Source: Candidatus Bathyarchaeota archaeon (lineage in GTDB: Archaea > Thermoproteota > Bathyarchaeia > TCS64). Taken from it: a stretch of 64,000 nt of DNA. Position numbers and translations under genes: made by a program. The stretch lies in assembly GCA_043826455.1 (NCBI GenBank), contig JBDRQD010000015.1:64001-128000 (forward strand), given 5' to 3'. Positions 1-64,000 of the stretch are shown here, in pieces (the stretch's first letter is position 1; every line of letters starts with the position of its first letter). The notes under the pieces were generated by a model. That model was given only the letters and a program-made list of their open reading frames with translations, searched no databases and was not told where the DNA came from.

Positions 1-253
1 AACACTGGAGGGCCTAGAGAAGAACCCGCTGATGATAGACCTCCGGGAGGCCTTCGTGGAGAACGGGGCCGTCCAGTGCGGCTTCTGCACCCCCGGGATG
101 CTGATAAGCGCCTACGCCCTCCTGAGGGACAACCCCCACCCCACCGAGCAGGAGGTGAAGCGGGGCATCGAGGGCAACATATGTAGGTGCACAGGCTTCA
201 CCAAGATACTTGAGGCCATACTGGATGCCGCGGAGCGTATAGCCCCTGAGTGA
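1..253 (+). CDS. (2Fe-2S)-binding small subunit of an XDH/CoxS-family molybdoenzyme (5'-truncated by the window edge)
   Basis: QCGFCTPG and GNICRCTG motifs. The frame is open from position 2 (TLEGLEKNPLM...). Confidence 0.9.
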   Translation, partial: TLEGLEKNPLMIDLREAFVENGAVQCGFCTPGMLISAYALLRDNPHPTEQEVKRGIEGNICRCTGFTKILEAILDAAERIAPE

Positions 254-1028
254 CCCAGAGATCATAGCCAGGCTCAAGGAAGAGCTGGACGCTGGCAGGT
301 CCTGCGTCCTCTGCACCCTCACCTATAAGGATGGCCACGGCCCCAGGGACCCGGGCAGCAAGATGCTGGTCACCGTGGAGGGTGAGACCATGGGCACTAT
401 CGGCGGCGGAGGCATGGAGCGGGTCCTCGTGGAGGAGGCCCTCGCGGCTCTACGAGAGGGTAAACCTAGGAGCCTCCACTTCGCCATGGGGGTGCCCGCG
501 CGAGAAGGAATGATCCCTGTGAACAGCAAGTGCGGTGGAGAGGTGAAGATATTCATGGACGTTGTGAAACCCGACCCGGGCCTCATCGTCATGGGCTCAG
601 GGCTTATAGCTCAGGCGGCAGCAAGGATGGCTGCCGAGTGCGGATTCAAGGTGACCGTGGTGGACGACGCCAAGACCGCCACAGAATCCAACTTTCCAGG
701 CATGAACCTGGTTAACGGGCCTTACCCCGGCAGCCTCAAAGGCGTCAAAGTCAGGCCCAGCGACTATGTGGTTGTGCTCCATGGGGAGACGGAGTTCGAG
801 CTAGCCGGCCTCAGACACGCCTTGAAGGCGGGGCCGGCCTTCATTGGGCTCCTGGGGAGCAGCAACAAGGCCCGTGAGCACAAGAGGCATCTCAAGGAGG
901 AGGGCTATGACGCATCCAAGGTGGACGCCATCAAGGGGCCCATAGGATTGAAGATAGGGGCCGAGACCCCGTGGGAGATCGGCGTCAGCATAGCGGCGGA
1001 GCTCATCAAGGTCCGGGCAGGGGCCTAG
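246..1028 (+). CDS. xdhC: XdhC/CoxI-family molybdenum cofactor insertion chaperone, probable CTG start
   Basis: Motifs PRDPGSKMLV, GTIGGG, CGG, IGLLGS and GPIGLKIGAETPWEI. The homologous N-terminus extends upstream of ATG363 to CTG246, with an in-frame TAG at 240-242. Confidence 0.85.
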   Translation: MSDPEIIARLKEELDAGRSCVLCTLTYKDGHGPRDPGSKMLVTVEGETMGTIGGGGMERVLVEEALAALREGKPRSLHFAMGVPAREGMIPVNSKCGGEVKIFMDVVKPDPGLIVMGSGLIAQAAARMAAECGFKVTVVDDAKTATESNFPGMNLVNGPYPGSLKGVKVRPSDYVVVLHGETEFELAGLRHALKAGPAFIGLLGSSNKAREHKRHLKEEGYDASKVDAIKGPIGLKIGAETPWEIGVSIAAELIKVRAGA

Positions 1029-1615
1029 CCTCGGCCCGTCAGGGACCACAGCTTCTTGGCGGCCTCATACTCCTCAGGCGTGTCCATGTCTATCACCGTC
1101 CACACGTCGCCCTCAACGTACCTGTGACCATCCTCGTACCGCGTCACGACATCTTTCAGAGTCTCGCCTGGCTTTAAGCTCAGTATCTCATAGAATAGGT
1201 TGCGCCGGAATAGGACAGGGTGGCCTCTCCTGTCGCCATACCTGGGGCTAACGATGACCGCGTCCTCGTCCTCCACAAGCACCTGAACCATGGCCGAGAG
1301 CATCCTTCGGTCCAGGCCCACCTGGTCCCCCAAGGCTAGGAACACGGCGTCGACGTCCACTGACCTCAGCCCAGCCTGGAAGCTGGTGGTCATCCCCTCC
1401 TCGTGGCGCGGGTTGTGGACCACCTCGACACTGTACCCGGAGAGCACCTCCTCAAACTCCTCTGGCCTGTGCCCGGTCACCACAACCGTCTCAATGCCCC
1501 TCAAGGCGTCCAGGGTGGTCTCCAGCACCGTCTTGCCAAAGAAGGGTAGGAGAAGCTTGTTAGAGCCCATGCGGCTAGACTTGCCAGCCGCCAGGACTAT
1601 GGCTGAGGCTTTCAT
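1025..1615 (-). CDS. mocA: Molybdenum cofactor cytidylyltransferase (MocA-like nucleotidyltransferase)
   Basis: VLAAGKSSRMGSNKLLL, LGDQ, GHPVLF and DMDTPEEY motifs. ATG1615 overlaps the upstream stop (ATGA). Confidence 0.8.
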   Translation of the reverse strand: MKASAIVLAAGKSSRMGSNKLLLPFFGKTVLETTLDALRGIETVVVTGHRPEEFEEVLSGYSVEVVHNPRHEEGMTTSFQAGLRSVDVDAVFLALGDQVGLDRRMLSAMVQVLVEDEDAVIVSPRYGDRRGHPVLFRRNLFYEILSLKPGETLKDVVTRYEDGHRYVEGDVWTVIDMDTPEEYEAAKKLWSLTGRG

Positions 1616-2073
1616 CTCAGAGCCTGGGCCGCCCTCTGCACGGCCTTCACTATGTTCACGTAGCCCGTGCACCTGCATAGGTTGCCGTTCAGGTATTCGC
1701 GTATCTCGGCCTCCGTGGGCGCAGGGTTCTCGTCCAGCAGAGCCTTCGTGGCCATGATGAACCCGGGTGTGCAGTACCCGCACTGCACGGCCCCCTCGTC
1801 CAGGTAGGCCTGCTGTATCGGGTGAGGCTCTCCACCCTCGGCCAGCCCCTCGACGGTGTCCACCTTGCGGCCGTCGGCGTCGACGGCCAGGATCATGCAT
1901 GCGAGGACCGCTTCGCCGTCCATGAGGGCTGTGCACGCGCCGCACTCGCCTATGCCGCAGCCATACTTGGTTCCGGTTAGGTTCATCTCGTCCCTGAGTA
2001 GGTTCAGTAGAAGGGTGTTGGGCTCAACGTCGAAGCTCCTCTTCGCCCCGTTGACTGTTAACTGTATCCTCAT
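1612..2073 (-). CDS. (2Fe-2S)-binding small subunit (CoxS/XdhC-type)
   Basis: GTKYGCGIGECGAC, QCGYCTPG and GNLCRCTGY motifs. ATG2073 overlaps the FAD-subunit stop. Confidence 0.93.
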   Translation of the reverse strand: MRIQLTVNGAKRSFDVEPNTLLLNLLRDEMNLTGTKYGCGIGECGACTALMDGEAVLACMILAVDADGRKVDTVEGLAEGGEPHPIQQAYLDEGAVQCGYCTPGFIMATKALLDENPAPTEAEIREYLNGNLCRCTGYVNIVKAVQRAAQALR

Positions 2074-2957
2074 CTCTGTGCCTCCAATAGACTCGTTAAC
2101 GCCTCCACGACGAACCCGTGGGCGACCCTCCGCTTGTAGGGTCCCCTGCTTCTGCCGCTCTCCCTGGGCTTGATGCTGCGTGAGGCGAGTCTGGCCACCT
2201 CCTCGATACATGCATGATCAAGCCTCCTGCCCCTGACGTATGCCTCGACATCCTTCGTCCTCATGGGCGTCGGCGCCACGGTGCCCCAGGCGAAGCGGCT
2301 GTCCTCGGCTACGCCATCCTTGAGCTTCACGGTCACGGCCAGGCTTATGGTCGCGATGTCCATGGAGGCCCTAGCGACTCGGAGCCAGCGCCCCCCGGTG
2401 TTCTTGGCGGGCTTGGGGACCGACACGCCTGTCAGTATCTCACCCCTCTCAAGCACGGTCGCGCCTGGCCCCTTGAAGAAGCCGTCCAGGGGGACGACCC
2501 TGTCGCCGCTGGGGCCCGCGATGTGGGCCACCGCGTCGTAGGCCAGGAGGGCCACCGCCGTGTCGGCGCAGGGTGACGCGTTGCACAGGTTGCCTCCCAG
2601 GGTTGCCAGGTTCCTGATCTGGACCGAGCCAAGGGTCCTGGCAGCCTCCTGCAGGACTGGCAGCCTCTTCCCTATGAGTTCACTCTTTTCTATGTCCCTG
2701 ATCCTTGTCAGGGCCCCGATGTGGATGCCCTCCCTGGTCTCCTTGATCTCCGCCAAGCCCATGATCCTCTTCAGGTTGACGACGTGTTTGGGGCGGTGGC
2801 TCCCGTCCTTCATCCTGACGATGAGGTCGGTGCCTCCCGCGAGGGCGCTGCCGTCGCCGCCGTACTCGCTGAGCAGCTTCACGGCCTCGGCGACGCTGGT
2901 GGGGGCGTGGTACTCAAACCCCATGACTATGTGGGTGTTGTGTGTGTTGATGTTCAC
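2070..2957 (-). CDS. FAD-binding medium subunit (CoxM-type) of an XDH-family enzyme
   Basis: LAGGTDL and QIRNLATLGGNLCNASPCADT motifs. Confidence 0.93.
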   Translation of the reverse strand: MNINTHNTHIVMGFEYHAPTSVAEAVKLLSEYGGDGSALAGGTDLIVRMKDGSHRPKHVVNLKRIMGLAEIKETREGIHIGALTRIRDIEKSELIGKRLPVLQEAARTLGSVQIRNLATLGGNLCNASPCADTAVALLAYDAVAHIAGPSGDRVVPLDGFFKGPGATVLERGEILTGVSVPKPAKNTGGRWLRVARASMDIATISLAVTVKLKDGVAEDSRFAWGTVAPTPMRTKDVEAYVRGRRLDHACIEEVARLASRSIKPRESGRSRGPYKRRVAHGFVVEALTSLLEAQR

Positions 2958-2958
2958 G

Positions 2959-5310
2959 TCAGTTTCCCTCCTTCTTCGCTATGGCCTCCATGATCCTCTC
3001 CTTCGTCAGGGGTAGCTCATAGAACCTTATACCTATGGCGTTCTGTATGGCGTTGGCCACAGTGCCTGCGACGGGGTTGAGGGCGCCCTCGCCTATCCCC
3101 TTGGCTCCGAAGGGGCCGGTGGGCTCGTAGGTGTCGGTGAAAAACACCTCGAAGTCGTCCAGGGGGGGCATGTCCATGGCGTACGGTATCTTATAGTCGG
3201 TGATCATGCCCCTGTTGGCCAGTCCACCAGTCGCTGTGTCGATGGGGAGGTCCTCCATGGTCGCCATGCTCCACCCCATAGCCAGTCCCCCGTGAACCTG
3301 TCCAGCAGCCAGCTTGGGGTTGATGACTGTGCCAATATCGGCGCCAGCCACGACCCTTACAGGCCTGACCTTTCCCGTCCAGGTGTCGACCTCCACCTCT
3401 ATGAAGTAACCAGTGAAGTGGGGCGGGCAGGCCGGCTGCCTGTAACTGTCCACTGCCGAGACGGTGCCCCAGTTCTTGTGGCGGGCGTTGTACGCGATCT
3501 CCTTGAAGGTGACCTCCCTACCCTGGACGCCCTCCGCGTATATGACTCCCTGCCCCCTGCCTTCGTCGCAGCGGAACTTGAGGGCGCTCGCCTCCGCGTC
3601 CAGCATCCGGGCCGCGAAGGCTCTAAGCTTCTCCTTCACCTGCTTCGTGACCTTCAGGGCCGCCCCGCCTCCGCTGTAGATGCCTCTGGATGCGTGGGTG
3701 CAGACGTCGTATACCGTCGTGCTGGTGTCAGCGTCGATGACGTTGACGTTCTCAAGTGGGATGCAGAGCTCCTCCGCGATGATCTTGGCGTGGGCCTCCA
3801 GGGTGCCTCCGCCGTGGTCCATGAGGGCGGTCACGTAGTCGAGGGTCCCGTCCTCGTTGAGCTTGAGGAACGCGCCGCTGAAGTCGATGACTGTGCCGGG
3901 CACGGGCGCACCCGCGCTGCTCGTATGGTAGCCGCGGCCCATCCCGATGCCCCTCCTGTACCTGCCCGTCTGGCTCCCGGCGTCTGGCCTGTTGTACCAG
4001 TCGATCTTCTCGGCGCCCCTCCTGAGTATCTCCTCGACGCCGCAGCTCTGTATGATGGACTTTACCGTGGGGCCCTGACCCCAGAAGAGGTCGCCCTTGC
4101 CCACGTAGTTCTTCAGCCTGAAGTCGAGGGGGTCTACGCCCAGCTTTTCGGCGAGCTCATCCATCATCGTCTCTACCATCCAGCTAACCTGCGGGTTCCC
4201 GTAGCCTCTGAAGGCGCAGCTGGGGGTCTTGTTGGTGTATACTGCCTTACTGCTGTAGCTCTTGGCCTTGAGCTTGTAGAGGCTGACCCACCAGCCCGCC
4301 ATGCAGCCCAGGAGCGGGTATGCCTGGATCTGGTGGCTCCCCAGGTCCAGCCAGGCGTCCAGGTGGCCGCCCACAAGGTGGCCGTCCCTCATGGCCCCCA
4401 GCTTCAGCTTGAAGACCATGCTGTAGCTGCAGTGGTCGTGGATGTCCTCCTCGCGGGTGAAGTGTATCTTCACAGGCCTCCTGGTCTTGAGGGCCATGGC
4501 TACGGCTATCAGCGTCACTGTGTTGACCTGTATGCTGCTCCCGAAGCTCCCCCCCAGCGGGGTCTTCATGACCCTGATCTTGCCCATAGGTAGGCCGAAG
4601 ACCTCGTGGAGGAGCAGCCTGCTGTTGTGGAGGGTCTGGGTGGTGCTCCACACCGTGACGCCTCCGTTGATATCCGGCTTAACTAGGACGGCCTTGGTCT
4701 CCAGCTGGACGTGGTACCTTCTATTGGTGCGGAAGGTTCTCTCAAGGACGACGTCGCTCTCCTTGAACGCCGCCTCGACGTCACCCTCCCTAAGGTCCAG
4801 CGTGCAGGCGACGTTGTTCTGCACCTTGAGGGCCGAGTCCTTCAAGAGGATATCTTCATGGATCTGCGTTGACCCGTCCTTGTAGGCGTCCTCGACCGTG
4901 AAGTAGGCCTGGAGGGCCTCGTACTCCACCCTGATGGCTTCCAAGGCTCTCTGAGCTAGCTCCTCCGTCTCGGCTGCCACAGCTGCGATGGCCTCGCCCA
5001 CGTACACCGGCTTCCTGGTGAGGACACGCCAGTCCTTAAACGTGGCCTCGGGCGTGCTCACGAGGCGTGGGCAGAAGCGGACATCCGGGACGTCGTCGGG
5101 CGTGAGCACGATCGCCCCCATCTTCTCTGCCTCAGCCGCGTCGATCCTCTTCACGACGGCGTGGGGGTGCTCTGACTTCAGTATCCTCACGTGAAGCATG
5201 CCTGGGAGGCTGAGGTCAGACGCGAATTTCTCGGCTCCCGTGACCTTGGCCAAGCCGTCTTTGCGATTGGTGTCTTTCCCTATTACGCTGTACTGTTGGT
5301 TGCTGGACAT
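2959..5310 (-). CDS. Molybdopterin-binding large subunit, xanthine dehydrogenase family
   Basis: KVTG, GGSFG, AFRGYGNPQ, GQVHGG and GPFGAKGIGE (catalytic Glu) motifs; 783 aa. Confidence 0.93.
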   Translation of the reverse strand: MSSNQQYSVIGKDTNRKDGLAKVTGAEKFASDLSLPGMLHVRILKSEHPHAVVKRIDAAEAEKMGAIVLTPDDVPDVRFCPRLVSTPEATFKDWRVLTRKPVYVGEAIAAVAAETEELAQRALEAIRVEYEALQAYFTVEDAYKDGSTQIHEDILLKDSALKVQNNVACTLDLREGDVEAAFKESDVVLERTFRTNRRYHVQLETKAVLVKPDINGGVTVWSTTQTLHNSRLLLHEVFGLPMGKIRVMKTPLGGSFGSSIQVNTVTLIAVAMALKTRRPVKIHFTREEDIHDHCSYSMVFKLKLGAMRDGHLVGGHLDAWLDLGSHQIQAYPLLGCMAGWWVSLYKLKAKSYSSKAVYTNKTPSCAFRGYGNPQVSWMVETMMDELAEKLGVDPLDFRLKNYVGKGDLFWGQGPTVKSIIQSCGVEEILRRGAEKIDWYNRPDAGSQTGRYRRGIGMGRGYHTSSAGAPVPGTVIDFSGAFLKLNEDGTLDYVTALMDHGGGTLEAHAKIIAEELCIPLENVNVIDADTSTTVYDVCTHASRGIYSGGGAALKVTKQVKEKLRAFAARMLDAEASALKFRCDEGRGQGVIYAEGVQGREVTFKEIAYNARHKNWGTVSAVDSYRQPACPPHFTGYFIEVEVDTWTGKVRPVRVVAGADIGTVINPKLAAGQVHGGLAMGWSMATMEDLPIDTATGGLANRGMITDYKIPYAMDMPPLDDFEVFFTDTYEPTGPFGAKGIGEGALNPVAGTVANAIQNAIGIRFYELPLTKERIMEAIAKKEGN

Positions 5311-5684
5311 TCCTCTTCCTCAAAGGTACCGTAGATTAAAAACAGTATATTAATTAGAGGATTTGATTCTCTTTTTTATTGGTGTGCTGCGGTCATCGAC
5401 TTCGGGGCGGGTAATCGGTCTAATTATAAGAATATTCGCCATTAGATGATACCCTCCTACTTTTTTTGTATATCGACCATCGTTGCCCTGTGCTTGATGT
5501 GATGAATGTACCGTGTTTTTGTATGGTATGAACAGCGCTTTTGCGTAGATTCATGCGGCGTCGGACCGGTTCTGCGGCTCCTTTTGGTGTGGGGCGTCCG
5601 TTTCCAGTCTATCTTGCTCTACCCCCCTCCCCTCTCACTGGGTGTCCGGTGCTGGCGTGGTGCATATATCGTTCTGTGGGGTTG

Positions 5685-5709
5685 CTTATCCCGTGCCAGC
5701 CGGGATAAG
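5685..5709. other. Perfect 9-bp inverted repeat (hairpin) in a long intergenic region
   Basis: CTTATCCCG-tgccagc-CGGGATAAG. Confidence 0.5.
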
Positions 5710-5865
5710 GCGGAAAAAATTTTCCATCTTTTGCTTCATGCTTTTCCTCGGTGAGATGCCTTCTCGTCCTCGGCTCTTGGCCCTCAGAAAAGGCCCGCAT
5801 GATGTTTTCTTCAACTAGGGAATTTTAGCTTCATGTTTTTAGCGGTTAAAATTGAGGCGTCTCCG

Positions 5866-6270
5866 TCACTTTTCCATGGGGGTCAGCGTGTAGTTGACCT
5901 CCATGACTCCCCTCACGGCCTTGGCCCTGGAGACGAAGGTCATGACGTTCTCGGCCTCCCCCTTCACCAGGAATATCTCGATGCAGTAGCCCTCCCCGAT
6001 GTGGAGGTGCATGTTCCCGAAGATGAGGTCCTCGAACCCGTTCCTGAGGTCCATGAGCCCCACGTGACTCGCCGTCTGCTCCGCCTCGCTTATTATGGTG
6101 ACGGTGGCCATGACGCTGCCCCTCTGCCTGCCTTGGAGGCTGAACTGGACCAGGCTGTCCCTAATAGCCAGCCTCAGGGCCTCTGATCGGCTGCTGAAGC
6201 CGCTACGGGTCACGAACTCGTCTAGGCGCTCCAGGAGGTCAGGGGTCAGGCTCACGCTGATAACGGTCAT
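5866..6270 (-). CDS. nikR: NikR-family ribbon-helix-helix metalloregulator (variant)
   Basis: N-terminal RHH (ISVSL...SRSEALR.AIR) and C-terminal HLHIGEGYCIE metal motif. Confidence 0.8.
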   Translation of the reverse strand: MTVISVSLTPDLLERLDEFVTRSGFSSRSEALRLAIRDSLVQFSLQGRQRGSVMATVTIISEAEQTASHVGLMDLRNGFEDLIFGNMHLHIGEGYCIEIFLVKGEAENVMTFVSRAKAVRGVMEVNYTLTPMEK

Positions 6271-6273
6271 AGT

Positions 6274-6302
6274 TTAATAATTTACCCCCTTAAATTTATT
6301 AA
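6274..6302. promoter_or_regulatory. Candidate NikR-type operator (TTAATAA-N15-TTATTAA)
   Basis: Spaced inverted repeat in the AT-rich divergent promoter between nikR and the ATPase. Confidence 0.45.
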
Positions 6303-6378
6303 TATCTAATAATTTTTAGCCCATTCATAGCACTACCTTAATAAACCCGCGCCGTGGGGAATCTGAGAGCCGTCGAAG

Positions 6379-8421
6379 ATGACTAAACCCAACCACAGCG
6401 ACGACCACGACCATGACCACAGCCACGGCGAAGGCTGCGGATGCGGCCACGACCACGAACACGAGAACGCTGCGTGCTCCACATGCACCGTCGACCCAAG
6501 CCCGGCTTGCACAGACTGCGAGTTAAGCCACGGGGACAGCTGCGCGGCCTGTGGCCACGAACACAAGCATGAGTGGGGCGGCTGGGACAAGCTCATCGCC
6601 TCTGGAGCTATAATCGCTGTAGGCATAGTTCTCAACCATCTGAACATCTACCAGCCAGCCCCCATGCTGATGCTAGTCGCGGCCATGGTGTACACCGGGT
6701 ACCCTCTGGCCGAGAGCGGCGTCAGGAGCCTTCTCAGGGGCAGCGTAGGAATCAACCTTCTGGTCTCGATGGCGGCCATCGGGGCCACCCTGATAGGCCA
6801 GTACGAGGAGGGGGCCCTGGTTGTGTTCCTGTTCAGTATATCCCTCAAACTTGAGGTTCTGGCCACCGACAGGGCCAGGCACGCTGTGCAGGCCCTCATG
6901 AAGCTCCGGCCAGAGGTGGCCACCATCAGAAGAGGGGAAGAGGAAGTGACTGTCCCCGTTGACCAGGTCATCCCGGGGGAAGTATTTCTCGTTCGGCCCG
7001 GGGACAGGGTGCCCCTGGACGGGGTCGTGGTGGACGGGGAGACGACTGTCGACCAGTCCGCCATCACCGGCGAGTCTGTTCCCGTGGAGAAACGGTTCAT
7101 GGACGAGGTCTACGCCGGGACCATCAACCTGGATGGGTACGTGGCGGCCAAGACCAAGAGGGCGGCCTCGGAGACCATGCTGGCCAGCATCCTGCGGATG
7201 GTGTCCGAGGCTGAGGAGAGGAGGAGTCCCACGGAGACCATCGTCAACAGGTTCGCACGGTACTACACGCCCCTCATCATCGGCCTGGCCGTCGTCGTGG
7301 CCGCGGTCCCTTACTTCTTCTATGGAAGACAGCTTTTTCCAAGCATCTACGGTGCCCTGGTCCTCCTGGTCATCGGCTGCCCATGCGCGCTCACCATCGC
7401 GACCCCCGTGGCCATGGTCTCAGCCATCACCAGCGCCAGCAGAAACGGGGTTCTGGTGAAGGGCAGCGCCTACATCGAGCAGGTGAGCAGGGCACGGGTC
7501 TTTGCCTTCGACAAGACGGGCACCCTGACGAAGGGCAGGCTGGCTGTCACGGACGTGATCCCCACAGGCGTCTCGAGGGAGACGCTTCTCAGCGTAGCCG
7601 CCGCCTTGGAGGAGAACAGTAAACACCCAATCGCGTACGCCATCAAGGAGCAGGCCCTCAAAGAAGGCGTGCCCACGCTGAGCGCGTCCGAGTTCAGGAG
7701 CCAGACTGGCAGGGGCGTGGAGGCGGTGATCGGCGGGGCCCTGTACAGGGTCGGCAGCCAGCGCCTGTTCTCCGAGAACGGCGTAGAGTACCCCGCTGAC
7801 ACCCTTCAAGAGCTCGAGGGAATGGGTAAGACCACCGTCATCGTGTCCAGGGACTCCGAGGTCATTGGCCTCATCAGCCTCATGGATGAGAGCCGCCACG
7901 GCGCCAAGGAGACCATCCAGGCTCTCAGGAAGCGGGGGATGAAGGTGGACATGCTCACCGGGGACAACGAGAACACGGCCCGGGCCATCGCCGAGCAGCT
8001 GGGCTTCAACGGGTACCACGCCGGCCTCCTCCCGGACGAGAAAGTGAAGGCCGTGGAGGGTCTCAAGGTTCACGGCCCAGTGGTCATGGTGGGGGACGGC
8101 GTGAACGACGCCCCGGCCCTCGCCGCTGCCGACGTGGGGGTGGCCATGGGCGGCCTGGGCAGCGACATAGCGTTGGAGACCGCGGACGTGGTGCTCCTGG
8201 AGGACGACCTGAGCCGCATAGAGTACCTGCTGAGGCTAGCATCCACCACTGTGTCCACGGTCCACCAGAACATAGCCGTCAGCGTCCTGGTGAAGCTGCT
8301 CATAGTGGCCCTGGCGGCCTTGGGCGCCATCACCCTCTGGATGGCCGTCATCCTGGGCGACGTTGGCCTGACCCTGCTGGTGATCCTCAACAGCGTGAGG
8401 ATAAGCGGCATCAAGCCCTAG
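6379..8421 (+). CDS. Heavy-metal P1B-type ATPase (ZntA/CadA-like, P1B-2) with a His/Cys-rich N-terminus
   Basis: TGES, CPC, DKTGTLT, HP and GDGVNDAP motifs. Lys in the penultimate TM and DxG in the last TM. N-terminal His tract plus three CxxC. Confidence 0.92.
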   Translation: MTKPNHSDDHDHDHSHGEGCGCGHDHEHENAACSTCTVDPSPACTDCELSHGDSCAACGHEHKHEWGGWDKLIASGAIIAVGIVLNHLNIYQPAPMLMLVAAMVYTGYPLAESGVRSLLRGSVGINLLVSMAAIGATLIGQYEEGALVVFLFSISLKLEVLATDRARHAVQALMKLRPEVATIRRGEEEVTVPVDQVIPGEVFLVRPGDRVPLDGVVVDGETTVDQSAITGESVPVEKRFMDEVYAGTINLDGYVAAKTKRAASETMLASILRMVSEAEERRSPTETIVNRFARYYTPLIIGLAVVVAAVPYFFYGRQLFPSIYGALVLLVIGCPCALTIATPVAMVSAITSASRNGVLVKGSAYIEQVSRARVFAFDKTGTLTKGRLAVTDVIPTGVSRETLLSVAAALEENSKHPIAYAIKEQALKEGVPTLSASEFRSQTGRGVEAVIGGALYRVGSQRLFSENGVEYPADTLQELEGMGKTTVIVSRDSEVIGLISLMDESRHGAKETIQALRKRGMKVDMLTGDNENTARAIAEQLGFNGYHAGLLPDEKVKAVEGLKVHGPVVMVGDGVNDAPALAAADVGVAMGGLGSDIALETADVVLLEDDLSRIEYLLRLASTTVSTVHQNIAVSVLVKLLIVALAALGAITLWMAVILGDVGLTLLVILNSVRISGIKP

Positions 8422-8477
8422 CATCAGGAAAGGATAAATCCCATGACCTTGGCTATGTGAATGCAGGCCGAGGAACC

Positions 8478-8864
8478 ATGGACGACGAGCTGGAAAGACT
8501 CAAACAGAAGCGGCTGGAGGAGCTGCAGCGTCAGATGCTCCTCAAACAGCTTAAGGAGCAGGAGCCCAAGCCCGAGCCAGTCAAGGAGCCGACGCCGGAA
8601 GAGCTCCTGGGGCGGTACTTCAAGGACAGGGCCTGGGAGGTGTGGAACGCGGCCAAGGCCCAGTACCCTAGCGTGATGCCTCAGGTGGAGAAGCTCCTGG
8701 TGGACGCCATCAAGCAGGGTAAGGTTAAGGACGTTATCGACGGGGCTAGCCTCATGGGGTTCTTCAGGCAGATAGGGGTACCCGTGCGCCTAGAGACCAG
8801 GATCAGGATCAGCGAGCACGGGGAGCTGAAGACCCTGGAGCAGAAGATGAAGGAAGAGGGCTAG
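8478..8864 (+). CDS. PDCD5/TFAR19-related DNA-binding protein
   Basis: MDDELERLKQKRLEELQRQ N-terminus typical of archaeal PDCD5 homologs. Confidence 0.7.
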   Translation: MDDELERLKQKRLEELQRQMLLKQLKEQEPKPEPVKEPTPEELLGRYFKDRAWEVWNAAKAQYPSVMPQVEKLLVDAIKQGKVKDVIDGASLMGFFRQIGVPVRLETRIRISEHGELKTLEQKMKEEG

Positions 8865-9271
8865 CCCAGGGCCTCTTCCACGGCCTTCTCCAGCTCCTCC
8901 TTGCCGGGGTACTCCCCCATGAAAAGGATGTGGTTGTCCACGGCTATCACCGGGGCCGCTATGTTCATGAACTCCCCGTAGGTCTCCCCGTCCACCGTGG
9001 GCTCGTCGTTGCTCACCAGCAGCATGTTAAGGCGCTCGATGGTGTAGAGCACCGAGCTGGTGTCAACGAACTCCACCTGGAACCTGCGGCCCAGATTGAA
9101 GCCTATCTCCTCCAGCATGAAGGACAGGTCGTCCAGGCGCTCCCGCCTGGTCTCCTGGAACCCGCAACTGGAGGCGCAGCTGAAGCAGCTTGTGCAGCTG
9201 ACGCTGCAGCCGTCGCTGCAGCTGTCCGCGTTGATGGGCGGGAACACAGTGAACTTTACGGGGCGCTCCAT
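8861..9271 (-). CDS. Cys-rich thioredoxin-fold protein, ArsD-like putative metallochaperone
   Basis: Six Cys in residues 18-36. C-terminal PVIAVDNHILFMGEYPGKEEL resembles the ArsD C-terminus. Confidence 0.55.
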   Translation of the reverse strand: MERPVKFTVFPPINADSCSDGCSVSCTSCFSCASSCGFQETRRERLDDLSFMLEEIGFNLGRRFQVEFVDTSSVLYTIERLNMLLVSNDEPTVDGETYGEFMNIAAPVIAVDNHILFMGEYPGKEELEKAVEEALG

Positions 9272-9314
9272 ATCAGGTTCACTCGATGTATCGCGGCTAT
9301 TATAGGTTCTCCGG

Positions 9315-10340
9315 CTAGAGGACCAGCACCGCTGTGGCCTTGAAGCTTATGTAGACCTGCTTGCCGAGGTTGAGGCCCATCTCCGTGAAGCTGCTCCTGG
9401 TGATGTGGACCGCGAAGACCTGCCCCGCGTCCACTCGGATGACGACCGTGCCGTCGTGGTCCTCCACGCCCACCACGGTGCCCCTGAACTGGTTCCTGGC
9501 GCTTGTGCTGATCCTCTCCTCGGAGACGATGATGTCCTCGGGCTTCACGTGGACGGTGACCCTGCCGGTCCTCTCAGCGGCGACCCTGATCACGGTCTCC
9601 CCTACGGCCACCTGGGCCACTCCATCCATCATGGTGCTGGTCCCCGTGAACAGGTTCTCCGTCAGCCTGGTGATGGACACTATCTCAGTGGGGGCCCCCA
9701 CCTCGGTCACCCTGCCCCCGTCCATGTGTACGGTGCGGGTGGTGAGCCTCCTGATCAGGTCCAGGTCGTGGGTGGAGACCACCACGGTTCTCCCCTCGGC
9801 CTCCTCCTCGATGACGGCTGAGACCACCCTGGCGTTGACGGAGTCCAGGGTGCTTGTCGGCTCGTCTAGGAGCAGCACCTCAGGGTCCAGGACCAGCGCC
9901 CGGGCCAGGGCGACCCTCTGCTGCTCGCCGCCGGAAAGTTTACGGGCGTCACGGCCGCCGTAGCCGGGTAGCCGAACCCGGTCCAGGCACTCCTCCACCT
10001 TTTCCTTGATGATGTCGTCGGGGGTGCCCCTCAGCCTCAAACCATAAGCAATGTTCGTGTATACGTCTCCCTTCAGGAACAGGGGGGACTGGAAGATCAT
10101 GGTGGCTTTCCTCCTCAGCTCATACGAGCTGGAAGCCGATAGGGGCTCACCCCTGTAGAGCACGCTGCCGGATGTCGGCTCCTCCAAGCCCGCTAGAATC
10201 CTGAGAAGCGTTGTCTTACCGGCGCCGCTCTGGCCTATGACGCCTAGGCACTCGCCCTCCGCCACCTCCAGGCTAACGGAGTCGAGAGCCCTGATGGGGC
10301 CGAACACCTTGGAGACGTCCCTGAGGCTGTAGGCGCTCAC
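9315..10340 (-). CDS. tupC: Tungstate/molybdate ABC transporter ATP-binding protein with C-terminal TOBE domain
   Basis: GQSGAGKT, LSGGEQQR and LLLDEP motifs; TOBE signature SARNQFRGTV...FKATAV. Confidence 0.85.
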   Translation of the reverse strand: MSAYSLRDVSKVFGPIRALDSVSLEVAEGECLGVIGQSGAGKTTLLRILAGLEEPTSGSVLYRGEPLSASSSYELRRKATMIFQSPLFLKGDVYTNIAYGLRLRGTPDDIIKEKVEECLDRVRLPGYGGRDARKLSGGEQQRVALARALVLDPEVLLLDEPTSTLDSVNARVVSAVIEEEAEGRTVVVSTHDLDLIRRLTTRTVHMDGGRVTEVGAPTEIVSITRLTENLFTGTSTMMDGVAQVAVGETVIRVAAERTGRVTVHVKPEDIIVSEERISTSARNQFRGTVVGVEDHDGTVVIRVDAGQVFAVHITRSSFTEMGLNLGKQVYISFKATAVLVL

Positions 10341-11035
10341 TGGGTGGCCCCCCTCAGGACATCTATCATATAGTTTAGGGCCAGCACCACGGCCAGGAGG
10401 ATGAAGCTGAGGGCGAAGCCGAGGCCCAGCTCACCCTTGGCCGTCTCTAGGGCGATGGCGGTCGTCAGCACCCTGGTGACGCCGCGTATGTTGGCGCCCA
10501 GCATGGTTACTATGCCGAGCTCGGCGAAGGCCCTGTTGAAGCTCGATACAAGCGCGAGGGATACGCCGCTGTACGCTTCCCTCACCACGGCCAGGCTGGT
10601 CTCCAGCTCCGATGCTCCCAGGGTTCTCGCCAGGTCCCTCAGCTCATGGCCCTTGCTCTCGATGGCGCTAACAGTGAAGCTCACCAGTATAGGTAAGATC
10701 AGTGCGGCCTGGCCTACAGCCATACCCTGAACAGTGTATAGCAGCTCCATGGAGCCCAGGGGCCCGCTGCGGCTGAAGAGGGTGAAGAGGAATAGGCCCA
10801 GGGTGACAGTGGGGACCCCCACCATGGCGTTGAACAGGAACTTCAGCGCCCGTCTACCGGGGAACTCCCCCATGGCTATGAGTATGCTGAGGGGGACGCC
10901 GATCAGAGACGCAATGAGGGTGGCGTAGCCCGCCGTCTGGAGGCTCCTCAGAGTGATCTCTATGACGGTTTTGTCCGCGGACAGGATCAGCCTGGCGGCC
11001 TCGGATACGCCTTCGAGTATCGGTGTCCAGCTCAT
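10337..11035 (-). CDS. tupB: Tungstate ABC transporter permease
   Basis: FPGRR, GPLG..LLYT and GANIRGVTRVLTTAIALET motifs. Confidence 0.88.
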   Translation of the reverse strand: MSWTPILEGVSEAARLILSADKTVIEITLRSLQTAGYATLIASLIGVPLSILIAMGEFPGRRALKFLFNAMVGVPTVTLGLFLFTLFSRSGPLGSMELLYTVQGMAVGQAALILPILVSFTVSAIESKGHELRDLARTLGASELETSLAVVREAYSGVSLALVSSFNRAFAELGIVTMLGANIRGVTRVLTTAIALETAKGELGLGFALSFILLAVVLALNYMIDVLRGATQ

Positions 11036-11067
11036 GAATTATCACAGTGAAAACAAGGTGAAAAGGT

Positions 11068-12084
11068 TTAACGGTACAGGATACCTGCCTGGTGCCTGTA
11101 CTGGGCGGGGCACTCGGAGCCGTCAAAGTAGGCCTGCTCCCCCACCCACCTGACGATGTCGCTGTCGGGGTTCTCCAGCTCGGGCACCCACGGCTTGAAC
11201 AGGGTCGCCCCGAACTCCTCCTCCCCGTAGGTCTCCAGCATTCTCTGGGTCTCGTCGCTCACCAGGAACTGGACGAACTTCATGGAGACCTCGAACATGC
11301 CCCTCGGGCTACTATCGGGGTTGCAGACGATGGCGCTGTACACGTTCAGTGTCTCCTCCCCGGAGTCCACCACCTTCACAAGCTGAATGTTGCCGTTCTT
11401 GTAGTTCTTCAGGTAGGTGGCCACGTCCGTCAGCGTGTAGGCTTCCTTCTCGTTGGCCAGTTGCAGCGTCGCCGTCATGCCTGCCCCGGCTTCTATGTAC
11501 CAGGTGCCGTCGGAGCCGCCCGCGGCCTCCAGCTTGATCTCGTCGAGGTTGAGCCCGGTCAACTTCCACAGGGCCTTCTCCTTGGTGTGGGTGCCCGAGT
11601 TGTCGCCCCGGGACACCCAGAGAGCGTTACCTGCGAGGCCCTCCTCCCTGATCTTGAGCATCGCCTCGACGGGCCCGAGGCCTCTTACTCCAGCCGGATC
11701 GTTTTCAGGGCCCACGACGATGAAGAAGTTGTATGCGAATATCTTCCTGTTGACCCCGGAGCCTGACTCCATGAAGGCCAGCTCCGAGGCCGGCGCGTGG
11801 ACTAGGATCATGTCGGCGTCTCCCCGCTTCGCCGTCTCGATGGCGAGGCCGGTGCCCTGGCTGATGAAGCTCACGTTGTACTCGGGGTTGTTGGCCTCGA
11901 AACGCGTCTTCAAGGCGTCCAGGACGCCCGTCTCGTATAGGCTTGTGGTGGTGGATACTATGATGCTCTCCTTCTCCTGGGGCCTTGTCAGGTTCCAGTA
12001 GAGGCCTCCGGCTATCACCATGATGAGAACCGCCGCGACCATCGCCACGTTTCTGTTGATCTTGAACCCTGCCAGGTTGGACAT
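11068..12084 (-). CDS. tupA: Tungstate ABC transporter substrate-binding protein
   Basis: N-terminal TM anchor; STTTS, GTG, VHAP, SRGDNSGTH and YTLTD motifs. Confidence 0.9.
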   Translation of the reverse strand: MSNLAGFKINRNVAMVAAVLIMVIAGGLYWNLTRPQEKESIIVSTTTSLYETGVLDALKTRFEANNPEYNVSFISQGTGLAIETAKRGDADMILVHAPASELAFMESGSGVNRKIFAYNFFIVVGPENDPAGVRGLGPVEAMLKIREEGLAGNALWVSRGDNSGTHTKEKALWKLTGLNLDEIKLEAAGGSDGTWYIEAGAGMTATLQLANEKEAYTLTDVATYLKNYKNGNIQLVKVVDSGEETLNVYSAIVCNPDSSPRGMFEVSMKFVQFLVSDETQRMLETYGEEEFGATLFKPWVPELENPDSDIVRWVGEQAYFDGSECPAQYRHQAGILYR

Positions 12085-12094
12085 GGCTCAAATA

Positions 12095-12182
12095 AAGCCG
12101 AATTGTTTATTTAATCATATCGGCTTGTTGATCCCAGCGATTCGACACCGATATAACCGTCCATGCATAACAGTATCGATAC
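12095..12182. promoter_or_regulatory. Cluster of inverted repeats in the tupA/moaA divergent promoter
   Basis: AAGCCGA-N18-TCGGCTT (12095-12126), ATATCGG...CCGATAT (12117-12154) and GTATCGATAC (12173-12182). Confidence 0.45.
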
Positions 12183-12201
12183 AAAATAGGCGGAGCCCCC
12201 C

Positions 12202-13119
12202 ATGAGCCAGCTCACAGACCCCTACGACCGGCCCATCAACAGCCTCAGGATAAGCCTGACCCAGAGATGCAACTTCGACTGCTTCTTCTGCCACCGGGAG
12301 GGAGAGCACGACCCCCACGGGGAGATGACCGCCCAGGAGATAGAGACCATCGTGGAGGTGGCCGCCGGCCTCGGCATAAGGAAGGTGAAGCTCACGGGCG
12401 GCGAGCCCATGCTCCGCGGCGACTTGGTGGACATCGTGGCGAGGATCAAACCTCACCTGGACGAGGTGTCCATGACCACCAACGCTTCCCTTCTACTTGG
12501 AAAGGCCTGCGAGCTGAAGGAGGCCGGCCTGGACCGGGTCAACGTGAGCCTCCACACGCTGGACGGAGATGCCTTCAAGAAGATCACCGGAGTCAACCAA
12601 GGCTCTGAGGTGAGGGACGGGATCGAGGAGGCCGTCAGGTGCGGCCTTAACCCGGTGAAGCTCAACATGGTGGTCATGAGGGGGGTAAACGACTCCGAGG
12701 TACCTGCCATGATAGAGTACAGCAGGGACGCGGGCGCGGTCCTCCAGCTCATAGAGTTCCAGGAGCTTGAGCACGGGGCCGAGCACTACGACGCGCTGCA
12801 CCTCGACTTGGCGCCCCTGGCGAGGAGCCTGGAGCTGCAGGCCGTGAGGGTCGTGGAGCGGGAGATGCACCACAGGAAGGTGTACCACCTGAGGGGGGGC
12901 GCCCAGGTGGAGGTGGTCAAGCCCATGCATAACAGTGTCTTCTGCGCCTACTGCACTCGGCTCCGGGTGACCAGTGACGGCCGCCTGAAGGCATGTCTTA
13001 TGAGGGACGACAACCTTGTCCCCCTCGTGAGCCTCATAAGGGGAGGAGCGTCCCGTGAGCGCCTCGAGGAGGCCTTCAGAGAAGCGGTGGCCTTGAGGCA
13101 GCCCTTCTGGAGGGACTAA
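12202..13119 (+). CDS. moaA: GTP 3',8-cyclase MoaA
   Basis: LRISLTQRCNFDCFFC, TGGEP and FCAYCTRLRVTSDGRLKACL motifs. Confidence 0.96.
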   Translation: MSQLTDPYDRPINSLRISLTQRCNFDCFFCHREGEHDPHGEMTAQEIETIVEVAAGLGIRKVKLTGGEPMLRGDLVDIVARIKPHLDEVSMTTNASLLLGKACELKEAGLDRVNVSLHTLDGDAFKKITGVNQGSEVRDGIEEAVRCGLNPVKLNMVVMRGVNDSEVPAMIEYSRDAGAVLQLIEFQELEHGAEHYDALHLDLAPLARSLELQAVRVVEREMHHRKVYHLRGGAQVEVVKPMHNSVFCAYCTRLRVTSDGRLKACLMRDDNLVPLVSLIRGGASRERLEEAFREAVALRQPFWRD

Positions 13120-13121
13120 GT

Positions 13122-13364
13122 GTGAGGATCAGGGTTAGGTACTACGCCAGCTTCAGGGACATGACAGGTAAAGTGGAGGAGTGGCTGGAAGTCCCTGAGG
13201 GCATCACTGTGCTTGGGATCAGGGATCACGTGAGGGGTCTATACGACAAGATCGCCGGGAAGGACCAGGTGCTTGTGGCCGTGAACGGCTCCTTCACGGC
13301 CCTGGACAGGGTTATAGCTGAGGGGGACGACGTGGCCTTCTTCCCCCCGGTGAGCGGTGGTTAA
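13122..13364 (+). CDS. moaD: MoaD/SAMP ubiquitin-like sulfur carrier
   Basis: C-terminal FFPPVSGG. Confidence 0.93.
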   Translation: MRIRVRYYASFRDMTGKVEEWLEVPEGITVLGIRDHVRGLYDKIAGKDQVLVAVNGSFTALDRVIAEGDDVAFFPPVSGG

Positions 13365-13782
13365 ATTGATCAGGGTTCAGGTGGAGGATTTCGACGTCGG
13401 GGCGCTCCTAGAGGCTGCCAAATGCCCCTCATCCGGGTGCGTGGTCAGCTTCGTGGGCACCGTCCGGGACACGTCCAAGGGGAGGGAGATAAGCCGCATG
13501 AGCATAGAGGTGTACGAGGACATGGCCCGGAGCCAGTTGGAGGCCATAAGGGCGGAGACCCTGGAGAAGTATGGGGTTGACCAGGTGGCGGTGATACACA
13601 GGTACGGGGACCTGGACGTGGGCGACAACATAGTCTACATCGGCGTGGCTGCGGGCCACCGGGAGGAGGGGTTCGCCGCGTGCCGCTACGTCATCGAGGA
13701 GCTGAAGAAGAGGGTGCCCCTATGGAAGAAGGAGTACACCCCGGACGGGGAGGTATGGGTGGAGGGAGACAGACATGAGTAG
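13357..13782 (+). CDS. moaE: Molybdopterin synthase catalytic subunit
   Basis: FVGTVR, HRYG, HR and LKKRVPLWKKE motifs. Confidence 0.95.
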   Translation: MVKLIRVQVEDFDVGALLEAAKCPSSGCVVSFVGTVRDTSKGREISRMSIEVYEDMARSQLEAIRAETLEKYGVDQVAVIHRYGDLDVGDNIVYIGVAAGHREEGFAACRYVIEELKKRVPLWKKEYTPDGEVWVEGDRHE

Positions 13783-14224
13783 GGACCCTGTGAGGATGAT
13801 CGACGTCTCCGGCAAGGAGACGGTGCCCCGGAGGGCGACAGCAGTGGGCCGGCTAAGGCTCAGGGAGTCCACGGTGAAGGCCATCAAGGAGGGTAAGGTT
13901 AGGAAGGGTGACCCACTGACGGTGGCCGAGGTGGCGTCCATACTGGCGGTGAAGAAGACCCCCGAGCTGATACCCCTATGCCACCCGGTGCCGGTGGACT
14001 CCGTGGACACCCGGTTCACCCTGGGCCCAGACTACGTGGAGGCCGCGTGCACGGTGGCTGCCAACTACAGGACCGGTGTGGAGATGGAGGCCCTCACAGG
14101 GGTGGCTGTGGCGCTCCTCAACGTCTGGGACATGGTGAAGTACCTTGAGAAGGACGAGGCGGGCCAGTACCCGGACGCCGCCATAACGGAGATCAGGGTG
14201 ACGGAGAAGGTGAAGGGAAGATGA
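13775..14224 (+). CDS. moaC: Cyclic pyranopterin monophosphate synthase
   Basis: MIDVSGK, LIPLCHP, TGVEMEAL and WDMVK motifs. Confidence 0.96.
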   Translation: MSRDPVRMIDVSGKETVPRRATAVGRLRLRESTVKAIKEGKVRKGDPLTVAEVASILAVKKTPELIPLCHPVPVDSVDTRFTLGPDYVEAACTVAANYRTGVEMEALTGVAVALLNVWDMVKYLEKDEAGQYPDAAITEIRVTEKVKGR

Positions 14225-14724
14225 ACGCGGGGCACCCCAGGAACCAGGCGGCCGAGACGGTGTTCGCGTTGCTGGTGACAAGCGACACCCGCACCAAGGA
14301 GCAAGACGAGACAGGCAAACTGGCCGTGCAGCTGATAGAGGCTGCAGGGCACAGAGTCCAGTTCTACGACGTAGCCCCCAACGACCTTGAGGAGATCGAG
14401 GAGTGGCTCAGGCGCGCCTTAAAGGAGCCCCAGGTCCGCGTGATCTTGACCAGCGGGGGCACAGGCATAGGCGTGAAGGACAAGACTATGGACGTGGCCC
14501 AGTCGCTGTTCGAGAAGCCCCTCCCCGGCTTCGGGGAGTACTTCAGGCGCATCAGCTTCGATGACGTGGGGCTGCCGGGGATATGGAGTCGGGCCGCGGC
14601 GGGGGTAGCTGCTGGCAAACTGGTATTCTGTCTGCCAGGGTCCAAGGGCGCAGTGTGGTCGGCCCTCAAGGAGATCATTCTGCCTGGTCTGGGCCACATG
14701 CTCTGGGAGCTGGACCGAAGATGA
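14221..14724 (+). CDS. moaB: MoaB/Mog molybdopterin adenylyltransferase
   Basis: TSD, TSGGTG, PGFGE.FR, SRA and LPGS motifs. Confidence 0.9.
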   Translation: MNAGHPRNQAAETVFALLVTSDTRTKEQDETGKLAVQLIEAAGHRVQFYDVAPNDLEEIEEWLRRALKEPQVRVILTSGGTGIGVKDKTMDVAQSLFEKPLPGFGEYFRRISFDDVGLPGIWSRAAAGVAAGKLVFCLPGSKGAVWSALKEIILPGLGHMLWELDRR

Positions 14725-15941
14725 CTATGAAGCCTTTTGGTGAACTCACCACCAGGGAGAACGCGCTGAGGCTCATTGAGGCCAATGTGAGGCCCATCGA
14801 GCGCACCGAGAAGGTGCCCCTCGAGAAGGCATCGGGGAGGGTATTGGCTGTTGACATCGTAGCCGGTTTCGATGTGCCCCCCTTCGACAGGGCCAGCATG
14901 GACGGCTACTCTGTGCGGGCGGCCGACACCAAGGGGGTCTCGGAGGCGAAGCCCGTGAGGTTCAGGATCGTGGCCGTGCAGCACACCGGGGAACCATACA
15001 CGGGCGCCGTGGGGAGAGGCGAGTGCATCGAGATAGCCACGGGCAGCCCGGTGCCCGAGGGATGCGACGCCGTGGTGAAGGTGGAGGACACCTCGATGGC
15101 TGGGGGCACCGTGCTCATCCTCCGCGAGGTGGAGCCCGGCAAGGATGTGGCCCCCGCCGGTGAGGACATGAAGAAGGGGGACCTGGTCTTGGAGGCGGGC
15201 GCTGCTCTGACCCCCGGCATGGTGGGGGCCCTGGCCGCCCTTGGCTACGAGGCCGCGGAGGTCTACCAGAGGCCGAGAGTGGCGATATACAGCTCGGGGC
15301 CGGAGATCGTGCCCCAAGGGCAGCCGCTTAGGCCGGGGGAGATATACGACGTTAACAGTTTCACCCTCCAGGCCGTGGTGGAGGCCGTGGGCGGGGAGCC
15401 GGTGAAGAGGGGCATCGTGAGGGACGACGTGGAGTTCATCAAGGCGGCCATGCGAGACGCCTCGGGCTACGACGTGGGGGTGTTCAGCGGAGGCAGCAGC
15501 GTGGGCTCCAAGGACCTGTTCGGTGAGGTCATCGGTGGCCTCGGCGTGGTTCATTTCCACGGAGTTAAGGTGAAGCCGGGCAAGCCCACACTCTTCGGCG
15601 AAGTGGAGGGCACACCCATTTTCGGCATGCCGGGGTACCCCACCAGCTGCCTGAACAACAGCTACGTGTACCTGGCCCCGGCCATCAGGAGGATTGCCAG
15701 GCTTCCGCCCCTGGAGTTGAGGACGGTGACGGTGCCCATGGGCCACAGGCTGGCGTCCAGCTCGGACAGGGAGAGCTTCATAACGGTCCGGCTGGTGGGC
15801 GGCAGGGCCCACAAGGTGTTCAAGCAGAGCGGCGACATCACCAGCATGGCCCACGCAGACGGCTACATCATAGTGCCCGAGGGGGACCACGTCATAGAGG
15901 AGGGTGAGCACGTGGAGGTCACCCTCCTGCCGGGCCCCTGA
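14721..15941 (+). CDS. moeA: Molybdopterin molybdotransferase MoeA
   Basis: PPFDRASMDGY, SGGSSVG, KPGKPT and GMPGYP motifs. Start at ATG14721 (ATGA overlap) or 14727. Confidence 0.95.
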   Translation: MTMKPFGELTTRENALRLIEANVRPIERTEKVPLEKASGRVLAVDIVAGFDVPPFDRASMDGYSVRAADTKGVSEAKPVRFRIVAVQHTGEPYTGAVGRGECIEIATGSPVPEGCDAVVKVEDTSMAGGTVLILREVEPGKDVAPAGEDMKKGDLVLEAGAALTPGMVGALAALGYEAAEVYQRPRVAIYSSGPEIVPQGQPLRPGEIYDVNSFTLQAVVEAVGGEPVKRGIVRDDVEFIKAAMRDASGYDVGVFSGGSSVGSKDLFGEVIGGLGVVHFHGVKVKPGKPTLFGEVEGTPIFGMPGYPTSCLNNSYVYLAPAIRRIARLPPLELRTVTVPMGHRLASSSDRESFITVRLVGGRAHKVFKQSGDITSMAHADGYIIVPEGDHVIEEGEHVEVTLLPGP

Positions 15942-15992
15942 GGGGCCAGTAGTGCTTAAAGCCTCACGGGCGCCCATTCACGTGGATACGCA

Positions 15993-17276
15993 TTGAGATA
16001 CGAGCTTGGCGAGGATTACGCGCTCAGGCTGGACGCCGAGGACCCGCTGGCCGGGTACAAGGACAGGTTCTACGGGCTTGAGGGCTGCATATACATGGAC
16101 GGCAACAGCCTGGGCCTAATGAGCGTGGACGCTGAGAGGACGCTTCTCAGGGTCCTGGACGAGTGGAGGACCCTGGGCATCAAGGGGTGGAGCGGGGCAG
16201 AGATACCTTGGATAGGATACGCTGAGCGCCTCGGGGAGCTCCAGGCGCCCCTGGTGGGCGCGGAGCCCGACGAGGTGGTGGTCACCGGCGGAACCACTGT
16301 CAACCTCCACGCCCTGGTCTCCACCTTCTACAAGCCGGAAGGCAGGAGACGTAAGATCCTGGCGGATGAGCTGAACTTCCCCAGCGACCTGTACGCCCTG
16401 AGCGCCCAGGTAAGGCTCCGGGGCGGTGACCCCGACGAGGACCTGGTGCTGGTGAGGAGCAGGGACGGGCTGCTGGTGGAGGAGGAGGACATAATAGACG
16501 CCATGACCGATGAGGTCCAGTTGGCGCTTCTTCCTAGCGTCTACTACCGGAGCGGGCAGCTTCTGGACATGGGGCGGCTCACCCAGGAGGCGCATGAGCG
16601 TGGCATCGTCATCGGTTTCGACTGCAGCCACAGCGTGGGCGTGGTCCCTCACAGGTTCAGTGAGTGGGGTGCGGACTTCGCCTTCTGGTGCAACTATAAG
16701 TACGTGAACGGGGGCCCGGGCAGCACGGGGAGCCTGTACGTGAACCGGCGGCACTTCGGTAAGATGCCGGGGATGGCGGGCTGGTTCGGCAATGATCGCT
16801 CGACCATGTTCGAGATGAGGAACGAGTTCGACCCGGCGGGGACGGCCTCCGCGTGGCAGATAGGGACCACGACTATGTTGAGCACGGCTCCCATCGAGGG
16901 CAGCCTGCGCATGATGCGTGAGGCGGGAATCGGCAACATCCGTGAGAAGAGCCTGAAGATAACCGGTTACCTGATGTACCTCATCGACGAGATGCTGAGC
17001 GGCGAACCCTACAACTACGGGGTGGCCACACCCCGAGAGGCAGATAGGAGGGGCGGCCACGTGGGCGTGACCCACGCTGATGCTTGGAGGATCAACCAGG
17101 CCCTCATCGCCCGAGGCGTTATCCCGGACTTCAGGCCGCCCAACATCATAAGGCTGGCGCCAATACCGTTGTACGTGAGCTACAGTGACGTGTGGAGGGT
17201 GGCGGAGCACCTGAAGGCAGTCATCGACGGCGGTGAGCACCTCAGGTTTGGTGACAACAGAAGTACAGTCACCTGA
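15993..17276 (+). CDS. kynU: Kynureninase (PLP-dependent)
   Basis: YMDGNSLGL, NFPSDLY, DCSHSVG, WCNYKYVNGGPG and DFRPPNIIRLAP motifs. Confidence 0.92.
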   Translation: MRYELGEDYALRLDAEDPLAGYKDRFYGLEGCIYMDGNSLGLMSVDAERTLLRVLDEWRTLGIKGWSGAEIPWIGYAERLGELQAPLVGAEPDEVVVTGGTTVNLHALVSTFYKPEGRRRKILADELNFPSDLYALSAQVRLRGGDPDEDLVLVRSRDGLLVEEEDIIDAMTDEVQLALLPSVYYRSGQLLDMGRLTQEAHERGIVIGFDCSHSVGVVPHRFSEWGADFAFWCNYKYVNGGPGSTGSLYVNRRHFGKMPGMAGWFGNDRSTMFEMRNEFDPAGTASAWQIGTTTMLSTAPIEGSLRMMREAGIGNIREKSLKITGYLMYLIDEMLSGEPYNYGVATPREADRRGGHVGVTHADAWRINQALIARGVIPDFRPPNIIRLAPIPLYVSYSDVWRVAEHLKAVIDGGEHLRFGDNRSTVT

Positions 17277-17335
17277 CCCCACTCTATGAAGTCTTTACTC
17301 TTACTCTCATAGCCGTTGGTTTCTATTGTAGTGGG

Positions 17336-17770
17336 TTAGCTGATGGTGCCGTAATCAGCGATGCTGTGGAGGGTGCCCCCTCCAACCTTAGCGATAAGCT
17401 TCTCGTCTGCTGTGTAGGTGGGGGCTCCGAGTTCCTCGCCGGCGCTGAGGTAAGCGGCATCATAGACACTGATGCCGTGCCTAAGGGCGTTCTCGGCGGT
17501 TCTCTCAGCTATCTCGGCCATGGGGATTAGGCGGAACGGGTAGTCGCGTAGGTTTGCGGCGGCCCTCCTCAGGGTCGCTTCTGTCTGGATGGGGTCGTAC
17601 CTTAGGGCATTAAGGGCCTCGTAGAGTAGTAGCTCTATAGTGTGGAGGGAGACCCTGCCCGCGGCCCAGTCTTCCCTGAGGGCGAGGGCCCTGTCAGTGT
17701 GAGCCTCGTCCTTGAACCACTTAACGACGACGGAGGCGTCGATGACAGCTACCTTCGGGCTTCGCGCCAT
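17336..17770 (-). CDS. vapC: VapC-family PIN-domain toxin
   Basis: VIDASVVVKW, E..NAL, SVYDAAY and TADEKL motifs. ATG17770 overlaps the antitoxin 3' end. Confidence 0.88.
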   Translation of the reverse strand: MARSPKVAVIDASVVVKWFKDEAHTDRALALREDWAAGRVSLHTIELLLYEALNALRYDPIQTEATLRRAAANLRDYPFRLIPMAEIAERTAENALRHGISVYDAAYLSAGEELGAPTYTADEKLIAKVGGGTLHSIADYGTIS

Positions 17771-18003
17771 CTCCGTATCTCCTCGGTGCTGCTCCAGTCG
17801 GGCGAGGAGGGTGTCCTGAGGGCGTCGGTCTCCTTGGCGGCTTTCTCCACACTCTCTCTGTCGACCTGGAGGCGCCGGGCCTCCTCTTCCTCGATCTTGT
17901 TGATGATGGCTTGGCGTATGACCTCGCTCCAGTTGATGTCTGGGAGACACCTCATCCTGCGGCGGGTCTCGTCGTCGACCTTGGCGGAGACTACCTCTAC
18001 CAT
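17749..18003 (-). CDS. vapB: VapB-like RHH antitoxin
   Basis: 84 aa with INWSEVIRQAI and SSTEEIRRWRE; lies directly upstream of the PIN gene. Confidence 0.82.
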   Translation of the reverse strand: MVEVVSAKVDDETRRRMRCLPDINWSEVIRQAIINKIEEEEARRLQVDRESVEKAAKETDALRTPSSPDWSSTEEIRRWREARR

Positions 18004-18023
18004 AGGTGATGAATCCGAAGCCG

Positions 18024-18039
18024 GTAATATAAGTAATAC
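18024..18039. promoter_or_regulatory. Tandem GTAATA repeat in the vapBC promoter (candidate autorepression site)
   Basis: GTAATATAAGTAATAC about 20-35 bp upstream of the antitoxin start, overlapping a TATA-like element. Confidence 0.4.
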
Positions 18040-18142
18040 GTTGGGTCGCTGTAGGAGCGGCCTCTATTATGGCGGTATCTTTACGAAGGTCCCTGTGGCT
18101 CTGAAATCTTATAAAAGGTCAAGTGTAGTATGTCTGATTATT

Positions 18143-19315
18143 TTGGGGAAGAGGCGTCTTTTCAGTTTCGGCCTCCTGGCCATGGTGGCGACCCATGCGC
18201 TGATCCATGCGGCAGGAAACATGAAGAACACCATGATCGTGGAGCTGCGAGACGAGTTCGTGCTGAGCAACCTGGAGATAGGTGTCATAGGGGCGGTGCC
18301 GCCGCTGGCCCAGGTCCTGTTCTCGCTACCGGTGGGTTGGATGAGTGACAGGTACGGGGCCAGACGACTGGTTGCTCTGAGCATAGTTATGGCTGCGCTG
18401 GGGGCGCTGATAGCCGGGTTCACGGTGAACCCGGCCATGTACATCGTGGCGTTGACGCTGATGACGCTGACCAGCACCTTCTACCATCCGCCCAGCCACA
18501 GCTACACGGCTAGGCTGGTGGAGGGTGAGGACAGGAGTAAGGCCATGGGGTTCCTGAACGCTGGGGGCACCTTCGGGGTGGCCCTGGGGCCGCTGAGCAT
18601 CACGGTTTTGATGGGGTACTTGGCGTTCCAGTGGAGGCAGGTGTACCTGTTCTGGGTGGCCCCCATCGCCCTGAGCCTGGTGCTGGTGTTCTTCCTCAGG
18701 GACATGCAGGGCGCCGGAAGAGATGAGGCGAACGGTGAACCCGTGGAGGGGGAGGTGACGACCCTGCTCAACAGGGACTTCATAATGTACCTGTCCGCGT
18801 CCGGTGTCCGCCAGTTCGCCCTGGGCATGATCGGCACCTTCCTCAGCATCTACCTGGCCGACGCCCGGGGGTGGAGCATCACGGAGCTAGGCATCATGTT
18901 CGGGGCCAGCAGCTTCCTCGGCCTCGCAGCGTCCCCCATCGGCGGCTACATGGCGAGCCGGTTGGGTGATAAGAGGTGGGTGGTTATCGCCCTGGGCATC
19001 AGCTACCTGTTCTACATCGGGGCGTTCCTCACCGAGGGCGTGCTGCCCTTCATGGCCCTCTACCTGGCCTACAGGTTCTTCGGGATACTGGGGATGCCGG
19101 CCACGGCGTCGTTGACGGCTAAGCTGAGTCCTCCGAGGCAGATGGGGATGGGTTTCGCCGTCAGCTTCCTGCCCCAGAGCATAGTGGGGGTGGTGGCGCC
19201 CATCGTGGCGGCGTACATCGCGGACATCTTCGGGCTGTTTCCCATCTTCACGGCGAGCTTCATCATCATGTTCCTCGGCTTGGGGGTGCTTCACTTCGGG
19301 GTAAAAGTGGATTAG
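18143..19315 (+). CDS. MFS transporter
   Basis: GWMSDRYGARR motif A and about 12 hydrophobic segments. TTG18143 preferred over the GTG17642 track start. Confidence 0.88.
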   Translation: MGKRRLFSFGLLAMVATHALIHAAGNMKNTMIVELRDEFVLSNLEIGVIGAVPPLAQVLFSLPVGWMSDRYGARRLVALSIVMAALGALIAGFTVNPAMYIVALTLMTLTSTFYHPPSHSYTARLVEGEDRSKAMGFLNAGGTFGVALGPLSITVLMGYLAFQWRQVYLFWVAPIALSLVLVFFLRDMQGAGRDEANGEPVEGEVTTLLNRDFIMYLSASGVRQFALGMIGTFLSIYLADARGWSITELGIMFGASSFLGLAASPIGGYMASRLGDKRWVVIALGISYLFYIGAFLTEGVLPFMALYLAYRFFGILGMPATASLTAKLSPPRQMGMGFAVSFLPQSIVGVVAPIVAAYIADIFGLFPIFTASFIIMFLGLGVLHFGVKVD

Positions 19316-19350
19316 CTCCCTAAACCCAAGTTGATCCAGCGAAGTACGTC

Positions 19351-20631
19351 CTAGCCCACGGATTTCGGCTCAGACTTGTTTTTCCCCTCTTTGGTCTTGA
19401 GCAGTATTATAAGGAAGGGGGGAATCATGAAGACAATCTGCAGCGTCCAGGGCAACGTGTGGCTCACGTTGTCGTATAGCCAGCCCCCCAGCAGCTGGCC
19501 CAGGCTGAGGGCCATCATGGTGAAGAAGCCGCTGCTGCCGTTCACCCTACCCCTGTGCTCCGTGGGCACCAGGTCCGCGGTCCAGGCCGCCCCGGCGCTG
19601 CTGATGAGCACCTGGAGGACCCCCACCAGGGTCATGGCCAGGATGAGCCTCCAGAAGTTACCGTACAGGAACAGGGGCACCGCAGCGGCCCAGAGGATAT
19701 AGCTGGCCAGCAGGGGCCTCTTCTTGCCGATGGTGTCTATGAGCTTGCCGGTGGGCAGCGCGAATATTATCATGGTGACGAACATGGAGGCCATGATGAG
19801 GCTCAGCTCAAACTCGGTGATGCCCAGGTCGTCCACCATGAAGAGGGTGAACACGGGCATGAACATGCCCACGGTGAACATGGTGAGGACCTGGCTCACG
19901 AAGAGGGTGAACGCCTCCCCTGGCACGAGACGCCATATGCCCACGCTCTCCCTGAAGCTCACAGGGTAGCTGGCAGCCATCTCGGCCAAGTTGATCCTCT
20001 CCGGCGACTCCAAGGTCTCCTTAAGCCCGGTCCTTAGGGCCGCGGCTGCGAAGAAGCCCACCGCAGCCAGGCCGTAGCTCAGCCTCATGGTGGGCATCAA
20101 CCCGATCCGCAGGTAAAGGAACCCGGCGATGAGGGGCGAAGGCGTGGTGCTGACGCTGCCTATGAGGCGGACGATGCCGAACCCCATGCCCCTCCTCTCA
20201 GGGGGCAGGCTGTCAGCTATAAGCGCCTCCAGGGCGGGTCCGTAGATGCCCGTGAACCCCATGACGACTGCCCCTAGGATGATCCACTCCCAGGTAGGCG
20301 CGAAGATGTACACGATGCGGCTGAGCCCGGCCAGCCCCGTCATGGTCATGATGATCCACTTCCTGCCATACCTGTCCGCTATGTAGCCCCCCGGTATCTG
20401 CACCAGGCCCCTGGCTAGCATCTCAGCGGCCCCTATGATGCCCAGGCTGCCGGCTGTGCCCCCCAGAGCCTTGACGTACAGAGGGAAGTAGGTGCCGGGG
20501 AGCTCCGCGAAGAAGTCCACGATGAGCCAGCTCACCATCAGCAGGAGGAAGTTGCCCTGGATGAAGCCGAACTCGTGGCGGAGGCGTTGCAGCGGCCCCA
20601 CTCCACGGTTAATGGTACCATTATCGGTCAT
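19351..20631 (-). CDS. MFS transporter
   Basis: GGYIADRYGRK and GKLIDTIGKKR motifs. ATG20631 (MTDNGTI). Confidence 0.88.
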   Translation of the reverse strand: MTDNGTINRGVGPLQRLRHEFGFIQGNFLLLMVSWLIVDFFAELPGTYFPLYVKALGGTAGSLGIIGAAEMLARGLVQIPGGYIADRYGRKWIIMTMTGLAGLSRIVYIFAPTWEWIILGAVVMGFTGIYGPALEALIADSLPPERRGMGFGIVRLIGSVSTTPSPLIAGFLYLRIGLMPTMRLSYGLAAVGFFAAAALRTGLKETLESPERINLAEMAASYPVSFRESVGIWRLVPGEAFTLFVSQVLTMFTVGMFMPVFTLFMVDDLGITEFELSLIMASMFVTMIIFALPTGKLIDTIGKKRPLLASYILWAAAVPLFLYGNFWRLILAMTLVGVLQVLISSAGAAWTADLVPTEHRGRVNGSSGFFTMMALSLGQLLGGWLYDNVSHTLPWTLQIVFMIPPFLIILLKTKEGKNKSEPKSVG

Positions 20632-20870
20632 GGGTCCCCCTCGCCGCCCCCACAATAAAATTGTATCATTATTGTATCCGGACCCCCACATCCCAGGAAA
20701 ATGGTACCATTTCCCATCTTGGCCCCATCTCTCTGACTTGATAAACCCTGCATTAGTGTAATGGTACCATTATCACGTGGGATGAGTCCTCCCCCACATA
20801 ATGGTACCATTATTCCACCTGCTTCACCTGAATCGTCTCGTCCCCGAAGAATGGTACCATTATCCGTCAT
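20610..20870. repeat. Array of six palindromic AATGGTACCATT repeats with unique 28-48 bp spacers
   Basis: Cores start at 20611, 20659 (degenerate AATTGTATCATT), 20700, 20760, 20800 and 20850. Confidence 0.9.
20628..20870 (-). CDS. Possible 80-aa leader ORF reading through the repeat array
   Basis: Starts MTDNGTI like the MFS gene, and its TGA overlaps the MFS ATG. May be non-coding. Confidence 0.25.
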   Translation of the reverse strand: MTDNGTILRGRDDSGEAGGIMVPLCGGGLIPRDNGTITLMQGLSSQRDGAKMGNGTIFLGCGGPDTIMIQFYCGGGEGDP

Positions 20871-20950
20871 CGGCGACCCGCCCCCATGCCTCTATGACCA
20901 CGATAGTTTTTCCTCGTTTCTTAACCTTTAGGCTGAGCCCGGCCCTGAAC

Positions 20951-21061
20951 TCAGTCATCGCCTGAGGCTTCACCCCTGAGCCTCCGCACCATGTAGAGGG
21001 CCACGGCGCCGTTCACCAAGAAAACGAGCAGGGGGAGAAAAACGTACTCCTGTGGGTTCAC
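20951..21061 (-). CDS. 36-aa single-TM microprotein (below the ORF-track cutoff)
   Basis: GTG start; MNPQEYVFLPLLVFLVNGAVALYMVRRLRGEASGDD; GGAG upstream. Confidence 0.55.
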   Translation of the reverse strand: MNPQEYVFLPLLVFLVNGAVALYMVRRLRGEASGDD

Positions 21062-21358
21062 GGCGCACTCAACTCCATGTGGCTTCCTCTAAGCCCCAAA
21101 GAGGCGGACCCTGTAATATGTCTAGTTTCTGACCGTTTAGTAAAAATCAGTACTGATACATACTTCTCAAGGCCCATCCTCGCCATGATCTAGGAGCCAA
21201 TGTAAATTCAGCGGTTCAGTCATATTACTACTCTAGGTAACACGTTTTCGTAGTATGAATACGTAGTAAATCGTCCTCAGCGGTCGCCCAGTTTTTTAAT
21301 CATCTGTCCAGCTGGGAACAGTTTTTTTAGTACCATACGCGCCTTAACATGATTCAGC

Positions 21359-22522
21359 ATGGACAAGATACTGGAGGACATCAGGATACTGGACTTCACC
21401 CACGTGTGGTTCGGCCCCTACTGCACCATGATGCTGGGGGAGCTGGGCGCAGAGGTGATAATGGTTGAACCCCCCTGGGGCAACATAGGCCGCCTGGGCC
21501 CAGGCGAGCTGTACAAGGGCACCGCCACCACGTTTTGGGCCCTCAACCAGAACAAGAAGGACGTGGCGGTGGACCTCAAGAACCCTGAGGCCATGAAGCT
21601 GGTCAAGGAGCTGGTGAAGAAGAGCGACGTGGTGGTCCAGAACTTCGCGCCGGGCGCCATGGAGCGCCTGGGCCTAGGCTACGACGTGCTCAAGGAGCTC
21701 AACTCGAGGATCATCTACGCTGCCCTCAGCGGCTTCGGCCAGACGGGTCCCTACAGCAGGTACGGCAGCTACGCGGTGGTGGCCGAGGCCATAAGCGGCC
21801 ACACCTACGCCACGGGCAAGGGCATAAGCCCCGACCATCCGCCGGTCACCATGGCAGGCGCCCTGGGTGACCTCGGACCCGCAATGTACGCCGCCTTCGC
21901 CATCGTGGCCGCCCTCAGGCACAGGGACAGGACGGGCGTGGGGCAGATGATCGACGTGGCCCAGATCGACACAATGGTGGCCTTCAACTGCTGCGCATCG
22001 GTGGCCTACGACATGTTCAAGGAGAGCCCCATTGAGAGGCGTAAGAACAGGCCCCAGGACCCCAATAGGATATGGGGGGTCTTCCAGGTGAAGGACGGCT
22101 GGGTGCAGATCGCCGGGGAACGCGGCAAGGCGATTGAGAACCTGAAGCAGGAGCTGGGCGTGGACGAGGTGAGCAAGGATATGGTGATGGAGCGCATCAA
22201 GGACAAGACACGATACGAGGCCTTCCAGTGGCTAGCAAACATGGGGTTCCCAAGCGCCCCAATCTACGAGGCCCACGAGGCCATGTGGGACCCCCACCTC
22301 AAGGCCAGGGACATGTGGGTGGAGGTTGACAGCCCGGTTGCCGGCAAGTATACGGTGCCCAACTTCCCTGTTAAGTTCAGCGAGACCCCCGGAGAGGTTG
22401 ACAGGGCCTCACCAGCCATAGGGATGCACACACGGAAGGTGTTGAAGGAGCTTCTAGGGAAATCCGATGCAGAGCTGGACGCCCTTGAGAAGACCGGCGC
22501 CATAGCCCAGTGGAAGGGCTAA
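21359..22522 (+). CDS. CoA-transferase family III (CaiB/BaiF)
   Basis: IRILDFT..GPY, LGAEVI, NQNKK, NFAPG..ERLGLGY, SGFGQTGPY and catalytic-Asp region (LGDLG). Confidence 0.93.
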   Translation: MDKILEDIRILDFTHVWFGPYCTMMLGELGAEVIMVEPPWGNIGRLGPGELYKGTATTFWALNQNKKDVAVDLKNPEAMKLVKELVKKSDVVVQNFAPGAMERLGLGYDVLKELNSRIIYAALSGFGQTGPYSRYGSYAVVAEAISGHTYATGKGISPDHPPVTMAGALGDLGPAMYAAFAIVAALRHRDRTGVGQMIDVAQIDTMVAFNCCASVAYDMFKESPIERRKNRPQDPNRIWGVFQVKDGWVQIAGERGKAIENLKQELGVDEVSKDMVMERIKDKTRYEAFQWLANMGFPSAPIYEAHEAMWDPHLKARDMWVEVDSPVAGKYTVPNFPVKFSETPGEVDRASPAIGMHTRKVLKELLGKSDAELDALEKTGAIAQWKG

Positions 22523-22714
22523 CCCCCCTTTACATTAGAGCTACTCGTTTAAACCACGTTTATGGTGGCCTCAGAACCCAGACGATGGGGTGTGGGGCAC
22601 CGGAAGAGGAACGTTGACTCGGGGACAGCACCGGTGCTTACCTTCAAAGCCTCTTCATGAACACCCCTTTTAATGAAGACACTTATTACACTACATTAAA
22701 TCGGTGCTGACACT

Positions 22715-23899
22715 TTGACCGTAGACTTAGAGCCCTCAGGGTCGCAGACTCTGGAAACGAGTCAGTTAAACCGCGCTGACACGCGTCCCCGCCTCGAGTT
22801 CATCGACTTCACCCGGGGCCTGGTGATGGTGCTCATGGCCTGGGACCACGTCTCCGGGTTCTGGAACAAGACCCACGGAGGTTTAGAGGGCATCATGAAG
22901 GTCAGGTCCCCTGACCTGGACCTGGTCCACTTCTTGTCCCGGTTCGTGACCCACTACTGCGCCCCCGCCTTCATCTTCCTGGCGGGCACCTCCCTGGCCC
23001 TCTCATCGGCCAGGAGGCTCAGCAGGGGCGCCACCCAGCTGGAGATAACCAAGCATATCCTCATCAGGGGCCTGGTCCTGGTGCTCATGGAGCCCCTGGT
23101 GGTGTCACCGGCCTTCGGGCTGCCCTGGCTCACCGTGGGAGTCATCTCATGCATAGGCATCTGCCTTATGCTCTTCAGCGTCGCCAGGAGGCTGCCTCCC
23201 TGGGCGATACTCACCGGCTCATTGATCGTCGTATTCAACCACCAGTGGCTGGACTTGGGCCTCATACCCGACACCGTGGCCTGGGGCCACTACCTCCGGG
23301 TCATCCTCCACGAGCCCGGGTACAGCTGGCCACCTTACTTCGGCTTCTACACGGTCATCCCTTGGGTGGGGGTCATGGGCCTCGGCTACTGCTTCGGGGT
23401 CTACCTGAACGGCCTGGACTCTGATAAGATCATGGCCCTCAAGGCGCCTCTGGCGCTGACGGGCCTAGCCTCCTCTGCCCTCTTCTTTCTGGTCAGGTAC
23501 TTCAACGGGTACGGTAACCTGGTCCTGAGGTGGGGCGATGACGTCAGGGACTGGCTCTACTTGAGCAAGTACCCGCCCAGCGTGGCCTTCCTCCTGTGGA
23601 CCCTGGGCGGCATGTGCCTGTTCATGGCCTTAGGCCTCATAATAGAGGGCAGGGGCAGGCCCAGGGAGGGGCTACCTGGTGTGCTGAATACCTTCGGGCG
23701 GACGCCCCTCTTCTTCTACTTGGTCCACCTGTGGCTCTACAGGTTCAGGCTGCCGGGGGTCCCGGAGCCCCCCTTCTGGCTGGGTATCCCCGAGACGCTT
23801 GTCCTTTGGTTTGCAGGCCTCGCGGTGCTGTACTATCTGTGCAGAAGATTCGAGGCCCTGAAACGGGCTCACCCGGGCTCCCCCCTACAATACATATGA
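22715..23899 (+). CDS. DUF1624 / HGSNAT-domain membrane protein (putative acyltransferase)
   Basis: IDFTRGLVMVLMAWDH, THYCAPAFIFLAG and KYPPS motifs. Confidence 0.8.
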   Translation: MTVDLEPSGSQTLETSQLNRADTRPRLEFIDFTRGLVMVLMAWDHVSGFWNKTHGGLEGIMKVRSPDLDLVHFLSRFVTHYCAPAFIFLAGTSLALSSARRLSRGATQLEITKHILIRGLVLVLMEPLVVSPAFGLPWLTVGVISCIGICLMLFSVARRLPPWAILTGSLIVVFNHQWLDLGLIPDTVAWGHYLRVILHEPGYSWPPYFGFYTVIPWVGVMGLGYCFGVYLNGLDSDKIMALKAPLALTGLASSALFFLVRYFNGYGNLVLRWGDDVRDWLYLSKYPPSVAFLLWTLGGMCLFMALGLIIEGRGRPREGLPGVLNTFGRTPLFFYLVHLWLYRFRLPGVPEPPFWLGIPETLVLWFAGLAVLYYLCRRFEALKRAHPGSPLQYI

Positions 23900-23900
23900 G

Positions 23901-24518
23901 GTGAACGTGGCGGTGACAATGTTTGGCGGCTTGAACACACGGACCGTGGCCCTCTCCCTGTTGGTGGCTGGGCTGGTGACGGGGGGCAACCTGTGGCTGC
24001 ACATGGGCGACACGCCTCTAGGGTACACAGAGTACAGCAGGTACGGGTTCAGCCTCCTCCACCCATCCAACTGGTACACCTACGAGGGGGGCTTCACGGA
24101 CCCCGGGATGGGGGCCAGCGACGTCCATGGGATGTTCCAGGCCGTCCTCTTCACCGAGGACCATGTGGAGCTCATGCAGGTGGGGTGGCAGACCTCCGTC
24201 GAAGCCCCCGAGGGGGCACCCTCTGTGGAGGAGGTCGTCCAGTCGATCGAGAGCACACCCAACACGACCGTAACCAGCATAGGCCCGTTAAAGACCTTCA
24301 ACAAGGATGGATTCGAGGTCACGTACACAGTCTTCGGGGTTGTACAGAGGGGGCAACCCCTCACAGCCGTAGTCGGGACCATGGCCCAGCCCTGGCCAAG
24401 CCTCCGAAGCTACAGGGTCTACGTGTTGTCCTACGCGGCGGACAGCGCCTCCACCTCAGAGGCCCAGGCCGAGGAGAGGTTCCTGGAGTTGCTGGGCAGC
24501 TTCCGCAGCCCCGCGTGA
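23901..24518 (+). CDS. Exported hypothetical protein (PsbP-like features)
   Basis: N-terminal TM, YGFSLLHPSNW and a C-terminal F..LLGSF pattern. Confidence 0.55.
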   Translation: MNVAVTMFGGLNTRTVALSLLVAGLVTGGNLWLHMGDTPLGYTEYSRYGFSLLHPSNWYTYEGGFTDPGMGASDVHGMFQAVLFTEDHVELMQVGWQTSVEAPEGAPSVEEVVQSIESTPNTTVTSIGPLKTFNKDGFEVTYTVFGVVQRGQPLTAVVGTMAQPWPSLRSYRVYVLSYAADSASTSEAQAEERFLELLGSFRSPA

Positions 24519-24519
24519 G

Positions 24520-25095
24520 TCACCGGGAAACAAATCCGCTGTTCTTCACGTAGAACCTGAGGTTCTCTGGCAGGTCCCTGGTGACCCCTATCCTGTGCGA
24601 TGACGCCGTCTCAGGTTCTGAGTCACTGTGGAGCGCATGGATGGGGCTCTTCTCATCTGTAGCCTTCGACCCGTTGAGGCTCTTGCCGATGGCTAGTGCC
24701 ACTGAGAGCTTCCCTGGGCCGCTGGTCAGCTTCGCCATCTTATCCACCGGGCGGTTCACCAGCATCCTCTCGATGCCCGTGGTGGGCTCTATGGCCCTTA
24801 TGAGGACGCCTCCGACTCCCCCCGGCCTGTGGGCGATGAAGTTGAGCATCCAGTACCTGTGGACATTGTAGACGAATAAGCGGCCGGGCTCACCCCACAT
24901 CACCTTGTTGTAGCTCTTCCGCCCCTTGAACGCCCTGCTGGCGGGGTCGCCCTCCCCGTAGTAGGCCTCCGTCTCAACGATGACTCCCTCAAGCCTCTCG
25001 CTGCCCAGCCTCCTAACCAGAGTCTTCCCTAGGAGCGCCCTGGCTACATCAGCTGGGTCCCTCGCGTAGAAGCCTTGTTTGAGAACCAGGGTCAT
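24520..25095 (-). CDS. 3-methyladenine DNA glycosylase (AAG/MPG family)
   Basis: IVETEAY.G..DPAS, VLIRAIEP, SGPGKL and RIGV motifs. Confidence 0.92.
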   Translation of the reverse strand: MTLVLKQGFYARDPADVARALLGKTLVRRLGSERLEGVIVETEAYYGEGDPASRAFKGRKSYNKVMWGEPGRLFVYNVHRYWMLNFIAHRPGGVGGVLIRAIEPTTGIERMLVNRPVDKMAKLTSGPGKLSVALAIGKSLNGSKATDEKSPIHALHSDSEPETASSHRIGVTRDLPENLRFYVKNSGFVSR

Positions 25096-25137
25096 CGAGG
25101 AATCTATGCCACACAGAGTATAAAATATGGAGAGAGT

Positions 25138-25155
25138 TTTGAACGCGTGTTCAAA
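25138..25155. promoter_or_regulatory. Palindromic operator candidate TTTGAAC-N4-GTTCAAA
   Basis: Perfect 7-bp arms between divergent genes; a further TTCAAAT half-site near 25183. Confidence 0.5.
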
Positions 25156-25205
25156 TCCCTAGGTTTTAATCCATAGAGAACATTCAAATCGTTGGTAAGG
25201 TTGGC

Positions 25206-25979
25206 ATGAACCGTTCCAGTAGGCAAGCATTCTACGCGACTGTCCTCCTCTTAGCCTCCGTCATCGTGTTCGGGGTCGCCTCACCGAGCAGTCTGGGCAA
25301 TGAACCGTCATCCTACGTCTACGATGTGAGGATCGAGGCCAACAGGGACACAGTCAAGGTGGGTGAGAGCTTCACTGCGACGGTCTACCTCTACAACCCG
25401 GGCGACCGCGACATCCTCCTCGAACCCATCCGCCAGTGCACTCTCAGTGGTAACAGTGTATTCGACCCTGAGCCCGTGAGCTGCGTGGTCAACATCGACT
25501 ATGTGGCCGGGGCCAAGATCAGGATAGGGGCTCGCGACAGGGCCGTGTTCCTTCGGCAGGTCTTCACGCCGGAGTACCCTGGCTCCTTCACTATCTCCTG
25601 CCTCGGCGCTAGGAAAACCGTAACAATAACCGGGTACAAAGAGGTTGCCCTGAACAGCACAGGGATTAGCCTAGTTATCGAGCCATCTCGCACAGACCTC
25701 AAAGACGGGGACTACGTTGAGTTCAACCTGGTTATAGTAAACGACAACCCGTACCCGGTGAAGGTCCCGGTATTCAACAAGCTCTCCTACAGTCTTACCC
25801 CGAACAGCCCTATCGGTACAATGTATATTGAATGGGTCTGGAGATACTTTGAGGTAGAGGCGGAGTCCCAGAGAACAGTGTGGAAAGACAGTTTCCTCGT
25901 AAGATACCCCCGCTTCAGCCTCTACTACTACGCTGACGGGGTCACTTCCTCGCTGGAGATAGAGGTCGGGAGACGATGA
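25206..25979 (+). CDS. Exported beta-rich (Ig-like) hypothetical protein
   Basis: Signal peptide; NSTGISLVIEPS...NDNPYPVKVPVF segment shared with the next gene. Confidence 0.7.
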   Translation: MNRSSRQAFYATVLLLASVIVFGVASPSSLGNEPSSYVYDVRIEANRDTVKVGESFTATVYLYNPGDRDILLEPIRQCTLSGNSVFDPEPVSCVVNIDYVAGAKIRIGARDRAVFLRQVFTPEYPGSFTISCLGARKTVTITGYKEVALNSTGISLVIEPSRTDLKDGDYVEFNLVIVNDNPYPVKVPVFNKLSYSLTPNSPIGTMYIEWVWRYFEVEAESQRTVWKDSFLVRYPRFSLYYYADGVTSSLEIEVGRR

Positions 25980-26914
25980 CTTCTGCCCTGTTCTCTCTAT
26001 CCATGGGCTTGAACAATCTTTTCCTTATGTTGACCGTGTTTATTTTGATCGGACTCGGCCTCGGTCTTAATGTATATTTTCTGCGGTGCGTTGGAACCGG
26101 GCACCGGCTAGGACCGACGAGGCTCTGGAAAAAGTATGGAAAAGTAGCTGTACCGTTGCTGGTTATCGCGATAGGATACGCGAACCTTGACCATTATTGT
26201 AGCTTTCAGATAAAAGCCGATCAATCTAGTTACGGTGCAGGTGAAGCAGTGGAGATCAACTGTACCGTAATAAACCCACTACCAGTACTAATCTATTATC
26301 GTGGACACTCCGCGATAGTCACCGAAATGCGTTATATAGACGGCTCAAAAGTACAGAGAGCCCATTTAACCATCAGCGAAGCTACCGCAGAGGCAGCCGC
26401 GGAAGCAGCTAGAGCAGCATCAGGCGCGATTATAGATAATGGATTCATAGCACCCTACGGGGAAAAAGTCGTAAAAACAGTGATATATGTCCCGAAGTAT
26501 GAGGGAGAAGTCATAGTCAATGCAGAGTTACGGAGTATAGCTAAAGCATCAACTAGCTATCTGAGCATCTCTATAACTGAATATGAACCAATATGGGTCA
26601 CCGTTAACTCTACGGGTATCACGTTACTCCTTGAACCTAGTGAGGACCCCGATAACCCAACTATACTGATCAGGGTGAAGAATGACAATCCGTACCCTGT
26701 AAGGATCCCAACGTTCTCACCTCTGGAAATAAAACACGGTTCTCTTGACAGCGAAATGTATAATATGATTTTCATCAACTGGGTATATCCACACTGGGAT
26801 ATCCCTGCATACTCCACGAAGACCATCTATAACACGGATGCATATGCCTCGGACACTCGTACACCCATCTACTACACTCTCTACAGACAGACCCTGAGAT
26901 ATCCCCCGGAGTAA
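25976..26914 (+). CDS. Membrane-anchored beta-rich hypothetical protein, paralog of the preceding gene, low GC
   Basis: Two N-terminal TMs; NSTGITLLLEPS...NDNPYPVRIPTF segment; ATGA overlap. Confidence 0.7.
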   Translation: MTSALFSLSMGLNNLFLMLTVFILIGLGLGLNVYFLRCVGTGHRLGPTRLWKKYGKVAVPLLVIAIGYANLDHYCSFQIKADQSSYGAGEAVEINCTVINPLPVLIYYRGHSAIVTEMRYIDGSKVQRAHLTISEATAEAAAEAARAASGAIIDNGFIAPYGEKVVKTVIYVPKYEGEVIVNAELRSIAKASTSYLSISITEYEPIWVTVNSTGITLLLEPSEDPDNPTILIRVKNDNPYPVRIPTFSPLEIKHGSLDSEMYNMIFINWVYPHWDIPAYSTKTIYNTDAYASDTRTPIYYTLYRQTLRYPPE

Positions 26915-26960
26915 CCGTTATCAGTCATCTAGCCCCGGCTTATGTAACCGGGGTGCCCTC

Positions 26961-27743
26961 ATGACAGCGGACTGGCGCAGTATACTCCATGAACTAAGTG
27001 ATAACATCCAGAACAAGGTACTCACAGTTATACCCCGACGAGGTAATCTACCAAACATTAAATTCAAAGACCTGCTAGACAAGCAAGCACAGGACGCCAT
27101 AGTCGAGACCCTTAAAGAGCACGAGGTGAGCGCTAAATTAGTCAGCGAGGAAGGCGATGTGGTATTCGGAGACGGCGAATACATCATCACAGCCGACCCA
27201 GTGGACGGCACAACCAACTTCAGCAGGGGCCTCAAGCCCGCCGCCACCAGCCTCTCCATAAGCGAGACAGGCACACAGAGCGGCGTAATAGCAGGCATCG
27301 TGGCCAACCTTTACACCGGAGAGACCTACTACGCCGAACGTGGGCGGGGTGCCACCTTGGACGGCCAACCCATAAGGGTAGCCGCACCAGAGAAGTACAG
27401 CCGAGCCCTCATCAGCATAGACATCAGCAAGGGGCCCCGCCTGGACCGCACCCGCCGCCTCCTGGAGATGAGCCGCCACCTCCGCAGCGAGGGCTGCACC
27501 GCCATGAGCCTCTGCCACGTCGCCTCCGGCACCATGGACGCCCACATAGACCTCAGGGGCATCGTCAGGGCCACAGACGTCTCGGCGGGGCTCCTCATCC
27601 TGGAGGAGGCCGGAGGCGTGTACATGGTGGACGGTATGCTCCGCGGCGACTTCCCCCTCACAAGGGACACCCACATGGAGCTGGTGGCCGCAGACTCCAT
27701 GGAGCTTCTGGATGAGATCAACTCGCTGATGGGGCGGCCATGA
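26961..27743 (+). CDS. Inositol monophosphatase / archaeal FBPase family
   Basis: SEE, DPVDGTTNF and RATDVSAG motifs. Confidence 0.9.
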   Translation: MTADWRSILHELSDNIQNKVLTVIPRRGNLPNIKFKDLLDKQAQDAIVETLKEHEVSAKLVSEEGDVVFGDGEYIITADPVDGTTNFSRGLKPAATSLSISETGTQSGVIAGIVANLYTGETYYAERGRGATLDGQPIRVAAPEKYSRALISIDISKGPRLDRTRRLLEMSRHLRSEGCTAMSLCHVASGTMDAHIDLRGIVRATDVSAGLLILEEAGGVYMVDGMLRGDFPLTRDTHMELVAADSMELLDEINSLMGRP

Positions 27744-28426
27744 GGTATACGTCGGAGCTTCTCCCGGCCACCTTCCTGGAGCGCCCCAACAGGTTCCTAG
27801 GTGTCGTAGAGTTAGACGGCGCCAGGACCACCTGCTTCATCCCCAACCCTGGGCGGATGCACGAGCTCATGGTCCCCGGGACACGCGTCTACCTCGCGGA
27901 GAAGCCTGGAGACCACCGCAAGACGGGCTACGACATGGCGCTGGTGGACCACGGCGGCACCCTGGTGAGCATCGACTCCAGGCTCCCCAACGCCCTCCTG
28001 GCGGAGGCCATACAGGCAGGCACACTCAAAGAACTAGAGAACCTCAGCGTAGCCAGGGCGGAGCCCCCCTACCTAGACTCCCGCTTCGACCTCCTCCTCT
28101 CAGGGAGCGGAGGCAACATGATCCTGGAAGCCAAGTCCTGCACCCTTGTGGTGGACGGCCTAGCCATGTTCCCGGACGCCCCCACCCTTAGGGGGGCCCG
28201 CCACATGCGCACCCTAACCCAGGCCCTGAACGAGTTCAGAGCCGCAGTCGTTTTCGTCATACAGAGGCCAGACGCCTCCGCCTGGAAGCCTCACAGGGAG
28301 ATGGACCCAGGTTTCAGCGACGCCCTGGCTGAGGCGGTGGCCGCAGGGGTCGAAGCCTACGCCTACAGGTGCCACGTCACACTGGAGGGCGTGAAACTGG
28401 GTGATAGAGTGCCGATAAGCCTCTAA
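27740..28426 (+). CDS. sfsA: SfsA DNA/RNA nuclease-family protein
   Basis: RPNRF, PNPGRM, SRFD, EAKSCTL and FPDAPT.RG.RH motifs. Confidence 0.93.
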   Translation: MRYTSELLPATFLERPNRFLGVVELDGARTTCFIPNPGRMHELMVPGTRVYLAEKPGDHRKTGYDMALVDHGGTLVSIDSRLPNALLAEAIQAGTLKELENLSVARAEPPYLDSRFDLLLSGSGGNMILEAKSCTLVVDGLAMFPDAPTLRGARHMRTLTQALNEFRAAVVFVIQRPDASAWKPHREMDPGFSDALAEAVAAGVEAYAYRCHVTLEGVKLGDRVPISL

Positions 28427-28563
28427 AGAGGCCTCTAGCCGGCGGAGAGACCTTAAAACATCGTCTCTGAGCCTAAAGCCCAAGAAAAACGGCTTTTAAC
28501 CACATGGGATCAGATACAGTTTTTAAGCACCTTATCACTGTATTCACGCTAAGAGGTTGGCGG

Positions 28564-28872
28564 ATGGGGAAGAAGAAGGTACTCAGCGAGAAGGATCTAC
28601 GCGTACTGGTCTACCCCAGCGAGAACGACGTCGTAGGAGTCGTCCAGAAGCTCCTGGGCTTCGACCGCGTTCTGGTCAAGTGCCAGGATGGCCACGTGAG
28701 AATCTGCAGGATCAGGGGTAAGATGAAGCGCCGCACCTGGATAAGGGAGGGCGACATCGTTCTCGTTTCTCCCTGGGACTTCCAGAGCGACGAGAGGGGC
28801 GAGATCTTCCACAGGTACACCGCCAACCAGGTGGACGACCTCCGCCGCAAGGGTATACTCACCATGGAGTAG
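28564..28872 (+). CDS. eif1a: Translation initiation factor aIF-1A
   Basis: CRIRGKMKRRTWIREGDIVLVSPW. ATG28564 follows GAGG. Confidence 0.95.
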   Translation: MGKKKVLSEKDLRVLVYPSENDVVGVVQKLLGFDRVLVKCQDGHVRICRIRGKMKRRTWIREGDIVLVSPWDFQSDERGEIFHRYTANQVDDLRRKGILTME

Positions 28873-28885
28873 AGGAGCCACACAC

Positions 28886-29698
28886 GTGCCCCGTAAAAGA
28901 GACCCCGAGAAGGTAGGCGACCGCCTGGAGAGGGAATACGAGGAAGACGCCCTCTTCAAGGACAAGAACCGCGAGGACTTTCAGGTAATAGAGGAGGTCT
29001 TCGACCGCCTCACCATCCAAGGGATGTACAGGCTCCTGAAAAGAGGCGTCGTAGGCAAGCTCCACGGCGTCATGAAGGCCGGCAAGGAGGCCAGAGTCTA
29101 CTACGCCACAGCGCCCGACGGGACAGAGCTGGCCGTCAAGATATACTATACTCACACCGCCGAGTTCAGGAAGGGGATGTTCCAGTACATCCAGGGGGAC
29201 CCCCGCTTCGGCAGGATCCGCAGGAGCCCCCGCAGCCTCATATACACGTGGACCCAGAAGGAGTTCAACAACCTCCAGCTGTGCGAGGAGGCCGGCGTCA
29301 ACAGCCCCCGGCCCATAGAGTTCACTAGGAACATCCTGGTCATGACCTTCATAGGTGAGAACGGTGAGCCGGCGCCCCTCCTGAGGGAGCTAGAGCCCGA
29401 GGACCCTCAGGCCTTCTACGAGGCCGTGCTGGAAGGGATGCGGCTCCTCTGGCAGAGGGCGGGCCTGGCCCACGGCGACCTCAGCGAGTACAACATAATG
29501 AACTATAAGGAGGCGCCCGTCATATTCGACGTGAGCCAGGCCATGCTGACGGTTCACCCCATGGCCAATATGCTCATAGAGCGCGACATAGACAACGTCA
29601 ACGGCTACTTCAGGCGCCTGGGCGCCGACACCAGGGACCCTGAGGAGCTGAAGGAGTGGATAACAGGTGGAGCAACGGACCTTTATACGGATACCTAG
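28886..29698 (+). CDS. rio1: RIO1 serine/threonine kinase
   Basis: GKEARVY, AVKIY, HGDLSEYNI and IFDVSQA motifs. Confidence 0.94.
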   Translation: MPRKRDPEKVGDRLEREYEEDALFKDKNREDFQVIEEVFDRLTIQGMYRLLKRGVVGKLHGVMKAGKEARVYYATAPDGTELAVKIYYTHTAEFRKGMFQYIQGDPRFGRIRRSPRSLIYTWTQKEFNNLQLCEEAGVNSPRPIEFTRNILVMTFIGENGEPAPLLRELEPEDPQAFYEAVLEGMRLLWQRAGLAHGDLSEYNIMNYKEAPVIFDVSQAMLTVHPMANMLIERDIDNVNGYFRRLGADTRDPEELKEWITGGATDLYTDT

Positions 29699-30257
29699 GG
29701 ACAGGGTGGGCGTCCTCATAGGGCCCAGCGGCAAGACCAAGCAGCGTCTGGAGGCCACCTTCCAGGTGGACCTCACAGTGGAGAGCGAGACCGGGAACGT
29801 GGAGATCGTCCCTCAGCCGGAACAGACCGACGTATCGGTGTTGTTCACTGTCCGCAACATCGTCCAGGCCATAGGCCGAGGCTTCAGCCCCCAGAGTGCC
29901 CTGACGCTGCTCAACGAGGACACCGACATCCTGGTTCTGGACCTGGAGGACTACGTGGGCTCCAGCCGAGGCAACCAGGACAGGATCAAGGGCCGGGTCA
30001 TCGGCAGGGAGGGCAAGAGCAGGGCCCTCCTGGAGCAGCTCACCGAGTGCCAAATAAGCGTGTACGGCGGCACAGTCACCATCATAGGCGCCTACGAGAT
30101 GATACCCATCGCCAAGGAGGCCGTGGAGATGCTCATGAACGGCGCCTTCCACAAGACAGTCTGGAACCACCTATACGCCGTCAGGCGGAAGCTGAAGAAG
30201 GACCGGGGAGAACTCTGGTACGAGCCCACTAGGAGACGCAGGTCCGAGGACAAGTAA
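29667..30257 (+). CDS. KH-domain pre-rRNA processing protein (Dim2/Pno1/Krr1 family)
   Basis: RVGVLIG..G, AIGRGFSP and RIKGRVIG..G motifs; conserved aIF1A-rio1-KH order. Confidence 0.92.
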   Translation: MEQRTFIRIPRDRVGVLIGPSGKTKQRLEATFQVDLTVESETGNVEIVPQPEQTDVSVLFTVRNIVQAIGRGFSPQSALTLLNEDTDILVLDLEDYVGSSRGNQDRIKGRVIGREGKSRALLEQLTECQISVYGGTVTIIGAYEMIPIAKEAVEMLMNGAFHKTVWNHLYAVRRKLKKDRGELWYEPTRRRRSEDK

Positions 30258-30339
30258 ACGAGTGTTTCATCCACCCCCCAACCCCCCCAGCCTGCGCCCC
30301 GTTTATACCCACCACCCCCAAACCCCAAGAGGTGAAGCC

Positions 30340-30627
30340 TTGGAGTACGACGACGCCATCCAGACCTTCCAAGCCCTCCGGGACGCGGGGCTACCCGTCG
30401 CCTTCGGAGGAAACATGTTCCTGGACATCCCCTGGGTGTGGGAAGGGAGCCGGGACGACGACGGCTGGCGCTGGAGGCTGAAGGCAGAGGCCCTGAGAGA
30501 AGAGCAGCTGACTCTGTTCACCGAGGTTCTCGGGGGGCGGGGTCTGAAGTGGAGACGGATGGAGGGAAACGGCGGTGACTACATCACGGTCTACAGGCCA
30601 GGTTACAGGAAAAACCATGCTCCATGA
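30340..30627 (+). CDS. Hypothetical protein
   Basis: TTG30340 preceded by GAGGTGA; typical codon usage. Confidence 0.55.
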   Translation: MEYDDAIQTFQALRDAGLPVAFGGNMFLDIPWVWEGSRDDDGWRWRLKAEALREEQLTLFTEVLGGRGLKWRRMEGNGGDYITVYRPGYRKNHAP

Positions 30628-31321
30628 GGATGAGACCCCAGCCCCCGGAGCCACGGTCCTGGTGGGAACCGGGGGGTGGGACTACCTCGACGCTGAGGGA
30701 GACCGACTCAAGGCCTACTCCAAGCTCTTCAACTTCGTTGAGGTGAACACCACCTTCTACCACGTGCCTAGGCTCTCCGCCGTCAGGTCCTGGAGGAGAC
30801 GCGTTCCCCGGGGCTTCACCTTCTCGGTGAAGTGCCACAGTAGAGCCACCCACGAGCTGGGCCTAAGACCTCAGGAGGAGACCTATAGGACCCTGGACAG
30901 GATGAGGCAGGTTCTCAGGCTCCTCCGAACTGACATGCTGGTCCTCCAGACGCCGCCAAGCCTTCACGTGGACGAGGCCAAGGTGCGTGAGGCCGAGGCC
31001 GTGTTGAAGAGCTCAGCCGCAGGGGGCGCCCAGGTCTTCTGGGAGACCCGCTCACCCCTCAGCCGCGAAAAGACGCGGGAGACCCGCCAAGCTATGCTGA
31101 GGGCCGGCTTCACTCCGGTGGTGGACCTTACCCTGGAGGAACCTGTCCAGGGGTCCGGGGTCACCTACTCCCGGCTCTTCGGGGTCACCCGGTTCTCCGA
31201 TAGCCTTCTGGATAGCGTGGGGGCCAAGGTGTGGTCGGAGGGGAGCGAAGTGGCTGTCCTCACCTTCCATGGTAGCGCCATGTACCGTGACGCGGCACGG
31301 TTTAAAGAGTTGAGAAGATGA
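30617..31321 (+). CDS. DUF72 (YecE-like) protein
   Basis: VGTGGWDY, VEVNTTFY, FTFSVK and LQTPPS motifs. Confidence 0.88.
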   Translation: MLHEDETPAPGATVLVGTGGWDYLDAEGDRLKAYSKLFNFVEVNTTFYHVPRLSAVRSWRRRVPRGFTFSVKCHSRATHELGLRPQEETYRTLDRMRQVLRLLRTDMLVLQTPPSLHVDEAKVREAEAVLKSSAAGGAQVFWETRSPLSREKTRETRQAMLRAGFTPVVDLTLEEPVQGSGVTYSRLFGVTRFSDSLLDSVGAKVWSEGSEVAVLTFHGSAMYRDAARFKELRR

Positions 31322-31492
31322 CGGTTGTATGAAGCCAAGCTACCTTTCTTTGCTTTAATCATGTTAAAACCTACACGCATTTACAATCATTCTTTACTGA
31401 ACCCTTAACTACGCTGTGATCTCGGTACCTATGTGCTTTAATATTCTTAGCAGGTATCATTCAGCATTAGAAGGGAGGCTAACGCAGGCCAG

Positions 31493-33079
31493 ATGACACA
31501 AGTAGAGTACCAGTCCATCAGCCCATCGGACTTCTTTTACAGGAACAGAGAGCTCGCCGGATTCAGCAATCCCAGCAGGGCCACCTATACAGCCTTCAGG
31601 GAGCTGCTGGAGAACAGCCTGGACGCCTGCGAGGTCCAGCGGGTGCCTCCCGACGTGTTCATCAGGATAAGCGAGGTGGGGGGCAGTCACAGCGGGGACA
31701 CCACCATCTACAAGCTCAGGATCGAGGACAACGGCACCGGCGTATCCGACGAGCACCTACCCAAGGCCTTCGGGTCCGTGTTCTATGGAAGCAAGTACAC
31801 CCTCAAGCAGAGCAGGGGCACCTTCGGCCTCGGCGGCACCATGGCGTTCCTATATGGTCAGATCACCACCCACAAGCCCATGATTGTCACCAGCAGCACC
31901 GGCGGCGACATCCACGAGTTCGTCATGATGATCGACATCCAGAACAACCAGGCCAACATCCTGAAGCACAGCGTCAAGCAGAACCCCGGCGGCTGGAGGG
32001 GCGTCGCCCTGGAGCTCCAGATGGAGGGAGACTACAGCCGCATCATGTACCGGCTCCTGGACTACCTGAAGCAGACGGCCATGGTGAACCCCGACGCGGA
32101 CCTAACCTTCGTGGACCCCCGTGGCAGGCTCTATAGGTTCGAGAGAGGCACTGAGAAGATGCCTCCTCTGCCAAAAGCGGTGGAGCACCACCCCCACGGC
32201 GTGGACGTGGAGACCTTCAGAAGACTCATAGGCACCACCAAGGCCAAGAACCTCAAAGAGTTCATGATGACCCACTTCCAGGGCATTGGCACCACCACCG
32301 CGGACCGGTTCCTAGCGTTCGCAGAGATGAACCCAGGCGCCAAGCCCAAGAACCTGAGCCCCGACGACATAGTGAAGGTCGTCCGCGCCACCAAGGACTA
32401 CACAGACTTCAAGCGCCCCGACGCCAGCTGCCTGAGCCCCATTGGCGAGGAGCTGCTTGAGACAGGCATCAAGAAGGAGCTGGGCCTCACCGACGAGGAC
32501 TACATAAAGGTGGTGACCCGTAAGCCTAGCACCTACCTGGGCTTCCCGTTCATCGTGGAGGCCGCCGTCGCCACCGGGCCCACCGTCAGGAAGACCCACG
32601 GCGCAGGGATCACCCTGTACAGGTTCGCTAACAGGATTCCGCTGCTCTTCGACGAGAGCAGCGGTGTCGTCTGGAAGGCGGCCAACAAGAACATCAATTG
32701 GAAGACCTACAGGGTGGAGTCTGACACGCCCCTGGTGATAGCTGTCCACGTGTGCAGCACCAAGATCCCCTACAAGAGTGTGGGCAAGGAGTACATGGCG
32801 GACCAGCCTGAGGTGGAGCGGGAGATCACCAACGCCATCCGCGAGGCGTCCAGGGGGGTCCGCGTATACATCAGCCGCAAGTTCAGGATCGCCCGGGAGC
32901 GGCGGCGCCTCAACATATTCAATAACTACCTGCCCAAGATAGCGGAGTTCGCGTCCAAGCTGGCGGAGAAGCCCATACCGGATGTGGAGCCCCTGCTTGA
33001 AATGGTGAGCGCCAACATCCCCGAGGTGGAGAAGAAGCTAGAGGAGGTCCCTGAGATTGTCGAAGAAGCACATGAGTGA
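31493..33079 (+). CDS. top6B: DNA topoisomerase VI subunit B
   Basis: RELLENSLDA, DNGTG, QSRGTFGLG and RFANRIPL motifs. Confidence 0.97.
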   Translation: MTQVEYQSISPSDFFYRNRELAGFSNPSRATYTAFRELLENSLDACEVQRVPPDVFIRISEVGGSHSGDTTIYKLRIEDNGTGVSDEHLPKAFGSVFYGSKYTLKQSRGTFGLGGTMAFLYGQITTHKPMIVTSSTGGDIHEFVMMIDIQNNQANILKHSVKQNPGGWRGVALELQMEGDYSRIMYRLLDYLKQTAMVNPDADLTFVDPRGRLYRFERGTEKMPPLPKAVEHHPHGVDVETFRRLIGTTKAKNLKEFMMTHFQGIGTTTADRFLAFAEMNPGAKPKNLSPDDIVKVVRATKDYTDFKRPDASCLSPIGEELLETGIKKELGLTDEDYIKVVTRKPSTYLGFPFIVEAAVATGPTVRKTHGAGITLYRFANRIPLLFDESSGVVWKAANKNINWKTYRVESDTPLVIAVHVCSTKIPYKSVGKEYMADQPEVEREITNAIREASRGVRVYISRKFRIARERRRLNIFNNYLPKIAEFASKLAEKPIPDVEPLLEMVSANIPEVEKKLEEVPEIVEEAHE

Positions 33080-34142
33080 ATCGGAGCGCAGAAGGCTCGC
33101 CATGGAGCAGAGCCTGACCCAGCTGGGTAACCTCATCCACGAGCAGATCAACAACAAGGAGTTCCCATGGATCCACATGCAGAGCCGCAGCACCGACAAC
33201 ATTCTATACGACCCCGAAGAGCGCCAGTACGTGCTGGGGCCCAGGATGATTAGGCGCCACAGCCGCAACATACGCCACATCCGCCCCTTCACCCAGCTCA
33301 TATGGACGGCTTGGTTCAGCAAGGAGCTTGTCAGGCAGAGGAAGACCAGTACCCTGAGGGAGGTCTACTACTCGGCCCGAGGCCAGCGGGACATAGAGTA
33401 TAACGACCAGACCGAGTCGGATAACATCATCACCGACCTGGAGGTGGCCCTCAACCGGGCGCGGGAGGAATTTCACATCTTCCCGGAGGAGCGATCAGCC
33501 ATCTTCGGCGACCTCACCATAGAGTACACGGTGCCCGGCTACGAGGGACGTAGGATGAACCTGACGGACCACCCCGACGGTGTCATGATCGGGCCGGCCC
33601 TCACCAGCAGCGAGTTCGTGGAGACCGGCGCCGACAAGGTGCTGGTGGTAGAGAAGGGCGCCATGTTCACCAGGTTGGTGGAGGAGAGGGCCCACAAGCG
33701 GTTTAATGCCATCTTGGTCCATACCGCCGGCCAGAGCCCTAGGAGCACCAGGGGCATCATCAACAGGCTGTCCCACGACCACGACCTCCCCGTCTACATC
33801 TTCACGGACGGGGACCCGTGGGGCGTCCACATCGCTATGGTCATCATAAGCGGCTCGGCCAACGCCGCCCATCTCCGAGGCCTCACCACGCCCGACGCCC
33901 AGTGGATCGGCGTCTGGGGTAGCGACATCATAGAGTACAAGCTGCCCACGGAGCCCCTCACCGAGTTCGACCAGAAGCGCCTCAAGGAGCTGAAGGAGGA
34001 CCCCAGGTACAAGGGCGACATATGGCAGAGGGAGCTTGACATCTTCATGAAGCTGGGGGAGAAGGCCGAGCTGGAGGCCTTCAGCAGGTACGGCCTCACC
34101 TACATAGTGGACGAGTACCTTCCAGCCAAGCTGGAATCCTAG
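33072..34142 (+). CDS. top6A: DNA topoisomerase VI subunit A
   Basis: TLREVYY (catalytic Tyr), VEK, DGDPWG and KAELEA motifs. ATG33072 overlaps top6B by 8 bp. Confidence 0.97.
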   Translation: MSESERRRLAMEQSLTQLGNLIHEQINNKEFPWIHMQSRSTDNILYDPEERQYVLGPRMIRRHSRNIRHIRPFTQLIWTAWFSKELVRQRKTSTLREVYYSARGQRDIEYNDQTESDNIITDLEVALNRAREEFHIFPEERSAIFGDLTIEYTVPGYEGRRMNLTDHPDGVMIGPALTSSEFVETGADKVLVVEKGAMFTRLVEERAHKRFNAILVHTAGQSPRSTRGIINRLSHDHDLPVYIFTDGDPWGVHIAMVIISGSANAAHLRGLTTPDAQWIGVWGSDIIEYKLPTEPLTEFDQKRLKELKEDPRYKGDIWQRELDIFMKLGEKAELEAFSRYGLTYIVDEYLPAKLES

Positions 34143-34169
34143 CCTTTTTTTACTCCGTCCATCTCTTTC

Positions 34170-34376
34170 ATGGTAACCATGTCTACGCGAATCAGTCTCA
34201 GCTTCAAGGGCCTTGCCACCGTTCTGGGAGGCTTCATACTCGCCGTCTCCGGCGTACTGCTGCTTGTCAACAGCTCCGCCGCAGACCCCGGCTCTCTAAA
34301 CCTTTGGTTCTTCACCCCCCTGGCCCTAGGCCTGGTGCTTGTAGGCGCCGTGATGCTCGCCTCGAGGGACACCTGA
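34170..34376 (+). CDS. Small two-TM membrane protein
   Basis: Two hydrophobic segments; stop lies 1 bp before the next gene. Confidence 0.6.
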   Translation: MVTMSTRISLSFKGLATVLGGFILAVSGVLLLVNSSAADPGSLNLWFFTPLALGLVLVGAVMLASRDT

Positions 34377-34377
34377 G

Positions 34378-35136
34378 TTGTCGGTTAAGGGCGTCATCAT
34401 GGCGGGGGGCCTCGGCACCAGGTTCAGGCCCCTCACCGAGTACTTCCAGAAGTGCATGATACCCATCGGCGAGCAGCAGAAGCCCATAATGGAGTACATA
34501 GTGCGGCTCTACGGGTATCACGACATCAGGGACCTGGTGCTCCTGGTAGGGTACAAGCACCAGCAGATAGAGAACTACTTCGACCGCGGTCAACGCTTCA
34601 GTGTCAAGATGAGCTACGTGCTAGACGACCCTAAGCTGAAGGGGAGCGCCAACGCCCTCCTCAACGCCTACAGGCAGAAGGCCGTTGGGAGGAAGGACAC
34701 CCTCATCGTCTACTACGGGGACATAGTATCCAACATCAACCTCCAGGAGATGCTCAGGTTCCACAGGGAGCAGGACGCCGTGGCCACCATAGCCCTGGCC
34801 CCCAGCTTCGTGGTGAACGTGGGGGTGGCCGAGATGGAGGGGCCATGGATCAAGAGGTTCAAGGAGAAGCCCATGCTGCCCTCAGCCATAAGCATAGGCA
34901 TCCTCATCCTGGACGGCTCGGTGCTGGAGGAGATGGAGGCGCTCCACAGGCAGGGCGAGTTCGAGTCCTTCGACCTCATGGGGGACGTTGTCCAGTACCT
35001 GGTGGAAAAGGGGGACAAGGTGGCCGGGTACATCACAAGCGCCTACTGGTACGACGTGGGCAGCATAGAGAGGTACGAGAGGCTCAGCAACAACAGGATC
35101 ACCGAGGAGCTGGGCTTCCTCCTTAACCCACGTTGA
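34378..35136 (+). CDS. Sugar-phosphate nucleotidyltransferase (NTP_transferase domain only)
   Basis: MAGGLGTRFRPLT, YYGD, FKEKP and WYDVG motifs. Confidence 0.9.
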   Translation: MSVKGVIMAGGLGTRFRPLTEYFQKCMIPIGEQQKPIMEYIVRLYGYHDIRDLVLLVGYKHQQIENYFDRGQRFSVKMSYVLDDPKLKGSANALLNAYRQKAVGRKDTLIVYYGDIVSNINLQEMLRFHREQDAVATIALAPSFVVNVGVAEMEGPWIKRFKEKPMLPSAISIGILILDGSVLEEMEALHRQGEFESFDLMGDVVQYLVEKGDKVAGYITSAYWYDVGSIERYERLSNNRITEELGFLLNPR

Positions 35137-35188
35137 AAGGAAAAAACTTCTTAAACCCACCCAAAACCTGTTAACCCGGCGACATAGT

Positions 35189-36277
35189 TTGAAAGCCGTA
35201 GTTCTAGCCGGAGGATTCGGCACAAGGCTCAGGCCCCTGAGCTGCAGCCGACCCAAGATGCTCTTCCCCGTGGCCAACCAAGCCCTCATAGACTACACGT
35301 TGAGGAACATGGCTCAGGGAGGCATAGACACGGTGATCCTGTCCGTCTACTACATGGCCGAGAACCTGGTCAGGCACCTCGGCCCATCAAAATTCGACCT
35401 CGGCATACTCTACAGCCGGGAGCAGAGGCCCCTGGGCACCGGGGGAGCCATCAAGAAGGCGCAGGACATGATCAACCACGGAGTCTTCTTCGCCATGAAC
35501 GGCGACATCCTGACGGACCTTGACTACAGGCGGCTCCTCAACTACCACGAGGAGAAGGGGGGTCTGGCCACCATAGCTCTCATACAGGTGCCCGACCCCT
35601 CCAGGTACGGCGCTGTTGAGCTGGACTGGGAGGGCCGCATCCTCAGGTTCGTGGAGAAGCCCCCTAGGGGCCACGAGCCCAGCAACCTCATCAACGCCGG
35701 CGTGTACGTCCTGGAGCCGGAGGTCCTGGAGATAATTCCTGATGGTAGACGCGTCTCCATAGAGACCGAGGTCTTCCCCAGGCTGGCCGAGGAGAGAAAA
35801 CTGTACGGCTTCGAGAGCCACGGGTTCTGGATGGACATCGGGGTACCCGAGGACTACCTGAACGCAAACGCCATCCTCCTCTCCAAGAGCGGCACCCTCA
35901 AGAACCCGACCTCCGTGAACGTAGACCCCTCAGCAGTCGTAAAGAAGCCCTGCATCTTCGGTGAAAACGTCAGAGTAGGAGCCGACTCCATCATCGGGCC
36001 CAACGTCTCCCTATCGGACGACGTCCACGTGGGCAAGGGCTGCCGAATAGAGAACAGCATAATATTCCCGGGGGCCGTCATCGAGGACTACAGCAGCGTC
36101 AGGAACGCCATCATAGGGGAGGCCGCGGTCCTGTCCCGCTGGGTCAAGGTGGAGTCGGGCAGCCTCATCGGGGACTACGCCCAGATCAGCGACGGCGTCA
36201 CCATCACCGAGAACGTGTACATCTGCCCCAGCAAGACCGTCGACGAGAGCATCCTTGTGCCCAAGATGGTGATGTAG
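35189..36277 (+). CDS. NDP-sugar synthase (mannose-1-phosphate guanylyltransferase-like) with hexapeptide repeats
   Basis: LAGGFGTRLRPL, PLGTGG, NGD, FVEKP and WMDIG motifs; C-terminal left-handed beta helix. Confidence 0.9.
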   Translation: MKAVVLAGGFGTRLRPLSCSRPKMLFPVANQALIDYTLRNMAQGGIDTVILSVYYMAENLVRHLGPSKFDLGILYSREQRPLGTGGAIKKAQDMINHGVFFAMNGDILTDLDYRRLLNYHEEKGGLATIALIQVPDPSRYGAVELDWEGRILRFVEKPPRGHEPSNLINAGVYVLEPEVLEIIPDGRRVSIETEVFPRLAEERKLYGFESHGFWMDIGVPEDYLNANAILLSKSGTLKNPTSVNVDPSAVVKKPCIFGENVRVGADSIIGPNVSLSDDVHVGKGCRIENSIIFPGAVIEDYSSVRNAIIGEAAVLSRWVKVESGSLIGDYAQISDGVTITENVYICPSKTVDESILVPKMVM

Positions 36278-37635
36278 TGGGCCGGCTTTTCGGAACCAAC
36301 GGCGTCAGAGGAGTCGTGAACCAGGAGTTCACCGTGGAGCTGGCCCAGGGCTTAGCCGCATCCGCCGGCAGCCTCCTGGGGAAGGAGATGGCCGTGGGCA
36401 GGGACGCCCGCACCAGCAGCCCCATGGTGAGGGACGCCGTGGTCAGCGGCCTCCTCAGCATCGGGTGCAACGTCCACGACATGGGGGTCCTGCCCACCCC
36501 CACCCTCCAGTACATGGTCAAGCACCTCGGCCTGGACGGCGGCGTCATGGTAACGGCCAGCCACAACCCGCCCCAGTTCAACGGCGTCAAGGTGATGGCA
36601 GCCGACGGCGTGGAGATCAGCAGAGCCACAGAGGACCGCCTAGAGGAGCTATACTTCAAGGGAGGTCCCCCACTGGCCGAGTGGAACATGGTGGGCGCAG
36701 TCCGCGAGGTGGACGTCGTAGAGACCTACATCGGGGCCGTGGTTGGCCAGGTGGACCGGAAGCTCATCTCGTTCCGCGGCCTCAAGGTGGCCCTGGACAC
36801 CGGCAACGGCGTCTCCTGCCTTGTGGCCCCCAGGGTGGCCAGCAGGCTGGGCGCAGGCGTCTACACCGTCAACGCCGAGCTGGACGGAGGCTTCCCGGGC
36901 CGCGGCAGCGAGCCCACTCCGGAGAACTTGGGCGCCCTCAGAGACCTGATAGAGGCTACTGGAGCCGACCTAGGAATCGGATTCGACGGCGACGGCGACC
37001 GTAGCATCATCATGGACGAGAAGGGGGAGGCCGTCTGGGGCGACAAGAGCCTCAGCCTCATAGCCGACTGGTACCTGGGGAGGCACCCCGGGGAGACCGT
37101 GGTCACTTCCATAAGCACCTCCAAGGGACTGGAGGACGTGGTGAGCCGTCATGGCGGCCGAGTCCACTGGGTCAGGGTTGGTAGCGTGGACGTGAGCCGA
37201 GCCATGGTGGAGAACAGATACCTCCTGGGGGGTGAGGAGAACGGCGGCATCATGTACGGGCCCCACCACCCTGTCAGGGACGGAGCCATGGTCATGGCCC
37301 TGCTGCTCCAGATACTGGCCGAGAGGCGCAGGCCCCTCTCAGAACTCATAGCCGAGCAGCCCATCTACTCCAAGGCCAAGGACAAGGTGGAGTGCCCCAA
37401 CGAGTTGAAGCCGGAGGTCCTGAGGAGGCTGCCCGGTCTAGTGGAGGGCTTGGAGGTGGACACCATGGACGGCGTCAAGGTCACCTACAGGGACAGGAGT
37501 TGGATACTCATAAGGCCCAGCGGCACCGAGCCCGTGTGCAGGCTCTACGCAGAGGCCAGGGACGAGGAGACCGTCAGAAGCATCATAGGTGAGTACAAGG
37601 ATAGGCTCAGCCGCCTGATTGAAGAGCTAAAATAA
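36277..37635 (+). CDS. glmM: Phosphohexomutase (phosphoglucosamine/phosphomannomutase)
   Basis: FGTNGVRG, TASHNP, DGDGDR, GEENGG and RPSGTEP motifs. Confidence 0.88.
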   Translation: MGRLFGTNGVRGVVNQEFTVELAQGLAASAGSLLGKEMAVGRDARTSSPMVRDAVVSGLLSIGCNVHDMGVLPTPTLQYMVKHLGLDGGVMVTASHNPPQFNGVKVMAADGVEISRATEDRLEELYFKGGPPLAEWNMVGAVREVDVVETYIGAVVGQVDRKLISFRGLKVALDTGNGVSCLVAPRVASRLGAGVYTVNAELDGGFPGRGSEPTPENLGALRDLIEATGADLGIGFDGDGDRSIIMDEKGEAVWGDKSLSLIADWYLGRHPGETVVTSISTSKGLEDVVSRHGGRVHWVRVGSVDVSRAMVENRYLLGGEENGGIMYGPHHPVRDGAMVMALLLQILAERRRPLSELIAEQPIYSKAKDKVECPNELKPEVLRRLPGLVEGLEVDTMDGVKVTYRDRSWILIRPSGTEPVCRLYAEARDEETVRSIIGEYKDRLSRLIEELK

Positions 37636-37659
37636 ACCGTTTAAAGGAAAAAGGAGGGA

Positions 37660-38403
37660 TTAGAGCTTCTTCAGGTACTCTATGAACTCGGCCAAGTCGT
37701 CCACGACGGCCTTCACCAGCACCTTGCCCTTCTCCTTGGTGGCCTTCGTCGGCTCACCTAGGCTCCCTATGCTTGTGACCTCGTCGAAGCTGTAAGCCGC
37801 GGCCACCCTGCCCCTGTACTTGGGGTCGATGCTGCTGTACTCGGGTTTCCAGTCCTCGGCTTTATCCATGAGCAGCCTCTGGCCTAGGGCGAGGCCCACG
37901 CTGGTCTCCATCTCGCAGGCGTGGCCGCCGCTCTTCTGCTCTATCACCTTCACGGCCTCTGAGCCGAAGCCTCCGACGCCGGGGAACACCATGACGCTGT
38001 AAACCCGTTTACCGGTGTCCCGCTGTATTCTGTGAAGGGCCTCACGGATGGAGTTGGTGTTACCCCCGTGGGCGTTCATGATGACCACCTTGTTGAAGCC
38101 GTGGTGCAGCAGGCTCTCACACACCTCCTTGTAGACGTTCACAAGGGTCTCAAAGCTGAGGGTTATGCTGCCCTTGAAGTTCATGTGGTGGGGCGAGTAG
38201 CCGATGTAGAGGGGCGAAGCCACCAGGACGCCGGTTTTCTCCGCCACCCGCTTACTGATCTCTAGGGCCGTGAAGGTGTCGTTGTCGATGGCCATGTGCT
38301 TCCCGTGCTGCTCAGTGGAGCCAGCCGGGAGCAGGACCACGTCACACTTCTTCAGGTACTCCTCGACCTCGGGCCGAGTCAGCTTGTATAGAAGGTTCTC
38401 CAT
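37660..38403 (-). CDS. Creatininase-family amidohydrolase
   Basis: GSTEQHG.H...D, NAHGGN and GHACEMETS motifs. Confidence 0.92.
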   Translation of the reverse strand: MENLLYKLTRPEVEEYLKKCDVVLLPAGSTEQHGKHMAIDNDTFTALEISKRVAEKTGVLVASPLYIGYSPHHMNFKGSITLSFETLVNVYKEVCESLLHHGFNKVVIMNAHGGNTNSIREALHRIQRDTGKRVYSVMVFPGVGGFGSEAVKVIEQKSGGHACEMETSVGLALGQRLLMDKAEDWKPEYSSIDPKYRGRVAAAYSFDEVTSIGSLGEPTKATKEKGKVLVKAVVDDLAEFIEYLKKL

Positions 38404-38449
38404 GTTGATCAGAGTTGAGGACCCGACCGTGAGATAAAAGGGGTGCGGG

Positions 38450-39400
38450 CTAGGCGAAGGAGGGAACGACCTCCTCGGCGAAGAGTTTAGCCTCCTCCTG
38501 GAAGCTGTCCCCCATGAACCTGACTATGAATAGGCTCACGCCGGCTTCTATGTACCGCTGGACCTGGCCTATGATCTGGTCCGGCGTCCCGGCCAGCGGA
38601 GGCCTCCTATCCATGGCCGCGTTACCGTACCTGGCCTGCATACTCTGGGTGTACCTGTCCATGCTCATCTCCGCCTTAACCTTGTCCCCGCTGATCAAGG
38701 CGTAGCAGGCCCAGGACCGCGTGATCTCGCCGGGGTCGCGACCCACCCTCCGGCAGTGGGCGTCCAGATTCTCCGACTTGGCCCTGAACGCCTCCGGTGT
38801 CCCCATCCAGGCCGCATAGTTGCTTACATCGGCGTGGCGTGCCACCGTCCTCAGAGTAAGCTTCTCCCCTCCCCCGGCCAGCATCAGGGGCGGGTGGGGC
38901 CTCTGCACTGGCCTGGGGCTGCAGTAGGCACCGTCGATGCTGTAGTAGCGGCCCTGGAAGCTGGGGGCCTCCTCGGTCCACATGAGTTTGATGATCCTAG
39001 CCGCCTCGTCGAGCCGCCGGACGCGAGCCGCCGGGCTCTCAAGGGTGTACCCGTAGGCCTTGAACTCGCCCTCGTGCCATCCGGTGCCCAGGCCCAGTAT
39101 GAGTCGTCCTCCGCTGATGGAGTCCAGGGTGGCCGCCATCTTGGCCAGAAGGGGCGGGTACCTGAAGGGGTTGCACAGGACCAGCTGCCCCAGCCTAATG
39201 ATGCTTGTGTTGGCGGCGAGGGCTGACATGGTGGTCCAGCACTCGTACCTGGGGTCGCCGGGGTTCTCATACATCCCGTAGACGTGGTCGCTGATCCAGA
39301 CGCTGTCGTAGCCCAGGGTCTCCAGGTGGAGGGCGTCCCCAAGAATCTCTTCATAGCTTTGCCTCTCCGAGCTTATGAAAGCCCCGAAACAGGTCTTCAT
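38450..39400 (-). CDS. LLM-class (probably F420-dependent) oxidoreductase
   Basis: GYDSVWISDH, LLAKMAATLD.ISGGRL.LGLG and AGGGEK motifs. Confidence 0.9.
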   Translation of the reverse strand: MKTCFGAFISSERQSYEEILGDALHLETLGYDSVWISDHVYGMYENPGDPRYECWTTMSALAANTSIIRLGQLVLCNPFRYPPLLAKMAATLDSISGGRLILGLGTGWHEGEFKAYGYTLESPAARVRRLDEAARIIKLMWTEEAPSFQGRYYSIDGAYCSPRPVQRPHPPLMLAGGGEKLTLRTVARHADVSNYAAWMGTPEAFRAKSENLDAHCRRVGRDPGEITRSWACYALISGDKVKAEMSMDRYTQSMQARYGNAAMDRRPPLAGTPDQIIGQVQRYIEAGVSLFIVRFMGDSFQEEAKLFAEEVVPSFA

Positions 39401-39435
39401 GTAATAATGGTGGGGTTGATCGGTTATGACACTAT

Positions 39436-40521
39436 CTAGGGTATGATCTCGCAGCCGTTGTTGAGCGAGGGGTAGTCGAAGGCGTCCGCGGGGAGAACCC
39501 CCTCCTCCATGAGGCCACGGGCCAGCGGCACAAGCCCCTCAAGCTCCTCAATCATGTGCCGGGTGGACTCGCAGACCCTGTCGAACCACCCGCGGCCCCA
39601 GAACATGGTTTGGTTGACGTAGAGGCATCTTCCGCCGCACACCCAGAGGTCATCGCAGCCGTCGCAGGGCTGAGCCACTGGCAGGCTGTCACGTATCTCC
39701 TGAGGCGTGGAAGTGTGTATGCTTCCCACCTTGGAGTAGGGGAGCTCAGGCGCCACAGGGCACACGTGGACGTCGCCGCTGGTCATGATGGCGAAGCTGT
39801 CTCTCCCCGAGCCACACCATATGTGGGGCGCCGGTTCCCCTGTGATGAGGGTCCTGAGGACGGGGATGAAGGGGACCACGCCGAGGACTCTGCCCTGCTT
39901 GATTGCGTCGCTGAAGTCGTGGACCAGCCTCGTGATTCCCTTGTCGTACCTGTTAATCCAGTCCTCCAGGCTGTGTCTGGTCTCCAGATCCGACCAGAAC
40001 ACATCCAGCTGCCAGTGGACGTGGTCGAAGGCGGGGCTCTCCAGGCTTAGGAGGTGGGTGACGTCCCTGTGGATGTCCCCTTGGTCGCTGTAAGCCATCC
40101 TGGCCACCACGTCCCCCTTGTAGCCTCGTTCCTCCACGTCCCTGAGGTTCATGAGCACGGAGTCGTAGGTGCCCCGCCCCCTGCAGGCGTCCGTCACCTC
40201 CCTTGGCCCGTCAATGGACACCAGTATGCTGTGGAGCCTGTGGAGGTACCTGTCCTCTATCTCGGCCAGGTGGGTGGCGTTGGTCTGGAGGGTGTAGGCC
40301 TTGGCGGGGACGCTGTCCATCACCCTGTACATGAAGTCTATGGCTAGGAGCGGCTCGCCGCCATAGAAGCCGATGACGGGTTCCGGGTCGAGCCCTATGA
40401 AAGCTTTAAGGTCCTCCATCGTGTACGCCGGGTCCATGGGGAGTCCCTCCTGGTGCCTGGTTCCCCCGCAGTAGGCGCAGTGGAGGTTGCAGCGCTCCGT
40501 GAGGACCAAGTGGTACTGCAT
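39436..40521 (-). CDS. Radical SAM/SPASM protein (TIGR04084/AF0577-like)
   Basis: CNLHCAYC, YGGEP and SIDG motifs; SPASM Cys (CGSG, CP, C..C....CGGRC); C-terminal GCEIIP. Confidence 0.85.
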   Translation of the reverse strand: MQYHLVLTERCNLHCAYCGGTRHQEGLPMDPAYTMEDLKAFIGLDPEPVIGFYGGEPLLAIDFMYRVMDSVPAKAYTLQTNATHLAEIEDRYLHRLHSILVSIDGPREVTDACRGRGTYDSVLMNLRDVEERGYKGDVVARMAYSDQGDIHRDVTHLLSLESPAFDHVHWQLDVFWSDLETRHSLEDWINRYDKGITRLVHDFSDAIKQGRVLGVVPFIPVLRTLITGEPAPHIWCGSGRDSFAIMTSGDVHVCPVAPELPYSKVGSIHTSTPQEIRDSLPVAQPCDGCDDLWVCGGRCLYVNQTMFWGRGWFDRVCESTRHMIEELEGLVPLARGLMEEGVLPADAFDYPSLNNGCEIIP

Positions 40522-40569
40522 ATGGTGTCCAACATGGTTGGGCTGGGTTCAATAAAAACTTGGAGATGG

Positions 40570-41610
40570 TTAACGGCGCCTGGCCAGCTCCAGCCTCAGG
40601 GCCTCCAGCTCCCGCCGGGCAGCCCCCTCATGGGCCTCACCGTACCAGGGCTGGCCCGCGCTCATTACTCTGAGCCTCTCTATGAGGGCCACGCTCTTCT
40701 CCAGGTGCCCCACGATGTTGCCATCTTCATCTGTGACGCCGTTGAAGAGCTGCGTCTGCCTCTCGCTCCAGTCCCCCGGCTGGTCCAGGCCCGGGACGTA
40801 GCTCAGGATGAGCCTCCTGAGGGTCTCGGGAGCGATGACGCTGCCCAGCTTCCTGGCCTCGCCCGTGACGCCGTGGTAGCTCTCATCCAGGCCGTAGATG
40901 GCCATGTCGTAGTTATTGTGGGCGAGCTGGGTAACGTCGCATATGGCGAAGCTGACGAGGCTTATGTCGTGGCGCTTGCAGAGGGCCCCCAGCCTGACGA
41001 GGGCGGGGACGGCGATGAACCCGTAGAGGACAACCTTCTCCGGGCTCAGTCCGCTGAGCAGGATATCCAGCAGGGCCGCCTCGGCTGAGCGCCCTGTGGC
41101 GTAGGTGTCGGGGACTATCAGGGTCTCCACGCGCTCCAGGTCCTCGGGGATGCTCCTGTAGGACACCTTCAGGCTCCTGGGGTCGTCGCTGTGGTCCCTG
41201 TAGCCCTCCTCCACGTACTCTGTGCGGATGTTGATGACGGGGACACGGCCCGGCATGGTCTCAGCCACCATGTAGCCGGCCCCTGCTCTGAGGATGTGCA
41301 TTAGCGCGGCTTTCTTCAGGTTCACGGAGCCTATCTGCTCAGCCGCCTTAACGAAGTCCCGGGCGGCCTCCAAGCACAGGGGCTTGAGCTCGTCCCCCAC
41401 TATGTGGGGGTGGCAGGCTATCAGTCCGCCGGCTAGCGTATCAATTATGTAGGTTTCACCTATGTACGTCCCCTGGGGGATCAGGCTGGAGCCCTCCACC
41501 CTGTACACATCGGCGCCTGCTCCAAGGTCCTTAATGTTGACGCGCTTGACTGAATCGGTATCGACCTGGAACTCCCGAACGATGGTATCCAGGATGTCCC
41601 CGTCCGTCAA
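40570..41610 (-). CDS. Divergent phosphoribosyltransferase-like (UPRT-like) protein
   Basis: HILRAG and LIVPDTYATGRS resemble UPRT PILRAG and the PRPP loop DPMLATGGS. Confidence 0.55.
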   Translation of the reverse strand: MTDGDILDTIVREFQVDTDSVKRVNIKDLGAGADVYRVEGSSLIPQGTYIGETYIIDTLAGGLIACHPHIVGDELKPLCLEAARDFVKAAEQIGSVNLKKAALMHILRAGAGYMVAETMPGRVPVINIRTEYVEEGYRDHSDDPRSLKVSYRSIPEDLERVETLIVPDTYATGRSAEAALLDILLSGLSPEKVVLYGFIAVPALVRLGALCKRHDISLVSFAICDVTQLAHNNYDMAIYGLDESYHGVTGEARKLGSVIAPETLRRLILSYVPGLDQPGDWSERQTQLFNGVTDEDGNIVGHLEKSVALIERLRVMSAGQPWYGEAHEGAARRELEALRLELARRR

Positions 41611-41622
41611 GTCAGCCCGCCT

Positions 41623-42519
41623 TCACTGTTTATCTTCCTGCTCCTTGGGCTGGAACTGGGACAAATACCGCTGAATGAGCTCAGGCTGCCTGAGCACCAT
41701 GTGGGCGTTGACCCTCACCATGTCTCCGTACATGGCGCCGACGCCGGGGTCAAGCTCCTCCATCCTCTTACGCCACTCTGTGCCCACAGCGGTGGACGCA
41801 GGGCAGTCCGGTCTACAGGGGAAGAAGTAGCCGAGGGGGTAGGCGTGGGGGTTGATGCTCTCTCCTCCTTTGGCGGCCTCGACAAGCTGGTTGGCCGCCC
41901 GGGCCTCCACGTTCACGCCCTTGGCCCGGTCCTCGGCGTACCTGTCCACGCAGCACTCGGGGTAGCCTAGGAGGCGGCCCGCCCTCTTGATCCAGCCGGG
42001 CTCAAACTCCTCTGGGTAGGCGAACTGGATGCCCCCCATCTTGGGGTCCGGCTTTCTCTGCACCTTATGCCTGAGCTTCTCCCGGTCTCTGAGGAGGCCC
42101 ACCAGCTCCCTCCTCACGGCTCTGTCCTTGAAGATGTATACCTCGTGGACTGTGGGGCGGACCTTTGATTGCTCCGACTTCAGGCCCAGCCTGTCCGTCC
42201 AAGAGTAGAGGGCCTTGTACTGGGGGGATCCCTCCACGTGCTCCTCGAAGCCCTTCTCTAGCATCTCCTTAAGGGCCCTGACGGCCATGAGCTTGGCGGC
42301 CGGCTCCGTGACGGTGGGCAGCTTCATCATGTGGGGCTGAACCTTCTCGTCTATGCGTTGCCCCATCTCTGCGCCCCCGGGAAACTCTGCCGGGATGGTC
42401 ACCTGGGAGACTCTCCGCAGCCCGAGGTGGGGTAGCAGGAGGGACTCCACCTTGACCCGGGGCAGCACGGCCCCCTCTTTGAGGAGCTCGTCGAGAAGCT
42501 GTCTGTCCAATTTCCTCAA
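41623..42519 (-). CDS. DUF483-domain protein
   Basis: GRLLGYPECCV and FFPCRPDC motifs. Confidence 0.7.
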   Translation of the reverse strand: MRKLDRQLLDELLKEGAVLPRVKVESLLLPHLGLRRVSQVTIPAEFPGGAEMGQRIDEKVQPHMMKLPTVTEPAAKLMAVRALKEMLEKGFEEHVEGSPQYKALYSWTDRLGLKSEQSKVRPTVHEVYIFKDRAVRRELVGLLRDREKLRHKVQRKPDPKMGGIQFAYPEEFEPGWIKRAGRLLGYPECCVDRYAEDRAKGVNVEARAANQLVEAAKGGESINPHAYPLGYFFPCRPDCPASTAVGTEWRKRMEELDPGVGAMYGDMVRVNAHMVLRQPELIQRYLSQFQPKEQEDKQ

Positions 42520-42568
42520 ATATGGGTGACTGTGGAGCCTTTTAACCTCTACGAGAGAAAATGTAAAG

Positions 42569-42580
42569 AAAAATTTGGGG
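42569..42580 (-). terminator. C-run/T-run terminator candidate (CCCCAAATTTTT on the minus strand)
   Basis: Just after the operon's last stop; the identical 12-mer recurs at 49765-49776. Confidence 0.5.
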
Positions 42581-42585
42581 GGGTG

Positions 42586-43221
42586 TTACATCGGGATTAT
42601 CTTCAGGACTTGTAGGAAGAACTGAGCTCTTCCTGTGAGCATCGTGAACCTGAAGAGCACTGTGTTGCCGAAGTAGGCGCCGAGGCCGATCATGATGAAT
42701 AAACGACCTATCCTTGTTGGTGCCTGCAGGGCCCCTGTGTGCTCGTAGGTTAGCAGGAAGTACATTATGCTACTGATTAGGCCCACCGCTATGTATAGGA
42801 AGTTGACCCAGTCCATCATTGCTCCTGTGCTGGGCGCCCTGATCGTGCTGACGATGGCGTCCAGTATGCTGGGCTTGATGACTCCCCTCATGCCCAGGCC
42901 GAAGCCTGCGCCTACTAGAAGGGCGACGGGGTACCTGCTGACCCACCTGTACTCGGGAATAAGCATCGTGTAGATGAGGGCACCTATGACAAGGGGCACT
43001 ATCATCAGTATGTCTCCTCCCAGCAGCGGGGTTATGCAAATCCTCATCACGTTGGTGAAGTTGACCACCAGGTTGATGGCCAGGAATATGGCGATGAAGA
43101 TGTGCTCCGCGAACCTGTAGGTCACGTTCTCCTTGTAGAGCGGGTAGCTGTAGATCATCAGCATGAGCAGCCAGCCTGTCCACAGGCCGATTAAGCTGAA
43201 CAGTTCTGTTGGGTACGCCAT
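42586..43221 (-). CDS. Polytopic membrane protein of the DUF6754 cluster
   Basis: YSYPLYKEN..YRFAEH and GRLFIMIGLGAYFGNTV..R segments; about 6 TMs. Confidence 0.8.
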   Translation of the reverse strand: MAYPTELFSLIGLWTGWLLMLMIYSYPLYKENVTYRFAEHIFIAIFLAINLVVNFTNVMRICITPLLGGDILMIVPLVIGALIYTMLIPEYRWVSRYPVALLVGAGFGLGMRGVIKPSILDAIVSTIRAPSTGAMMDWVNFLYIAVGLISSIMYFLLTYEHTGALQAPTRIGRLFIMIGLGAYFGNTVLFRFTMLTGRAQFFLQVLKIIPM

Positions 43222-44057
43222 TACGCTTGCCTCCTTGAGACTAGGTATCCGACGTTAGCCAGTATGACGGCTAGCACGATAAGTATGTGGGATGCGTTGA
43301 TGCTGTCCATGGATGTGGTGGCCTCACCGGGCTCCCTTATGAGGACCTCGAGCTCGGCTCCGCCTCTGGACCCAATGCTGAGCCCAAAGTAGTTGCCGGC
43401 CAGGTAGTAGGGGTAGTCGGTTGAGCCGTTCATGGCGATGCCGATCTCGGCCAGCCGCGTGCCGTGGGCTCCCTGCCACTGCCTGAGGAAGTAAGCCCCG
43501 ACGTCACCTGTGTCGGAGCTCAGCACCACCGCGACATCCTGCCACCCGTGGAAGTCCCGCATCAGCGAGATCTCAGACACGGGAGTCCCGTAGTGGTCCT
43601 CAGGGTAGACGGTCCATGCGTCTGTTGCCAGCTGTGCTATGGCTGACTCTCCGCCTGTGAAGTAGCCTAGGAACACGTAGTCCACACCGTACTGCTTGGC
43701 TGCGAAGTCCGCCGCTGCGTCTGACCTCAGCTTGTTCATTGTTAGCTCCACATCATAGTGGGATCCCATGAAGACGATCCTGGCGCCTTCCCTGAACAAT
43801 GCCTTGGCGCACACGGCGAAGCCGGGGGCGCACTCACTCCATGCGCTCACACCGTAGCCGAAGTTCATGATCGCGATGTCTCCAGGCTCGATGTTGGCTC
43901 CTGTGATACCCTCATACAGGTCCCTTGTGTTCTGCACGACTTTAACGGGCAGCGCCAGGGGAAAGATGAAGGGAACACACAGGGTGATGAAGAGCACCCA
44001 GTAGAACACCCTTCTGTCGATGTTCTGCAGCTTGTCGAATATGTTCTGGCTGCTCAC
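43221..44057 (-). CDS. Membrane protein with a central soluble domain, DUF6754 cluster
   Basis: IDRR..Y N-terminal TM, YGVDYVFLGY and a C-terminal TM. Confidence 0.8.
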   Translation of the reverse strand: MSSQNIFDKLQNIDRRVFYWVLFITLCVPFIFPLALPVKVVQNTRDLYEGITGANIEPGDIAIMNFGYGVSAWSECAPGFAVCAKALFREGARIVFMGSHYDVELTMNKLRSDAAADFAAKQYGVDYVFLGYFTGGESAIAQLATDAWTVYPEDHYGTPVSEISLMRDFHGWQDVAVVLSSDTGDVGAYFLRQWQGAHGTRLAEIGIAMNGSTDYPYYLAGNYFGLSIGSRGGAELEVLIREPGEATTSMDSINASHILIVLAVILANVGYLVSRRQA

Positions 44058-44707
44058 TACTCTTCACCTCCGGCGTAGAAGCCTCTCTCCTTACCCAGCA
44101 GGGCCCTGAAGCCGTAGGCGATCGTTCCTAGGGCGCCTACCACTCCGAAGACCCTCATTCCGGGCACCTGGCCGACGAACCTGAACCACTCTCCGATGGC
44201 AGGGATCCCGCTCCAGATGACCTCGCCGACTGGGGCGTTGCTCAGGATGACGAAGCACCCAGCTATGAGCATGAGGGCTGCGTCAACGTTCCTGGCGCGG
44301 AACGCCCTGTAGGCGGCTGAGAAGATGTAGAAGCCCGTGATGGCGTACGTCGTCGAACCTAGAGGCGTGTAGACGTTGTTGAACAGCCAGTTGTAGATGC
44401 TGTTGCTGGTGGCTACACCTGTGCCTAGGTATCCTGCGAGACCGGTGAAGAGCATGATGACGAACGCCACGAGGAACAGTGCACTGAACTGCCAGTTCGC
44501 TCTCCTTCTCTGGGTCCCCATGGTGTGCTGCATTATGAGCCTGACGCCACCCAGACCTAGGCTGATGTTGTAGATTATCACAGCCCAGTTCCTGATGGTT
44601 GAGGCCACGATCCAGTCCTGGGGGAAGAAGAAGTACTCGACGAACATGAGCACAGTGACTATCCCCGTTATCGCGAAGACCACTTCACGCTTAAATATCT
44701 GCGACAT
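44057..44707 (-). CDS. Polytopic membrane protein of the DUF6754 cluster
   Basis: FYIFSAAYRAFRARN motif, about 6 TMs, C-terminal LLGKER. Confidence 0.8.
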   Translation of the reverse strand: MSQIFKREVVFAITGIVTVLMFVEYFFFPQDWIVASTIRNWAVIIYNISLGLGGVRLIMQHTMGTQRRRANWQFSALFLVAFVIMLFTGLAGYLGTGVATSNSIYNWLFNNVYTPLGSTTYAITGFYIFSAAYRAFRARNVDAALMLIAGCFVILSNAPVGEVIWSGIPAIGEWFRFVGQVPGMRVFGVVGALGTIAYGFRALLGKERGFYAGGEE

Positions 44708-44713
44708 TTTTCA

Positions 44714-45499
44714 TCACATCCTCAACAGGTCCGCTATGAAGTTTATATTAGCTGCTCCGAGCAGGAAGCCGACACCAGTGAGGGCCACGAGTAACAACTT
44801 GATTATGTCCTCGCCCTTGATTGAGCCAAGCACGTCCGGGTTTCCACTGATGGCTGCACCCGCGGCATACAGCTCCTCCGCGAGGAGCATGTAGTCGCAT
44901 GTGGCCACCAAGAAGGGCATCTGGTGTGTGTTGTTAGTTCCACCGATCTGCATAGCGCCGATGGTGTTACCGCCCTCAGCGATAATCACGGACTCATAGT
45001 AGAAACCACCCACCAGTATGGTGGAGGCGGGCCTCTCCCTCTGTAGATATCCAAGAGTGCCTGTCATGTACGCTGACTGGCCTGAGAAGAACCTGACGGA
45101 TTCGATATCGAACTCCTCAGGCTTGCCCTGGGACATGTAGGCTGTCCTCATGGTCTCCTCCACCAAGGGTAGCGCGTCTGGCAGTGGACATAGAGCCGCA
45201 ATCTTGACGCCTGCCTTCACACATTCTTCGGTCACGTACTCCAGGATGGAGATGGCGGCCAGAGTCTGTGGTCCCTGTGTAGAGTCGTTGAGGCCGCCTG
45301 CGATACCGGGCGTCCACATCACTGGCTGGCCCATCTCGGCGGCCCTTCCTACGGCCTCCGGGATGGCCTGTATGGCTGGTAGTGTTCGAATCTTGTATGT
45401 TTTTCCCTGTTTGCCCATGTACATGTAGTAGTACATTAAGGCGAAAGTTAGAATCAGCAGTATGAATGTCATTAATCGTCCTGTTACTATTATTGCCAT
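44714..45499 (-). CDS. DUF6754-domain membrane protein
   Basis: IRTLPAIQAIPEAVGRAAEMGQP, GAMQIGGT and QMPFLVATCDY.L..EELYAAGA motifs. ATG45499. Confidence 0.8.
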   Translation of the reverse strand: MAIIVTGRLMTFILLILTFALMYYYMYMGKQGKTYKIRTLPAIQAIPEAVGRAAEMGQPVMWTPGIAGGLNDSTQGPQTLAAISILEYVTEECVKAGVKIAALCPLPDALPLVEETMRTAYMSQGKPEEFDIESVRFFSGQSAYMTGTLGYLQRERPASTILVGGFYYESVIIAEGGNTIGAMQIGGTNNTHQMPFLVATCDYMLLAEELYAAGAAISGNPDVLGSIKGEDIIKLLLVALTGVGFLLGAANINFIADLLRM

Positions 45500-45851
45500 T
45501 GTTTTTCCTTCCGTTTTTCTTCGCCTATCCACCGGGCAGTTCGTAGTGTACTCTAAGCCGAGTCACTGTGACGCCGCCCAATGAATGATAGACTTGTGAA
45601 TTGATCACTATTCTGTATATATAATACTTTTTTCCAGTTATTGTGTTCCCTGATATTTTAGGGATAAGATTATACCTGTAATAATAAAAACTGTGGGCTT
45701 TTCATAACTTCTCTGACGTTTATGTTAGCTAAAAACCACGATCACGTGAGCCGGTCCTCTAGTTACTCTACTATAGTAAGAGTGATGTGTCTATATCTCG
45801 GATGCATCGAAAACAATCAATAAAAGCGTTTAGTTGAATCTTCACAGAATG

Positions 45852-46241
45852 CTAGAAGGGAAGAAATCTTCTCCAGCCTTTCTTTTCTTCTTTGGCTTTT
45901 GTTTCCACATCTTTCTCCCCCTCACTTCCTTCCCCTTTTCCTTCGTTGATAAGCCCCTTCTCTGACAGCTCCTCCAGCCTCTTGATGAGCTTCTCCAAGT
46001 TGTCGCGCTTCTGGAAGACCTTGAAGAACTTGTCCCCCTTGGTGTAGGCGCTGTCCCCGAAGAAGGGGAGGAAGGGCATGACGAACACTGAGCCTATCTG
46101 GCTGCCGATGAAGGCGAGGGGCTTACCGCTCTCCAGGAACAGGATGCCCGCTGTCTCGAGCCCGTACTTGTGGAACTCGCGGGCCGTCCACTCTATGACC
46201 CTGGCCTCCTCCTCGGGGGTGACCTCTTCATCCCAGAACAT
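45852..46241 (-). CDS. Conserved hypothetical protein
   Basis: ILFLESGKPLAFIGSQ segment; typical codon usage. Confidence 0.75.
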   Translation of the reverse strand: MFWDEEVTPEEEARVIEWTAREFHKYGLETAGILFLESGKPLAFIGSQIGSVFVMPFLPFFGDSAYTKGDKFFKVFQKRDNLEKLIKRLEELSEKGLINEGKGEGSEGEKDVETKAKEEKKGWRRFLPF

Positions 46242-46281
46242 GTCCTACACTTGGCTATGACCATACAGAGGAGCCGGGTTT

Positions 46282-46710
46282 TTAAGAACTTGCCTGCCGG
46301 CGCCTCCTGAGGCGGGCCCTGACGGTCATGTAGCCTCCAAGTACTCCGCCGGCCGCGAAGCATATGAGGAGGGCCACCATGAGCCTGGCGTCCGGCATGG
46401 GGGCAAGGGTGAACATGATGAAGATGCCCATGACCCAGGAGACGGCGGCCAGCTTCAGCCCCACCAGCAGGTGCTTCTCGTCGGCCCGCTTACACACCTG
46501 TCTGGACGAGATGTAGCCCCCTAAGATGAATACCACCCAGCTGAACTCGGCGATGGCGGCCACTATCAGCTGATCCGTGCTCTTGATGAAGAGGGGTAGC
46601 GCCTGCATCCACACCCAGACGACGCCGTTGGCCAGCATGGCACCGGCTACGTAGTCGTTGATGTTTGGTTGCTTGGGCTTGGCGGGCTCCTGGGGCTGTG
46701 TCTGCTCCAT
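46282..46710 (-). CDS. Four-TM hypothetical membrane protein
   Basis: Four hydrophobic segments with GGY motifs and a basic tail. Confidence 0.7.
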   Translation of the reverse strand: MEQTQPQEPAKPKQPNINDYVAGAMLANGVVWVWMQALPLFIKSTDQLIVAAIAEFSWVVFILGGYISSRQVCKRADEKHLLVGLKLAAVSWVMGIFIMFTLAPMPDARLMVALLICFAAGGVLGGYMTVRARLRRRRQASS

Positions 46711-46784
46711 TCCTTCAAACTACGCGGCTCGCCCTCTTTAGTTTATTCGTTTAACTTAACTAGGTGTAAACTGATTCTTTTCTC

Positions 46785-49274
46785 ATGTCATCGAAAGGTG
46801 TTCTGTCACCCCACGAGCATCTCGGGTACCATGTCGGTACTGACAAGAAGCTGGCCGACTGGCCCGAGATCGTGGAGTACTTCATGAAGGTGGCTGAGTC
46901 CTCCCCCCGGGTCATTGTGGAGGAGGCAGGTAAGACCACGGAGGGAAACCCCTTCATCTACGCCACCGTGTCGTCCCCTGAGAACCTGGGGCGCCTGGAG
47001 GAGCTCAGACAGGTACAGCTCAGGCTGAGCAACCCAGAGGGGCTCACCGACGCAGAGGCCGCGGAGCTGGTGGAGAAGGGCAAGACGGTGGCTCTCATCA
47101 CCTGCAGCATCCACAGCACCGAGGTAGGGGGCAGCCAGATGAGCATGGAGCTCCTACACAGGCTGGCCACGGAGGACAGCCCCGAGGTAGCGGAGGTCCT
47201 GGAGAACGTCATATTCCTCTTCGTCCCCAGCCTGAACCCCGACGGCAACAGGCTGGTGGTGAACTGGTACAGGAGGTACCTGGACACCGAGCACGAGGGC
47301 ACCAATCCGCCTATGGTGTACCACAAGTATGCGGGTCACGACAACAACCGGGACTGGTACATGTTCACGCTGAAGGAGACGCAGCTCACCGTTGAGCACA
47401 TCCATAACAGGTGGCACCCCCAGATAGTGTACGACATCCACCAGATGGGCAGCAAGGGCCCCCGGTACTATGTGCCTCCCTTCACGGACCCCTACGAGCC
47501 CAACGTGGACCCAATCCTGACAAGCGGCGTCAACCTCATGGGCATCAGCATGGCTGACGCCCTGGCACGAGAAGGTAAGAGGGGTGTGGCCACCAACTGG
47601 GTGTTCGACGCCTGGACCCCGGCCCGCGCCTACCAGCACTACCATGGCGGCATAAGGATACTGAGTGAGGCCGCCAGCGTCAAGATCGCGACGCCCATAG
47701 AGATCAAGCCCGAGGAGCTGAAGCCGGAGAGGGGCTTCAACCCCAAGGAGGCCCGGTGGAACCACCCGCTCCCCTGGAAGGGGGGCAGATGGACCCTCAG
47801 AGACATCATCGAGTACGAGCTCACCTCGGCTTGGGCCTGCCTCCAGACCGCCGCCAAGTTCAGGAAGCGGTGGCTCAGGGGCACCCTGGACATGGGCAGG
47901 AGGGCCCTCAGCCCCGGGGGCGGCCCCTACGCCTTCGTGGTCTCGGCGAACCAGCGGGACCCAGGGGCCACGGCTGAGCTCCTGTGGGTCATGAGGATGG
48001 GGGACGTGGCCGTGCAAAGGGCCAGGGCGCCCTTCACGGCCGACGGCGTGGAGTACTCAGAGGGTAGCCACGTCATCCTGTACGCCCAGCCCTACGGGTG
48101 CTTCGCCAAGGCTCTCTTGGAGAAGCAGGTGTACCCGGACCTCAGGGACAGCCCCGAGATGCCGCCCGTGGTGCCCTACGACGTGACGGCCCACACCCTG
48201 AGCCTACAGATGGGTGTAGACGTCACCCAGGTGAACACCGCCTTCGAGGCGGACCTGGAGCCCGTGGACACGCCCGTGGTCCCCCCCGGCGAAGTACTCG
48301 GGAAGGGCCCCTACTACGTGTGGAGCCCGGTGCCCAACGCCGGATTCAAGGCGGCCAACAGGCTGCTGGCCGAGGGTTACAGCGTCAGCAGGAGCCTGGA
48401 CGAGGTGGAGCTGGACGACGTGGCGCTGAAGCCGGGGTCCTTCATCGTGGAGTCAGGTAAGGGCTTGGAGAAGCTGCTGGCAGAGATGGCCTCGGATCTG
48501 GGCCTGGACTTCCATGGCGTGGACAGGCCGCTCCCGGACACCTTCGAGCTGAGGAGGCCCCGGGTGGGCGTCTACCGTGCCTGGCTGCCCAACGCCGACG
48601 AGGGCTGGCTCAGGATGGTGCTGGAGGAGTACGGGTTCGAGTACGTGAACCTGTACCCTGAGGACGTGCGCACCGGCGGCTTATCCGATAAGGTGGATGT
48701 GCTGGTGTTCCCGGACCTAACCAGGGACATCGTGGTGGATGGGATGAAGGGGTACAGGGGCGCCGACCCCAAGACCTACGAGGAGAGGTACCGCCGGGGC
48801 GTCGAGGAGCAGGGCAACAAGGAGGTGCTCAGGTTCCTGGATGCCGGTGGCACCGTCATCACCCTGAACCGTGCCTGCGAGTACGCTGTGAAGGACCTGT
48901 ACGCCGGGGCCGAGCTGCCCCTCGCCGGCCTGGGCGAGAAAGAGTTCTACTGCCCGGGCAGCCTTCTCCGGGTGCTGGTGGACGACAGCCACCCTATCGG
49001 ATACGGGTACAGCCGCGAGGAGACCATAATGTTCCAGGACAGCCCAGCCTTCAACGTGAAGGAGGGCGTCGCCGTGGCGTGGTACCCTGAGACCGACCCC
49101 ACGGTGAGTGGGTGGCTGCTGGGGGAGAAGCATCTGCGGGGCAGGGCGGCGGTGGCGGAGATACCGGCGGGTAACGGCACCATCATCCTCATCGGGTGCT
49201 CGCCCCACTTCAGGAACCAGAATAGGGCCACATTCAAGCTGCTGTTCAACAGCATCTACTACGGGGTGGCATAG
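46785..49274 (+). CDS. M14-family zinc carboxypeptidase with a C-terminal GATase/DJ-1-like domain
   Basis: IHSTE (HxxE), NPDG, DNNRD and DIHQM motifs. Confidence 0.88.
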   Translation: MSSKGVLSPHEHLGYHVGTDKKLADWPEIVEYFMKVAESSPRVIVEEAGKTTEGNPFIYATVSSPENLGRLEELRQVQLRLSNPEGLTDAEAAELVEKGKTVALITCSIHSTEVGGSQMSMELLHRLATEDSPEVAEVLENVIFLFVPSLNPDGNRLVVNWYRRYLDTEHEGTNPPMVYHKYAGHDNNRDWYMFTLKETQLTVEHIHNRWHPQIVYDIHQMGSKGPRYYVPPFTDPYEPNVDPILTSGVNLMGISMADALAREGKRGVATNWVFDAWTPARAYQHYHGGIRILSEAASVKIATPIEIKPEELKPERGFNPKEARWNHPLPWKGGRWTLRDIIEYELTSAWACLQTAAKFRKRWLRGTLDMGRRALSPGGGPYAFVVSANQRDPGATAELLWVMRMGDVAVQRARAPFTADGVEYSEGSHVILYAQPYGCFAKALLEKQVYPDLRDSPEMPPVVPYDVTAHTLSLQMGVDVTQVNTAFEADLEPVDTPVVPPGEVLGKGPYYVWSPVPNAGFKAANRLLAEGYSVSRSLDEVELDDVALKPGSFIVESGKGLEKLLAEMASDLGLDFHGVDRPLPDTFELRRPRVGVYRAWLPNADEGWLRMVLEEYGFEYVNLYPEDVRTGGLSDKVDVLVFPDLTRDIVVDGMKGYRGADPKTYEERYRRGVEEQGNKEVLRFLDAGGTVITLNRACEYAVKDLYAGAELPLAGLGEKEFYCPGSLLRVLVDDSHPIGYGYSREETIMFQDSPAFNVKEGVAVAWYPETDPTVSGWLLGEKHLRGRAAVAEIPAGNGTIILIGCSPHFRNQNRATFKLLFNSIYYGVA

Positions 49275-49279
49275 TCCCA

Positions 49280-49630
49280 CTATTTCTTGCCGTAGGGGGT
49301 GGGGTACTCCCCCTGCTTCACCTTTATGCGTTCTACCTTGAAGACGACGGGGCGCTCCGAGTCCGGGCAGCTGAAGTACTTTATCTTGTCCATGTAGTCC
49401 CAGGGCTCGGTGACCTCTCGCTCCATGGCTGAGGTGAGGGGCAGTATGGCTGAGAAGGCGGCCAGGCAGACGCTGTCCGTCTCATCTAGGACCAGCCGGC
49501 CCGGGTTGCCCACTATGGTCATCCTGTCCCCGACCCTGTACATCTTGCATGGGCCAGTTACGTGGGTGGGCTCGCCGTCCAGGCTCCGTGGCTCCTGGAC
49601 ATCAACGACGGTGAAGACGACCTTGTACAT
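49280..49630 (-). CDS. TIGR04076-like small Cys-containing protein
   Basis: GPC..Y.VGD, VC..A and SCPD...VVFKVERI motifs. Confidence 0.7.
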   Translation of the reverse strand: MYKVVFTVVDVQEPRSLDGEPTHVTGPCKMYRVGDRMTIVGNPGRLVLDETDSVCLAAFSAILPLTSAMEREVTEPWDYMDKIKYFSCPDSERPVVFKVERIKVKQGEYPTPYGKK

Positions 49631-49764
49631 GGGGGATATTTCGCGGTGGCTGGATAAAAGGTCTAGCGGGTGTTAGGTCTGTTCTACTGTAGTCTATCTG
49701 TCTTTTTTTTGGGAGTATCAGTGTCTGCCGCTCTTCGTGGTACTGTGGCTGTACCTTGGGTGAA

Positions 49765-49776
49765 AAAAATTTGGGG
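49765..49776 (-). terminator. C-run/T-run terminator candidate
   Basis: CCCCAAATTTTTTT directly after the aminotransferase stop. Confidence 0.5.
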
Positions 49777-51150
49777 TTATAGGTCGAACTTGATCAGGGT
49801 CTCGGTGAGGGTCTGCTCCAGCAGTGTCAGCCCCTCGTCGATCTGCTCCTTAGTGATGACCAGGGCCGGCATCATCCTCAGGATGCTGGTGTTCCAGCTG
49901 CTACCCACGATGAGGCCGTTCTTCTTAATCTTCTCCGTGAAGTACTGCATGGGGTTCTTCTCCGGATCCTTCTTGTCCTCCGGCGACAGCTCCTTGGGGG
50001 TGAGGCTCTCCTTGGTGTCCCTGTCCTTCACCAGCTCGACGCCCATGAAGAGGCCTAGGCCGCGGACGTCGCCAATGATGGGCACCCGCTCCATCATGCC
50101 GCGGAGCTCCCCCATCATGTATGCACCCATCTTGGCTGCCCTCTCTGCGAGTTTCTCCTTCTCATAGAGGTCGATGACGGCGAGGGCCGTGGCGCAGCTC
50201 ACCGCGTGTCCGCTGTAGGTGTAGCTGTGGGGGAACCCCTTCTCGTCGAAGTGGTCGGCCATCTTCTTGTTGATGATGCACGCGCCAAGGGGCACGTAGC
50301 CGCAGGTGATGCCCTTGGCGTAGGTCTCCACGTCGGGGACCACGCCCCAGTGCTCCGCGGCGAACATCTTGCCTGTGCGGGCGAAGCCCGTCATCACCTC
50401 GTCGAAGATCAGGAGCACACCCTTCTCGTCGCATATCTCCCGTATCCGCTTCCAGTAACCGTCTGGGGGCACCACCTGGCCCGCCCAGCTGCATATGGGC
50501 TCGGCCATGAAGGCCGCGACGGTGTTCTCACCCTCCTTCTCTATGGTGTACTTGAGGAACTCGGCGCAGAGGAGCTCGCACTCGGGGTACGTCTTCTTGT
50601 AGGGGCACCTGTAGCAGTAGGGGCTGGGTATGTGCTTGAACTCCTCGAAGATGCTGAGGCCCTTGAACTGGCGGTTACGTGCGGAGCCTCCTACGCTCAC
50701 CATGGCGTAGGTTGAGCCGTGGTACGCGTCCCAGAACCCTATGATCTTGGGGGCCTCCCTGTAAAGCTGAGCGAGCTTAATGGCCACCTCATTCGCTTCC
50801 GTCCCGCTGTTGCCGAAGAAGGTCTGGCACAGGTCACCCGGCGTGATCTGGGCCAGCTTCTTGGCCAGCCTGATCTGGGGCTCGTTGAAGTAGCTGGGGG
50901 ACGCGTAGGCCAGCTCGTCCAGCTGCTTCTTCGCTGCCTCTATGGGCACCCTGTTGCCCATGCCTATGTGGACGTTGTAGAGCTGGCTCATGAAGTCCAG
51001 GTACTTCATGCCGGCCGCGTCCCACATATATACGCCCTCCCCCTTGACCATCACCAGGGGCTTGTGTACGGTGGGTTCCCACCGCTGCACCAGGTAGGTC
51101 GAGGCGTCCTCCTGGAGCTGCTTGTCCTTCTTTTCTGAGAACTTAGTCAT
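49777..51150 (-). CDS. Class III (omega-amino acid) aminotransferase
   Basis: [25 protein letters not shown] and AKG (PLP Lys) motifs. Confidence 0.93.
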
Positions 51151-51214
51151 AGAACCACGGTTCTACTCAGCTTCTTTTCACCTAAATCATTAGTGGTTGG
51201 AGACGGTTGAGGGG

Positions 51215-52471
51215 TCAGGCGCCCCGTCTGTCCACCTCCACGGCGCCCTCCTTGACCACCACCTTGACGGCGTTTAGGTCCTGGAGCACCCTGATTTTCT
51301 CCAAGGGGTTGCCGTCAACAACTATCATGTCCGCGACCTTGCCCTTCTCCAGGGTGCCCAGCCTGTGGAGCTTACCCAGGGCGTCGGCCGCGTTTCTCGT
51401 GGCCAGGAGCAGCGCCTCGGCCGGCGTCATGCCCAGCTTCGTGACGTATTGCTCCAGCTCCCAGCTGTTGGCGCCGGGCGGGAACACGTGGCCGCAGTCG
51501 GTGCCCATGGCCATCTTTACGCCGGCCTCCATGGCGGCCTTCTGGCTCTCTAGGTGACGCTCGTCGAAGGGTCTGCCGCCCAGCTTCTTGGGGAGGTACT
51601 GGGTCGGTAGTCCCATGACCTCTGACCGGTAGTAGCTGGGGGCCAGGGTGGGCGTAGTGTAGAGGCCCTTCCTGATGATGGTGTCGATTGTGTCGTCGTC
51701 CAGCTCGGAGGCGTGCTCTATGGTGTCGATGCCGGCCTCGGCCGCCATCCTGCACCCCACGATGCCCTCCGTATGGCTGGCAACCTTCAGTCCGAAGCTG
51801 TGAGCCTCATCCACTATGACCTCCAGCTCCTCCGGCGTATAGTTCCTGTAGTTGGGGTCATTGGTGGGCCCACCCGCCATTCCGCCGGTGGTAGTGGTCT
51901 TGATCCAGTCCACCTGCTCTCTGACGCAGACGCGGGTCATCTTCCTGACCTCGTCCACGCCGTCCGCCGTGATGTGCATGTACCGGAGCGGGTGGGGCCG
52001 GATGACGTCCAGGTGGCTGGCCGTGGATGTGACTACGCCGGCCACCTCCAGCCTGCACCCCTTCACCAGGCCCTGCTCCAGGGCGGTTCTAAGCGATACA
52101 GCGTCTCTGCCCGTGTACTCGGGGAACGGGTAGACCAGGTCGCGGCACGTGGTGTACCCGGCCTCCAGCAGCTGCCTTGCGTGCTTCACCGCGTAGAGGA
52201 GCTGAAGACTCTCGGGGATCAGGTAGCGTTCATGGTAGTCGAGGGGCCCCACCATCTGGAATATGTGCACGTGGAGGTCCATGAGGCCCGGCATGATGGT
52301 CTTGCCTCTGGCGTCGATGACCTCCGCGCCTCTGGGGATGTCCACGTCCCTGGCGGGCCCGGCGTCCACGATAACCTTACCTTTCACCAGGACGGACCCG
52401 TTGGGTACCGGCTCCGAGCCGGTGCCGTCCCAGAGGAGGCCGCCCTTCACTGCTAGGAATCTCTCAGACAT
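51215..52471 (-). CDS. Metal-dependent amidohydrolase (dipeptidase/ochratoxinase-like subgroup)
   Basis: PGLMDLHVH, WIK, ASH, IEHA and GTD motifs. Confidence 0.9.
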   Translation of the reverse strand: MSERFLAVKGGLLWDGTGSEPVPNGSVLVKGKVIVDAGPARDVDIPRGAEVIDARGKTIMPGLMDLHVHIFQMVGPLDYHERYLIPESLQLLYAVKHARQLLEAGYTTCRDLVYPFPEYTGRDAVSLRTALEQGLVKGCRLEVAGVVTSTASHLDVIRPHPLRYMHITADGVDEVRKMTRVCVREQVDWIKTTTTGGMAGGPTNDPNYRNYTPEELEVIVDEAHSFGLKVASHTEGIVGCRMAAEAGIDTIEHASELDDDTIDTIIRKGLYTTPTLAPSYYRSEVMGLPTQYLPKKLGGRPFDERHLESQKAAMEAGVKMAMGTDCGHVFPPGANSWELEQYVTKLGMTPAEALLLATRNAADALGKLHRLGTLEKGKVADMIVVDGNPLEKIRVLQDLNAVKVVVKEGAVEVDRRGA

Positions 52472-52526
52472 GGTATGAACCAGCCGCGGAGCCGATATAT
52501 CGTTTCCCTCGCTGGCGCTGAGCCCT

Positions 52527-53108
52527 CTACTCGTTCAGGGGCGGCTTCCTATTGGTGAAGGCGTCTCCTATCCTGACGCCCACCGTGTGGTAGCTCCTGT
52601 CCCCTGACCCGAACACCAGGGGCCTTATCTTCTGGGTGTCAGGCGCCCCGTTGGTGAGCACGTCCTCGTCGGCCTTCACGTCCACTATCTCGCCAACGAA
52701 CATGGTGTGGAGGCCCAGGTTCACAATCTCTTTCACTCTACACTCCAGCACCAATGGGAACTCCTCCAAGTAGGGGGCGTCCACCACGGCGCTCTCCACA
52801 GCCGTTAGCCCCGTGTCAGCCACCTTGTCCGTGTCCCTGCCCGACGCCACCCCCATGTAGTCGGCCTCCCTCCAGTACTCCTCCCCTGGGACGCTCACAG
52901 TGTACGCCCCCCGCGCAACTATGCTGCCGTGGCTGTAGGTGGCCTCCCGGAGGCTCACGTAAACGCAGGGCGGCCGGGAGCAGCAGATGCCTCCCCAAGC
53001 CGCCGTCATGAAGTTGGGTCTACCATCCTTGTCGTACGTGCCCACCACCCAGACGGGGGAGGGCACAGCCAGGGTCTTGGCCCCGAGACTCGTCTTCAAA
53101 CCGATCAC
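52527..53108 (-). CDS. Flavin reductase-like (flavoredoxin) protein
   Basis: NFMTAAW, SGRDTDK and LEC...G.HTMFVGEI motifs. Confidence 0.9.
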   Translation of the reverse strand: MIGLKTSLGAKTLAVPSPVWVVGTYDKDGRPNFMTAAWGGICCSRPPCVYVSLREATYSHGSIVARGAYTVSVPGEEYWREADYMGVASGRDTDKVADTGLTAVESAVVDAPYLEEFPLVLECRVKEIVNLGLHTMFVGEIVDVKADEDVLTNGAPDTQKIRPLVFGSGDRSYHTVGVRIGDAFTNRKPPLNE

Positions 53109-53166
53109 CTACTCTTGGGCTCAGTAAGGTAAAACCCTTTTACCGGTGCACGTCAAAGGGTTCACG

Positions 53167-54051
53167 ATGTCCACCAGCCGCGTCACCATGATCGACGCCC
53201 CTTACCACGGGCGGAGAGGTGTCCTAGGCACATACCTGGTCAGGGGTGAAGAATCGGCCGTAATCGACCCCGGCCCAGCGAGCCAGACGGGCGGCGTCCT
53301 AGAGACCCTTCACAGTCTGGGGGCCTCAGCCGTCAACGTCGTCTGCCTCACCCACATCCACCTGGACCACGCCGCCGGCTCCTGGATGATCCTGGACCAG
53401 AACCCAGGGGCCTTCGTCCACTGCCACCCCAGGGGCGTCCAGCACATGGTGGACCCGAGCAAGATCAAGGCAGCCGCAGAGGAGATATTCAAGGAAGGCA
53501 TCAAGGATTACGGCGAGATCAAGGGCGTAGACTCGAACAGGGTCAGGGCGTCCACGGACGGCGAATCCCTGGACCTGGGCGGCGTGGGGCTCAGAGTGAT
53601 ATGGACCCCGGGCCACAGCACCCACAGCCAAACCTACTATGAGCCTGATGGCCGGGTTCTCTTCGTGGGCGACGCCGTGGGCCACACTCCCGGCAACCAT
53701 GGCATCTTCGTGCCCGCGAGCCCGCCCCCCTACAACCCGAGGCAGGCCGCGGAGAGCCTCGACAGGCTCCTCGGCCTCGGGGCCGAGACCCTGTGCATCA
53801 GCCACTTCGGCGTCTATCAAGACGCCGAGGAGCGGCTCCGCTCCTTCAGGGACCAGGTGCGGCTGTGGGAGAGGCTGGCCTTCAGGGCCGTGGACGAGGG
53901 CCTGGAACTCAGGGGCCTATACGGGCTGGTGGAGGCCGAGGACAGTGAGGCGGCGTCCCTGGTGGCCTCCGACCCTCAGCAGAGGAGCAGCGTCTTCCAG
54001 AGCCTGGTGGGGTTCCTCTCCTACGCCAGGTGGGAGAGGCAGCAGAGGTGA
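53167..54051 (+). CDS. MBL-fold metallo-hydrolase
   Basis: THIHLDHAAG, TPGH and GDA motifs. Confidence 0.9.
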   Translation: MSTSRVTMIDAPYHGRRGVLGTYLVRGEESAVIDPGPASQTGGVLETLHSLGASAVNVVCLTHIHLDHAAGSWMILDQNPGAFVHCHPRGVQHMVDPSKIKAAAEEIFKEGIKDYGEIKGVDSNRVRASTDGESLDLGGVGLRVIWTPGHSTHSQTYYEPDGRVLFVGDAVGHTPGNHGIFVPASPPPYNPRQAAESLDRLLGLGAETLCISHFGVYQDAEERLRSFRDQVRLWERLAFRAVDEGLELRGLYGLVEAEDSEAASLVASDPQQRSSVFQSLVGFLSYARWERQQR

Positions 54052-54141
54052 CCGGCCGCACAGTCACTCCAAGAATTCTTCAATATATACTCAGGTTATG
54101 ATCCAGGGGTAGGTTTCCAGTCTCCCTAAACCCCTTAAATC

Positions 54142-54606
54142 GTGGCCGACACTTACCCACGGGTGTCCCAGGTGCGAGTAAGACCAGGGCGCGCAGGGGC
54201 TATAGTGGTACTTGGGCTTATACTGGGTGCCATCTTCTTAATGGGGCTCATGTTCTGGACAGTCTTCAAACCCGACCTCGGCCTGGCCTACGACATAACT
54301 AACCCCAGCCAGCCCTTCACCTTCAAGGGGCCTGAGAGTGCCGAGACCGAGTCCACCGAGCCTGAGCCGGAGCTCAGCTTCAACGAGACACTGGCCGCCC
54401 TCAGGGAGGGTGGCTGCGCCTTCGTGGAGGGCGAGCCCGATAACCTGGACCCCGATAGATGCGAGTTCCTGAGCCAACAGGAGTTCTTGGAGACCGCCCT
54501 CGACAGGAAGCTGGTGTTCATGCACGAGGGCGAGGAGGCATACACCCTGTACGTGCCCGTCAAGGATGGCCACGTGGCCTGGCGGTGGCCCAGAGAACCC
54601 GCCTAA
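54142..54606 (+). CDS. Membrane-anchored hypothetical protein
   Basis: One N-terminal TM and an acidic linker. Confidence 0.6.
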   Translation: MADTYPRVSQVRVRPGRAGAIVVLGLILGAIFLMGLMFWTVFKPDLGLAYDITNPSQPFTFKGPESAETESTEPEPELSFNETLAALREGGCAFVEGEPDNLDPDRCEFLSQQEFLETALDRKLVFMHEGEEAYTLYVPVKDGHVAWRWPREPA

Positions 54607-54699
54607 GTTACGGACGTCTGAGGGACTCAGCCGCATCCTCTCGGCGTCTGCTGCCTGAAAAGTGTTAAGCCGGGCTCCGCCCATCCTTACCTGATACAT

Positions 54700-55824
54700 T
54701 TGTCAAGTTACAAGATTCTAGGCTTCATCGGCGACGGCATAGGAGCCGAGATCGTCCCCGAGGCCGTGAAGGCGCTGGACGCTGCCGGGGAGGCCTACGA
54801 CTTCGACCTGGAGCATCTAGGCCCCTACGAGTGTGGGGCCCACTACTGGGTGCGCCACCAGATGAAGAGGGGCTGGCCCGAGGAGGTGACCAAGGAGCTC
54901 TTCTACGAGGCCGACGCCATATACAAGGGCCCCACGGGCCTCCCCGACCTAGTGGGGCGGCTGCCGGGCCCCTACCTGCCCCTAAACATGAGACTGGACC
55001 TGGACCTCTACGCCAACGTGCGGCCCTGCAGGCTCAGGCCCGGCGTGGAGAGCGTCCTCAGGGGCCGCGAGCCAGGGGACATCGACTACATTGTGCTGAG
55101 GGAGAACACGGAGCACATGTACGTGGGCATCGGGGGCACCCTGAGGAGGGGCGGCGAGAAGGAGCTGGCCATCGACAACTACGTCCAGACCCGGAAGGGT
55201 TGCGAACGCATCATCAGGCTCGGCTTCATGATGGCTAGAAACGGCGACTACAAGGGCCGGCCCGGAGCCCCCAGGGACGGCAAGAGGAGGCTCACATGCG
55301 CATGCAAGTGGGGCCTCTGCAAGGGGGACGACCTGTTCAAGGAGATCTACGACGGGATGGTGTCGGAGTATCCCGACGTGGAGCCCGACAGCACCTGGAT
55401 CGACTCCTGGAGCTACTACGCCCTCATCAGGCCCGGCTTCTATGACGTGGTGGTGATGCCCAACCAGTATGGCGACATCATGAGCGACATGAGCGGCGCC
55501 GTCCAGGGCAGCCTGGGTCTGGCGGGCTCACTGAACGCCGGTGACCGCCACTGCTTCGCTGAGGCCACCCACGGCTCCGCCCCGGATATCGCCGGCAGGG
55601 GCGTCTCCAACCCCACCAGCATGATCCTCAGCGTGGGGATGATGCTCAATTGGCTGGGCGAGAAGAAGGGTGACCCCAGGCTCAAGGAGGCCTGGAGAGG
55701 CATCGACAAGGCCGTGGACAAGGTGCTGGCAGCCAGGAAGATTCGTACCCCTGACTTGGGGGGCAGCAGCAGCACCAAGCAGTTCGGAACAGCTGTCGCG
55801 GACGCTGTGAGGAAAGGAGCCTAG
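54700..55824 (+). CDS. Beta-decarboxylating dehydrogenase (isocitrate/isopropylmalate/tartrate family)
   Basis: GDGIGAEI, LYANVRP, RENTE, GDIMSD and HGSAPDIAG motifs. Confidence 0.92.
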   Translation: MSSYKILGFIGDGIGAEIVPEAVKALDAAGEAYDFDLEHLGPYECGAHYWVRHQMKRGWPEEVTKELFYEADAIYKGPTGLPDLVGRLPGPYLPLNMRLDLDLYANVRPCRLRPGVESVLRGREPGDIDYIVLRENTEHMYVGIGGTLRRGGEKELAIDNYVQTRKGCERIIRLGFMMARNGDYKGRPGAPRDGKRRLTCACKWGLCKGDDLFKEIYDGMVSEYPDVEPDSTWIDSWSYYALIRPGFYDVVVMPNQYGDIMSDMSGAVQGSLGLAGSLNAGDRHCFAEATHGSAPDIAGRGVSNPTSMILSVGMMLNWLGEKKGDPRLKEAWRGIDKAVDKVLAARKIRTPDLGGSSSTKQFGTAVADAVRKGA

Positions 55825-57107
55825 AGGAGCCTGCCCTCCTCGGCCACCAGCGCCCCCTCCTTGTAGACCGCCGTGACCCTGTCAGCCTTCTGGAGGAGAC
55901 CGATGTCCTTCAGGGGGTTGCCGTCCACGATGAGTAGGTCCGCGTACTTACCTGCTTCGAGGGTACCCGCGTTCACCCTGCAGAGCTCGGCGCAGGTCTT
56001 GGTGCCTGAGACCAGAGCCTCCATGGGGGTCATGCCGCCGTGCTTCACATATGTTTGCAGTTCCCAGGCCAGCCCAGGCACGTCCCAGTAGGTGTTGTCG
56101 GTGCCCGCAGCGATCCTGACGCCAGCGTCCTTGCACACTTTGAAGTTCTTTACCAGTCCCGGCTGCATCATCCTGAAGCTCTCCCTGGTGCCCGGCTCGG
56201 CGCCATCATAGGCCTCCATGAGGGGCTCGCAGAAGAACATGCCCAGGGTGGGGACCAGGAATTGGCCGTGCTCCGCCATGCGCCTGATGAGGTCAGGCTG
56301 CTCGATGAGGTGGGTGCCGTGCTCTATGCTGTCCACCCCCTCCTCCACGGCGAACCTGAGACCCGGCCCGTTCTTGGCGTGAGCCGCCACGGGCACACCC
56401 TTCCAGTGGGCCTCCTCAACCGCAGCCGCAATCTCCTCCCTGGTCATGCAGGTGTGCTCGGGGCCGTCCCCCGGTTTGTACCGCTTGTGGCCGGGGCCAA
56501 TGAGCTTGATGAAGTCTACCTCGTAGGTCAGGCACTCCCGGGTCTGCCTTCGGACCTCCCAGGGACCGTCTGCTCCTCTCCATCCCTGGTTCAGGATGAA
56601 GGGTGGCGCCAATGCGTTGAGGTGACCGCCCGTGGGCAGCACGCAGCCCCCCGCCACCACCCTGGGCGCGTTGAAGTAGCCTCGCTCCACGGCGGTCCTA
56701 AGCGCCACAAGCCACTCGCCCCTGAGCTCCGGGGCGTTAGCTATGGTGGGGTGAGGTATCCTCACCGTGGTGACGCCGTGGCTGAGCATCCCCTGGATAA
56801 CTTGGACCCCCTTGAGGAGGGCCAGGGCTGGGCTGTGCACCACGTTGTCGTAGTACTTCTTGAACCCTGGGTCGCTGAAGTCCCGCTCCCCCAGGGGGTG
56901 GTTGTGACCCTCAATCAAGCCTGGCATCACCGTCCTGCCGTGGGCGTCCACCACCTCCGCCCCCGACGGTATCTTCACGACGCCTTTCGGCCCCACAGCC
57001 TTGACCAGCTTCCCCTCGATCAGCACAGTGGAGTCCTCCACCGGCTCGCCGCCGGTGCCGTCCACCAGTGTGCCACCGACCACTGTCTTCAACTTCAATG
57101 AATCCAC
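55821..57107 (-). CDS. Metal-dependent amidohydrolase, paralog of 51215-52471
   Basis: PGLIEGHNH, FIK, AAH, IEHG and GTD motifs. Confidence 0.88.
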   Translation of the reverse strand: MDSLKLKTVVGGTLVDGTGGEPVEDSTVLIEGKLVKAVGPKGVVKIPSGAEVVDAHGRTVMPGLIEGHNHPLGERDFSDPGFKKYYDNVVHSPALALLKGVQVIQGMLSHGVTTVRIPHPTIANAPELRGEWLVALRTAVERGYFNAPRVVAGGCVLPTGGHLNALAPPFILNQGWRGADGPWEVRRQTRECLTYEVDFIKLIGPGHKRYKPGDGPEHTCMTREEIAAAVEEAHWKGVPVAAHAKNGPGLRFAVEEGVDSIEHGTHLIEQPDLIRRMAEHGQFLVPTLGMFFCEPLMEAYDGAEPGTRESFRMMQPGLVKNFKVCKDAGVRIAAGTDNTYWDVPGLAWELQTYVKHGGMTPMEALVSGTKTCAELCRVNAGTLEAGKYADLLIVDGNPLKDIGLLQKADRVTAVYKEGALVAEEGRLL

Positions 57108-57195
57108 GCATTAAGCCTCTTAAACCACGTATTTAGAGACTGGGGCTGCGCGCGTGAGTTAAATGCGGGGTCCCACAACATGATGCGGAGACACA

Positions 57196-58350
57196 TTGAG
57201 CGACGATAGGCCTAGGCACCTGAGGGTCCTCTACGCCACCATATTCCTGAGCGCCACTGGGCTGGGCACCACCACCTTCCTGCTGCCCGTGTACGCCACA
57301 AGCATAGGGGCCAGCTACGTGGACTTGGGGCTCCTGGGGGCGGTTGGTAACATAGTGTACACTGTGTTCACCCTCACGACGGGTCTCCTGCTGGACCGTT
57401 TCGAGAGGCTCAGGCTATACACCGTTTACGCGTTCATGGGGGCCCTCATCCTGGGGTTCTTCACCTTGGCCGACGACATCCCCCGGCTTGTGATCGCTAG
57501 GGCCCTCATGGGTGTGGCCTCGGCCTCCTTCTGGGTCTCAGCTAGCACCCTGACCGCGGACATATCTCCCCCGGATAGGCTCACTCAGAGCATGGGCAGG
57601 TACAACCTCAGCTGGATCACGGGCTTCGCCATCGGCCCCTTCCTGGGCGGCCTCGTATCGTCCAACCTGGGCTTCAACGCCCTGTTCCTGTGCACGGCGT
57701 CTCTGCTGGTGGCCAGCGGCCTCCTTAGCCAGTTGCTGCTCAGGCCCCGGTTGTCCCTCAGGAACCGCTCCGGCTCGGAGGGGCTCAGCCTGGCCCCCTT
57801 CAGGAGGCTCTCCGCCGCCTACCTGACACTCCTGCCCTTCACCATGGTTCTGGGCATCTACATGGCCATCGTGCCCGGCCACCTTAGCTTGGAGGGGCTG
57901 ACGGCCTCAACTGTGGGCCTCCTCGTCACCATGACTAACGTCGTGAGGGGGCTCACCTTCGTCAACGTTGAGCGTTTCGTGGCCTGGGGCGCCCGCAGGA
58001 GTGTAGCCCTCGCGTCGGCCCTCCTGGTCTCAGGGATGCTGGTGTTCAGCTACTCGACCGGCCTAGCCGGCTACGCGTCGGCCCTCGCCCTGTACGGAGT
58101 GGCTGCCGGCATAATGACGCCCGTGGTCCTGGACTACATAGTCAAGAGGTGTGAGCCTGGGTCCCTGGGCGCGGCCATGGGCGTCCACGAGGGGGTCTAT
58201 GGCGTAGGCATGTTCATAGGCCCCATAGCCGGGGGCGGCCTCGCCGAGGTCTACGGACCCCAGATCCTCTACAGGGCCCTGGCCGCCCTATCCGTGGCTG
58301 TTCTTCCTCTGTCGAGGCGTTTGGAGCCCGATGATAAGCACAGCACCTGA
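57196..58350 (+). CDS. MFS transporter
   Basis: GLLLDRF motif A variant and about 12 TMs. Confidence 0.85.
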   Translation: MSDDRPRHLRVLYATIFLSATGLGTTTFLLPVYATSIGASYVDLGLLGAVGNIVYTVFTLTTGLLLDRFERLRLYTVYAFMGALILGFFTLADDIPRLVIARALMGVASASFWVSASTLTADISPPDRLTQSMGRYNLSWITGFAIGPFLGGLVSSNLGFNALFLCTASLLVASGLLSQLLLRPRLSLRNRSGSEGLSLAPFRRLSAAYLTLLPFTMVLGIYMAIVPGHLSLEGLTASTVGLLVTMTNVVRGLTFVNVERFVAWGARRSVALASALLVSGMLVFSYSTGLAGYASALALYGVAAGIMTPVVLDYIVKRCEPGSLGAAMGVHEGVYGVGMFIGPIAGGGLAEVYGPQILYRALAALSVAVLPLSRRLEPDDKHST

Positions 58351-58383
58351 AGACATTTTACCCGCCGTTTCCATTCAACGGGG

Positions 58384-59214
58384 ATGGGCTTGACAAGGGT
58401 AGCGATAGTCAAGGGTGAGCGCAGCCTGGAGACCGTGTACAGGGCCCTGGACCTGGTCCCGTACAGGGAGGCCCTGGAGCCATTCAGCAGAGTTCTCATT
58501 AAGGTGAACTTCATCACCGCCAAGAACTGGGAGACGGGGGCAACCACGGACCCCGTGGTCGTGGAGGCCATCATAAACCGGGTCAGGGACCTGGGTAAGG
58601 AGCCTGTGGTGGTGGAGTCTGACGCCCAGATGACTAACGCGGACAAGGCGGTGGTGGTCAGCGGCATGAAGGAGATGCTGGACCGGGTGGGGGTGCCCTT
58701 CGTCAACATGCGCCACTCGGAGGAGAAGGTGGAGGTGCCCGTCAGGGGCGGCAAGACCCTTGACAGCATCAAGGTAGCCAAGATCGCCACTGAGTCGGCC
58801 ATCATCAGCGCGGCCAAGCTCAAGACCCACATGGGCACCGGCGTCACCCTGGGCATGAAGAACATGTTCGGGATGCTCACCACCAAATGGAAGGGCCGCT
58901 ACCACATGAACGGCATGCACAAGGTCATCCACGACATATGCTTGACCCTGCTACCCAGCCTGACGGTGATAGACGGCTTCGTGGCCATGGAGGGCAGGGG
59001 CCCAGTCCACGGCACCCCCGTCAGGATGGACACAGTCATTGCTGGGACGGACGTGGTGGCCACGGACGCCGTTGCGTGCAGGGTCATGGGGTTCACCCCG
59101 GACGAGATAGACCACATAGTGTGGGGCCACCAGTCAGGGATCGGCACCATGGAAGATGTTGAGGTTGTCGGGGACGGAGTGGACTCCGTCTGCCGCGTTT
59201 TCGCCCGGCTCTAG
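58384..59214 (+). CDS. DUF362-domain protein
   Basis: VLIKVN, TTDP, KLKTH..TGVTLGMKN.FG and EG.GP motifs. Confidence 0.9.
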   Translation: MGLTRVAIVKGERSLETVYRALDLVPYREALEPFSRVLIKVNFITAKNWETGATTDPVVVEAIINRVRDLGKEPVVVESDAQMTNADKAVVVSGMKEMLDRVGVPFVNMRHSEEKVEVPVRGGKTLDSIKVAKIATESAIISAAKLKTHMGTGVTLGMKNMFGMLTTKWKGRYHMNGMHKVIHDICLTLLPSLTVIDGFVAMEGRGPVHGTPVRMDTVIAGTDVVATDAVACRVMGFTPDEIDHIVWGHQSGIGTMEDVEVVGDGVDSVCRVFARL

Positions 59215-60440
59215 GACCTGACCGCATTCTCCTCGCTTATCTGCATGGCTGCGGTCGGGTACAGCGCCACCTCGGCGTCTGACCCGTGGACGTTCTCAAG
59301 CAGCTTCAACGCCTCTCCCCAGGTCTTGACCCACTGGCTGCCCTCGCCGTAGTAGTACTCGTCGGCCCTGGCGATCTGGGGGCTGACGCAGAGGACGCGG
59401 CTCATCCTCCACGGCTTTCGGAGGTACGTGGTCTTGGTCCAGCCTCTGCCTCCGTACTCGGTGCCGAATCGGCCGTTGTAGTGGTGGACCCTGCACCCCT
59501 CCGGGGTGTAGAGGAGGAACACCATGTCGCCGCCCTCCCGCACCGAGTCGTTGAGCAGGTAGTAAGCCTTGTAGCCCTCGTTGGCCATGGGGTAGCCGTT
59601 GCCGACCACTATGTCCGCGTCCCTCACCAGCTTCGTGGCGTAGTGTTTTCTGGCGATCTTCAGCCCGGCCCTGTGGGCGTCCACTAGGTCCCCGCAGACC
59701 AGGTCGGCAACGTCGCAGTCGCCGTTGAGGAACGCGTTGATGACGAAGTCGAAGCCCGCCATCCTGGCCGCCTCCTCGCTGTCCAGGCGCCGCACGTTCT
59801 CCTCGACCCTGCCGGGGCCCGTGCCCTCCCTTATCCTGTGGTTGTGAGTGATGGCGTCGATGCCTGCCACCCCCGGCACTATCATCTTGCTTCCGCCGCC
59901 GAACCCGTACCCGAAGTGGGGCATCATGACTCCCAGGGTGACCCGCATGTCGCACTCCATAACCTCCCTGTTGATGTGCACGGGAGTCCCGTGGCTGGTG
60001 GTGCCCAGGTCCACGGTGTTCTCGAAGCAGCAGTGGTTGAACACGAGGTACTTTTCAGGTGTCTCCGGGCCCAGCTTCTTCTGGAAGTCGAAGAGGAGGC
60101 GGCCGTGGTGGGCCCCCGTGGCCATCATGAACACTATCTGGTCGTCCCTTAGGCCCCCCTCATGGAGTTCGCCCAGCACCGCCGGCAGCATCTGGTACTG
60201 CTTTGTTGGACGCGTCATGTCGTCGAACACGATGACACAACGCTTCTTGCCCTCGGCCAGCTCGCTCAGCCTCGGAGTACCCACCGGGTGACTCAGCTTC
60301 TCTGCCACGAGTTCAGTTGACAGCTTGGGAGCGCTGTGACCCCTCATCCTTCGCTCATGTATCTTCCAACCGTCCGGGAAGACCAGTTCCTCCGGATTCC
60401 AGCCGTAGAATTCCCACGCCGGGACTTTGTAAGATTGCAT
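59211..60440 (-). CDS. LarA-family (nickel-pincer-dependent) 2-hydroxy-acid racemase/epimerase
   Basis: DDMTRP, ATGAH, NH, PHFGYGFGGGSK...PG and ITHNH motifs. Confidence 0.85.
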   Translation of the reverse strand: MQSYKVPAWEFYGWNPEELVFPDGWKIHERRMRGHSAPKLSTELVAEKLSHPVGTPRLSELAEGKKRCVIVFDDMTRPTKQYQMLPAVLGELHEGGLRDDQIVFMMATGAHHGRLLFDFQKKLGPETPEKYLVFNHCCFENTVDLGTTSHGTPVHINREVMECDMRVTLGVMMPHFGYGFGGGSKMIVPGVAGIDAITHNHRIREGTGPGRVEENVRRLDSEEAARMAGFDFVINAFLNGDCDVADLVCGDLVDAHRAGLKIARKHYATKLVRDADIVVGNGYPMANEGYKAYYLLNDSVREGGDMVFLLYTPEGCRVHHYNGRFGTEYGGRGWTKTTYLRKPWRMSRVLCVSPQIARADEYYYGEGSQWVKTWGEALKLLENVHGSDAEVALYPTAAMQISEENAVRS

Positions 60441-60492
60441 GTATTATCCTTTGCTCCTGAGTTAAATTAACTCCCGCCTCCACAGACGCACG

Positions 60493-60518
60493 TAAACATA
60501 TGTTTAAACATATGTTTA
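60493..60518. promoter_or_regulatory. Perfect 26-bp palindrome (two tandem AAACATATGTTT), candidate operator
   Basis: TAAACATATGTTTAAACATATGTTTA abuts a TTTATAT TATA-like box about 35 bp upstream of vapB. Confidence 0.7.
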
Positions 60519-60552
60519 TATTGGTTTGAGTTTCACGATCCAATGAGAGACG

Positions 60553-60774
60553 GTGACGAAGACACTAACCATACGGGACGAGGTGTACAACAAGTTACTC
60601 ATGATCAAACGGGAGGACGAGAGCTTCAGCGACCTCTTCCTGAGGCTGTCAGAGGAGCAGAACACCACGCAGCTGCTCGAACAGCTTAGGGGCACGTTGG
60701 ATATACCTGACACCGAGCAGCTTCTGTCAGAGGTTAGGACAAGGAGGGCGGAGAAGAGGTATGATAGTCCTTGA
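60553..60774 (+). CDS. vapB: VapB-family antitoxin (DUF217-like)
   Basis: TKTLTIRDEVY..L...K...ESFSDL..RL pattern. Confidence 0.88.
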   Translation: MTKTLTIRDEVYNKLLMIKREDESFSDLFLRLSEEQNTTQLLEQLRGTLDIPDTEQLLSEVRTRRAEKRYDSP

Positions 60775-61147
60775 CACCGATGTCCTCATAGAGATACTCA
60801 ACAAGAGAAGCAGACGGGGTGAGGACGCCGTTGAGGTTCTAAAGTCGAGTGACGAGGACGTCGTCACAACCTCCATAGCCATCCATGAGGTCCAGTACGG
60901 CCTCGAGAAGAGGGGAAAGATGAACCCTGACATCCTCCGCCTGCGGGCCCTCCCCTACACCAAGGGCGATGCCCATCTCTCCGCCAAGCTGGAACTACTC
61001 GCGGAGGGAGACGGCACACCGATACACAGGATGGACGCCATGATCGCGTCCATCGCCATCAACAACGGCGCCAGGCTCTTCACATACAACTTAAGCCACT
61101 ACAAGCCACTGCAACAACACGGGCTGCAGCTGCTGGAAGTCCACTGA
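60761..61147 (+). CDS. vapC: VapC-family PIN toxin
   Basis: IVLDTDVLI, E...G, DAMIASIA and TYNLSHY motifs. Confidence 0.9.
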   Translation: MIVLDTDVLIEILNKRSRRGEDAVEVLKSSDEDVVTTSIAIHEVQYGLEKRGKMNPDILRLRALPYTKGDAHLSAKLELLAEGDGTPIHRMDAMIASIAINNGARLFTYNLSHYKPLQQHGLQLLEVH

Positions 61148-61330
61148 TAACAATAAAAACCAATAAACTTAGCTAAAAGCAACTCGAAAAAATATCACAT
61201 TCTTCCACGCAGCTGTCATAGCCCCCTAATTCGCACAATTCCCAGCCACTGGGAACAAACCCTGGGCCCCCAAAGAACACCTCTAAAAACACCAAATTAC
61301 AAGTAGCTTGTAACAAAAGGTTGGGGAGGA

Positions 61331-62506
61331 TTACTCCTCGATGATCTCCACGTTAGCCCTGGGCACAGTGACCACGCGGCCGTCCTCCAGCTCGATGTTC
61401 ACCACACGCACCATGCTCTCCGACTCCAGCTGCTGCAACTCTACTGGCAGGCTGTGAACCTTCCCTATGGCGCCGAAGTAGGGCTGCCGGATGATCCTGA
61501 TGGGCGTCCCCGGGACCATTCCGCTGGAGAGGGACTCCTCGCCGCCCTCCCGCCCCTTCAACTCGTGGGGGATGATGATCTCCGGCCTAAGGACGCCGGC
61601 CCTGATCTGGGTAGCGCCGTTGACGCAGGCCCTGTAGCCCTCGAAGTCCTTGAGGAGGTCAAAGGTGCGTTGGCTCATGACCATATTGCCGAAGCCCTCA
61701 GTGATGATCAGGGTGATGCCCACCTCCTCCTGGCCGGTGATGGCTACGCCTATCTCCTCACCTGTGAAGGCGATGAGGTCCTCATGCCTGATGCCTCCGC
61801 TGACGATGCCGGAGGCCCCCACCTCCACGGCCTTCCTGAGGGCGTCCAGGGTCACCCGGCTGCCTCCGATCAGGATCAGGCCCTTGTGCTCGGGCTTGAT
61901 CATGTCAGCGTCCAGCACCTGGTCGCTGCTCTCCACCATCATGTGGATGTCGCCGTGGGTCTCCCCGCCGATGCCGAAGATGCCCTGGATGAAGGCGGCG
62001 TTGGCCTCGATGACGGCGCCCTCTCTGGGCATCACCTCCACTACTGCGCCCGGGATGTAGGCGTCCACCTCCACCGGGATGGGAGAACCCCTGATGATGA
62101 CCTGGCCCGTGATCTCGCTGATGCTCTCGATGGTGCCCGTGACCGGGGTCTTGACTCTCTTCTTGATGAGGCCGAAGAGGGCCGTGTAGTAGGCGATGAG
62201 CTCATCCTTCTCCACCTTTTCCCCCAGCTGCTTCAACATGAACCTGGGTACGTCCTCGGCCTCCACTCCCAGGATCATGCCCGCCTTAATGATCTCGGGG
62301 TCTCCGCTGATCTCGGTACGAGCGATGACTTCGTCGTACTCCACCCTGTCCCCAACCTTGGGGAAGACCTCCCCCAGGATGGGGAGCCGCCTCATCTTCT
62401 CCACGCTCATGGACCGCTTGACCTTGAGGCCAGGCGTATAGGCGTGGGCTTCCTCAGTCTCCTTCTCGTTTCCGTTAGTCTTCTTTGCTTCTGCTTTCTT
62501 CACCAT
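61331..62506 (-). CDS. Conserved hypothetical GlmL-associated protein (barrel-sandwich-hybrid-like segments, C-terminal KOW-like segment)
   Basis: AHAYTPGLKV, RRLPI.GEV, IQGIFGIGGE, TEGFG, GATQIRAGV.RPE and VPRANVE segments; 1 bp from the GlmL-like stop. Confidence 0.75.
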   Translation of the reverse strand: MVKKAEAKKTNGNEKETEEAHAYTPGLKVKRSMSVEKMRRLPILGEVFPKVGDRVEYDEVIARTEISGDPEIIKAGMILGVEAEDVPRFMLKQLGEKVEKDELIAYYTALFGLIKKRVKTPVTGTIESISEITGQVIIRGSPIPVEVDAYIPGAVVEVMPREGAVIEANAAFIQGIFGIGGETHGDIHMMVESSDQVLDADMIKPEHKGLILIGGSRVTLDALRKAVEVGASGIVSGGIRHEDLIAFTGEEIGVAITGQEEVGITLIITEGFGNMVMSQRTFDLLKDFEGYRACVNGATQIRAGVLRPEIIIPHELKGREGGEESLSSGMVPGTPIRIIRQPYFGAIGKVHSLPVELQQLESESMVRVVNIELEDGRVVTVPRANVEIIEE

Positions 62507-62507
62507 C

Positions 62508-64000
62508 TTAGATCAGCGCCTCCAGCTTGTCCGCGTCGTATAGATTCACTGACTTGAACCAGCTCAGTAAAAGCTCCTTCCTCTGGCTCTCGTTCTCCGG
62601 CAAGTACAGGGGTCTGCCGCGGGCATCCATCATGACGCCGGCTATGCCGCCGCTCACAGTGGTCTCAAGCTCCTTACCAGGGCCGGCGCCCACGTTGAAC
62701 TCCTTGGCGGGCGTAATCATGGCCTTCGCCTCCTCCCTCTCATGGAGCTCCACGATCTTGATCTCGCCGAAGTTGAGCTCCTCCTTCACGTGCTCACCGT
62801 TGGGCATGTCCAGCTCCACTGTCATGCAGAGCTCGCCCAGCTTTCCTGTGCCAGCGGCCGCAATGTTGGTTCCCATCCTGACCAGGCAGTCCTTGTCGAA
62901 GACGCTCCACGCCGCTTCCCGGTATACCGTGCTCAGGACGCCTATGTGGGGCATCATGAAGACGCTGTCCTGGAACATCCTGGTGACTCCCTCGGGGAGC
63001 CAGGCGTCGCTGAGGATGTACATGGCTTGGACTCGCCTGGGCGCATGGCTCAGGAGCCCGCCTGTGCCTGCGCAGATGGCGATGTTCATCATCTCTACGT
63101 AGCTGTCAGCCACAGCCTGCTCGAACATGTCGCTGATGGTTCTCTGCAGCTGTATGCCTTTGAGTCTTGTAGCGATGGTCCTGTGGTGGTGCAGGCCCAG
63201 TCTTAGGGCCTCGCGCGCCACTGAGTGCTCCACTATGAGGTCCTCCAGGGTCTGGGGGATGGTGGTGGGCCTGATCATCTTGTTCATGAGGCGGCTGGCT
63301 ACCTCCTCTTTGTCCAGGTTGAAGGGTATCCACCTCATGATGTTGTCGATGCCCGCCTCCTTCATTACGTTGGTGACGCTGTAGCTCATGCCTAGGTTGG
63401 CTGACACAGAGCGGACGAACCTGCCGTCCACCACCGAGTACACGTTGGTGGTGGCTCCGCCCAGACCGACGCCCAGCACGTTCTGCTTGTATGAGTTAGC
63501 GATAAGCTGCATGGCCATGCCCTCGCCCGCTGGCGTCGGCATGATGTCGACGTCCGTCCACTTCATTAGTTTCTGGTACCCTGGGGCGTGACTCATGACG
63601 TGCTCCATGAAGAGCTCGTGGACGGCGCGTCTAGCGGGCTCGGTGTTCTCCACCTCCAGGACGGGCCTGATGTTGTCCACCATCTGTAGGGCGAACCCCG
63701 ACTTCAGGAGGTTCTCGATCTCCTTCCTCAGGGTCTTGTTTCCAGCGTAGACGATGGGGAGGTTGTAGGCTACGCCAAGCCTGGGCTTGGGCTCTGCGGC
63801 CTTGATGAGCTCCGCTATCTCCATGACGTGGCTGCCGGCGCCACCGTCGGTGCCCCCTGCCATGAGGATCATGTCGGGCCTTAGGCTCCTGATCCTCCGG
63901 ATCTTCTGGTAGGGCTGTCTTCCGTCGTCTCTGGCGATGACGTCCATTACTATGGCGCCTGCTCCGAGGGCCGCCCTGTTGGCGCTCTCAGCGGTCATGG
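62508..64000 (-). CDS. glmL: GlmL/MutL-like (glutamate-mutase-associated ASKHA-fold) protein, 5'-truncated by the window edge
   Basis: TAESA.RAALGAGA, PDMILMAGGTDGG, YAGN, MPTP, GGATT.VYS, RSVSANLGM and GTGG motifs. Confidence 0.8.
   Translation of the reverse strand, partial: MTAESANRAALGAGAIVMDVIARDDGRQPYQKIRRIRSLRPDMILMAGGTDGGAGSHVMEIAELIKAAEPKPRLGVAYNLPIVYAGNKTLRKEIENLLKSGFALQMVDNIRPVLEVENTEPARRAVHELFMEHVMSHAPGYQKLMKWTDVDIMPTPAGEGMAMQLIANSYKQNVLGVGLGGATTNVYSVVDGRFVRSVSANLGMSYSVTNVMKEAGIDNIMRWIPFNLDKEEVASRLMNKMIRPTTIPQTLEDLIVEHSVAREALRLGLHHHRTIATRLKGIQLQRTISDMFEQAVADSYVEMMNIAICAGTGGLLSHAPRRVQAMYILSDAWLPEGVTRMFQDSVFMMPHIGVLSTVYREAAWSVFDKDCLVRMGTNIAAAGTGKLGELCMTVELDMPNGEHVKEELNFGEIKIVELHEREEAKAMITPAKEFNVGAGPGKELETTVSGGIAGVMMDARGRPLYLPENESQRKELLLSWFKSVNLYDADKLEALI

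Follow-up and report, generated by a model that had tools for sequence, protein, structure and literature searches.

The six palindromes at the start of an MFS transporter gene of a Bathyarchaeia genome are best explained, with modest confidence, as binding sites of an undescribed mobile-element protein, which would have been amplified locally and would spread in a recombination-like manner. The window (the whole analysed stretch of 64,000 nucleotides, C15:64001-128000) belongs to an archaeal genome of 2.95 Mb with 58% GC (G000). An earlier note on this DNA had offered a binding array as one of several readings, and this is supported by the present analysis, in which a cognate protein was identified by its association with the site. 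The motif, the protein and the system are undescribed in the literature searched, although such genes could appear as hypothetical proteins in supplements; the exact 12-mer was found in one unrelated paper.

The palindrome array at the start of the MFS gene

The palindrome has a 12-bp core, TGGTACCA, and consists of two 5-bp half-sites (WATGG/ATTGG) around a central dinucleotide. All six copies described in the earlier note were recovered (Table 1), with spacers of 36, 29, 48, 28 and 38 bp and start-to-start distances of 48, 41, 60, 40 and 50 bp, and the confinement of the 12-mer to the array also held, since a search that allowed up to 2 mismatches gave no extra copy in the window; shuffles had 1.0 match on average, and none of 100 reached six. 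The array is real rather than an assembly artefact, as it recurs, wholly or in part, in contigs of sequencing run X1 and of studies P2 and P4 and in genome G029: one contig of run X1 (possibly the source of the assembly) covers the whole array, those of P2 hold 20345-20673 (5 differences) and 20721-20871 (0 differences), one of P4 holds 20689-20857 (4 differences), and G029 carries the same array with all six copies. RNA runs covered next to none of the region (share at most 0.05).

Table 1. Positions of the features discussed (window coordinates unless a contig of G000 is named)
Feature	Position	Strand	Remarks
Palindrome copy 1	20611..20622		within MFS coding sequence, codons 4-7, N-G-T-I on minus strand
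Palindrome copy 2	20659..20670		2 mismatches in window; perfect in G029
Palindrome copy 3	20700..20711		downstream flank (gene orientation) equals ancestral MFS start at 10/14 bases
Palindrome copy 4	20760..20771		upstream flank equals ancestral MFS start at 14/22 (G008) and 12/22 (G013) bases
Palindrome copy 5	20800..20811		perfect 16-mer; in the predicted fold pairs with copy 4 across a quasi-palindromic spacer
Palindrome copy 6	20850..20861		on original MFS start region; flanks match G008 at 14/22 and 9/14 bases
MFS transporter gene, 425 aa	19351..20628	-	PF07690, E 4.7e-54; host gene with colonised start
80-codon open frame through whole array	20628..20870	-	from ancestral start codon to ATGA overlap with present MFS start
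Ancestral MFS upstream region	20871..20960	-	G-rich ribosome-binding-like stretch; aligned with G013, G008 and G029; putative promoter of MFS gene
Small-gene copies of G000	C10; C67; C11; C30		C10 copy after a primase/AAA module; C67 and (weakly) C11 copies by tyrosine integrases
Exact sites of G000	window array; C6; C81; C48; elsewhere		C6 has two arrays of five copies, C81 a pair, one C48 gene three; the rest are singles

The array is located at the 5' end of the minus-strand MFS gene, which is divergent from a family III CoA-transferase gene. The present MFS gene starts with the ATG at 20628, copy 1 lies inside its coding sequence, and copy 6 is situated on a second copy of the MFS start. 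The 80-codon frame is also open in G029, with mostly non-synonymous differences, and has no Pfam match; it is probably a by-product that keeps the MFS gene translated, and reading from the old start codon across the array to the new MFS start may be what made the allele tolerable.

In the comparison of orthologous MFS loci that had been suggested earlier, the array was present in two of 20 loci fetched, G013 and G008 each have a single decayed orthologue of copy 1 at identical MFS codons, and G019 has none. The flanks of copies 1, 3, 4 and 6 resemble the ancestral MFS start region, and several spacers duplicate the start of the gene, indicating that local duplication accounts for at least part of the array's growth. 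A local origin of part of the array is thus evident from sequence comparison, and the array as such is likely to have arisen by local amplification. The C-runs noted before most copies (G-strings on the minus strand) are present in the sequence and can be explained as parts of the duplicated MFS start region. The self-complementary flanks reported for copies 2-5 are likewise present, except that copy 3 extends to GG..CC only with a one-base bulge. In 98 AATGG-type sites, self-complementarity past the 12-mer was not above consensus expectation (position 7, p=0.19; positions 8-14, p=0.17-0.90).

A phasing of about 10 bp, which had been read from the start-to-start distances, reached a p of about 0.03-0.05 in the window alone, post hoc, and is unsupported family-wide, where 142 spacings gave p=0.84, 0.44 and 0.40 for periods of 10, 10.5 and 11; a 13-bp period (p=0.002 among seven periods tried) is only a lead. 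Comparison of the spacers with phages, plasmids and the genome itself yielded only chance-level matches, which does not support a foreign origin. By eye, spacer 5 resembles a spacer of a C6 array and spacer 1 one of genome G016; these resemblances were rejected as not significant both in local tests and in anchored global ones, in which 9 and 13 of 200 shuffles attained the score (five spacers tested). An Rfam scan gave one chance match only (E 2.7), and a scan of the region for sigma-70 promoters and terminators was set aside as uninformative for an archaeon. Elsewhere in the window, a PIN-domain gene with a small putative antitoxin gene before it (17336-18003, minus strand) appeared ordinary.

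The small protein family and its gene

A small ORF, whose product has about 80 residues, is found amid the arrays of relatives. The family comprises 310 proteins (305 clusters at 50% identity), for which no match was found in Pfam, PHROG or PDB sequences. Fold searches, which could also have pointed to a ribbon-helix-helix or winged-helix regulator, gave nothing significant (best Foldseek E 1.5); the best VIA hit (Z 6.3, rmsd 3.4, 68 aligned) was among generic helical bundles, and no ESM Atlas score was above 0.83. Foldseek matches to Cre (E 2.7-5.7) and HEPN-type VIA rows were discarded as non-significant. AlphaFold predicted three helices (pLDDT 82-84), and modelling suggests that the protein forms a homodimer: the dimer scored 0.55 versus 0.23 for the best control, with pLDDT of at least 72 and at least 80% of contacts in agreement between runs. 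Of the true pairs, 20 of 30 attained this mark, as did 1 of 23 single chains. No recognisable catalytic motif was detected in the protein, and no longer fused form was found among 7999 candidates, which is a weak test. A conserved G-R-P-x-Y-P motif presumably recalls minor-groove arms of the Hin type.

The gene is present in 30 of 71 genomes of the G000 family, with up to six copies per genome that are often broken, several of them with stops, and in 0 of 50 genomes outside this family (single-protein query). In metagenomes, 44 loci were fetched and five excluded for a missing 5' end of the gene; in all of the remaining 39, which had been found with peptide patterns that include palindrome-encoded residues, the palindrome is located on the start codon of the small gene and encodes the first residues of the protein. 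Another site occurs at most 120 bp upstream in 30 of these 39 loci, in 19 of them at 45-57 bp. The codons required by the palindrome serve just 104 of 4243 V-P pairs in G000. Genome G014 has seven sites at 53-66 bp directly 5' of the small gene, a layout like that of the window array, and the window itself is without the small gene. At least four sites were found in 21 of 30 genomes with the gene and in 6 of 41 without it (Fisher p=4e-6, kin not being independent); the latter six have 4-12 sites, the single-contig genome G036 among them, and nine genomes possess the gene yet fewer than four sites. Direct binding of the palindrome by the small protein is considered very likely, and the position of the gene start inside a site, together with the upstream sites, suggests that the protein most likely represses its own gene.

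Sequence covariation points in the same direction. At four loci whose protein has a GPP motif, nearby half-sites were 0 AATGG and 41 ATTGG, at 34 loci with an xRP motif they were 117 and 17, and at the other six loci 19 and 2, respectively. The copy on C30 of G000 is of the GPP type and that on C322 of G029 of the GRP type. All GPP rows belong to a single small clade, which also includes a GAP row, so that the covariation between GPP/GRP and site rests on one or two independent events.

Neighbouring genes were also surveyed. No catalytic partner recurs by the small gene and no recombinase gene by the arrays, no partition ATPase is among the recurrent neighbours, and a short integrase was found by the small gene at G000 loci only. 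This tyrosine integrase of 221-226 residues (G000:C11:8690-9370 and C67:34845-35507) is almost only a catalytic domain; on C67 it is coupled to the small gene, and after it come divergent copies of that gene and a pair of sites in which the central bases are different. Two families of unannotated low-complexity ORFs recur upstream of the small gene at about 11 and 14 loci (e.g., L184:397-1305 and L152:604-1224, both on the minus strand), one with a conserved N-terminal segment ending in F-P-x-W-W/Y, and may represent a second gene of the element. In addition, alternating GC runs of 8-12 bases recur by the gene and the sites at many loci with the gene (e.g., L167, L175, L182 and L309) and are absent from the window array.

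Sites in host genomes and competing explanations

The genome-wide count that had been proposed earlier revealed 18 exact copies of the 12-mer in G000 versus 0.01 expected under a 5th-order Markov model. Of the seven copies of the ATTGG half-site variant, six separate the modules of an island that is located on contig C30. A halo of near-matches is absent (23 and 10 sites of the two types at up to one mismatch versus 18 and 7 exact), which fits gain in blocks better than gradual gain. Site pairs were detected in 9 of 121 genomes, all of the G000 family, and in none of 50 genomes outside it, and viral contigs contained neither an exact site pair nor a relative of the small protein. Most family sites are singles or lie within genes, and some single sites may be chance occurrences, as a control pattern gives 0-3 matches per genome. 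With 1 exact and 22 near matches, one shuffled control palindrome, TGAAGTACTTCA (G000 C6:14836), exceeded the remaining 11 controls, which may reflect another motif or a coding pattern. In G036, which has no small-gene match, a site-bearing segment of about 420 bp is duplicated with 97-98% identity (C1:437860-438440 and 646560-646990), both copies adjoining masked stretches. The same 10-mer core was also observed in two bacterial MAGs as dispersed repeat families: a Defluviitaleaceae record (40 of 80 listed loci) with a hairpin of doubled 10-mers around a 12-nt loop, and a Kiritimatiellae record (18 of 80 listed loci) with 3-5 copies at a 23-bp period; no archaeal protein-profile match was found in the fetched flanks of these repeats.

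Sites inside host genes are consistent with appearance as blocks, which would then be kept by rewriting or selection. The sole clean block replacement with close outgroups is in rpl2 (ribosomal protein L2), where a 12-bp block of G000 and G029 differs from G013 and G008 at 8 of 12 bases between near-identical flanks and turns R-G-A-P into R-M-V-P, G-A-P being kept in 8 of 8 other genomes. At two codon positions of an ICMT-like gene, the ATTGG variant is found in G013 and G008, AATGG in G000 and unrelated codons in G003 and G026. Many sampled sites of other genomes are in frame in housekeeping genes, such as those of chorismate synthase, MoeA and a DUF362-like protein (named by similarity to G000 and reading of sequences), and many in-gene sites encode residues near the ancestral ones. 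Several are common to species whose four-fold sites show 25-66% identity (8 pairs, selected for presence of the site in both species). At G000:C48:83000-86100 and its orthologues, three adjoining genes, of a HAD hydrolase, an ICMT-like and a DUF362-like protein, carry sites at varied positions in at least eight genomes and thus form a hot neighbourhood. The MoeA gene of the window (14583-15941, 5 kb from the array) has no site, and its orthologues in G014 and G015 have an in-frame ATTGG-type site.

Several rearrangements end at sites. At the OTC locus, G029 has the order site-site-site[gene]site, G000 equals G029 minus a 353-bp gene segment that was removed exactly from site to site, and the orthologous small gene in G008 is inverted and has a stop. 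Sites were found at 3 of 30 OTC junctions (27 without), and arrays of varying length and variant at 4 of 30 M20a and 3 of 30 mtd junctions, some of the loci being distant homologues; G008 is empty at the mtd junction. In G019, an array takes the place of the segment that separates two sites of the ICMT-like gene. The earlier proposal of a structure-recognised array of recombination sites is thus upheld in part: site-to-site deletion, inversion and segment replacement do occur, but the sites would be read as sequence rather than recognised by structure. The C30 island (G000:C30:54958-78384) is rich in genes of PIN/antitoxin-like and nucleotidyltransferase-like type, and its intergenic gaps harbour six ATTGG-type sites, all single, one of which is extended to a 26-bp perfect palindrome.

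The following course of events could account for these observations. The palindrome would be the site of an undescribed, three-helix, homodimeric protein of about 80 residues, stemming from integrated mobile elements of one Bathyarchaeia family, whose gene would start inside a site, usually with more sites upstream; gene and sites would have spread onto host chromosomes. An existing site may then become a hot spot, at which neighbouring DNA is duplicated, deleted from site to site, inverted or swapped, and new or variant sites would overwrite host sequence without change of length. The window array would be a gene-less product, in which one site at MFS codons 4-7 was amplified to six with pieces of its flanks. 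The element integrases adjoining the small gene, among them the short one of C11 and C67 and a 324-aa one on C67, would be the first candidates for a catalytic partner. An active, recombination-like writing process, as opposed to host selection, has an even chance of being correct, and the more specific idea that a tiny protein and a recombinase acting in trans overwrite 12 bp with the protein's own site, convert older sites and rearrange the DNA between pairs is a tentative one that falls somewhat short of probable.

The strongest competitor, although itself unlikely, is that the sites are host-domesticated, being bound by the small protein or another host factor, gained by ordinary mutation or duplication and kept by selection, either as operators of transport and amino-acid genes or as marks that organise the chromosome in the manner of matS or SlmA sites. 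The four intergenic arrays of G000 are all at or near promoters (MFS, two M20 amidohydrolases/mtd, and OTC), several species have arrays at the same junctions between genes, in-gene sites have been conserved although synonymous distance is nearly saturated, and the window array is more conserved than its surroundings, with differences between G000 and G029 at 5 of 251 bases, compared with 19 of 321 in the non-coding DNA next to it (p=0.02); the conserved in-gene sites and the low divergence of the array would fit host selection as well as rewriting. However, the arrays are patchy at the OTC, M20a and mtd junctions and differ in number and variant between sister genomes, they accompany broken genes and in G019 destroy a host gene, and the MFS site has decayed in G013 and G008. 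Furthermore, the eight substitutions within 12 bp of rpl2, starting from a 4/12 match, are hard to obtain by stepwise selection, and the orthologues of the array loci are scattered over more than 1 Mb of G036, a single-contig genome of another genus from which positions were read, G000 being in 81 contigs.

It is improbable that the palindromes are crossover sites of integron-like cassettes, with the small gene as a cassette or accessory factor and the arrays as collapsed cassettes. Such a system would explain why the small gene is bracketed by sites and was deleted and inverted between them, and why single ATTGG-type sites separate the modules of the toxin-antitoxin-rich C30 island. Core sites of tyrosine recombinases have a 6-8-bp spacer between their arms. 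The palindrome lacks this spacer, neither attC-like hairpin covariation nor a recombinase gene recurring by the arrays was found, and the in-frame sites in intact genes would be left unexplained.

Even less probable is a centromere or origin array of an integrated element, in which the small protein would be a centromere-binding protein or an accessory protein of an initiator. A small, modelled dimeric protein with several sites by its own gene and a second, low-complexity gene recurring upstream in about 14 and 11 loci would suit this explanation, whereas the irregular spacing, the lack of a partition ATPase among recurrent neighbours and the occurrence of arrays in unrelated host junctions would not; the origin or centromere role raised earlier is also disfavoured by the only cdc6 match in G000, which is far from the window array on another contig (C60). 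Zones of A+C strand skew in G000 are not located at palindrome sites. Finally, the processed repeat-spacer RNA of the earlier note, a CRISPR- or TIGR-like guide array, is hardly credible: the core begins with TG and ends with CCA, as TIGR repeats do in the available text of PMC12045711, and the minus strand of the array folds better than shuffles (z=-5.0), as expected for any strand with six palindromes, but units vary from 40 to 60 bp with no alternating second repeat, the sole Nop-domain match is a 376-codon frame on C18, neither cas1 nor protospacer-like matches were found, several spacers were copied from the gene start, and most family sites are single or in genes.

Should the more specific idea, that a tiny protein and a recombinase in trans write the site into the host, be true, it would amount to a sequence-writing drive that edits host proteins, ribosomal protein L2 included. 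A large unannotated protein family gains a predicted DNA site and a candidate one-residue specificity switch, both directly testable. If the sites are written rather than selected, mobile elements would have a new means of mutating host genes and remodelling archaeal chromosomes, and the system would provide a small, trackable model for how motifs like HIP1 or uptake sequences enter coding DNA. In the case of selection, it would be a regulon or chromosome mark observed in the course of its domestication from a mobile element.

Comparison with known systems

Judged by defining features, the system belongs neither to CRISPR, TIGR-Tas, REP-RAYT or attC arrays nor to origins. CRISPR repeats are about 23-50 bp long, with spacers of near-constant length. 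As the earlier note had recognised, the 12-bp repeat is too short for this; spacers of 28-48 bp do not conform either, and no PF01867 (cas1) match was found in G000 (97.7% complete). For Bathyarchaeia viruses, the available part of PMC10848311 describes only true mini-CRISPR arrays. TIGR repeats start with TG and end with CCA, according to the portion of PMC12045711 at hand, and TGGTACCA does the same; that system, as far as the portion extends, has alternating edge and loop repeats, constant 36-nt units and an adjacent Nop-domain Tas gene, whereas one repeat type, units of 40-60 bp and a single Nop match, on C18, are found here.

There is a likeness to REP/REPIN-RAYT systems: in the excerpts of PMC3116915 and PMC3733652, short palindromes are dispersed in clusters around a cognate gene, gene-less copies occur elsewhere, and the sequence type follows the cognate gene. 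In contrast, the cognate protein here is not an HUH/Y1 transposase, the flanked gene encoding the small protein, and the repeats are archaeal, low-copy, perfect 12-bp palindromes without a loop or tetranucleotide tag. Moreover, extragenic hairpin doublets are characteristic there, to judge from the same excerpts, as opposed to the many singles within intact coding sequences and the absence of flank covariation here. A single PF01797 match (C11:12716) adjoins an IS-type gene and is not flanked by sites, the closest degenerate one being about 3 kb away. Integron attC sites are not resembled, with no covarying arms and no integrase among the window neighbour genes examined, nor are archaeal origins with ORB and cdc6, the cdc6 gene being on C60 only and not by the repeats.

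The sites of matS/MatP, SlmA and Noc as well as parS are dimer-bound palindromes of 12-16 bp, with a few dozen copies per chromosome, partly in genes; the present system differs from them in a cognate gene that is patchy, multi-copy, often broken and mobile. An autoregulatory operator would be expected to overlap the start of its own gene, and this is observed at 39 of 39 small-gene loci, the window array having no such gene. ORF80/PlrA of pRN1 is a mobile-element-encoded protein of about 80 residues with two or more sites at its own start. Stf76 of pSSVx is similarly about 80 residues long, encoded by a mobile element and provided with at least two sites at its own gene start, as stated in the accessible part of PMC4027180. 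Both are winged-helix proteins, as far as these sources go, whereas the small protein has no significant fold match and its site has colonised host chromosomes.

Coupling sequences of Tn916-type elements, which in the section available of PMC12084037 are 6-bp, donor-derived and need not match the target, provide a model of how an element may leave a foreign block of the same length at its target. The block here differs from them, within the same limits, in being 12 bp long and always the same palindrome, and the sites have no link to an element or integrase of this kind. DNA uptake sequences are short motifs that accumulate in coding sequences, with lineage-specific variants that follow the cognate protein. 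The same applies to HIP1 of cyanobacteria in the part of PMC4390886 at hand, where a short motif accumulates in coding sequences and its lineage variants follow the cognate protein. Compared with HIP1 and uptake sequences, as covered there, the palindrome occurs in tens rather than thousands of copies, without a halo of near-matches, and is distinguished by its arrays and by the rearrangements that end at its sites.

Follow-up and report, generated by a model that had tools for sequence, protein, structure and literature searches.

What does a run of four membrane protein genes do in an archaeon when its products resemble no characterized transporter? The original prediction, made for a cassette on a 64-kb stretch of DNA (the whole stretch that was analysed, hereafter the window), was that the four genes form a multi-subunit uptake system, possibly for peptides or amino acids. 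The host is a Bathyarchaeia-like archaeon of peptide-rich sediment. We found that the cassette, whose genes we call A-B-C-D, is widespread, travels with an actin-like ATPase encoded apart from it, and adjoins genes for enzymes of peptide breakdown. It may for this reason be a nutrient importer of a new kind. A literature search over the main texts of mostly open-access papers returned no paper naming DUF6754, the family of A, and within the same limits none for PF13941, the family of the ATPase, or for multi-term queries.

Gene order, flanks and copies of the cassette

Open reading frame calling in the window placed four genes on the minus strand in the order A-B-C-D: A (45499-44714, 261 aa, ATG start), B (44707-44057, 216 aa), C (44057-43221, 278 aa, GTG start), and D (43221-42586, 211 aa). 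An in-frame GTG at 45532 would lengthen A by 11 aa; its closest homologues are 261 aa long. The genes are as tightly coupled as had been described, with a gap of 6 bp between A and B and overlaps of 1 bp at both B/C and C/D. The long AT-rich stretch upstream of A was likewise recovered (45500-45851, minus strand, GC 0.39 versus ~0.6 nearby) and is the probable promoter region of the cassette. Rfam gave no significant match there, and riboswitches were absent upstream in the window and in the 34 loci scanned out of 79 metagenome loci. The terminator-like tail held in part. A T-rich tract directly past the D stop codon (42573-42551, minus strand), with a similar tract after D in all eight copies in the genome, is a probable archaeal-type terminator; no stem-loop terminator was present, and the scan for sigma-70 promoters and stem-loop terminators is ill-suited to archaeal DNA.

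Two accessory genes lie upstream on the same strand. Gene E (45852-46241, 129 aa) has homologues near the cassette in 54 loci, including bacterial-type loci, and adjoins five of the eight copies in this genome. Gene F (46282-46710) encodes a small membrane protein of 142 aa that scores weakly, below cut-off, with DUF3792/TIGR04086 and has homologues near cassettes in 37 loci. Relatives of the cassette were present in RNA libraries from sediments and waters. RNA-library contigs from four studies, mostly 90–99% alike, span all four genes and all three junctions. Such cover does not imply that the genes share one transcript, and DNA may be among the material sequenced; depth was not used for ranking genes. 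These contigs end near 42577 and 45514, and the lack of cover at 45520-45921 proves nothing.

The cassette is not a chance arrangement, as the genome holds eight complete copies (26–55% identity) and the order is conserved elsewhere. A relative carries up to 15 DUF6754 matches. The four genes co-occur as anticipated: of the 162 loci that extend 2.5 kb or more downstream, 159 have B-C-D after A, and A preceded D in all 140 cases, both counts containing redundant loci. The order was broken in three loci (A-B in L065, A-B and a short C in L066, A-B-C in L098), in none of which tblastn found D. Over 76 cassettes, the identity matrices of the subunits correlate (r 0.84–0.88), indicating that the subunits are inherited as a unit. 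Homologues of D occur in Bacillota, and no relative of A was found on plasmids.

Subunit families, topology and folds

Assignment of A to DUF6754 was confirmed (PF20539, E 1.7e-67, 227.8 bits where the cut-off is 27, covering model positions 7–255 of 257). It is a full-length member of a family that spans A alone and has no function attached. Unlike A, the proteins B, C, D, E, and H (the last discussed below) belong to no family. None of B, C, and D reached a Pfam or NCBIfam cut-off, and weak Pfam matches were scattered among alignment members (up to 13 of 127 members in the B alignment, 2 of 78 in that of D, and 1 of 78 in that of C). The subunits and alignment members gave no DctM, TctA, MFS, SBP, BPD_transp_1, or ABC_tran match and none to another carrier family in Pfam or NCBIfam, in agreement with the expected lack of a known-transporter signature, and no Pfam match to an EcfT/CbiQ or S-component family. 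Solved-structure profile searches returned nothing significant for A, B, C, D, or the partner proteins G and H.

Two proteins had been predicted to place a soluble domain between two transmembrane (TM) helices, and A and C indeed each consist of one TM, a domain of ~200 aa, and one TM. We note that the orientations are predictions rather than experimental results, made by positive-inside counting and from the leaders of bacterial homologues. The structure model of A (pLDDT 95) contains TM 9–30, a Rossmann-like six-strand alpha/beta domain that is probably cytoplasmic, and TM 221–249; its conserved residues are R38, E48, R52, E55, D202, E208, E209, and D231. Many bacterial-type homologues of A have an N-terminal extension with a hydrophobic leader, the outside extensions of this type measuring 100–700 aa, and weak FN3 scores were obtained for 2 of 21. 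In C, a domain of ~215 aa between the two TMs is predicted to lie outside the cell, and the second TM carries the invariant N268. The C domain is the least conserved region among paralogues, with a mean identity over 66 diverse cassettes of 0.29, compared with 0.39 for the inner domain of A, and is a candidate specificity domain.

The other two proteins had been described as polytopic with about six TMs. Five strong hydrophobic segments are evident in each of B and D, and a weaker sixth is likely. The model of B (pLDDT 85, pTM 0.67) has about six long membrane helices, and its N-terminus appears to be inside. Conserved residues of B include R134/R137/R139 (SAAYRAFRARN), P159, W174, R185, R201, and E207. 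EcfT coupling helices have conserved cytoplasmic arginines, a feature that B shares. The N-terminus of D probably lies outside. With about six TMs, D belongs to an extensive family (2,914 clusters when grouped at 50% identity, E up to 0.001) and possibly consists of three helical-hairpin repeats. The repeat profile matches (E 4e-4, 4e-4, and 9e-3) score modestly above reversed controls (best 4e-3), so this repeat is just a suggestion. Long D matches considered as fusions proved to be insertions or repeats, and a search with the B profile among longer proteins found no fused form, which is weak evidence.

A loose C-terminal likeness had been proposed for A and C. Both quoted motifs are present, but their similarity is not significant (BLASTP E 14). 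A profile match between the two proteins (score 28, E about 0.001, probability 12–20%) is confined to the first beta-alpha-beta unit and exceeds each of 16 control windows (the highest at 19.9) as well as the two reversed controls, whereas B and D share no profile similarity (E 0.078 and 0.12). The pairs RnfA/E and NqrD/E are paralogues of inverted topology; A and C, with opposite predicted orientations and a weak profile match, may be such a pair. Given the absence of B/D similarity and the low A/C probability, an origin of the cassette by duplication is unproven.

Fold comparisons were made for the two modelled structures, A and B, and absent matches do not prove new folds. Foldseek found no match for A at E up to 0.001, and the VIA list was flat, made up of Rossmann-like domains unrelated to one another (top Z 10.0 with rmsd 3.0 over 135 aligned positions; rank 50 still Z 8.7), with RCK/KTN and other regulatory Rossmann domains among the tied matches at Z about 9. 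For B, Foldseek gave no match (best E 0.39) and VIA a best Z of 5.7 (rmsd 7.0, 87 aligned), with CbiQ at rank 37 (Z 4.3). A complex prediction of A+B+D with partner C scored 0.79, and since a control with A replaced scored nearly the same (0.77), it counts neither way on binding.

An actin-like partner pair that tracks the cassette

Phylogenetic and neighbourhood profiling of DUF6754 upheld the co-occurrence of the cassette genes and identified two further genes as near one-to-one partners in their presence across genomes. The four genes travel together as had been proposed, but they are probably not the whole system, because the G-H pair, missed earlier, tracks the cassette. Both genes lie on the minus strand at the end of the window, 16 kb from the studied cassette: H (61331-62506, 391 aa), with weak barrel-sandwich-hybrid (Biotin_lipoyl/RnfC_N) and KOW-like signals, and the 3' part of G (62508-64000). 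The G gene encodes 611 aa, starts about 340 bp past the window end, and adjoins another cassette copy just outside the window. It matches the MutL/GlmL family PF13941 above cut-off (391 bits, E 6.9e-117) and carries the phosphate-1, phosphate-2, and adenosine motifs of actin-like (ASKHA) ATPases (DVGSTTTK, GLGGATTN, and GTGGLLSH). The phosphate-2 motif of archaeal G is GLGGATTN, whereas short MutL and bacterial G have an acidic residue (EVGGATTN, DIGGATTD). A third G copy in the genome has a degenerate first motif. With the acidic residue replaced and one copy degenerate, ATP hydrolysis by G is not assured.

The distribution of H follows that of DUF6754 closely, in counts that include kin genomes and are therefore not independent. 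Across 151 genomes of the class, H was found in 46 of 48 DUF6754-positive genomes versus 2 of 103 negative ones, the two exceptions having completeness of 65% and 78%; MutL exceeded its cut-off in 45 of the 48. At the level of the phylum (301 genomes), all seven H genomes fall within the eight DUF6754-positive ones, and in a Hadarchaeota-labelled phylum (66 genomes) the sole genome with full-length DUF6754 is the sole H genome. There are fewer pairs than cassettes, with three G-H pairs for eight cassettes in this genome. Five genomes of another class have four to eight DUF6754 matches yet one G and one H, and no cassette was near G in four G loci fetched from them. Bacterial-type loci instead contain G-H-A-B-C-D in one run.

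MutL/GlmL is described as a chaperone that reactivates glutamate mutase (PMC4682846). G resembles this protein in its actin-like phosphate and adenosine motifs, but is ~150 aa longer, is nearly always paired with H, and tracks DUF6754. As a control, four short (~465 aa) MutL genes from DUF6754-negative genomes without H lie directly before a gene of ~555 aa with a B12-binding match in three of four cases and a MutE match in one. G, by comparison, neighbours H and the cassette, away from mutase genes. No MutE match was found in four genomes (G000, G065, G220, and G389), nor in particular in this genome, and a control (G134) gave a weak match; a search for lysine aminomutase gave no match anywhere and is uninformative. 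A role for G as a glutamate-mutase reactivase is not supported by the lack of MutE matches in the genome or by the identity of its neighbours.

Neighbouring genes and candidate functions

Gene neighbourhoods connect the cassette to peptides and amino acids. The families named in the original prediction adjoin six of seven other copies, against 1.0 expected under a genome-wide null. Genes for peptidases, amidohydrolases, and aminotransferases flank all seven other copies within 5 kb, with 14 such genes where 3.5 would be expected from the whole genome and 6.1 from the same contigs (p 0.003), this wider family set having been picked after the neighbours were seen. Control families within 5 kb numbered 3 versus 4.0 expected. 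Contig C15 is three times richer in peptide-family genes than the genome, and in many loci the neighbours are unrelated, for example genes for cell division or the ribosome (L145, L198, and L200). In one bacterial-type locus (L146), E-G-H-A-B-C-D lies inside an oligopeptide ABC operon, between OppA-B-C and OppD. In two others of this type, G-H-A-B-C-D is followed by an LplA-like gene and a family-5 solute-binding protein (SBP) gene (L156), and E-G-H-A-B-C-D by an LplA-like gene and a TonB-dependent receptor gene (L185). Family-5 peptide-binding proteins account for three matches in two genes of this genome, so it is not devoid of known peptide uptake.

We give roughly an even chance to the reading that A-B-C-D imports peptides, amino acids, or amides and is driven by a shared actin-fold ATPase. 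Each paralogous cassette would then provide one specificity, and a separate, shared G-H pair would energize or gate it. The solute may be captured by the outward domain of C, the most variable part, and could pass along a path formed by B, D, and the TM helices of A and C, using the conserved polar residues R185 of B, N268/H257 of C, and R191 of D. G-H might dock on the Rossmann-like domain of A, the most conserved part, and on the cytoplasmic arginines of B, with ATP turnover by G driving a conformational cycle. Neighbouring peptidases, amidohydrolases, and aminotransferases would process the imported compounds.

This scheme has a parallel in group II ECF transporters, in which an EcfAA'T module serves scattered S-components and ATPase modules are fewer (PMC4820897). 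Similarly, genomes here contain several cassettes and fewer, unlinked G-H pairs (eight versus three in this genome, and four to eight DUF6754 matches versus one pair in the five genomes of another class). Unlike in ECF systems, the candidate energizer is an actin-fold MutL-family protein rather than an ABC ATPase, and a module comprises four subunits and has soluble domains on either face of the membrane. ABC_tran had no match in A–F, G, or H, and the recurring nucleotide-binding partner was the MutL family. Opp/Dpp ABC and TRAP/TTT systems share the probable substrate class, an outside binding domain combined with polytopic subunits, and the Opp linkage of L146; their counterpart here differs in that a pair of TM helices fixes the outside domain to the membrane.

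Other readings assign G-H or the cassette a different task. A-B-C-D could work on its own as a secondary transporter or channel, built with pseudo-inverted symmetry, and G-H could be an ATP-dependent chaperone for its assembly, reset, or regulation. The opposite orientations inferred for A (domain inside) and C (outside) and for B and D, and an A/C profile match that beats every control, are consistent with this; the reactivating role described for MutL (PMC4682846) favours remodelling over pumping, and few G-H pairs per cassette would suit a catalytic chaperone. We nevertheless consider it unlikely, as B and D lack profile similarity, the A/C probability is low, and the near one-to-one co-occurrence and operon fusion of G-H exceed what is usual for an optional regulator. 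It is quite unlikely that A-B-C-D is a transmembrane receptor in which C, with the FN3-like extension of bacterial A, senses a signal that A passes to a G-H switch. A receptor would fit the soluble domains on both membrane sides, the variability of the outer domain, the many paralogues with few partners in the cytoplasm, and the regulatory Rossmann domains among the fold matches of A. Genes that recur beside cassettes, however, encode catabolic enzymes and uptake parts, and none a kinase, cyclase, or DNA-binding output protein, and a receptor probably needs fewer than about 16 TM helices and their conserved polar residues within the membrane.

Group translocation or vectorial chemistry, in which G is an ASKHA kinase or hydantoinase/oxoprolinase-like activator that alters the solute during its passage and H or A is a carrier, loosely in the manner of the phosphotransferase system (PTS), is decidedly improbable. 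It draws on weak scores of G members, with Hydantoinase_A in 7 of 26 (E 2e-6 at best) and with BcrAD, on lipoyl/biotinyl-like hybrid domains in 21 of 29 H members and a weak RraA match (E 0.06), and on the LplA-like genes of L156 and L185. However, invariant His or Cys residues were absent from H, A, C, and E (the best being H184 in 17 of 29 H and C201 in 58 of 78 A), so that, unlike in PTS, these four proteins have no invariant phospho-accepting His or Cys, and a single G would need to handle the solutes of up to eight cassettes. Actin-fold ATPases such as FtsA, PilM, and Hsp70 act in envelope and secretion machines, and the outside extensions of bacterial-type A and the cell-division genes adjoining some loci (L198 and L200) might likewise suggest export or assembly of peptides, surface proteins, lipids, or envelope polymers. 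We regard this as very improbable, since the enriched neighbours are catabolic, the family-5 SBP, Opp permeases, and TonB-dependent receptor point inward, and no conserved cargo gene recurs.

A broader form of the importer reading is more tentative, and we hold it to be possible rather than probable: A-B-C-D with G-H (and E) would be an importer of a class so far undescribed, in which an actin-fold (ASKHA) ATPase powers primary active uptake. One motor would be common to up to 15 specificity modules, and the system would be a main route by which peptides and amino acids enter the cells of a sediment Bathyarchaeia lineage and of many uncultured bacteria. To our knowledge, the ATP-driven solute importers described to date rely on ABC/ECF or P-type ATPases, and coupling of an importer to an actin-fold ATPase would, if true, define a new transport class. 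Even if G-H is merely a chaperone, A-B-C-D would still be a membrane complex without a characterized relative. The family is large, with 2,914 D clusters at 50% identity, with expansions of as much as 15-fold within one archaeal genome, and the D homologues of Bacillota may open a way to experiments. Bathyarchaeia are thought to ferment peptides. One study describes several Bathyarchaeia metagenome-assembled genomes without an OppA-type transporter (PMC9534799). The A-B-C-D system is a concrete candidate for this missing peptide uptake capacity in Bathyarchaeia.

Conservation and spread of the cassette

The four minus-strand genes A-B-C-D (42586..45499) constitute a real, conserved and uncharacterised multi-subunit membrane system. 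The spacing proposed for the four ORFs, 6 bp and then two 1-bp overlaps, was recovered, as were the AT-rich gap upstream and the T-rich tail. A (261 aa) is a member of DUF6754 (E 1.7e-67), and B (216 aa), C (278 aa) and D (211 aa) have no Pfam or NCBIfam family. The original prediction also saw a likeness between C-terminal motifs of two of the proteins; both motifs are present, but the alignment between them was not significant. Downstream on the same strand (39436-42519) lie genes for DUF483-like (298 aa), UPRTase-like (346 aa) and TIGR04084 radical SAM proteins, which recur after the orthologous cassette elsewhere.

The four genes co-occur, as had been proposed. A is followed by B-C-D in 159 of 162 loci with enough downstream sequence, and A lies upstream of D in 140 of 140 fetched loci, with some loci redundant in both counts. 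The window's genome (completeness 97.7%, contamination 7.2%) carries eight complete cassettes in the same gene order, whose proteins are 26-55% identical to those of the window. Across 76 cassettes the pairwise identity values of the subunits intercorrelate at 0.84-0.88, which argues that cassettes are copied and inherited whole. DUF6754 was matched in 48 of 151 sampled genomes of the class, including all 27 other genomes of the window's family, with at most 15 matches in one genome. Only 8 of 301 genomes matched in the phylum sample, five of them from another class with 4-8 matches each. Contigs from RNA libraries of close relatives, taken from four studies, together cover the whole set of genes and span each junction, which establishes presence in RNA libraries and is no proof of one transcript.

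Of the A-carrying genome loci, 24 of 28 have Bathyarchaeia or Bathyarchaeota in their titles. Bacteria have the system too: most Atlas look-alikes of C and of the partner protein H are bacterial clusters, and D, whose family comprises 2,914 clusters at 50% identity, has homologues named from Bacillota. Three bacterial-type contigs (L169, L198, L200) hold three cassettes in direct tandem, with an A extension whose length varies from copy to copy, and ftsZ-ftsA-ftsQ-murC adjoins the tandem in L198 and L200. A is split in five loci (L025, L079, L112, L133, L195) and B is short or split in two (L120, L162), reflecting either decay or assembly error. A record titled Candidatus Desulfaltia sp. (L001, L027), a label that looks doubtful, has nine DUF6754 matches and a cassette in which A is 97% identical to that of the window.

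Recurring partner genes

The cassette stood as predicted, but it probably makes up part of a larger system, with recurring partners that had been overlooked. Clustering of 1,199 ORFs neighbouring cassettes yielded four recurrent families with little or no annotation: E in 54 loci, F in 37, H in 36 and G in 31. E (45852..46241) and F (46282..46710), both on the minus strand, lie directly upstream of the window cassette, and one G-H pair (61331-64000 of the window) adjoins the next cassette. G (~610 aa) is a member of the MutL/GlmL family (PF13941) with actin-like motifs. In archaeal copies of G a substitution removes the acidic residue of the phosphate-2 motif, so ATP hydrolysis by G is not assured. 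H (~385 aa) gave weak barrel-sandwich-hybrid signals; its hybrid domains are lipoyl-like, though we saw no invariant lysine motif of the carrier type in them. In two loci (L153, L222), G-H is likewise followed by the DUF483-like gene.

In the class sample, H was present in 46 of 48 DUF6754-positive genomes; of the other two, one is 68% complete and one has as its sole DUF6754 match a contig-edge fragment. H occurred in 2 of 103 DUF6754-negative genomes, both incomplete. MutL exceeded the cut-off in 45 of 48 positive versus 6 of 103 negative genomes. In the phylum sample all seven H-positive genomes were DUF6754-positive, and the second lineage, in the other class, has one G-H pair per 4-8 DUF6754 matches. 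Among 66 genomes of a further phylum, the sole one with a full-length DUF6754 match was the sole one with H; another had a 69-position DUF6754 fragment only, and no H. We read these counts as tight linkage and not as a p-value, because kin are not independent.

In bacterial-type metagenome loci, G-H and the cassette genes form a single run. E-G-H-A-B-C-D is flanked by OppABC and OppD in L146 and followed by an LplA-like gene and a TonB-dependent receptor in L185, and G-H-A-B-C-D precedes LplA-like and SBP family 5 genes in L156. In L156 and L185 the gene immediately after D is the LplA-like one, of the lipoate ligase family (L156:11020-11805, L185:7382-8269), and an NlpC/P60 gene follows D in L155. 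The window's genome has a third G-H pair, which is divergent and has no cassette near it (contig C47; L215:6825-9457). Its G carries a degenerate form of the first phosphate motif (DINSKSTK) and its H is missing the C-terminal ~80 aa; this paralogous pair may be inactive or have a regulatory role. Many genomes of the window's family have similarly short H matches (about 290-330 aa), and three fetched short H genes adjoin an ArsR-type HTH gene or look-alike.

Predicted folds and topology

The AlphaFold model of A, built from 78 sequences (pLDDT 95, pTM 0.89), shows a TM helix at 9-30, then a six-strand Rossmann-like domain, and a return across the membrane by a long helix (221-249). Structure search returned a long list of Rossmann-like domains with tied scores (Z 10.0, rmsd 3.0 and 135 aligned in the top row), which gives a fold class without a family. 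Averaged K+R counts place A's domain inside, with 5.6 near the membrane, and C's domain outside, with 3.0 ahead of TM1 and 2.3 after TM2; the same rule gives an N-in orientation for B and N-out for D. An outside N-terminus of A agrees with the N-terminal extension behind a hydrophobic leader in many bacterial-type A proteins. Some D homologues (P0344, P0376) are enlarged by insertions of 180-280 aa in the loop ahead of TM5, one of which contains EF-hand-like DxDxDG repeats; this fits an outside position of the loop. In the model of B (pLDDT 85, pTM 0.67) the chain forms several long helices, as might be expected of a subunit that packs only with partners.

A's inner domain was the most conserved region (0.39; 66 diverse cassettes) and C's outer domain was among the least (0.29; residues 38-210, 0.275). 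Conserved charged clusters lie on the putative cytoplasmic faces of A (R38, E48, R52, E55, E208, E209, D231) and B (R134, R137, R139, R201, E207), and a few conserved polar residues in TM helices or at their outer end include B R185 (123/127) and C N268 (78/78). Comparing the profiles of A and C gave a weak match in the first beta-alpha-beta unit (score 28, E about 0.001, probability 12-20%), which scored above 16 control windows and two reversed controls. With that match weak and none between B and D, an inverted-repeat origin of the subunits is possible but unproven.

Proposed substrate class and mechanism

Peptide or amino-acid enzymes recur beside the cassettes, in line with the context noted in the original prediction: all seven other copies in the window's genome, our test set, have a peptidase, amidohydrolase or aminotransferase within 5 kb. 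The 14 such genes compare with 3.5 expected at random positions and with 6.1 expected on the same contigs (p 0.003); we note that this wider family set was picked after the neighbours were seen. Six of seven copies have one within 1 kb (1.3 expected, same contigs), and the originally named families alone gave six of seven (1.0 expected genome-wide), though contig C15 is three times richer than average in such genes. Control families numbered 3 versus 4.0 expected. Our search counted 146 of these enzyme genes in the genome, against only two genes with family-5 peptide-binding matches. A DAO-family oxidase cluster directly adjoins the cassette in L140 and L178, with proline racemase, M24 peptidase and DUF885 also in L140, which suggests proline or glycine-type substrates for some copies. 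At many loci elsewhere the neighbours are unrelated.

We infer, at every step, an importer of peptides, amino acids or amides with a docked, shared G-H ATPase, a reading to which we give an even chance. C would bind solute on the outer side, the path would be built by B and D together with TM helices from A and C, and the conserved inner domain of A would dock the ATPase. The main rival is a secondary carrier complete in itself, for which G-H would serve as ATP-dependent chaperone; it seems unlikely, though it fits the described reactivation of glutamate mutase by MutL (PMC4682846). A natural control for such a reactivase role is the shorter MutL (~465 aa, without H) found in four of the six MutL-bearing DUF6754-negative genomes. 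It directly precedes a ~555-aa gene, with a B12-binding match in three of four; in these Bathyarchaeia (L207-L210; genomes G078, G122, G134, G149) that gene fuses B12-binding and MutE-like parts and is possibly a single-chain B12 mutase. Less well supported than the carrier are a receptor, which we consider improbable, PTS-like group translocation, a little more so given no invariant His/Cys, and export or assembly, the most improbable of all.

Sequence tests did not place the system in ABC, ECF, TRAP, MFS or PTS; the comparison at the level of folds covered A and B. In gene logic the system resembles group II ECF systems (PMC4820897). Literature searches, including multi-term ones, found no paper on DUF6754 or PF13941 in the library covered. 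Peptide-fermenting Bathyarchaeota MAGs, several without an OppA-type transporter, are reported in PMC9534799. The A-B-C-D system is a candidate for a new kind of importer.
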